This document shows positions 1 to 20,000 of a stretch of 20,000 nucleotides of DNA, one piece after another. Both the position numbers and the translations under genes were made by a program. The notes under the pieces were generated by a model. The model was not told the origin of the DNA and ran no database searches. It saw nothing but the letters and a program-made list of their open reading frames with translations. The stretch is from an uncultured virus (IMG/VR IMGVR_UViG_3300032007_000064) (Duplodnaviria; Heunggongvirae; Uroviricota; Caudoviricetes): the IMG/VR virus record IMGVR_UViG_3300032007_000064; one strand, given 5' to 3'. Position 1 is the stretch's first letter. Every line of letters starts with the position of its first letter.

Positions 1-10
1 CTTTTCTGAG

Positions 11-679
11 ATGGACACGGCACAGGATAGCGGCTTTAACTCTCATCCTGTCCCCGTCACAGTGTCAGAAACAGACTTTGAAGAATATGAAACACTGTGT
101 GAACAGTCAGCAGAAACTTTATCGGAACAGTTTAATCTGTCAGCACAGCAAAAGGATATACTTTCAAAGCTGTTCCTTGGATATGGTAAACAAGCTACAG
201 CAACATATATCGGTACTAATATTGGTAACGTATGTAACCAGATAACACGCACAAAACAGAAAGTAAAAGCGTCTGACTGGTATGCAGAACACACAGCGGC
301 AACAGCACAGGCAGAAGCAATTCTTTTCCTTTTGGAAACAGAAGCAGAGGACAGCAAAACAGCGGCACAGCGCGCGACAGAAGCAACAGACAGCGCACGC
401 AAGGCGGCACAGGCGGCAGACGCGGCACAGAAAAATGCCTTCCGCGCCGCACAGCACGCGGCAGAGTATGCACGCACAGCGGCACGCACAGCACGCACAG
501 CGGCAGAGAAAGCAGAACAGGCGGCGGCACTTTCTGACTTTTGGAAAGCGGCACAGGCGGCACAGGCGGCAGACAAGACAGCACGCACAGCACAGGCGGC
601 GGCACGCATAGCACAGAAACAGGCACAGGCGGCACAGGCGGCGGCACGCGCAGAAAGAAAGGAACGTCTGCACAGATAA
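11..679 (+). CDS. LuxR/sigma-4-like HTH protein with Ala-rich low-complexity helical tail (probably 5'-truncated by the window)
   Basis: LSAQQKDILSKLFLGYGKQATATYIGTNIGNVCNQITRTKQKV fits the LuxR-type HTH spacing; C-terminal AAQAA/TAR repeats; frame is open from base 2; followed by a terminator. Confidence 0.55.
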   Translation: MDTAQDSGFNSHPVPVTVSETDFEEYETLCEQSAETLSEQFNLSAQQKDILSKLFLGYGKQATATYIGTNIGNVCNQITRTKQKVKASDWYAEHTAATAQAEAILFLLETEAEDSKTAAQRATEATDSARKAAQAADAAQKNAFRAAQHAAEYARTAARTARTAAEKAEQAAALSDFWKAAQAAQAADKTARTAQAAARIAQKQAQAAQAAARAERKERLHR

Positions 680-702
680 AACACAGATAGCACACAGCAC
701 AG

Positions 703-735
703 AAAGGCGGCATTTTTGCCGCCTTTTTCTTTTTT
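703..735 (+). terminator. Rho-independent terminator
   Basis: AAAGGCGGCA-tttt-TGCCGCCTTT stem followed by a T-tract. Confidence 0.8.
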
Positions 736-744
736 GGACAGGGC

Positions 745-1008
745 ACACAGGACACGCTGACAGGCACGCAGGGCGCGCTGTAGCGGCTTGTAAGAGGGTT
801 TCCGATAGGAAGTGAGGGAACAGCTACACAGGACACGCTGACAGGCACGCAGGGCGCGCTGTAGCGGCTTGTAAGAGGGTTTCCGATAGGAAGTGAGGGA
901 ACAGCTACACAGGACACGCTGACAGGCACGCAGGGCGCGCTGTAGCGGCTTGTAAGAGGGTTTCCGATAGGAAGTGAGGGAACAGCTACACAGGACACGC
1001 TGACAGGC
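745..1008. repeat. Perfect 81-bp tandem repeat, 3 full copies plus a 21-bp partial copy
   Basis: Unit ACACAGGACACGCTGACAGGCACGCAGGG...GAGGGAACAGCT starts at 745, 826, 907 and 988. Confidence 0.95.
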
Positions 1009-1042
1009 GCTAAAAAATGGAAATCAAAACGGAGGAAATCGG

Positions 1043-1258
1043 ATGAAAGCTGATTTTTATTCTGTGATAATGGAAGAAGAAATCGACACAGGATGCTATT
1101 GTAGCTTAGTACCATGCACTCTTGCTACATTTCCTACATTATCATCTGCAAAATCATACGCAAGATATATTAAAAAAATATATGTTGAGACTCATGTATT
1201 TGTTGTTCCTCAAACATGGGGACAATATACATACAATAATAGAAATCATATGAGATAA
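1043..1258 (+). CDS. Small hypothetical protein, paralog of 4917..5120
   Basis: GGAGG RBS; shares MKADFY and VPQTWG motifs with 4917..5120. Confidence 0.7.
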   Translation: MKADFYSVIMEEEIDTGCYCSLVPCTLATFPTLSSAKSYARYIKKIYVETHVFVVPQTWGQYTYNNRNHMR

Positions 1259-1419
1259 ATGGGTAATTAAAGCATGTATGCTATGAATTTTTCTCTGGTG
1301 TATGTGTTTTATGTAACAAATCCACTTCTCCTTATCGGTTTAATCATTCAAACATACTCGCAAATTAGTTTGTTAGTATGTCTGGGTGATTAAACTGTAT
1401 TTATGAAAGGAGAAATATC

Positions 1420-2175
1420 ATGGCACAGAAAACTAAAGCCGAAATCATGAAGGAACTGAAGGAACTGAGAGCTACTGCTGAGAAACTTGTTGATCAGCGT
1501 AATGAGCTGAATGAGGACGGAGAGTCTGAGAAGGCCAGAGAAGTTGAAATTGAGCTTATTGAAACTGTCAACAAGTACACAAGCGAAGCTAAGAATCTTG
1601 CATACAATGAGTGCAAGAATTCGAAGAATCCGATGGTTGCTGGCTGCAAAAAATTCAATTATGATACTATCCGTGTCAAGGAAATCAGGATTGAAGGTTC
1701 TACGCAGACAACGCTCGAGATTGACGATGCTGTCAAACCTATCAAACTTCGTGAACTGCACAACAAGTGCAACGGAATCGGTAAGGATCAGAAGTGGATT
1801 TATGCTGTTGAGAAATTTAATCAGAAGATGACAGCAAAGGTGTGCAGCATGTTGGGAATCGACCCGACAAAGGTTTATAACTCATATTATATGAGTAAAC
1901 TTGCTAAGGATGTCCAGATTGATGCAACGGTACTCAGTGACGAATCCTGCTTCGAGGATATGAACAAAGTTGTACATAAGATGCTCGGTGATAAGTTCAA
2001 TATCACGAAGGAAGATTATAACCGTATGTTTATCACATATGCTTCTGCAGATAAAGTCAAGGCACTTAAGACAATCTGCTCTAATCATGAGAAGATCACA
2101 CGCAGCTTCCAGTCTATCTGCAACCGGCTTATCACTAATGGTCAGTGGGAAGTGGACTTCCGTGAAGATAAGTGA
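1420..2175 (+). CDS. Hypothetical phage protein (251 aa, N-terminal coiled coil)
   Basis: GAAAGGAGAA RBS at 1405-1414; long ORF; terminator downstream. Confidence 0.85.
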   Translation: MAQKTKAEIMKELKELRATAEKLVDQRNELNEDGESEKAREVEIELIETVNKYTSEAKNLAYNECKNSKNPMVAGCKKFNYDTIRVKEIRIEGSTQTTLEIDDAVKPIKLRELHNKCNGIGKDQKWIYAVEKFNQKMTAKVCSMLGIDPTKVYNSYYMSKLAKDVQIDATVLSDESCFEDMNKVVHKMLGDKFNITKEDYNRMFITYASADKVKALKTICSNHEKITRSFQSICNRLITNGQWEVDFREDK

Positions 2176-2246
2176 TATAATGATCAGGTAATAAACCGGG
2201 TTGCGTCGGTTTATTATGCACAGTCAATTGGCTGTGTTCTGAGTGG

Positions 2247-2273
2247 GGGAATTCCTTCGGGAATTCCCTTTTT
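2247..2273 (+). terminator. Rho-independent terminator with C(UUCG)G loop
   Basis: GGGAATTCC-TTCG-GGAATTCCC-TTTTT. Confidence 0.85.
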
Positions 2274-2401
2274 AATTATGAACCTGTTTATTTTCAATTT
2301 TACGTCTCTCACACCCATCGTAGCATTGAAAATGAAGGGAAAATACATTATTCACCGCGGGCCGGGAAAACCGCCTCCATAATCGCTCTCGGCCTGCACA
2401 T

Positions 2402-2469
2402 CGCATGAACTCAGGCGAGGAATCTTGTCTATCGGCAAGGTTTTACAGGTTCGAATCCTGTTCATGCGT
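2402..2469 (+). ncRNA. tRNA-like RNA lacking a canonical D arm and anticodon loop
   Basis: Acceptor CGCATGA/TCATGCG; T arm ACAGG-TTCGAAT-CCTGT; one internal GU-rich stem GGAATCTTGTC/GGCAAGGTTTT. Confidence 0.55.
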
Positions 2470-2592
2470 CTCGAAGCGCCAGATTGATCGGCGTGGAATC
2501 TCTTAGAAGTGCGGGGAATATCACAACGATAATGCGTAGAAGTGATGTGATATTGTGCAGGAAAGGTGGGAATCCTGTACGTCTAAATCGTA

Positions 2593-2668
2593 TCATGTGC
2601 AAATCGGCAGGGAATCGCATCCTCCTCCTGTGCGGTTCCCTGAATTGGTTCGAATCCAATCTCATGAA
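2593..2668 (+). ncRNA. tRNA-like RNA with a 13-bp stem and CCUCCUCCU loop
   Basis: Acceptor TCATGTG/CTCATGA (1 mismatch); stem 2608-2620/2630-2642; T arm ATTGG-TTCGAAT-CCAAT. Confidence 0.55.
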
Positions 2669-2678
2669 TTTGTAACTG

Positions 2679-3098
2679 ATGGCAAGGAATTATAGGGAGA
2701 GGACAGTTATGACGGTAAGTGAAATTTTAATGGCGATATGGTGCGAGAATCCAAACCGGGAAATTGTGTCCATTACAAACGAAGGAATCGTATTTGGTGA
2801 TACCGGAGAAGTGACTTCATTGGAGCAGGGAATTAAACGTTATAAAGCAGAGATTCTTGGTGAATGTTATGCAAGCGATCCAGATACATATCCGGATTTT
2901 GTGAGGAATGCATTCGGTTATTTTGATGAATTTCGCACGAAAAATCCGCAGGAAAATGTCGATACGATTGCTCGCATTGCAGCACGTTGTTATGCGGAAT
3001 CCAATGAACAATACGAATTTATATTGGATTGTTTTTGCGTATCGTATCCGGAATTCAAAGGTCAGGAATTTATGATTAGGAGATATGAGGAATCATGA
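2679..3098 (+). CDS. Hypothetical protein (start may be ATG 2709)
   Basis: 139-aa ORF; GGGAGAGG upstream of the ATG at 2709. Confidence 0.7.
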   Translation: MARNYRERTVMTVSEILMAIWCENPNREIVSITNEGIVFGDTGEVTSLEQGIKRYKAEILGECYASDPDTYPDFVRNAFGYFDEFRTKNPQENVDTIARIAARCYAESNEQYEFILDCFCVSYPEFKGQEFMIRRYEES

Positions 3099-3309
3099 AA
3101 CATATTATCTGGCGCAGTCATTCAACTGGCGAAATAGTCGAGGGAATCTTAAACGTAATCAAATGTTCAATCGAAAATTTCCGGACAATCAGTCCGGTCA
3201 CAGGAAAACGAATCGTGTGTCTCTTGTGGATACCGTGGAAATTCGGGAATTTGTAACATCAACACCCAGCACGCATCTCATAAGAACTGCGGACCAAGCT
3301 GTGTCTTTT

Positions 3310-3403
3310 AGTACAGTGGGCAAAATGGTTAAAGCCAGCGCTCGCAGAGTAGCGTGGGGAATCTGATCAGTTTCCTCTGCAGGTTCGAATCCTGCCTGTA
3401 CTG
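3310..3403 (+). tRNA. Atypical class II (Ser/Leu-like) tRNA or pseudo-tRNA with an 8-nt anticodon loop
   Basis: Acceptor AGTACAG/CTGTACT with G discriminator; D arm GGC-AAAATGGTTAAA-GCC; stem GCGCT/AGCGT with loop CGCAGAGT; long variable arm; T arm GCAGG-TTCGAAT-CCTGC. Confidence 0.6.
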
Positions 3404-3560
3404 CACATCAAGGATAGCAACCTTGAGTTTGATGAAAGACTCAAATCTGGATTTTGTATAGGGTTCGCAACCCATAGGGGTCGGGGAAAATGGGATTGCC
3501 CGACAGCACGATTTGGTGGGAAACGTGCGTGATCACGAGGAATCACAAAAAGGAGGGCTT

Positions 3561-3773
3561 ATGAGTTTTCAGGAATTTGTAGACGGCATTATTGAACTTG
3601 CCGCAAAATGCGGGGAAAATGTCACAGTTCATTTCGATTATGATGAAAAAGCCGGGAAGTATGTAGGAATTGCATCTAATGGTATGCAGTTCACAGGGAA
3701 TTCGTATTCGTTAAAAATAACTGCACGATGGGGAACAGGTCATCAGGCGCAATTTGAACTGACTGCAGCGTGA
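3561..3773 (+). CDS. Hypothetical protein (70 aa)
   Basis: AAAGGAGGG RBS before ATG 3561. Confidence 0.75.
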   Translation: MSFQEFVDGIIELAAKCGENVTVHFDYDEKAGKYVGIASNGMQFTGNSYSLKITARWGTGHQAQFELTAA

Positions 3774-3784
3774 GGTGCAGGAAA

Positions 3785-3955
3785 ATGAGTATGATAATCG
3801 GAAAATATCATATTACATATCGAATCGGCGACGATTACGCCGAGGTCAGGAAAATCGGATATGTCGACAAGTTCGGCAGGGTTTTGAATCAGGAATTAGT
3901 GTTCCGTGGAACGTGGTCTGAATGTATAGCGTATGTGGCGTGGAACGTGGTCTAG
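3785..3955 (+). CDS. Hypothetical small protein
   Basis: GAGGTG RBS before ATG 3785; in operon order. Confidence 0.55.
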   Translation: MSMIIGKYHITYRIGDDYAEVRKIGYVDKFGRVLNQELVFRGTWSECIAYVAWNVV

Positions 3956-3979
3956 CGATCTGAATGTATAGCATATGTG
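3905..3979. repeat. Local direct duplication (~33 bp), second copy with an 8-nt insertion
   Basis: CGTGGAACGTGGTCT-GAATGTATAGCRTATGTG at 3905-3937 and 3939-3979. Confidence 0.8.
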
Positions 3980-3992
3980 AAAGGCGGGGAAA

Positions 3993-4511
3993 ATGAAAAA
4001 GCGGAAATCACACGCGTTCGGAAAAGATGTATATCTGCTTGGTGCAGATAGTGAGGGAACTTTATATTGGCTCGAAGAGCCTGTATGGGATTGTAATTGG
4101 TACTGGGGATTTGGGTATATTGAAACATACACAAACAACAGAAATCCGGGAAATTCAAGCGATATTGAATCACATGAGCATTTTGATGGGTTGAAAAACA
4201 TAGGGAATCAGAGAACAAATTTACACACAGGATTTTTGAAAAAGTTTACTGAAACTCCACTGACAGATTCGGAAATCTGGCAACTGTGTGAACTTATGGA
4301 AAGCTATTACATATGCAGGGATTATTCAGATTTCATCTTTTGTACCGGAGCACATTACACTGGCAATAATCCTGTAAAAGATTTAATTAAAAACACGACG
4401 GAATATGACAGGATTAATCAAGTTGTTCTTCCTGAAATCTTTAATGAAGTTAGGAAAATTCTTGATCCGGAAAGTGAGGTGTCGACAAGTTATGTGGATG
4501 GTAACAGGTGA
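3993..4511 (+). CDS. Hypothetical phage protein (172 aa, aromatic-rich WDCNWYWGFGY motif)
   Basis: Long ORF with GGCGGGG RBS. Confidence 0.8.
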   Translation: MKKRKSHAFGKDVYLLGADSEGTLYWLEEPVWDCNWYWGFGYIETYTNNRNPGNSSDIESHEHFDGLKNIGNQRTNLHTGFLKKFTETPLTDSEIWQLCELMESYYICRDYSDFIFCTGAHYTGNNPVKDLIKNTTEYDRINQVVLPEIFNEVRKILDPESEVSTSYVDGNR

Positions 4512-4722
4512 AAATTACGAAGAGTTGTTTTATAACAAAAAAGAAAATGCTATAAAAGGTGCTAAAGAACTTTATAAACATTTAATGGAAGATGAATTTG
4601 GTTCAATAGAATGTTACGAAAAACATTATGGTTCTATTGAAGAAGACTATAAGAGGATAGAAGAAATAGAAAATTATCATGATGATTGGATTACAATAAA
4701 AGAAATAGTGACAGAAGATTAA
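4492..4722 (+). CDS. Hypothetical acidic protein
   Basis: GAGGTG upstream of ATG 4492; fills the gap between neighbours. Confidence 0.6.
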   Translation: MWMVTGENYEELFYNKKENAIKGAKELYKHLMEDEFGSIECYEKHYGSIEEDYKRIEEIENYHDDWITIKEIVTED

Positions 4723-4737
4723 AAACGAGGTTTTGCG

Positions 4738-4920
4738 ATGTTATACGATTTACTTTGGGCTTTATACACAGCCAAAACAGACAAGGAAAAATCGAAGGCT
4801 TTTCGAAATTTAGAAAAGCTCGGTATGGATCGTCAGACTGCAACAATGATGGTAAATGAAATCAAAGATGAAATATGGGTATCGCTTGGATATGATCCAT
4901 ATGTGAGGGAAATCGGATGA
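4738..4920 (+). CDS. Hypothetical protein (60 aa)
   Basis: Starts within the repeated GAGGTTTTGCGATG leader; ATGA overlap with the next gene. Confidence 0.75.
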   Translation: MLYDLLWALYTAKTDKEKSKAFRNLEKLGMDRQTATMMVNEIKDEIWVSLGYDPYVREIG

Positions 4921-5120
4921 AAGCGGATTTTTATGCGGTACAAGTTGAAGTTGACGGATACGGTAACACGATTACATTAGCGATTTTTAAAACGAAGAAT
5001 GAAGCTCAGAAATATGTAAAAACACGCGACTTCAGCTGGATCGATTTTTCAGGCTGTTTTAGCGACGAACCTGTTAGGATAGTTCCTCAAACATGGGGAA
5101 AATACAAATCTGTATTTTGA
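4917..5120 (+). CDS. Small hypothetical protein, paralog of 1043..1258
   Basis: MKADFY...VPQTWG; translational coupling to the previous ORF. Confidence 0.75.
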   Translation: MKADFYAVQVEVDGYGNTITLAIFKTKNEAQKYVKTRDFSWIDFSGCFSDEPVRIVPQTWGKYKSVF

Positions 5121-5141
5121 TTATGAAACGGAGGTTTTGCG

Positions 5142-5426
5142 ATGAAACTTTACATAGGGCTTATAGATTTATGTGAAAGTTATGGAACCGATTTACATTG
5201 TGCAGGGATTTTCGATTCAGCTGAAAAGAGAGATTTGGCTGTGAAAAAATTGCTCCGTGCATATGGAAAGGATTCTGAAAGCCAAGATGATTCTGAGGAT
5301 AAAATTGAGATCGACGGCAAGGAATATCAGGTATTTGAAAATGATGACGAAGAGCAATCATATGAGTTTGATGTGTTCGAGCTTAATAAGGAATGTGATA
5401 TAACACTCACATGGTATGAGGAATAA
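5142..5426 (+). CDS. Hypothetical acidic protein (94 aa)
   Basis: GGAGGTTTTGCGATG leader. Confidence 0.8.
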   Translation: MKLYIGLIDLCESYGTDLHCAGIFDSAEKRDLAVKKLLRAYGKDSESQDDSEDKIEIDGKEYQVFENDDEEQSYEFDVFELNKECDITLTWYEE

Positions 5427-5444
5427 TAATACGGAGGTTTTGCG

Positions 5445-5615
5445 ATGCCTTACAATCAAGTAAGAATAACAGTCGAAGCTGGTGGGTTTATTCCGGAATT
5501 CAAAGCGATAATTTGCATTCCAGAAAATGTTGATGAAGAGGAATATATTGATGACATTCTAGAAGAAATCATAAAAGAAGAGGTGTGGGAAAACACGATT
5601 TGGGATTTTTGCTGA
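5445..5615 (+). CDS. Hypothetical acidic protein (56 aa, not in the ORF track)
   Basis: GGAGGTTTTGCGATG leader; translates as MPYNQVRITVEAGG...WENTIWDFC*. Confidence 0.75.
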   Translation: MPYNQVRITVEAGGFIPEFKAIICIPENVDEEEYIDDILEEIIKEEVWENTIWDFC

Positions 5616-5630
5616 AAGTGGGTATACAAA

Positions 5631-5822
5631 ATGATTGAACAAATAAAATTTAGAGACAAGGAAAGCGGATTAATTCATGGCGGAATTCTTCTTGAAGACG
5701 GCGGAATTATTTGTGCTTGCTGTGGTGGGTATATAGAGCCAGATGAAGACTCTGTTGAAATCTTAGAAGTGTACGATGATTGGATCGATTTTTCGGAGAG
5801 CATTTGCAAAAGGGGAATATAA
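5631..5822 (+). CDS. Hypothetical protein with a CxCCG motif
   Basis: 63 aa; IICACCGG is a possible metal site. Confidence 0.7.
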   Translation: MIEQIKFRDKESGLIHGGILLEDGGIICACCGGYIEPDEDSVEILEVYDDWIDFSESICKRGI

Positions 5823-5906
5823 AATGTTGTTAATTCAGATGGGGATTTTCGCAGTCGTTCCGACTGCTTTTTTGATTCTGTCAAAAACAATTAAGGAGGA
5901 GTTGTA

Positions 5907-6287
5907 ATGGGATTGAGTTTTGATGAGTCACTTGCTATTGAGTCGGAAAGATCCGCTATCGAAGCAAGGGAACGTTGGAAGAATATTTGTAATGAAATTG
6001 AAGATACACAAGGAATTCATTTTGATCCTGAATGGGAAGTTAAATGTATTCCTCCATTTGGTGGATCGATGGCGAGATTTGTTGTTTACCACAATAATAA
6101 ACGCGTTAGTGTATATCTTGACTGGTACTCAAGATTGGGTTGGGTTGTTGATGACGAAGGTGAACCGCTTCCATATTACGAAATTTATCCATCCAAAGAC
6201 GGAGATGTTGAACGGTTCGGAATCACGGAAACGGATAATATGGTTCGGGCAATAAGAGAATCATTGGAATCACAGGAAAATCACTGA
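5907..6287 (+). CDS. Hypothetical protein (126 aa)
   Basis: AAGGAGGAG RBS. Confidence 0.8.
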   Translation: MGLSFDESLAIESERSAIEARERWKNICNEIEDTQGIHFDPEWEVKCIPPFGGSMARFVVYHNNKRVSVYLDWYSRLGWVVDDEGEPLPYYEIYPSKDGDVERFGITETDNMVRAIRESLESQENH

Positions 6288-6344
6288 GATAACTCAGGAT
6301 TTTATAAATCAAACACTGTTAAAGAACGAAAGGAGAATGTAACT

Positions 6345-6758
6345 ATGTGTACTATTAAATTTGCGCCGGAAAGAGATACCAAAAATGCTATGCGTTTCAC
6401 CGAGGTTCTTGAAGGGAACATGACCAATCAGATCATGGGCAGCGTGTACTTCCAGAAAGATGCTGCGAAGGCAAAAGGATACAAGGAAGGCCAGTACATG
6501 GAAGTGACTGTGCGCTTCATTGATCCGGAACCTGTTGACGGAGCAACCACATTCGCAGCGAAGAATGAGGAAAATATCCGGAAGTACAAAGAGGCTCAGG
6601 CAAAGAAGAAAGCAGCGAAGAAAGTTCCTGCTAAGAAAGCTCCGGCGAAGTCCGCTCCGAAACAGGAAGCTAAGGCTCCTGCTCGCACAGCGAAAAAGGC
6701 TACTGCAAAGACTGCGAAGAAGGCTCCGGCACGGAAAACCCGCGCTAAAAAAGCCTGA
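6345..6758 (+). CDS. Small protein with a histone-H1-like Lys/Ala/Pro (PAKK) tail, putative DNA-binding
   Basis: GAAAGGAGAA RBS; C-terminus KKAAKKVPAKKAPAKSAPK...AKKAPARKTRAKKA. Confidence 0.75.
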   Translation: MCTIKFAPERDTKNAMRFTEVLEGNMTNQIMGSVYFQKDAAKAKGYKEGQYMEVTVRFIDPEPVDGATTFAAKNEENIRKYKEAQAKKKAAKKVPAKKAPAKSAPKQEAKAPARTAKKATAKTAKKAPARKTRAKKA

Positions 6759-6763
6759 TCGTT

Positions 6764-6879
6764 TACATGCCCGGGGGAATCAGATGAATACATATTGCAA
6801 GTAATTGCATCTCGAAGCCGAACGAGACACAAATCGGTATCTGATTCCCAACGCCGAGGTTCGACTCCTCGGCATGTAT
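6764..6879 (+). ncRNA. tRNA-like RNA with an 11-bp stem enclosing a multi-hairpin insert
   Basis: Acceptor TACATGC/GCATGTA; GGGAATCAGAT (6775-6785)/ATCTGATTCCC (6839-6849); T arm CGAGG-TTCGACT-CCTCG. Confidence 0.6.
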
Positions 6880-6901
6880 TTCAAAATTTAAAAGAAGGGA
6901 G

Positions 6902-7096
6902 ATGACGGTAATGCAGAAACGATGGCTGAGTGTTGAGCTTAACAGAGGGGAAGAAGAGCTGGCATTTCGTACATTCTTAACAAGAGAAGGGATTGTATAT
7001 GACTCTTGTGGTGCATACAACCTGGTTCATTTCTCTTGTTTGATGGATGAACGTGAACGGGAACTCGCTGACAATTTTTTGGGGAGATTTAGATAG
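6902..7096 (+). CDS. Hypothetical protein
   Basis: AAGGGAG upstream; 64 aa (start may be 6911). Confidence 0.65.
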   Translation: MTVMQKRWLSVELNRGEEELAFRTFLTREGIVYDSCGAYNLVHFSCLMDERERELADNFLGRFR

Positions 7097-7107
7097 GGGG
7101 TATAAGT

Positions 7108-7302
7108 ATGTTTTTGGCAAATGCACAGGCTCTTGCAATGGGAGCTAATAAAGATCTTATGATTAATGGACAAGTCAAAGGAAGTCCGAATAGCCCAGGA
7201 ATCATGGAAATTGTCAAAGAATATGCGTTGTTTAGTTGCTTAATTGAAGAAGAAACGGATGACTTAATTTCGGTCAGGATTTACGAAGACGATGGAGAAT
7301 AA
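7108..7302 (+). CDS. Hypothetical protein
   Basis: AGGGGG RBS; 64 aa. Confidence 0.65.
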   Translation: MFLANAQALAMGANKDLMINGQVKGSPNSPGIMEIVKEYALFSCLIEEETDDLISVRIYEDDGE

Positions 7303-7304
7303 AG

Positions 7305-7472
7305 ATGGATCAACTGCTTTTTCAGATTCGGGAAGTAATGGGAGACGTTTTTGCTGATCAGATTAATGAACTAATTGATAAAGTTTGTACATATAACTTT
7401 AACGTTGGATTTGATACAGGATATGACGTTGGTGTTTATGACGAACGAGAATATATTAAACGAATTGTGTGA
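7305..7472 (+). CDS. Hypothetical protein (55 aa, not in the ORF track)
   Basis: GGAG RBS; MDQLLFQIREVMG...EYIKRIV*; fills the operon gap. Confidence 0.6.
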   Translation: MDQLLFQIREVMGDVFADQINELIDKVCTYNFNVGFDTGYDVGVYDEREYIKRIV

Positions 7473-7486
7473 GGGGGGGAATCACG

Positions 7487-7687
7487 ATGAACAAGCGCAC
7501 GAGGTTGTTTGACGCGAGTAGACCGTTGGGTGATTTTGATGTGGTATACATTGTGAATTCCTCCGGTGTAAAACTCGTTACAGAATTTAATGGATACAAG
7601 GAAAGTGAATACAAAAAGATGATTAATTTTATAAATATTTGCAGGCATAGTAATAAAGTAACATTAGCCATGTATCCAAATATATAA
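7487..7687 (+). CDS. Hypothetical protein
   Basis: GAGGGGGG RBS before ATG 7487. Confidence 0.65.
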   Translation: MNKRTRLFDASRPLGDFDVVYIVNSSGVKLVTEFNGYKESEYKKMINFINICRHSNKVTLAMYPNI

Positions 7688-7702
7688 ACGGGGGGGTAAA
7701 TA

Positions 7703-7906
7703 ATGAATAAGGTTTTAATCGCGATCGCAGTTATCATATACATACTTATCAACTGTATAACGTCAAGAATTTACAGCGCAAAGGAAATGCGCAGGGAATT
7801 TATATGTGGACAGTGCCTTGTCGGAATGATCTGTGCAAATATTTTTTATGCTCCGGCATGGTTTTTGAAAGGATTGAGGGCATTTGTAGTTGCTACTATT
7901 AAATAG
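7703..7906 (+). CDS. Small predicted membrane protein
   Basis: GGGGG RBS; hydrophobic stretches VLIAIAVIIYILI and LVGMICANIFYAPAWFL. Confidence 0.65.
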   Translation: MNKVLIAIAVIIYILINCITSRIYSAKEMRREFICGQCLVGMICANIFYAPAWFLKGLRAFVVATIK

Positions 7907-7915
7907 GAAGAAATT

Positions 7916-9154
7916 ATGTTTGAAATAAAAGGAAAAGTAAATACAGCTATATGCTACGCCAAAGTAATAGAGGATGAGGCAATCGAACAGATACGTCGTA
8001 TGTGTGACTATGAGATAACAGAAAACAGTCGAATACGAATCATGCCGGATGCACACGCAGGAAGCGGATGCACAATCGGCACTACAATGACGATTACCGA
8101 TAAGGTTGTTCCGAATATAGTTGGCGTGGATATCGGGTGCGGAATGTACACAGTTTATATAGGAAAAGATCCTATTGACTTTGAAAAAATCGATGAGGCA
8201 GCACATTATATTCCATCAGGAATGAATGTGTGGAACGAAAGCATTTATCCGTTTGATTTTAAACGACTGCGGTGCTATCAACATTTAAAGAATATCGATC
8301 GCTTAGAGTGCAGCTTAGGTACACTCGGCGGAGGAAATCACTTTATTGAAATCGATAAGATGCGATCGGAATTTAATTTCCTGGTAATTCATTCAGGATC
8401 ACGCAATTTAGGAAAACAGGTTGCTGAATATTATCAGGATCTTGCAATTGAATTAGCTTGTGGCAAAGATGATTACTTGGAAAAGCGAAACAGTATCATC
8501 AATGAATATAAAAGATTGGGTCGCCAAGATAAAATACAAAACGCACTGACAGAATTAAAACATGAATATGAGAGCAAGAAAACTACAATGCCTCATGATT
8601 TATGCTTTTTGTACGGAAAACATCTTGATGATTATTTACATGACGTTGAAATATGCCAAGAATTTGCAAAAACAAACCGGGAATTGATTGCCAAAATTAT
8701 ACTGGAAAGAACACATAATGATTACGGTCTTGAGTGCATGGTTAACGGAAACGGGTTTCATACAATTCATAATTACATTGACGTTAATGAGATGATATTG
8801 CGTAAAGGAGCAATTGCTGCACATGACTGGGAAGTCGTGGTAATACCTATCAACATGCGCGATGGATCAATAGTAGCAGTTGGAAGAGGAAATCCTGAGT
8901 GGAATTTCTCAGCTCCACATGGAGCTGGACGTATCATGTCGAGAAAGAAAGCGAAGGAAACGATTAACTTGGAAGAATACGAACGGTCTATGAGTGGTAT
9001 TTATACAACGTCAATTAATGAGGGGACACTTGATGAAGCACCGATGGCGTACAAATCAATTGACGATATCATTGATGTTATTCGGGAATCAGTAATGATT
9101 ATGGATGTAATGAAACCTGTATATAATTTCAAAGCAAGTGAAGAAAGGAGATAA
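7916..9154 (+). CDS. rtcB: RtcB-family RNA ligase (3'-phosphate/5'-OH)
   Basis: Motifs MPDAHAG.GCTIG, VGVDIGCGM, GTLGGGNHF, HSGSR, HNY, RKGA, SAPHGAGR, DEAPMAYK. Confidence 0.95.
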   Translation: MFEIKGKVNTAICYAKVIEDEAIEQIRRMCDYEITENSRIRIMPDAHAGSGCTIGTTMTITDKVVPNIVGVDIGCGMYTVYIGKDPIDFEKIDEAAHYIPSGMNVWNESIYPFDFKRLRCYQHLKNIDRLECSLGTLGGGNHFIEIDKMRSEFNFLVIHSGSRNLGKQVAEYYQDLAIELACGKDDYLEKRNSIINEYKRLGRQDKIQNALTELKHEYESKKTTMPHDLCFLYGKHLDDYLHDVEICQEFAKTNRELIAKIILERTHNDYGLECMVNGNGFHTIHNYIDVNEMILRKGAIAAHDWEVVVIPINMRDGSIVAVGRGNPEWNFSAPHGAGRIMSRKKAKETINLEEYERSMSGIYTTSINEGTLDEAPMAYKSIDDIIDVIRESVMIMDVMKPVYNFKASEERR

Positions 9155-9156
9155 TA

Positions 9157-9732
9157 ATGAAGTGTATACATCTTCAGCCTTACGAGTGTTGGGACTATGC
9201 CAAAGAACACGAGGAAGAGCTGATGGGAGAAGAGCAGGAAATTGCATCAGAGGAAGAGTTCGGCGTACAGATTTGTATCCATGTACAGGATAATCTTCCT
9301 GTGTTTGATGTGTATGTTGATGATGAGATTAAGTATACGACATTTGTTTTTTCGGAAGAAGATTGTTGTGATGTTGTTGCAGATTTGTACAATGATTATC
9401 TTGATGATTTCCTTAGTACAATGACGATCAAGGAAATTGAAGAAGATGAAGATGAAATTGCTCTTCAAGAGGAAAATGCAATCGAAGATCAGGACACGGC
9501 TATCGAATGTGTTGTTGAAGACTTCCTTGATACGGTCTGCGAGGGTATTGTCAGTACGCTTTTCAGTGCAGAAGACATTGAAAAAATAAAAGACCACTTT
9601 TGTGAATATATCGCAAGGAATTTCACCAAGCAGGTGTACAGGCCGATGTATTTGTTTAATGCAAACGGCGATAAGATCTATGCTGATTATCCATATGAAA
9701 TCATGGAATTCGACGAACCGATTTGTTCATGA
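9157..9732 (+). CDS. Highly acidic hypothetical protein (191 aa)
   Basis: AAGGAG RBS; very D/E-rich. Confidence 0.8.
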   Translation: MKCIHLQPYECWDYAKEHEEELMGEEQEIASEEEFGVQICIHVQDNLPVFDVYVDDEIKYTTFVFSEEDCCDVVADLYNDYLDDFLSTMTIKEIEEDEDEIALQEENAIEDQDTAIECVVEDFLDTVCEGIVSTLFSAEDIEKIKDHFCEYIARNFTKQVYRPMYLFNANGDKIYADYPYEIMEFDEPICS

Positions 9733-9736
9733 GAAT

Positions 9737-9802
9737 TCAATAAAATGTGTTGACAAATGAAAAGAAACGTGTTATCTTATACTTGTCAATACATTTTAAT
9801 GA
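9737..9802 (+). promoter_or_regulatory. Sigma-A-type promoter bracketed by an inverted repeat (putative operator)
   Basis: TTGACA 9750-9755, 17 bp, TGnTATCTT (-10 at 9773-9778); TAAAATGTGTTGACAA 9741-9756 and TTGTCAATACATTTTA 9783-9798 are near-perfect inverted repeats. Confidence 0.75.
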
Positions 9803-9854
9803 TTTTATATATGTAACTAGTAACTAATTAATCATCATGAAAGGAGCCTAGAAT

Positions 9855-10253
9855 ATGGCAAACATCAAAATTGTGGGTCGCGCAGTAGTTATCACATCCA
9901 GCATGAAACTGGAAGATCTCAAGACGATTAAGAAGTACCGTCAGAAAGATCTGACTCTTTACGAAGGTGAAGGTCAGGAAAAGGTGCCGGTATTTGCAAT
10001 CGGAGTGGTTCCCGGTTTCGGCAACATCAACAAGTACGGCGTTGAATTCGGTCACGCCAACAGCGATGGACTCGCTCAGGTCACTATGGCGTCTCACGTC
10101 AAGGACGGCGAGGATATCAAAACGGCTGTTGCCGAAGAAGTCGGCACTGCGATTCTTCAGCTGAACAAGCTCGAAGAGAAGCTGCCGGATGTCCTCCACG
10201 AGATTGAAGCTGAGAAAGCTTCCATCATGGCCAACATCTCCGTAGAGGGATGA
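9855..10253 (+). CDS. Hypothetical protein, first gene of the Ubl operon
   Basis: GAAAGGAG RBS; 132 aa with a C-terminal helical segment. Confidence 0.85.
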   Translation: MANIKIVGRAVVITSSMKLEDLKTIKKYRQKDLTLYEGEGQEKVPVFAIGVVPGFGNINKYGVEFGHANSDGLAQVTMASHVKDGEDIKTAVAEEVGTAILQLNKLEEKLPDVLHEIEAEKASIMANISVEG

Positions 10254-10261
10254 TCGTCGTC

Positions 10262-10283
10262 TGTGGCGGCGAAAGCCGCCACA
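10262..10283 (+). other. Stable GNRA hairpin between operon genes
   Basis: TGTGGCGGC-GAAA-GCCGCCACA; no adjacent U-tract. Confidence 0.6.
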
Positions 10284-10330
10284 ATCTCTAACTGTACATA
10301 ATTTTTTAAAGAATGAAAGGGGAAAATATT

Positions 10331-10564
10331 ATGCTTAGAATCACAGTTGGTAACAACATGCAGAGAAACACAGTTATGGTCGACTCCAATACAACGCTTC
10401 GTCAGGTTCTGACGGAAAACGGTATCGATTACGCCACTGGCGCTGGAATGACAACGCTTGATGGTACTCCGCTGCAGCCGGGTGATCTTGATAAGACGTT
10501 CGACAGCTTCGGCATCACGGAGAGTGCATACCTGCTGCGTGTAACGAAGACCGACAACGCGTAA
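10331..10564 (+). CDS. Prokaryotic ubiquitin-like (beta-grasp) protein, 77 aa, ending ...KTDNA
   Basis: Size and pattern (LRITV, TTLRQVL, TLDG.PL, LDKTFDSFGI, YLL) resemble the ubiquitin fold; lies upstream of E2-like, JAB and E1 genes; AAAGGGG RBS. Confidence 0.7.
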   Translation: MLRITVGNNMQRNTVMVDSNTTLRQVLTENGIDYATGAGMTTLDGTPLQPGDLDKTFDSFGITESAYLLRVTKTDNA

Positions 10565-10590
10565 GCGTTGAATGCGGGGTATTCCCCGCA

Positions 10591-10651
10591 TGGCGGGTTT
10601 ACACAAAGGCATTGCATGAAGCAATAATAGGTTCGATTCCTATACCCGCCA
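10591..10651 (+). ncRNA. Minimal D-armless tRNA-like element between the Ubl and E2-like genes
   Basis: TGGCGGGT/ACCCGCCA acceptor; ATTGC-ATGAA-GCAAT hairpin; T arm ATAGG-TTCGATT-CCTAT; preceded by hairpin ATGCGGGG-TATT-CCCCGCAT. Confidence 0.55.
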
Positions 10652-10677
10652 TTTAAATTTATGAAAGGAGAACGAAG

Positions 10678-12162
10678 ATGTTTGATAATAAAATAAGAAG
10701 AACACCATTTAACACATCATTTGCAAATACAGCATGTGGTCATATTGATGGTGAATCCTGGGCAAATGATAATACATTTGTTTCAACAATGCGGGCTTTG
10801 TTATTTAACAGAATGCCAAAGGAAAGCAGAATTACGTTTAGCACATATTCTTATAACTATGCGAAAAGCGTCATCGATACGAATGACGCGAGGAATGTGT
10901 TTAACGCAGTAGTTCCCAAGATAGAAGACGACACCATTAAGTTAATAGTGTTCAACAATGTTGGGTCAGATAGTGTAGTAAATAATAATGCTTTTCTGGA
11001 TTTTATCGAGGCAAATATTGAAAAAAGATATCCGGTTAAGCGTATCGAAAAGATCACTTCATACTTCAAAAAGACATTCAGATGTCTTTGTTATGTCAGC
11101 ACTGAACATCGTCAGTGCTTTATTTTTACCGAGTCCATTGACCTGAGAATGTATCATTACCTTCAGGTAGGAATTCTTGCATTTCTTCCGTGGTATTTTG
11201 ATAAAGAGTCTGGAACAACAGAAAAAGAAATCGCCCTTCTCGAATCTCTGCGCATGAAAAGATCTGATAGATACATGGAATGTTTGGCAGATATCGCAAG
11301 AGAATGTGATTTTCGTTCTGAATATACACAGAGATCGCTTAAAGGTATAGAGACGAGGGTTGAAAGACAGGAAATCGAAGCTCTTACGTCACGTATCAGC
11401 GATAGTGAACTAACAATCGAAGAATTTCAAAATAGAATAACCAGTAAACTTTCGGAAATTCGAGACTATAACATTAGAATTATGGGATTGAGAGCGAAAA
11501 TTGCACATGATGAAGAGAATGGTATTGAATCAGAAATCTTGAATTACTTCATGAAACATAAGAACAGACTGTTCCTTGAATATGCAGACGATAACGAGAT
11601 ACGATTTGTCGCCAAAGATTATCTCATGTTCTGGGATAAAGACATAGCACGTAAGCTATTTGATAATTCTACATCTGTCGCATACAACTGCGGAAATGAA
11701 ATTCGCGGTCCGTATACGAAAGAGGAAATGAAAGAATTGTTTGAAGAGATCTTCATTCGTAAGAATTTCAGAATTAAAGTTTGTGGTGCGTATGATTTCA
11801 ACATCGCTAATATGAGAGTGAGCGCTCCGAGCGGATATGCTTATAGTTATGAATTTGATGACTGTTTACCGAATCCTCACCTTGATAGATATGGTTGTCT
11901 TGGTTCGTATCAGAGTGCAATAACAGAGTTCATGAAGAACTCAGATTATATTGGCGCAATTGAACAGTGTATTGCATCTTGCAGGTCGTTGAATTTCGCG
12001 GACGGTCCGGTAATGAATGCATTATTTAGGAGCTGGTACAAAATCGAAGGTAGTGCAAATGTACGGTGTATTGAACTGCCGAACGGGGAAATTGTTGATC
12101 CTGCTGGTGCTATTAAATATATGCGGGAACAGAAAGGAGAGGAAAATGGCGAAAGTAATTAA
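10678..12162 (+). CDS. Large protein with central coiled coil and C-terminal E2/UBC-like domain
   Basis: PNPHLDRYGCLG resembles the H...CLG catalytic loop of prokaryotic E2s; context Ubl-JAB-E1. Confidence 0.6.
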   Translation: MFDNKIRRTPFNTSFANTACGHIDGESWANDNTFVSTMRALLFNRMPKESRITFSTYSYNYAKSVIDTNDARNVFNAVVPKIEDDTIKLIVFNNVGSDSVVNNNAFLDFIEANIEKRYPVKRIEKITSYFKKTFRCLCYVSTEHRQCFIFTESIDLRMYHYLQVGILAFLPWYFDKESGTTEKEIALLESLRMKRSDRYMECLADIARECDFRSEYTQRSLKGIETRVERQEIEALTSRISDSELTIEEFQNRITSKLSEIRDYNIRIMGLRAKIAHDEENGIESEILNYFMKHKNRLFLEYADDNEIRFVAKDYLMFWDKDIARKLFDNSTSVAYNCGNEIRGPYTKEEMKELFEEIFIRKNFRIKVCGAYDFNIANMRVSAPSGYAYSYEFDDCLPNPHLDRYGCLGSYQSAITEFMKNSDYIGAIEQCIASCRSLNFADGPVMNALFRSWYKIEGSANVRCIELPNGEIVDPAGAIKYMREQKGEENGESN

Positions 12163-12952
12163 AATGACCGAACAGGAAATCGACACACTCAGAGATGAGT
12201 TTGTTGAAGCACTTCGCAAAACGAAGATGAGTGACGGAAAGATCAGCTATACAAAAGACTTCGGCAAAATTGAGAAAAGGGCAACGCTGTTATATACGGA
12301 AATTGCCTGGTTGAAACAGTGTATGCTTGTTAATGAGTTCGATAAGGAAGTTGCATGGCACGGCGTTGCAGTACGCGGAGAGGAACCTTGCGAATACATT
12401 ATCGAAGACATTCTCGTTTATCCGCAGGAAGTAACTGGTGCAACAGTCAATACGGATCAGGAATGTTATCAGACATGGCTCTATAAACATCCGGATGAAA
12501 TATTTAACAACATCAGGATGCAGGGACATTCCCATGTAAATATGGGAACTTCACCGAGCGCTGTTGACACAACGTTGTACGAGTCGTTTTTGAGTCAGCT
12601 TAATGACACGATGTTTTATGTGTTTTCAATTTGGAATAAACGCGGGGAAAGAACGATCAAGATTTATGACCTTGCAGAAAACACGTTGTTTGAAACAGCA
12701 GATGTGGATTTGCGGATTATTGATAACGATCTTGGATTTGGTTCGTTCATCGATGATGCAAAAGATATGGTCAAAACAAAAACATATACACCACCCGCAA
12801 CAACACAGTACAAAGGTGGTTCTCAGGTTCCTGTTGCGAAAGATCCATACGCTTACGGTTATCGTAAGGGTACTAAGAAGAAAGCTGCTTCAGGAGATAA
12901 GTATCACTACAATAATTACAATAATTGGTATAGCGAAGATTGGTATGATTAA
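12146..12952 (+). CDS. JAB/MPN+ metallopeptidase (deubiquitinase-like)
   Basis: E(VAWHG) plus HSHVNMGTSPSAVD = HxH-x7-S-x2-D JAMM motif; AAAGGAGAGG RBS before ATG 12146. Confidence 0.9.
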   Translation: MAKVIKMTEQEIDTLRDEFVEALRKTKMSDGKISYTKDFGKIEKRATLLYTEIAWLKQCMLVNEFDKEVAWHGVAVRGEEPCEYIIEDILVYPQEVTGATVNTDQECYQTWLYKHPDEIFNNIRMQGHSHVNMGTSPSAVDTTLYESFLSQLNDTMFYVFSIWNKRGERTIKIYDLAENTLFETADVDLRIIDNDLGFGSFIDDAKDMVKTKTYTPPATTQYKGGSQVPVAKDPYAYGYRKGTKKKAASGDKYHYNNYNNWYSEDWYD

Positions 12953-12963
12953 GGAGAATCGTT

Positions 12964-13443
12964 ATGACAAGAGATGAATTTTTGGAAGATTGTACTTGCA
13001 TGGACGATATAGCTAGAATTTGTAGTGAGTACGATTATTATGATCTCATTGAAGACTATAGAAATGAAGATACCATTGAAGATTGGATTGACTATTGTTA
13101 TTTACGTTCTATAGAGGGCTATAGTTGGAGAGATGTACTCGATGATCTAGCCAACTTTCAAAGCACATTAGAATCTTACAGATGGTTCTATATCGGTGAT
13201 TACACTGTTGATGGCGTAGAAGACCGTGGTGGATACTTTGACCGTCTTAAAGCAGATCTGTTTATGCAATTAGTAGAAGATGGATATATTGATGATGAAG
13301 AAGAGGAAGAACCAGAAGAGGTAGATGGTTTTGCTGTAGAAGAGGAAATTTCAATCTTCGAAGCAGTTGAAGAGGGTTCTCACATACAGACGATAAGCAC
13401 TGAAGAATGTGACGAAACAGAGGAAATTTCGATCTTGTTTTAA
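12964..13443 (+). CDS. Highly acidic hypothetical protein within the Ubl operon
   Basis: AAGGAG RBS; 159 aa, D/E- and Y-rich. Confidence 0.8.
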   Translation: MTRDEFLEDCTCMDDIARICSEYDYYDLIEDYRNEDTIEDWIDYCYLRSIEGYSWRDVLDDLANFQSTLESYRWFYIGDYTVDGVEDRGGYFDRLKADLFMQLVEDGYIDDEEEEEPEEVDGFAVEEEISIFEAVEEGSHIQTISTEECDETEEISILF

Positions 13444-13466
13444 ATGAATTATAGGAGAGATAAATC

Positions 13467-14141
13467 ATGAATTTAACGAAATCTTATGAGTTTTTTCAGC
13501 CGGAAAAAGACGACACGAGGATTCACATTATCGGATGTGGATCTGTCGGATCAACACTTGCAGAAAACCTTGCAAGATGTGGTGTAAAGAATATGACACT
13601 GTGGGATTTTGACGATGTGGAAGAGCATAACATCGTCAATCAGATGTTCACCCAGAAACACGTTGGAATGCCAAAGGTTGAAGCTCTGAAAGATATTTTG
13701 TGCGATATTAATCCTGAAATCAAAAGTACAATCGATCTGGAACCTAAAGGCTGGCAGGGCGATATCATTTCTGGATACATATTCCTTGCAATTGATAGCA
13801 TTGATATTCGCAGGGATTTTGTAGAGAAACATATGGATAATCCGTATGTGAAAGCGGTATTTGATTTCCGTACAAGTCTTACATCGGCACAGCATTATGC
13901 TGCAGATTGGAGCAAAAGAAAACAGAAAGACATCCTCCTGAGTACAATGCAGTTCACTCATGAGGAAGCAGCGGAAGAGACTCCTGTTTCAGCTTGCGGT
14001 ATAACTCTCGGAGTCGCGACCACTGTTCGTCTAATTTGTGCTTATGGTGTAAATAATTATATTAGATTCACGAAAGGAGAGGGTATTTGGAAATTTGTTC
14101 AGACTGATGGATTTTATGGAATTTTAGATTGTTTCAGTTAA
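13467..14141 (+). CDS. ThiF/E1-like ubiquitin-activating enzyme
   Basis: GCGSVGS nucleotide-binding loop, DFDDVEEHNIVNQ, GMPKVEAL, AIDSIDIR, DFR, candidate catalytic Cys in SACG. Confidence 0.9.
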   Translation: MNLTKSYEFFQPEKDDTRIHIIGCGSVGSTLAENLARCGVKNMTLWDFDDVEEHNIVNQMFTQKHVGMPKVEALKDILCDINPEIKSTIDLEPKGWQGDIISGYIFLAIDSIDIRRDFVEKHMDNPYVKAVFDFRTSLTSAQHYAADWSKRKQKDILLSTMQFTHEEAAEETPVSACGITLGVATTVRLICAYGVNNYIRFTKGEGIWKFVQTDGFYGILDCFS

Positions 14142-14159
14142 TTGTTTTTAAAAAATTAA

Positions 14160-14481
14160 AATAGCTGAAGTGTTATTCGTGTATTTTTTTACACGGCTCT
14201 CAGTCGTAGGCGAGAGTTCCACCTTGATCGAAAAGAGAATGCGGGTATCCCGAGCTGGCAGTGCCGCGCCTTTGTGTTATAGTACAATGATTCGAACTCA
14301 AATTCGCTCAGATATCAAAGCCCAGATTCTCAACTCGGTCATCACCAAATGTTTACAGGGTTTTCACAAGGCAGTTATCCGGGGAAAATTTTTCTTCACC
14401 AATGCTTAATGTTACGAGATGTCAAAAGATGACGATCACCTGGAGGCTTGTAAAAGTTAAGACCATGCTGACTTCGCTATT
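14160..14481 (+). ncRNA. Retron-like msr-msd ncRNA no. 1
   Basis: Terminal inverted repeat AATAGC(T)GAAGT 14160-14171 / ACTTCGCTATT 14471-14481; candidate branch G14172; U-loop hairpin, then GCTCTC-AGTCGTAGGC-GAGAGT 14196-14217; directly upstream of the RT. Confidence 0.75.
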
Positions 14482-14493
14482 GAGGAAAAGAAG

Positions 14494-15720
14494 ATGAACA
14501 TAATGACGAAATATGTAGTATTTAAAAATCAGCCGGAATTTCGTCAGGCATCACTGCAGGATTTGTTATATTGTGATGATGATACAGATTTCGACGATGG
14601 TTTGAAACAAAGAGATTTAACTGGCACAAGAACATTTAACGTATATGACACATGGAGATACAGAAAGTCTGTAAATATATACAAAATTATTGAAGAACTC
14701 GAAAGATTTAACAAAAACACTGAGCATTTACGCGAAGTAGATCGGCATTCTTTGTATTACACATTTTATATTCCCAAGAAAACAAGGGGATACAGAAAAA
14801 TAGATGCACCGAATGCAGATCTTATGCTGGCTTTGCGGTATTTAAAATCTATTTTCGAGGAAAAATGTGTAGGGTATAAAAGCATTGGTGGTTTTACGAC
14901 ACAGTTATTTGCTTTGTATCATACAGCTGCATTTGCATATATCAAAAGAAGAGGCACAGTAGATTGTTTGAGAAAACATCAGAAAAATGATTCAAATTGG
15001 TATGCCAAATTTGATTTGAGCAACTTCTTTGGTTCAACAACGCTTGAATATACAATGCAGATGTTCTCAAGGATTTTCCCATTCTCTGAAATATGTAAAT
15101 ACACAACTGGCAGAAATGAATTAGAGAAGGCTCTTGAGTTAGCATTCTTGGATGGTGGTCTTCCACAGGGAACTCCAATTTCTCCGTTGATTACCAACAT
15201 TATTATGATTCCTGTTGACTTTGAACTCTACAACGGTTTTAGAAACTTTAAATGCACTGATAGAAACGGGGAAGAAAGAGAGCAACGTTGTGTTTACACA
15301 CGGTATGCAGATGACTTTATCGTATCTAGCAGGCTTGATTTCAAGTTCAAAGAAGCTCAGGAATACATTAATAGTGTACTAGCTAAGTTTAATGCTCCGT
15401 TTAAACTGAACGAAGAGAAAACAAGATATGGTTCAAGGTCGGGAAGTAACTGGAATCTTGGTCTTATGATTGGCCAGGACAACAAGATATCACTTGGACA
15501 CGCCAGAAAGAAACGACTTAAAGCAATGATTTCAAACTATGTCATGGATAAGAAAAGCGGAGTTCGTTGGCCGCTTGAAGTAATTCAGGAAATGGACGGT
15601 TTAAGAAGTTATTATTATATGATTGATTCTGAAGGTGCTGATGGAATGATGGCATATCTTTCAAATCGTTTTAATGTAAATATTATGGAAGAAATTAAAA
15701 ACGATTTGAGAGCTGCTTAA
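14494..15720 (+). CDS. Retron-like reverse transcriptase (408 aa, stand-alone)
   Basis: IPKKTRGYRKIDAP, AFAY...DCLRKH (region X position), KFDLSNFF, LPQGTPISP, YTRYADD, LNEEKTR, NLGL (VTG-equivalent); no maturase or nuclease extension. Confidence 0.9.
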   Translation: MNIMTKYVVFKNQPEFRQASLQDLLYCDDDTDFDDGLKQRDLTGTRTFNVYDTWRYRKSVNIYKIIEELERFNKNTEHLREVDRHSLYYTFYIPKKTRGYRKIDAPNADLMLALRYLKSIFEEKCVGYKSIGGFTTQLFALYHTAAFAYIKRRGTVDCLRKHQKNDSNWYAKFDLSNFFGSTTLEYTMQMFSRIFPFSEICKYTTGRNELEKALELAFLDGGLPQGTPISPLITNIIMIPVDFELYNGFRNFKCTDRNGEEREQRCVYTRYADDFIVSSRLDFKFKEAQEYINSVLAKFNAPFKLNEEKTRYGSRSGSNWNLGLMIGQDNKISLGHARKKRLKAMISNYVMDKKSGVRWPLEVIQEMDGLRSYYYMIDSEGADGMMAYLSNRFNVNIMEEIKNDLRAA

Positions 15721-15729
15721 ATATATTCG

Positions 15730-15877
15730 GATACGGTGGCGGAATAGGTAGACGCTTACGCCGTAAGGAAATGCTTTCATGAAACTCGGAACTATGCCAT
15801 CAAATAAGTGCATAACAACTAAGCCATGAAGGACGGGTGGTTTTCTATGCAAGGTGCAAATCCTTGCCCGTATCCCA
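15730..15877 (+). ncRNA. tRNA-Leu-like scaffold A with a 93-nt insert
   Basis: GATACGG/CCGTATC acceptor; D arm GCG-GAATAGGTAGA-CGC; GCAAGG-TGCAAAT-CCTTGC T arm; followed by CCA. Confidence 0.7.
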
Positions 15878-16006
15878 GATGCGGTGACGGAAAAGGTATA
15901 CGTGCGAAATGGGGCGGCGTAGGAAACCGTAAATACCAATACTCACGCGATCTCTGCTCCCCATGCTGATGGAGATCATGCAGGGTGCAAATCCCTGCCC
16001 GCATCT
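15878..16006 (+). ncRNA. tRNA-Leu-like scaffold B with a 76-nt insert
   Basis: GATGCGG/CCGCATC; ACG-GAAAAGGTATA-CGT; GCAGGG-TGCAAAT-CCCTGC (compensatory changes relative to A). Confidence 0.7.
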
Positions 16007-16060
16007 TCAAAAAAGCAAAACGTAACTGTTCACATTGTAAAGTATTGATTTATTAAAACG

Positions 16061-16162
16061 GATACGGTGGCGGAATAGGTAGACGCAACGAAATTTGTTT
16101 CCGTTATATCGATGGGGAGATATATAAGGTCACATGTAAGGTGCAAATCCTTGCCCGTATCT
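16061..16162 (+). ncRNA. tRNA-Leu-like scaffold C with a 49-nt insert
   Basis: Same acceptor and D arm as A; GTAAGG-TGCAAAT-CCTTGC. Confidence 0.7.
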
Positions 16163-16184
16163 GATTTATTTGATGGAAAGGAAA

Positions 16185-16355
16185 ATGGGAAGACGAAGAA
16201 GCGTTGATCAAAATGATAGTCAAGAAGAACCGCCGTGTTACTCATGTATTCATGCTGTAAAACGCGGTCCTTTTAGGTTATGCAACAGAGGTAAGGAAGG
16301 ATATAAACATATAGGAAAATGGACTTCTTGTGACGAACAAGAGGTTCCTGAATAA
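16185..16355 (+). CDS. Small Cys-rich protein (CxxC...C...C), possible Zn-binding
   Basis: GAAAGG upstream of ATG 16185; CYSC, RLC and TSC. Confidence 0.5.
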   Translation: MGRRRSVDQNDSQEEPPCYSCIHAVKRGPFRLCNRGKEGYKHIGKWTSCDEQEVPE

Positions 16356-16358
16356 AGA

Positions 16359-16576
16359 TTGCTGTAATGCCATTCGTGTATTTTTTTTACACGGCTCTCA
16401 GTCGTAGGCGAGAGTTCCACCTTGATCGAAAAGAGGATGCCTCCGGCGGATCAGCTGCAGGCGCACGGGATTGCAAAACCACCCCCGATGGCTACTCGAA
16501 CGATCCCAGTTGGCTGACTTCAGGTCCGGATCCTGCAGCTAACCGGTCTTCTAATAGGATTAACTGATTACAGCAA
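16359..16576 (+). ncRNA. Retron-like msr-msd ncRNA no. 2
   Basis: Perfect 10-bp TTGCTGTAAT 16359-16368 / ATTACAGCAA 16567-16576; candidate branch G16369; 16372-16440 nearly identical to 14175-14242; msd-like stem AGCTGCAGG/CCTGCAGCT. Confidence 0.75.
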
Positions 16577-16583
16577 AGTAATC

Positions 16584-16781
16584 ACCATGTAATGATGATT
16601 AATCACATACTTTTTAGTATTGATTGCTCCTAGTCGTAGGCGGGAGTACAACAGCGCGAGGATTTCTTTTAAAATTTTGCTACATAAACTTCTGCAAGCA
16701 TAAGTTTATTCCGCAAGATCTTAAAAGATGAGATTGCGTATTACGATGTCAACATTAGGCATCGCATACGGATTACATGGT
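16584..16781 (+). ncRNA. Retron-like msr-msd ncRNA no. 3
   Basis: Perfect 10-bp ACCATGTAAT 16584-16593 / ATTACATGGT 16772-16781; candidate branch G16594; U-loop hairpin; GCTCCT-AGTCGTAGGC-GGGAGT 16626-16647; long msd-like hairpin 16665-16728. Confidence 0.7.
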
Positions 16782-16815
16782 TCGTAACTAATTAACAAAA
16801 TTTGCGGAGGTTTCA

Positions 16816-16956
16816 ATGAGTAAACGCAGCGGAAAACAAACTGAATATGCAAGATTTAAACGTGCTATGGCGAGGCTTGAAGCGAGACTGGAAAAACAGA
16901 GACATGAGGAAACACAGAAACAATCAACAACCAACAAAGGGGAAAGTCGGGGGTAA
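16816..16956 (+). CDS. Small basic protein (46 aa, not in the ORF track)
   Basis: GGAGG RBS; MSKRSGKQTEYARFKRAMARLEARLEK...SRG*. Confidence 0.6.
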   Translation: MSKRSGKQTEYARFKRAMARLEARLEKQRHEETQKQSTTNKGESRG

Positions 16957-16960
16957 AACA

Positions 16961-17527
16961 ATGCATAAATTTAAAGACATTGAAGGTGTGCGTTTTGGAA
17001 AACTTGTTGTTCTTCAGAATAGAGGGTCCAAAAATGGAACAGCAGTATGCCAGTGTGACTGTGGTAATACAATTGAGGTGCGTCGTGATAACTTGTTTTC
17101 CGGCCATACAAAATCATGCGGATGTATAAAGGCAAGAAGACACAAAATGAACAAACCTGTAGTTGATCTGGCAACGGAAGAAGAACAGCTTGAAGAGATG
17201 ATCAACACTCCATTTGAGAACAGACGTAGATTATCCAGCATTAATAAGAAATATCATACGTCATATAAGCTTCGTAATAAACCGAAGACAAGCAAACGGA
17301 ATTCCAGTGGATATACCGGGGTTTTCTGGGATAAAAAGGCTAGAAGATGGAAAGCGTCTATCGCCTTTAGAGGAAAATACATATATCTTGGCTCTTTTAT
17401 TATCTTTGATGATGCTGTACAGAAGAGAAAAGAGGTAGAAGAAGAACTCTTTGCACCGGCAATTGAGGTTGTAAAAAAATACAGCAAAAAATCAATGAAA
17501 TGTGTTGACAATCAGACCGTGGCGTGA
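16961..17527 (+). CDS. AP2-domain DNA-binding protein with N-terminal Cys-rich module (homing-endonuclease related)
   Basis: RFGKLVV...CQCDCGN...SCGC, plus NSSGYTGV.WDKKARRWKASI...YLGSF...A...R AP2 signature. Confidence 0.8.
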   Translation: MHKFKDIEGVRFGKLVVLQNRGSKNGTAVCQCDCGNTIEVRRDNLFSGHTKSCGCIKARRHKMNKPVVDLATEEEQLEEMINTPFENRRRLSSINKKYHTSYKLRNKPKTSKRNSSGYTGVFWDKKARRWKASIAFRGKYIYLGSFIIFDDAVQKRKEVEEELFAPAIEVVKKYSKKSMKCVDNQTVA

Positions 17528-17559
17528 TATTATAATAGCAGATCAATACATTTTAATGA
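17492..17559 (+). promoter_or_regulatory. Sigma-A-type promoter sharing flanking motifs with the 9750 promoter
   Basis: TTGACA 17505-17510, 17 bp, TGnTATTAT (-10 at 17528-17533); TCAATGAAATGTGTTGACAA and TCAATACATTTTAATGA 17543-17559. Confidence 0.75.
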
Positions 17560-17573
17560 AAGGAAGTGTCCAG

Positions 17574-18209
17574 ATGAACCTTAAAGAAGCCTTTAGATAC
17601 CAGAATTTCTTAGACGGACTGTGTGACTCTGCAACATGTTTCATGCTTGATGAGGAACACTGCCAGAAAACCACTAAACATCATCATATGCACGATGTAA
17701 ACCCCGACGTTGAAGATAAAATCGAGGAAGTGCAAAGAGATGATGCGCCATCTATCGACCTCGTTATACAGTTTGCAAAAACTTTGATCTATGAAAAACT
17801 GAAACTTACAAACGCAATTGAGGATGCTAAACGGGCAATTCCGTTTGGAATCGAATCCGCAATTGCATCAAACAAATTCAGGCAGCGTGTTCATAATTCA
17901 TTAAGGATTATGATGGAGTGTAAGCCTGGAATTAAAAAGGGAACTGCAAGCGCATTCAAGTTTAATAATGAGGGAAATCAAACGCCTTATTATTACAACG
18001 TTGATATCGAAACCGAAGACACATACGACCGTGAGAATGCAAAAGCATTCATGCGGGAATGTATTATCGAAGCCGATAAAATATCTAATGATATTGATTC
18101 TGTAATGATAAACACCGAGGTTTCGTATGATGCGCCGTGGGATGTGAACGATAACTTCCTTGAAGTAATCGCACAGTTTGGCCATACATTAGACAAGCTT
18201 ATCGCATGA
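17574..18209 (+). CDS. Helical hypothetical protein, possibly DIP1984-like
   Basis: MNLKEA start, EKLKLTNAI, and EADKISNDIDSVMINTEV near the end resemble the DIP1984-family layout (by eye only); own promoter and GAAAGG RBS. Confidence 0.6.
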   Translation: MNLKEAFRYQNFLDGLCDSATCFMLDEEHCQKTTKHHHMHDVNPDVEDKIEEVQRDDAPSIDLVIQFAKTLIYEKLKLTNAIEDAKRAIPFGIESAIASNKFRQRVHNSLRIMMECKPGIKKGTASAFKFNNEGNQTPYYYNVDIETEDTYDRENAKAFMRECIIEADKISNDIDSVMINTEVSYDAPWDVNDNFLEVIAQFGHTLDKLIA

Positions 18210-18218
18210 TAAGAAATA

Positions 18219-18613
18219 TCTTCGGCCATTCTGTTCAGATGGTAAGATTGTTTGTCACGCATTTTTACTGTACGACATGAACATCAGTAATTTCATTCGT
18301 GGTAACACGCACGGAATTCGGGAATGTGAATGTTAAAGTTAGTATTGAAGATCCGTTTTTGGATTTTAGGTACATAGATTGATCTACTTGGTCAAGATTG
18401 GTTATGAGCATCAGTCGTTTCGCCAAACGTGCCACGCCAATTACGCTATACAATATTCGCCATATTGTACTTCGCAAATCGAGAGTCAATTCTTCAACCG
18501 TAAGTAATTATGCCAGAGGTATAAATTTGTGTTTATACAAAATTCTGTTATATAAATATATAAACAGTGGAATGTTTGAAAACACCTTATCATCTGTATA
18601 GAGTGGCCGAGGA
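18219..18613 (+). ncRNA. Putative ~395-nt structured RNA closed by a long terminal stem
   Basis: TCTTCGGCCATTCT-gtt-CAGATGGTAAG 18219-18246 pairs with CTTATCATCTG-tat-AGAGTGGCCGAGGA 18586-18613 (25 bp including GU); no credible CDS inside. Confidence 0.55.
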
Positions 18614-18617
18614 ATGT

Positions 18618-18743
18618 GCTGCGGAAACGGTTAGCTTCGTGAGGTTCTCCTTTCGCAAATATAACAACCCCCCGCATAATTATGGTTTCTCCATATATAT
18701 CACACAACAATAGAAGCTTGGGGTTCGAGTCCCCACCGCAGCA
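18618..18743 (+). ncRNA. tRNA-like RNA with a large pyrimidine-rich insert
   Basis: Acceptor GCTGCGG/CCGCAGC+A; AGCTTC/GAAGCT stem; T arm TGGGG-TTCGAGT-CCCCA. Confidence 0.6.
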
Positions 18744-18944
18744 ATCTGACATTATTTATTTCATGGGTATTTCACATATGCTTAAAATCAGAAGCAACAG
18801 CAATAGCATCTGTCCAAGAATAAGAATGAGCATAAGTACTAGTATAAGTATAAGGAATTGAAGTTCAAATACAATAAACTATGTTTAAGCATATAGTTAA
18901 AGGGATGTGAAATGGCGTGTAATTGGTGGGAATTACACGTAGTT

Positions 18945-19017
18945 GGGTGTTTAGTTCAGTGGTCAGAACGCTTGGCTGTTAACCAAGAAGTCGTTGGTTC
19001 AAATCCCACAGCGCCCT
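18945..19017 (+). tRNA. tRNA-Asn(GTT), slightly degenerate
   Basis: Cloverleaf; CTTGG-CTGTTAA-CCAAG anticodon arm; one T-stem mismatch, two GU pairs in the acceptor, T discriminator, no encoded CCA. Confidence 0.8.
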
Positions 19018-19323
19018 TCAAGGCGGCTGAAAGTTTGGAGTATCAGTACACTTTACAGACGAAAGCTGTGATGCCCCCAACAATTACAAATAAAAGCAGT
19101 GTAACAGTACAATGGTGTGCTGTAATATTAAGTGAAGGTTTTCGTCTGCTTTTTCCTTAACTGGTAATTTGTTAGAGAGTAATAGAGTTTGGACATCAGG
19201 CAGTAAGTAGCGTATATAAGTGTACTGAAAGTAGCCAATAAGTGAACGTGCTTGAAAGAATATGGTTCTGCCTTATAACAGGAAAATAAAATGTTCGTTT
19301 GATACGAGGAATAAACGGTAATT

Positions 19324-19635
19324 ATGTTTAACGTTGGTGATGTTGTAAAAATAAGAGATGATTTAAGTCAGGAAAATAAATATCATTTATATGTAAGTCA
19401 TAAAATGACAGAATACGCTGGGTGTACAGCAAGAGTAAAAAGAAAACATTCATCGGAAATACTTAAAATTAAATTTCCAGATTGTGCAGATCTATTTGAT
19501 TTTCCATATTGTATGTATGAATTAGATCTAGATGGTATCAACAGTTCTACTGTTTGGTCTGATGATATGCTGGAAGAAGTGAATGATTTTAGAAACGTGG
19601 AATATGAAACTGAGGAACTAAATAATTTATATTGA
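19324..19635 (+). CDS. Hypothetical protein with an FNVGDVVKI (KOW/SH3-like) start
   Basis: 103-aa ORF; GAGG upstream. Confidence 0.7.
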   Translation: MFNVGDVVKIRDDLSQENKYHLYVSHKMTEYAGCTARVKRKHSSEILKIKFPDCADLFDFPYCMYELDLDGINSSTVWSDDMLEEVNDFRNVEYETEELNNLY

Positions 19636-19649
19636 ATATAATTTTAAAT

Positions 19650-19721
19650 TGCCCCTTCGCCAAGCGGCAAGGCACAGCACTTTGACTGCTGTATACAGTG
19701 GTTCGAATCCACTAGGGGCAG
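19650..19721 (+). tRNA. tRNA-Gln(TTG)
   Basis: TGCCCCT/AGGGGCA+G; GCC-AAGCGGCAA-GGC; CAGCA-CTTTGAC-TGCTG; AGTGG-TTCGAAT-CCACT. Confidence 0.92.
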
Positions 19722-19838
19722 TATGAGCGGAAACGTATCTTATATTTGGAAAAATATGTGCATGTATTTTTCCAGGAAATATAGTGAGATGCATCTGCGT
19801 TGAAACTCAGAACGTATAAGTAGACGTACTTATACGAT

Positions 19839-19911
19839 AGCCAGTTAGCTCAGATGGAGAGAGCGCTGCAATCCGTTGCAGAGGTCATCGGTTCGACTCC
19901 GGTACTGGCAG
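19839..19911 (+). pseudogene. tRNA-like element with a collapsed anticodon loop
   Basis: Normal D arm GCTC/GAGC and T arm ATCGG-TTCGACT-CCGGT, but the anticodon arm is CTGCAA-TCCG-TTGCAG; A1:A72 mismatch. Confidence 0.65.
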
Positions 19912-20000
19912 TTCCTTGGACGCAAGGAAATTTGCGATAAAAGACGTTCATGTACTCGGCGGAGTGAAGATGTACGATTTCCGGACGCGGAAATCATCGC

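Follow-up and report, generated by a model that had tools for sequence, protein, structure and literature searches.

A phage-borne, retron-like reverse transcriptase (RT) was identified in the 20,000-nt stretch of DNA analyzed here (the window), and we consider, with moderate confidence, that it is of the retron lineage and is served by several msr-msd-like RNAs. A large family of gut phages shares this layout, so that the single enzyme probably produces a set of different small DNAs. Retrons are regarded as bacterial defense systems in which a single RT goes with a single template RNA and a single effector.

Units surrounding the RT gene

The RT gene and the units around it are listed below; R1 is the covariance model of the family head.

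14160..14481, + strand: unit 1 (U1), msr-msd-like ncRNA upstream of the RT gene; R1 match at 14157-14233 (51.5 bits, E = 1.3e-8)
14160-14171, + strand: U1 5′ arm, AATAGCTGAAGT
14172 and 14470: U1 conserved G and the G facing it
14178-14195: U1 hairpin 1, CGTGTA / T6 / TACACG
14197-14216: U1 hairpin 2
about 14234-14469: U1 body
14471-14481: U1 3′ arm, complementary to the 5′ arm except for a one-base bulge
14494..15720, + strand: retron-like RT, 408 aa, with YADD at residues 271-274 and a conserved C-terminal IKxDLR[A/G] tail
16359..16576, + strand: unit 2 (U2); R1 match at 16354-16431 (54.1 bits)
16359-16368, 16369, 16566, and 16567-16576: U2 5′ arm, G, facing G, and 3′ arm (complementarity 10/10)
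16375-16393 and 16395-16414: U2 hairpins 1 and 2
16432-16565: U2 body
16584..16781, + strand: unit 3 (U3); R1 match at 16579-16663 (36.1 bits, E = 5.8e-5)
16584-16593, 16594, 16771, and 16772-16781: U3 5′ arm, G, facing G, and 3′ arm (complementarity 10/10)
16601-16625 and 16627-16646: U3 hairpins 1 and 2
16665-16728: hairpin of 31-nt arms within the U3 body

The preliminary description of this DNA had placed three units here, each with its own terminal inverted repeat and with a G after the 5′ arm that faces a G before the 3′ arm, and all of this was confirmed at the positions given above. The three-unit pattern is beyond chance in the window, since R1 matches the three unit sites and nothing else. 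Likewise upheld were the views that a single retron-like RT is accompanied by several ncRNAs with a common msr-like head and differing bodies, that two of the units lie downstream of the RT gene, and that the element is carried by a phage.

The sequence AGTCGTAGGC occurs exactly three times in the 20 kb, always inside a unit; with at most one mismatch there are still three matches (0.41 expected), and as many were obtained in 3 of 200 shuffles. U1 and U2 have 59 nt in common at 98% identity and about 88 nt at 91%. In the minimum free energy folds of U1, U2, and U3, the terminal repeat was closed and both hairpins were formed, and folding of the whole unit was better than that of shuffled sequences only for U2 (z = -2.81) and U3 (z = -6.0), with z = -0.4 for U1. 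The units of the window measure 198-322 nt and their bodies 108-236 nt.

The reverse transcriptase

The RT was recognized by the Pfam profile RVT_1 (5e-18), and its best PADLOC match was RT_II-A (2.8e-37), all 25 of the matches listed being retron RT models. Against PDB sequences, 13 matches were obtained, six of them retron-named, five of these being Ec83, Ec78, Ec86, or Ec67. A total of 3899 homologues were found at E ≤ 0.001, and the catalytic box YADD was present in 24 of 24 aligned RTs. When aligned to Ec83, the enzyme has CLRKH and NLG in place of the retron boxes "NAxxH" and "VTG". The score against the NCBIfam model retron_St85_RT was 146 bits with a cut-off of 235, and no curated retron threshold was reached. 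On the best type model of PADLOC, the RT obtained 127 bits, compared with about 300-690 for 47 of the 50 bacterial RTs scanned and 160-210 for the other three. The kinship with retrons proposed initially agrees with the best matches, all of which are retron RTs, but the enzyme does not reach a curated retron threshold, with 146 bits against 235. Judged by its sequence, the RT is nearest to retron RTs, yet it is within no curated retron type.

The C-terminus of the RT was also considered as a ubiquitin-like GG tail. Among the members it is R or A as often as G, and 25 of 88 end in R, so the idea was set aside and is kept as a lead. In some members, LRGG stands a few residues before the end.

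Multiple units in related phages

In the window and 81 viral loci, R1 gave 161 matches at E ≤ 0.1, all of them on the strand of the RT. The best 150 of these came from 60 sources, of which 32 carried three units, 17 carried two, three carried four, and eight carried one; thus, 52 of the 60 sources have two to four units. Whole phage records held two to five units each, and nearly all copies adjoin the RT. The usual sites are approximately -300 to -390 from the RT start, right behind the RT stop, and in tandem, and in many loci the units lie within or next to tRNA gene arrays. Having multiple units per RT is the rule in this gut-phage family and not a peculiarity of the window, a point that the preliminary description overlooked, as it did the conserved genes for E1-like and JAB proteins 5′ of the RT. 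The phage from which the window derives is from the cattle gut.

The homologous loci have kept the hairpins and the covarying inverted repeats, which were the features whose loss had been named beforehand as an argument against the multiplexed-retron reading. Hairpin 2 was paired in 97.6% of cases, with changes on both sides in seven of its eight pairs (116 distinct rows), compared with 40-49% in slid controls; on a MAFFT alignment, the figures were 96% and six of eight. The "invariant loop" first assigned to hairpin 2 needs correction: the 10-nt stretch in question is a bulge followed by three further pairs that close a 3-nt loop, and covariation in relatives extends to them. Hairpin 1 varies in length, with 66.5% of cells paired in a fixed register and changes on both sides in all six pairs. 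It had been described as a hairpin with a U-rich loop; the hairpin is present in all three units of the window, but the U-rich loop is not conserved in the family.

The G after the 5′ arm is conserved in 142 of 150 units. When the terminal repeat was anchored at this G, at least nine matches were obtained in 99 of the 150 units (mean 9.2, vs. 5.7 in shuffled sequences); the 3′ arm lies at a median of 278 nt downstream, and the base preceding it is a G in 97 of the 99. A conserved G at the end of the terminal stem, facing a second G, is the geometry of retron Ec86. Covariation of the arms was tested in the 122 of 148 distinct units in which the 3′ arm was found through its conserved core alone, this core being undetectable in the other 26. 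Arm positions 7-10 were paired in 88%, 93%, 70%, and 57% of these units, compared with 37%, 33%, 35%, and 25% with the arms swapped between units.

None of the Rfam families, introns included, gave a match to the units, whether at the gathering threshold or with a limit of E ≤ 1, and no INPHARED phage matched the window by BLASTn. The exact hairpin 2 had no match in the viral contigs scanned. A 15-base pattern, which is unspecific, gave 120 stretches from unrelated environments in a metagenome scan, none matching the window; one of the 120 had the full hairpin context, but in unrelated DNA rich in G+C. The promoter and terminator scan found fewer sites than in shuffled sequences.

The unit bodies

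Among 100 bodies, 98 are distinct, and within any locus there is not a single similar pair. The bodies are long, rich in C, and poor in T, and most are unstructured, with a median folding z of -0.87 and values below -2 in 13% of 67 representative bodies, only that of U3 among those of the window. The bodies had initially been described as unrelated structured sequences, and unrelated they are, with no similar pairs within a locus, but the median z does not support their being structured; bodies as generally structured hairpins were rejected on this value.

Between strains, the U1 body (14259-14448) differs from its counterparts in the related strains X4 and X5 at 32 listed positions and by two indels, which corresponds to a divergence of ~17%, vs. 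~1% for the RT gene. The differences are mostly transitions, without adenine specificity. No second copy of the bodies was found in the window or in the complete 116-kb phage genome of a relative. A role of the bodies as donors or guides directed at the genome of the phage itself was also rejected, for want of any match in the same two sequences.

A conserved ATG...TAG at the unit ends resembles a start and a stop codon, and U2 of the window is an open frame of 66 codons. The frame from the conserved ATG is open up to the 3′ arm in one of the 98 units; in 21, the "start" is ACG. On these counts, the units were rejected as coding sequence.

Neighboring genes and elements

The RT is preceded by a fixed block of E2-like, JAB, and E1-like genes (84, 87, and 90 of the 112 sources searched, respectively) and followed by tRNA-like elements:

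10678..12162, + strand: 494-aa protein, its center formed by a long helix and its C-terminal domain possibly RWD/UBC(E2)-like
12017..12952, + strand: JAB/JAMM metalloprotease-like protein, 311 aa, a conserved RT neighbor
13467..14141, + strand: ThiF/E1-like adenylyltransferase, 224 aa, immediately 5′ of U1 (Pfam ThiF, 6.4e-23)
15729..16162, + strand: three tRNA-like elements between the RT gene and U2 (T1, 15729-15875; T2, 15877-16006; T3, 16060-16162)

The ThiF-like protein matches Cap2-type E1-E2 models of PADLOC and NCBIfam, and its GxGxxG, D47, D49, R115, and C177 are invariant. In the JAB-like protein, E111, H171-S-H173, S181, and D184 are invariant; its profile matches RPN11 (E = 2.7e-4), Prok-JAB is weakly matched by seven of 21 members, and there is an Atlas lead too. 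For the 494-aa protein, an E2-like identity is possible, though weakly indicated. In its AF2 model (pLDDT 92), residues 284-438 resembled the Knl1 RWD domain by VIA-align with a Z of 6.8, a score tied with coiled-coil noise; H401, C407, and G409 are invariant, and there is a weak Atlas lead to Prok-E2_D. Foldseek with this model found nothing in the PDB at E ≤ 0.001, and the profile of the protein against PDB sequences gave coiled-coil noise only. No classical retron effector is adjacent to the RT, the neighbors being the ThiF-like, JAB-like, and unknown proteins.

T1-T3 were recognized from direct repeats (D2 and D3) and from their folds. In each, a D-arm of Leu type, a T-arm, and an acceptor stem of 8 bp enclose a non-canonical middle of 40-90 nt. 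They were not called by Rfam or by ARAGORN, either with default settings or with introns allowed; only at the 80% threshold did ARAGORN call T3, as a tRNA-Thr with a 6-nt intron. T1 and T3 are missing from strains X4-X6.

In CBASS type II, the E1-E2 protein Cap2 and the JAB protein Cap3 act on the C-terminus of the CD-NTase. The arrangement found here is similar in that the gene of a nucleotide-polymerizing enzyme lies beside E1-like, E2-like (a weak call), and JAB genes. It differs in that the polymerase is an RT and not a CD-NTase, that E1 and E2 are separate proteins, and that the RT C-terminus is variable, as described above. The ubiquitin-like conjugation enzymes may be regulators of the RT or its effector arm. 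A broader proposal, in which one RT with two to five interchangeable and fast-evolving templates carries out multiplexed DNA synthesis together with a dedicated E1-like/JAB/E2-like module that modifies the RT or is directed by it, is tentative and on balance doubtful.

Comparison with retrons and other RT systems

The family resembles the retrons Eco1/Ec86, Sen2/St85, Eco7/Ec78, and Ec83, as the best profile and structure-database matches of the RT are retron RTs, an ncRNA precedes the RT gene on its strand, the terminal repeat runs up to a conserved G, and the 5′ stem-loops covary. Whereas a retron has one ncRNA per RT, this family has two to five, some of them downstream of the gene, and its long, C-rich, T-poor, and mostly unstructured bodies differ from classical msd hairpins. 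At the N-terminus, its RT is longer by about 85 residues, and it is below all curated type thresholds. Finally, the host is a large gut phage, where the neighbors are E1-like, JAB, and E2-like genes, with no known retron effector.

The nearest published analogue is the ncRNA array of UG27, a class 2 UG lineage with YSDD whose RT systems, in gut phages and prophages, have variable ncRNA arrays and accessory proteins without known domains (bioRxiv 10.64898/2026.09.22.753630; Mestre et al. 2022, PMC9226505). The units described there are about 135-167 nt long, with the internal-loop motif AUCN7UANAG / UUYA and a pseudoknot. Both systems have a phage-borne RT, a structure-conserved and sequence-variable array with a varying number of units, gut phages as hosts, and conserved accessory genes. 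The two lineages are nonetheless set apart by their descriptions: the RT here is nearest to retrons, with an invariant YADD, its neighbors carry ThiF and JAB domains, and the internal-loop motif and pseudoknot reported for UG27 are missing from the units. ATCN7TANAG was found in none of the three, and its three matches elsewhere in the window are at chance level. Literature searches, whose scope stopped short of the supplements of the UG27 preprint, found no published description of this family of an RT with multiple units.

Alternative explanations

It is unlikely that the units template cDNA in a way foreign to retrons, by partial copying without a 2′-5′ branch at the G and perhaps with a need for the neighboring proteins. 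The precedent is UG27, whose ncRNA-array RT was shown to produce short cDNA hairpins and to depend on two accessory ORFs (10.64898/2026.09.22.753630). Three conserved genes precede the RT here, the enzyme scores under the retron cut-offs, and the bodies differ from msd hairpins. Against this, the conserved G falls precisely where a covarying terminal stem ends and faces another conserved G, and all three units are missing the UG27 boundary motif. In addition, 24 of 24 aligned RTs have YADD, vs. YSDD in the UG27 paper, and the units measure about 200-320 nt, vs. about 150 nt there.

Still less probable is a role of the units as structured RNAs without any reverse transcription, for instance as regulatory elements that bind the RT, as processing signals, or as small regulatory RNAs from the tRNA/RNA region of the phage. 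The position of units beside or inside tRNA arrays in many loci, together with the tRNA-like elements of the window, agrees with such a role, and the common head could serve as an operator bound by a protein. However, the units are strictly linked to an RT whose catalytic box is intact; the terminal stem, G, and two hairpins together form a retron-like architecture; and a regulatory hairpin is not expected to have long, fast-evolving, and weakly structured bodies.

Largely refuted, and very improbable, is that the units are mobile or recombination elements (MITE-like, or template and variable repeats of the DGR type) or small hypervariable protein genes, as their terminal inverted repeats, hypervariable bodies, ATG...TAG ends, and the open frame of U2 might suggest: that frame is open in just one of 98 units, with 21 having ACG; the arms differ among copies yet stay complementary while the bodies differ, which is the opposite of a MITE; all copies are on the RT strand and nearly all adjoin the RT; no Rfam intron or other family matches; and, unlike in a DGR, no second body copy and no adenine-mutated variable repeat was found in the window or the relative's complete 116-kb genome, the differences between strains not being adenine-specific.

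Proposed mechanism and significance

In the preferred reading, of an RT of the retron lineage served by several msr-msd-like RNAs, the units would be transcribed and processed from the RT strand, and the ends of each would pair over ~10 bp as an a1/a2-like stem. This stem would set the conserved G beside the 3′ end of the template and opposite the second conserved G. The two 5′ hairpins are the likely docking site of the RT and, because they are common to all units of one phage, all of these could be served by one enzyme. Priming most likely takes place at the conserved G, from the 2′-OH of which retrons prime, and the RT would then copy the body of each unit into single-stranded DNA that is specific to that unit and contains much G and T. 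As to function, we would guess, with low confidence, at an involvement in conflict between phage and host or between phages, with the variable DNAs as decoys or sensors.

These observations point to a whole phage enzyme family of the retron lineage, with several templates whose unrelated bodies change quickly, located next to genes for ubiquitin-like conjugation. Should the DNAs be made, this would show that phages turn retron chemistry to their own ends, and the role of small DNAs in phage infection would become testable. The family would then also be a natural case of one RT serving several cargoes via a common RNA handle, which would be useful for multiplexed retron editors. If, moreover, the reading of the RT together with a conjugation module is true, it would be the first link of reverse transcription to ubiquitin-like signaling, in conflict with hosts or rival phages.

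Three units around one reverse transcriptase

Direct reading of window 13900–17100 bore out exactly the three msr-msd-like ncRNA units of the preliminary description (U1, U2 and U3), with a retron-like reverse transcriptase (RT) gene between the first two:

14160–14481: U1; 5′ arm 14160–14171, G 14172, facing G 14470, 3′ arm 14471–14481; arms complementary save one bulged base
14494–15720 (+): RT; 408-aa ORF, RVT_1, YADD box
16359–16576: U2; 5′ arm 16359–16368, G 16369, facing G 16566, 3′ arm 16567–16576; arms 10/10 complementary
16584–16781: U3; 5′ arm 16584–16593, G 16594, facing G 16771, 3′ arm 16772–16781; arms 10/10 complementary

Each unit has a head (5′ arm, G and, 3′ of that G, two hairpins) followed by a unit-specific body that extends to the facing G. 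Self-comparison of the window showed ~88 nt common to U1 and U2 at 91% identity, and U3 is laid out in the same way, with compensatory changes in the stem (CTCTC/GAGAG in U1 and U2, CTCCT/GGGAG in U3). In the MFE folds of all three, the terminal repeat was closed and both hairpins were formed. Taken whole, U2 and U3 were more stably folded than shuffles (z −2.8 and −6.0), but U1 was not (z −0.4).

Several units per locus across the phage family

Self-comparison of 82 loci revealed that a stretch ~250–350 nt upstream of the RT start is repeated directly after the RT stop, and often once more further downstream. A common plan was derived from the alignment of 45 such stretches, on which a covariance model of the head was built: an arm ending YGYAAYG, a variable hairpin 1, hairpin 2 (GCTTY-N-GYC-NNN-GRC-RAAGT) and AACAAYTTGAT, in that order. 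Applied to the window and 81 viral loci, the model gave 161 matches (E ≤ 0.1), all of them on the RT strand, and those within the window were exactly U1, U2 and U3. Among the best 150 of the 161 matches, from 60 sources, three units were found in 32 sources, two in 17, four in 3 and one in 8, so that counting head copies near homologous RTs gave two to four units in 52 of 60 sources. The three-unit observation is confirmed and widened to a family trait. Five whole phage records carry 2–5 units apiece, nearly all adjoining the RT. Isolated weak head matches, 15–20 kb from the RT, lie in the phage records of loci L021 (G001:C1:31219–31257) and L012 (G005:C1:49002–49071), and may be orphan or degenerate units.

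Covariation of the head and arms

The structure of the units is under selection. In a MAFFT alignment, pairing in hairpin 2 was 96%, and 6 of its 8 pairs had changed on both sides. In the model-fitted alignment, which has 116 distinct rows and is biased towards the covariance model, the figure was 97.6%, against 40–49% in slid controls, and compensatory changes were seen in 7 of the 8 pairs. The previously described invariant 10-nt loop is indeed confined to the three units (AGTCGTAGGC, 3 sites in the whole 20 kb, all inside units), but since hairpin 2 is paired with compensatory changes, it is really a bulge with three further base pairs around a 3-nt loop. In hairpin 1, neither length nor sequence is constant; in a fixed register it was 66.5% paired, and each of its six pairs had changed on both sides.

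Of 150 units, 142 have the G directly 3′ of the 5′ arm. Anchored at this conserved G, a count that selects on pairing, the repeat reached 9 or more matches in 99 of the 150, and the mean over units was 9.2, against 5.7 shuffled; in these 99, the 3′ arm lies a median of 278 nt downstream of the G (range 178–343) and is preceded by G in 97. A G opposite a G at the stem end is presumably the geometry of retron Ec86. Because of that selection, the count was repeated with the 3′ arm located via only the G and the complement of the six conserved bases, which was feasible in 122 of 148 distinct units. Arm positions 7–10 were then paired in 88, 93, 70 and 57% of the 122 units, against 37, 33, 35 and 25% with arms swapped among units. 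Both hairpin and inverted-repeat covariation are therefore present in homologous loci.

Affinity of the reverse transcriptase

The 25 best PADLOC matches of the RT were all retron RT models (top RT_II-A, 2.8e-37, 127 bits), and the top NCBIfam model was retron_St85_RT, at 146 bits under a 235-bit cut-off, with the group II intron, Drt2 and Drt3a models scoring far lower. Six of 13 PDB sequence matches are retron-named, five of them Ec83, Ec78, Ec86 or Ec67; the others are five unnamed RNA-directed DNA polymerases and one designed TIM barrel, and none of the 13 is named as a non-retron RT class. Fifty RTs from the species-genome search, which match PADLOC retron RT models, were scanned on their own type model, where 47 scored ~300–690 bits and 3 scored 160–210. 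Because retron models rank first but the scores fall below the cut-off and the range of typed RTs, the phage RT is, judged by sequence models, related to retron RTs and a member of no typed group.

The RT has ~85 extra N-terminal residues and a C-terminal tail (window 15700–15720), IKxDLR[A/G], conserved across the family. A few members have LRGG plus extra residues, reminiscent of ubiquitin-like precursors, and many others terminate in R. There were 3899 homologues at E ≤ 0.001, the best 120 at 49–65% identity (its own 100% record apart), and IMG/VR contained 364 confirmed stretches, on contigs up to 150 kb. Species-genome matches at ≥33% identity lay in MAG bins labelled Clostridia and in one short contig labelled Bacteroides, below which identity fell abruptly to ≤27%. 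The sequencing runs with this DNA are bovine gut metagenomes.

Diversity of the unit bodies

Borders were clear for 100 bodies, of which 98 were distinct, and the bodies formed 65 similarity clusters. No similar bodies were found within one locus; between loci, only near-identical phages had similar bodies, and only at matching positions. Base composition is skewed towards C (0.29, against 0.20 for the loci) and away from T (0.20, against 0.26). Their folding relative to shuffles had a median z of −0.87, below −2 in 13% of 67 representatives, and within the window strong folding was limited to the U3 body. Of their first characterization as unrelated structured sequences, the lack of relation within a locus holds, but most are not more folded than shuffles, unlike the hairpins of a classical retron msd. 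Compared with contigs of three other bovine-gut runs, the U1 body (14259–14448) had 32 listed differences, mostly transitions, and two indels, while the head beside it was unchanged but for T-run length and the RT gene differed by ~1%.

The units were also considered as small genes, with a conserved 5′ ATG and 3′ TAG, and this was rejected: of 98 units, only U2 of the window keeps the frame open, the open stretch has a median of 14 codons, and ACG replaces the putative start in 21 units. The bodies had no match in the rest of the window, and units 2–3 of a relative had no second copy in its complete 116-kb genome, which leaves a role as DGR-type or self-targeting donors without support.

Neighboring elements

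3310–3404, 19838–19912: tRNAs with irregular anticodon loops (ARAGORN: 4-base 'caga', 2-base 'cc'); the latter passes the Rfam tRNA threshold
7916–9154, 18945–19912: RtcB RNA ligase (Pfam 4.7e-56) and tRNA genes (Asn, Gln, one odd anticodon loop)
10678–14141: three-gene block upstream of the RT; in order, 494-aa protein, 311-aa JAMM/JAB protein, ThiF/E1-like protein
15729–15875, 15877–16006, 16060–16162: tRNA-like elements T1, T2, T3; Leu-type D-arm, T-arm (loop TGCAAAT), 8-bp acceptor stem, 40–90 nt non-canonical middle
16170–16355: Cys-rich 61-aa ORF, between T3 and U2
16847–17527: HNH endonuclease gene, directly 3′ of U3 (PHROG 374, 1.2e-28)

Neither ARAGORN nor Rfam made a call on T1–T3. 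T1 and T3 have identical shells and different middles, and both are missing from the contigs of related strains X4–X6; the T1–T3 shells alone match many high-depth contigs of the same metagenomes. In many loci, tRNA gene arrays lie downstream of the units, with up to 12 genes directly after them in L205, L012 and L046; locus L041 has a tmRNA. The Cys-rich ORF has a counterpart directly 3′ of the RT in L002 (66% identity) and in no other locus searched. An HNH gene is near the RT in L002 and L043 as well, which suggests a mobile insertion.

Among 112 sources, the 494-aa, 311-aa and ThiF-like proteins were present in 84, 87 and 90, respectively, in the same order wherever the record includes upstream DNA and down to 34% RT identity; the genes downstream of the RT were without conservation across these sources. 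The ThiF-like protein (Pfam ThiF 6.4e-23; also Cap2-type E1-E2 models) is more conserved than the RT (80% vs. 56% identity to L002). In the 311-aa protein, E...HxH...S..D (the JAMM pattern) is invariant, and the profile of this protein matches RPN11 (2.7e-4). The 494-aa protein has an invariant H...C.G and a confident predicted structure (pLDDT 92), whose C-terminal domain matches RWD domains at Z 6.8, level with coiled-coil noise; an E2-like role is a weak lead. The block may act with the RT, or may reflect mere synteny in related phages.

One enzyme with many predicted templates

In a September 2026 preprint, UG27 RTs of gut prophages are described with variable arrays of ~150-nt ncRNAs, whose central hairpins are copied to 50–100-nt cDNAs with two accessory ORFs required (10.64898/2026.09.22.753630); UG27 was already placed in gut phages by Mestre et al. 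(2022; PMC9226505). Non-branched, UG27-like cDNA synthesis from the units is thus the main rival explanation. As far as that published description extends, however, the UG27 boundary motif is missing from the three units of the window, UG27 has YSDD where the present family has YADD, unit plan and size differ, the neighboring genes carry different domains, and the kinship of the present RT is to retron RTs. Full-text literature searches turned up no account of a phage RT of retron lineage that has multiple msr-msd units or E1/JAB neighbors.

The multiplexed retron first proposed for this locus keeps its central elements, one retron-related RT with several units, and does so family-wide, but the RT, with scores below the cut-offs, falls in no typed retron group. 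A retron-like system in which one enzyme would serve many predicted templates is the best-supported reading, and we regard it as reasonably probable.
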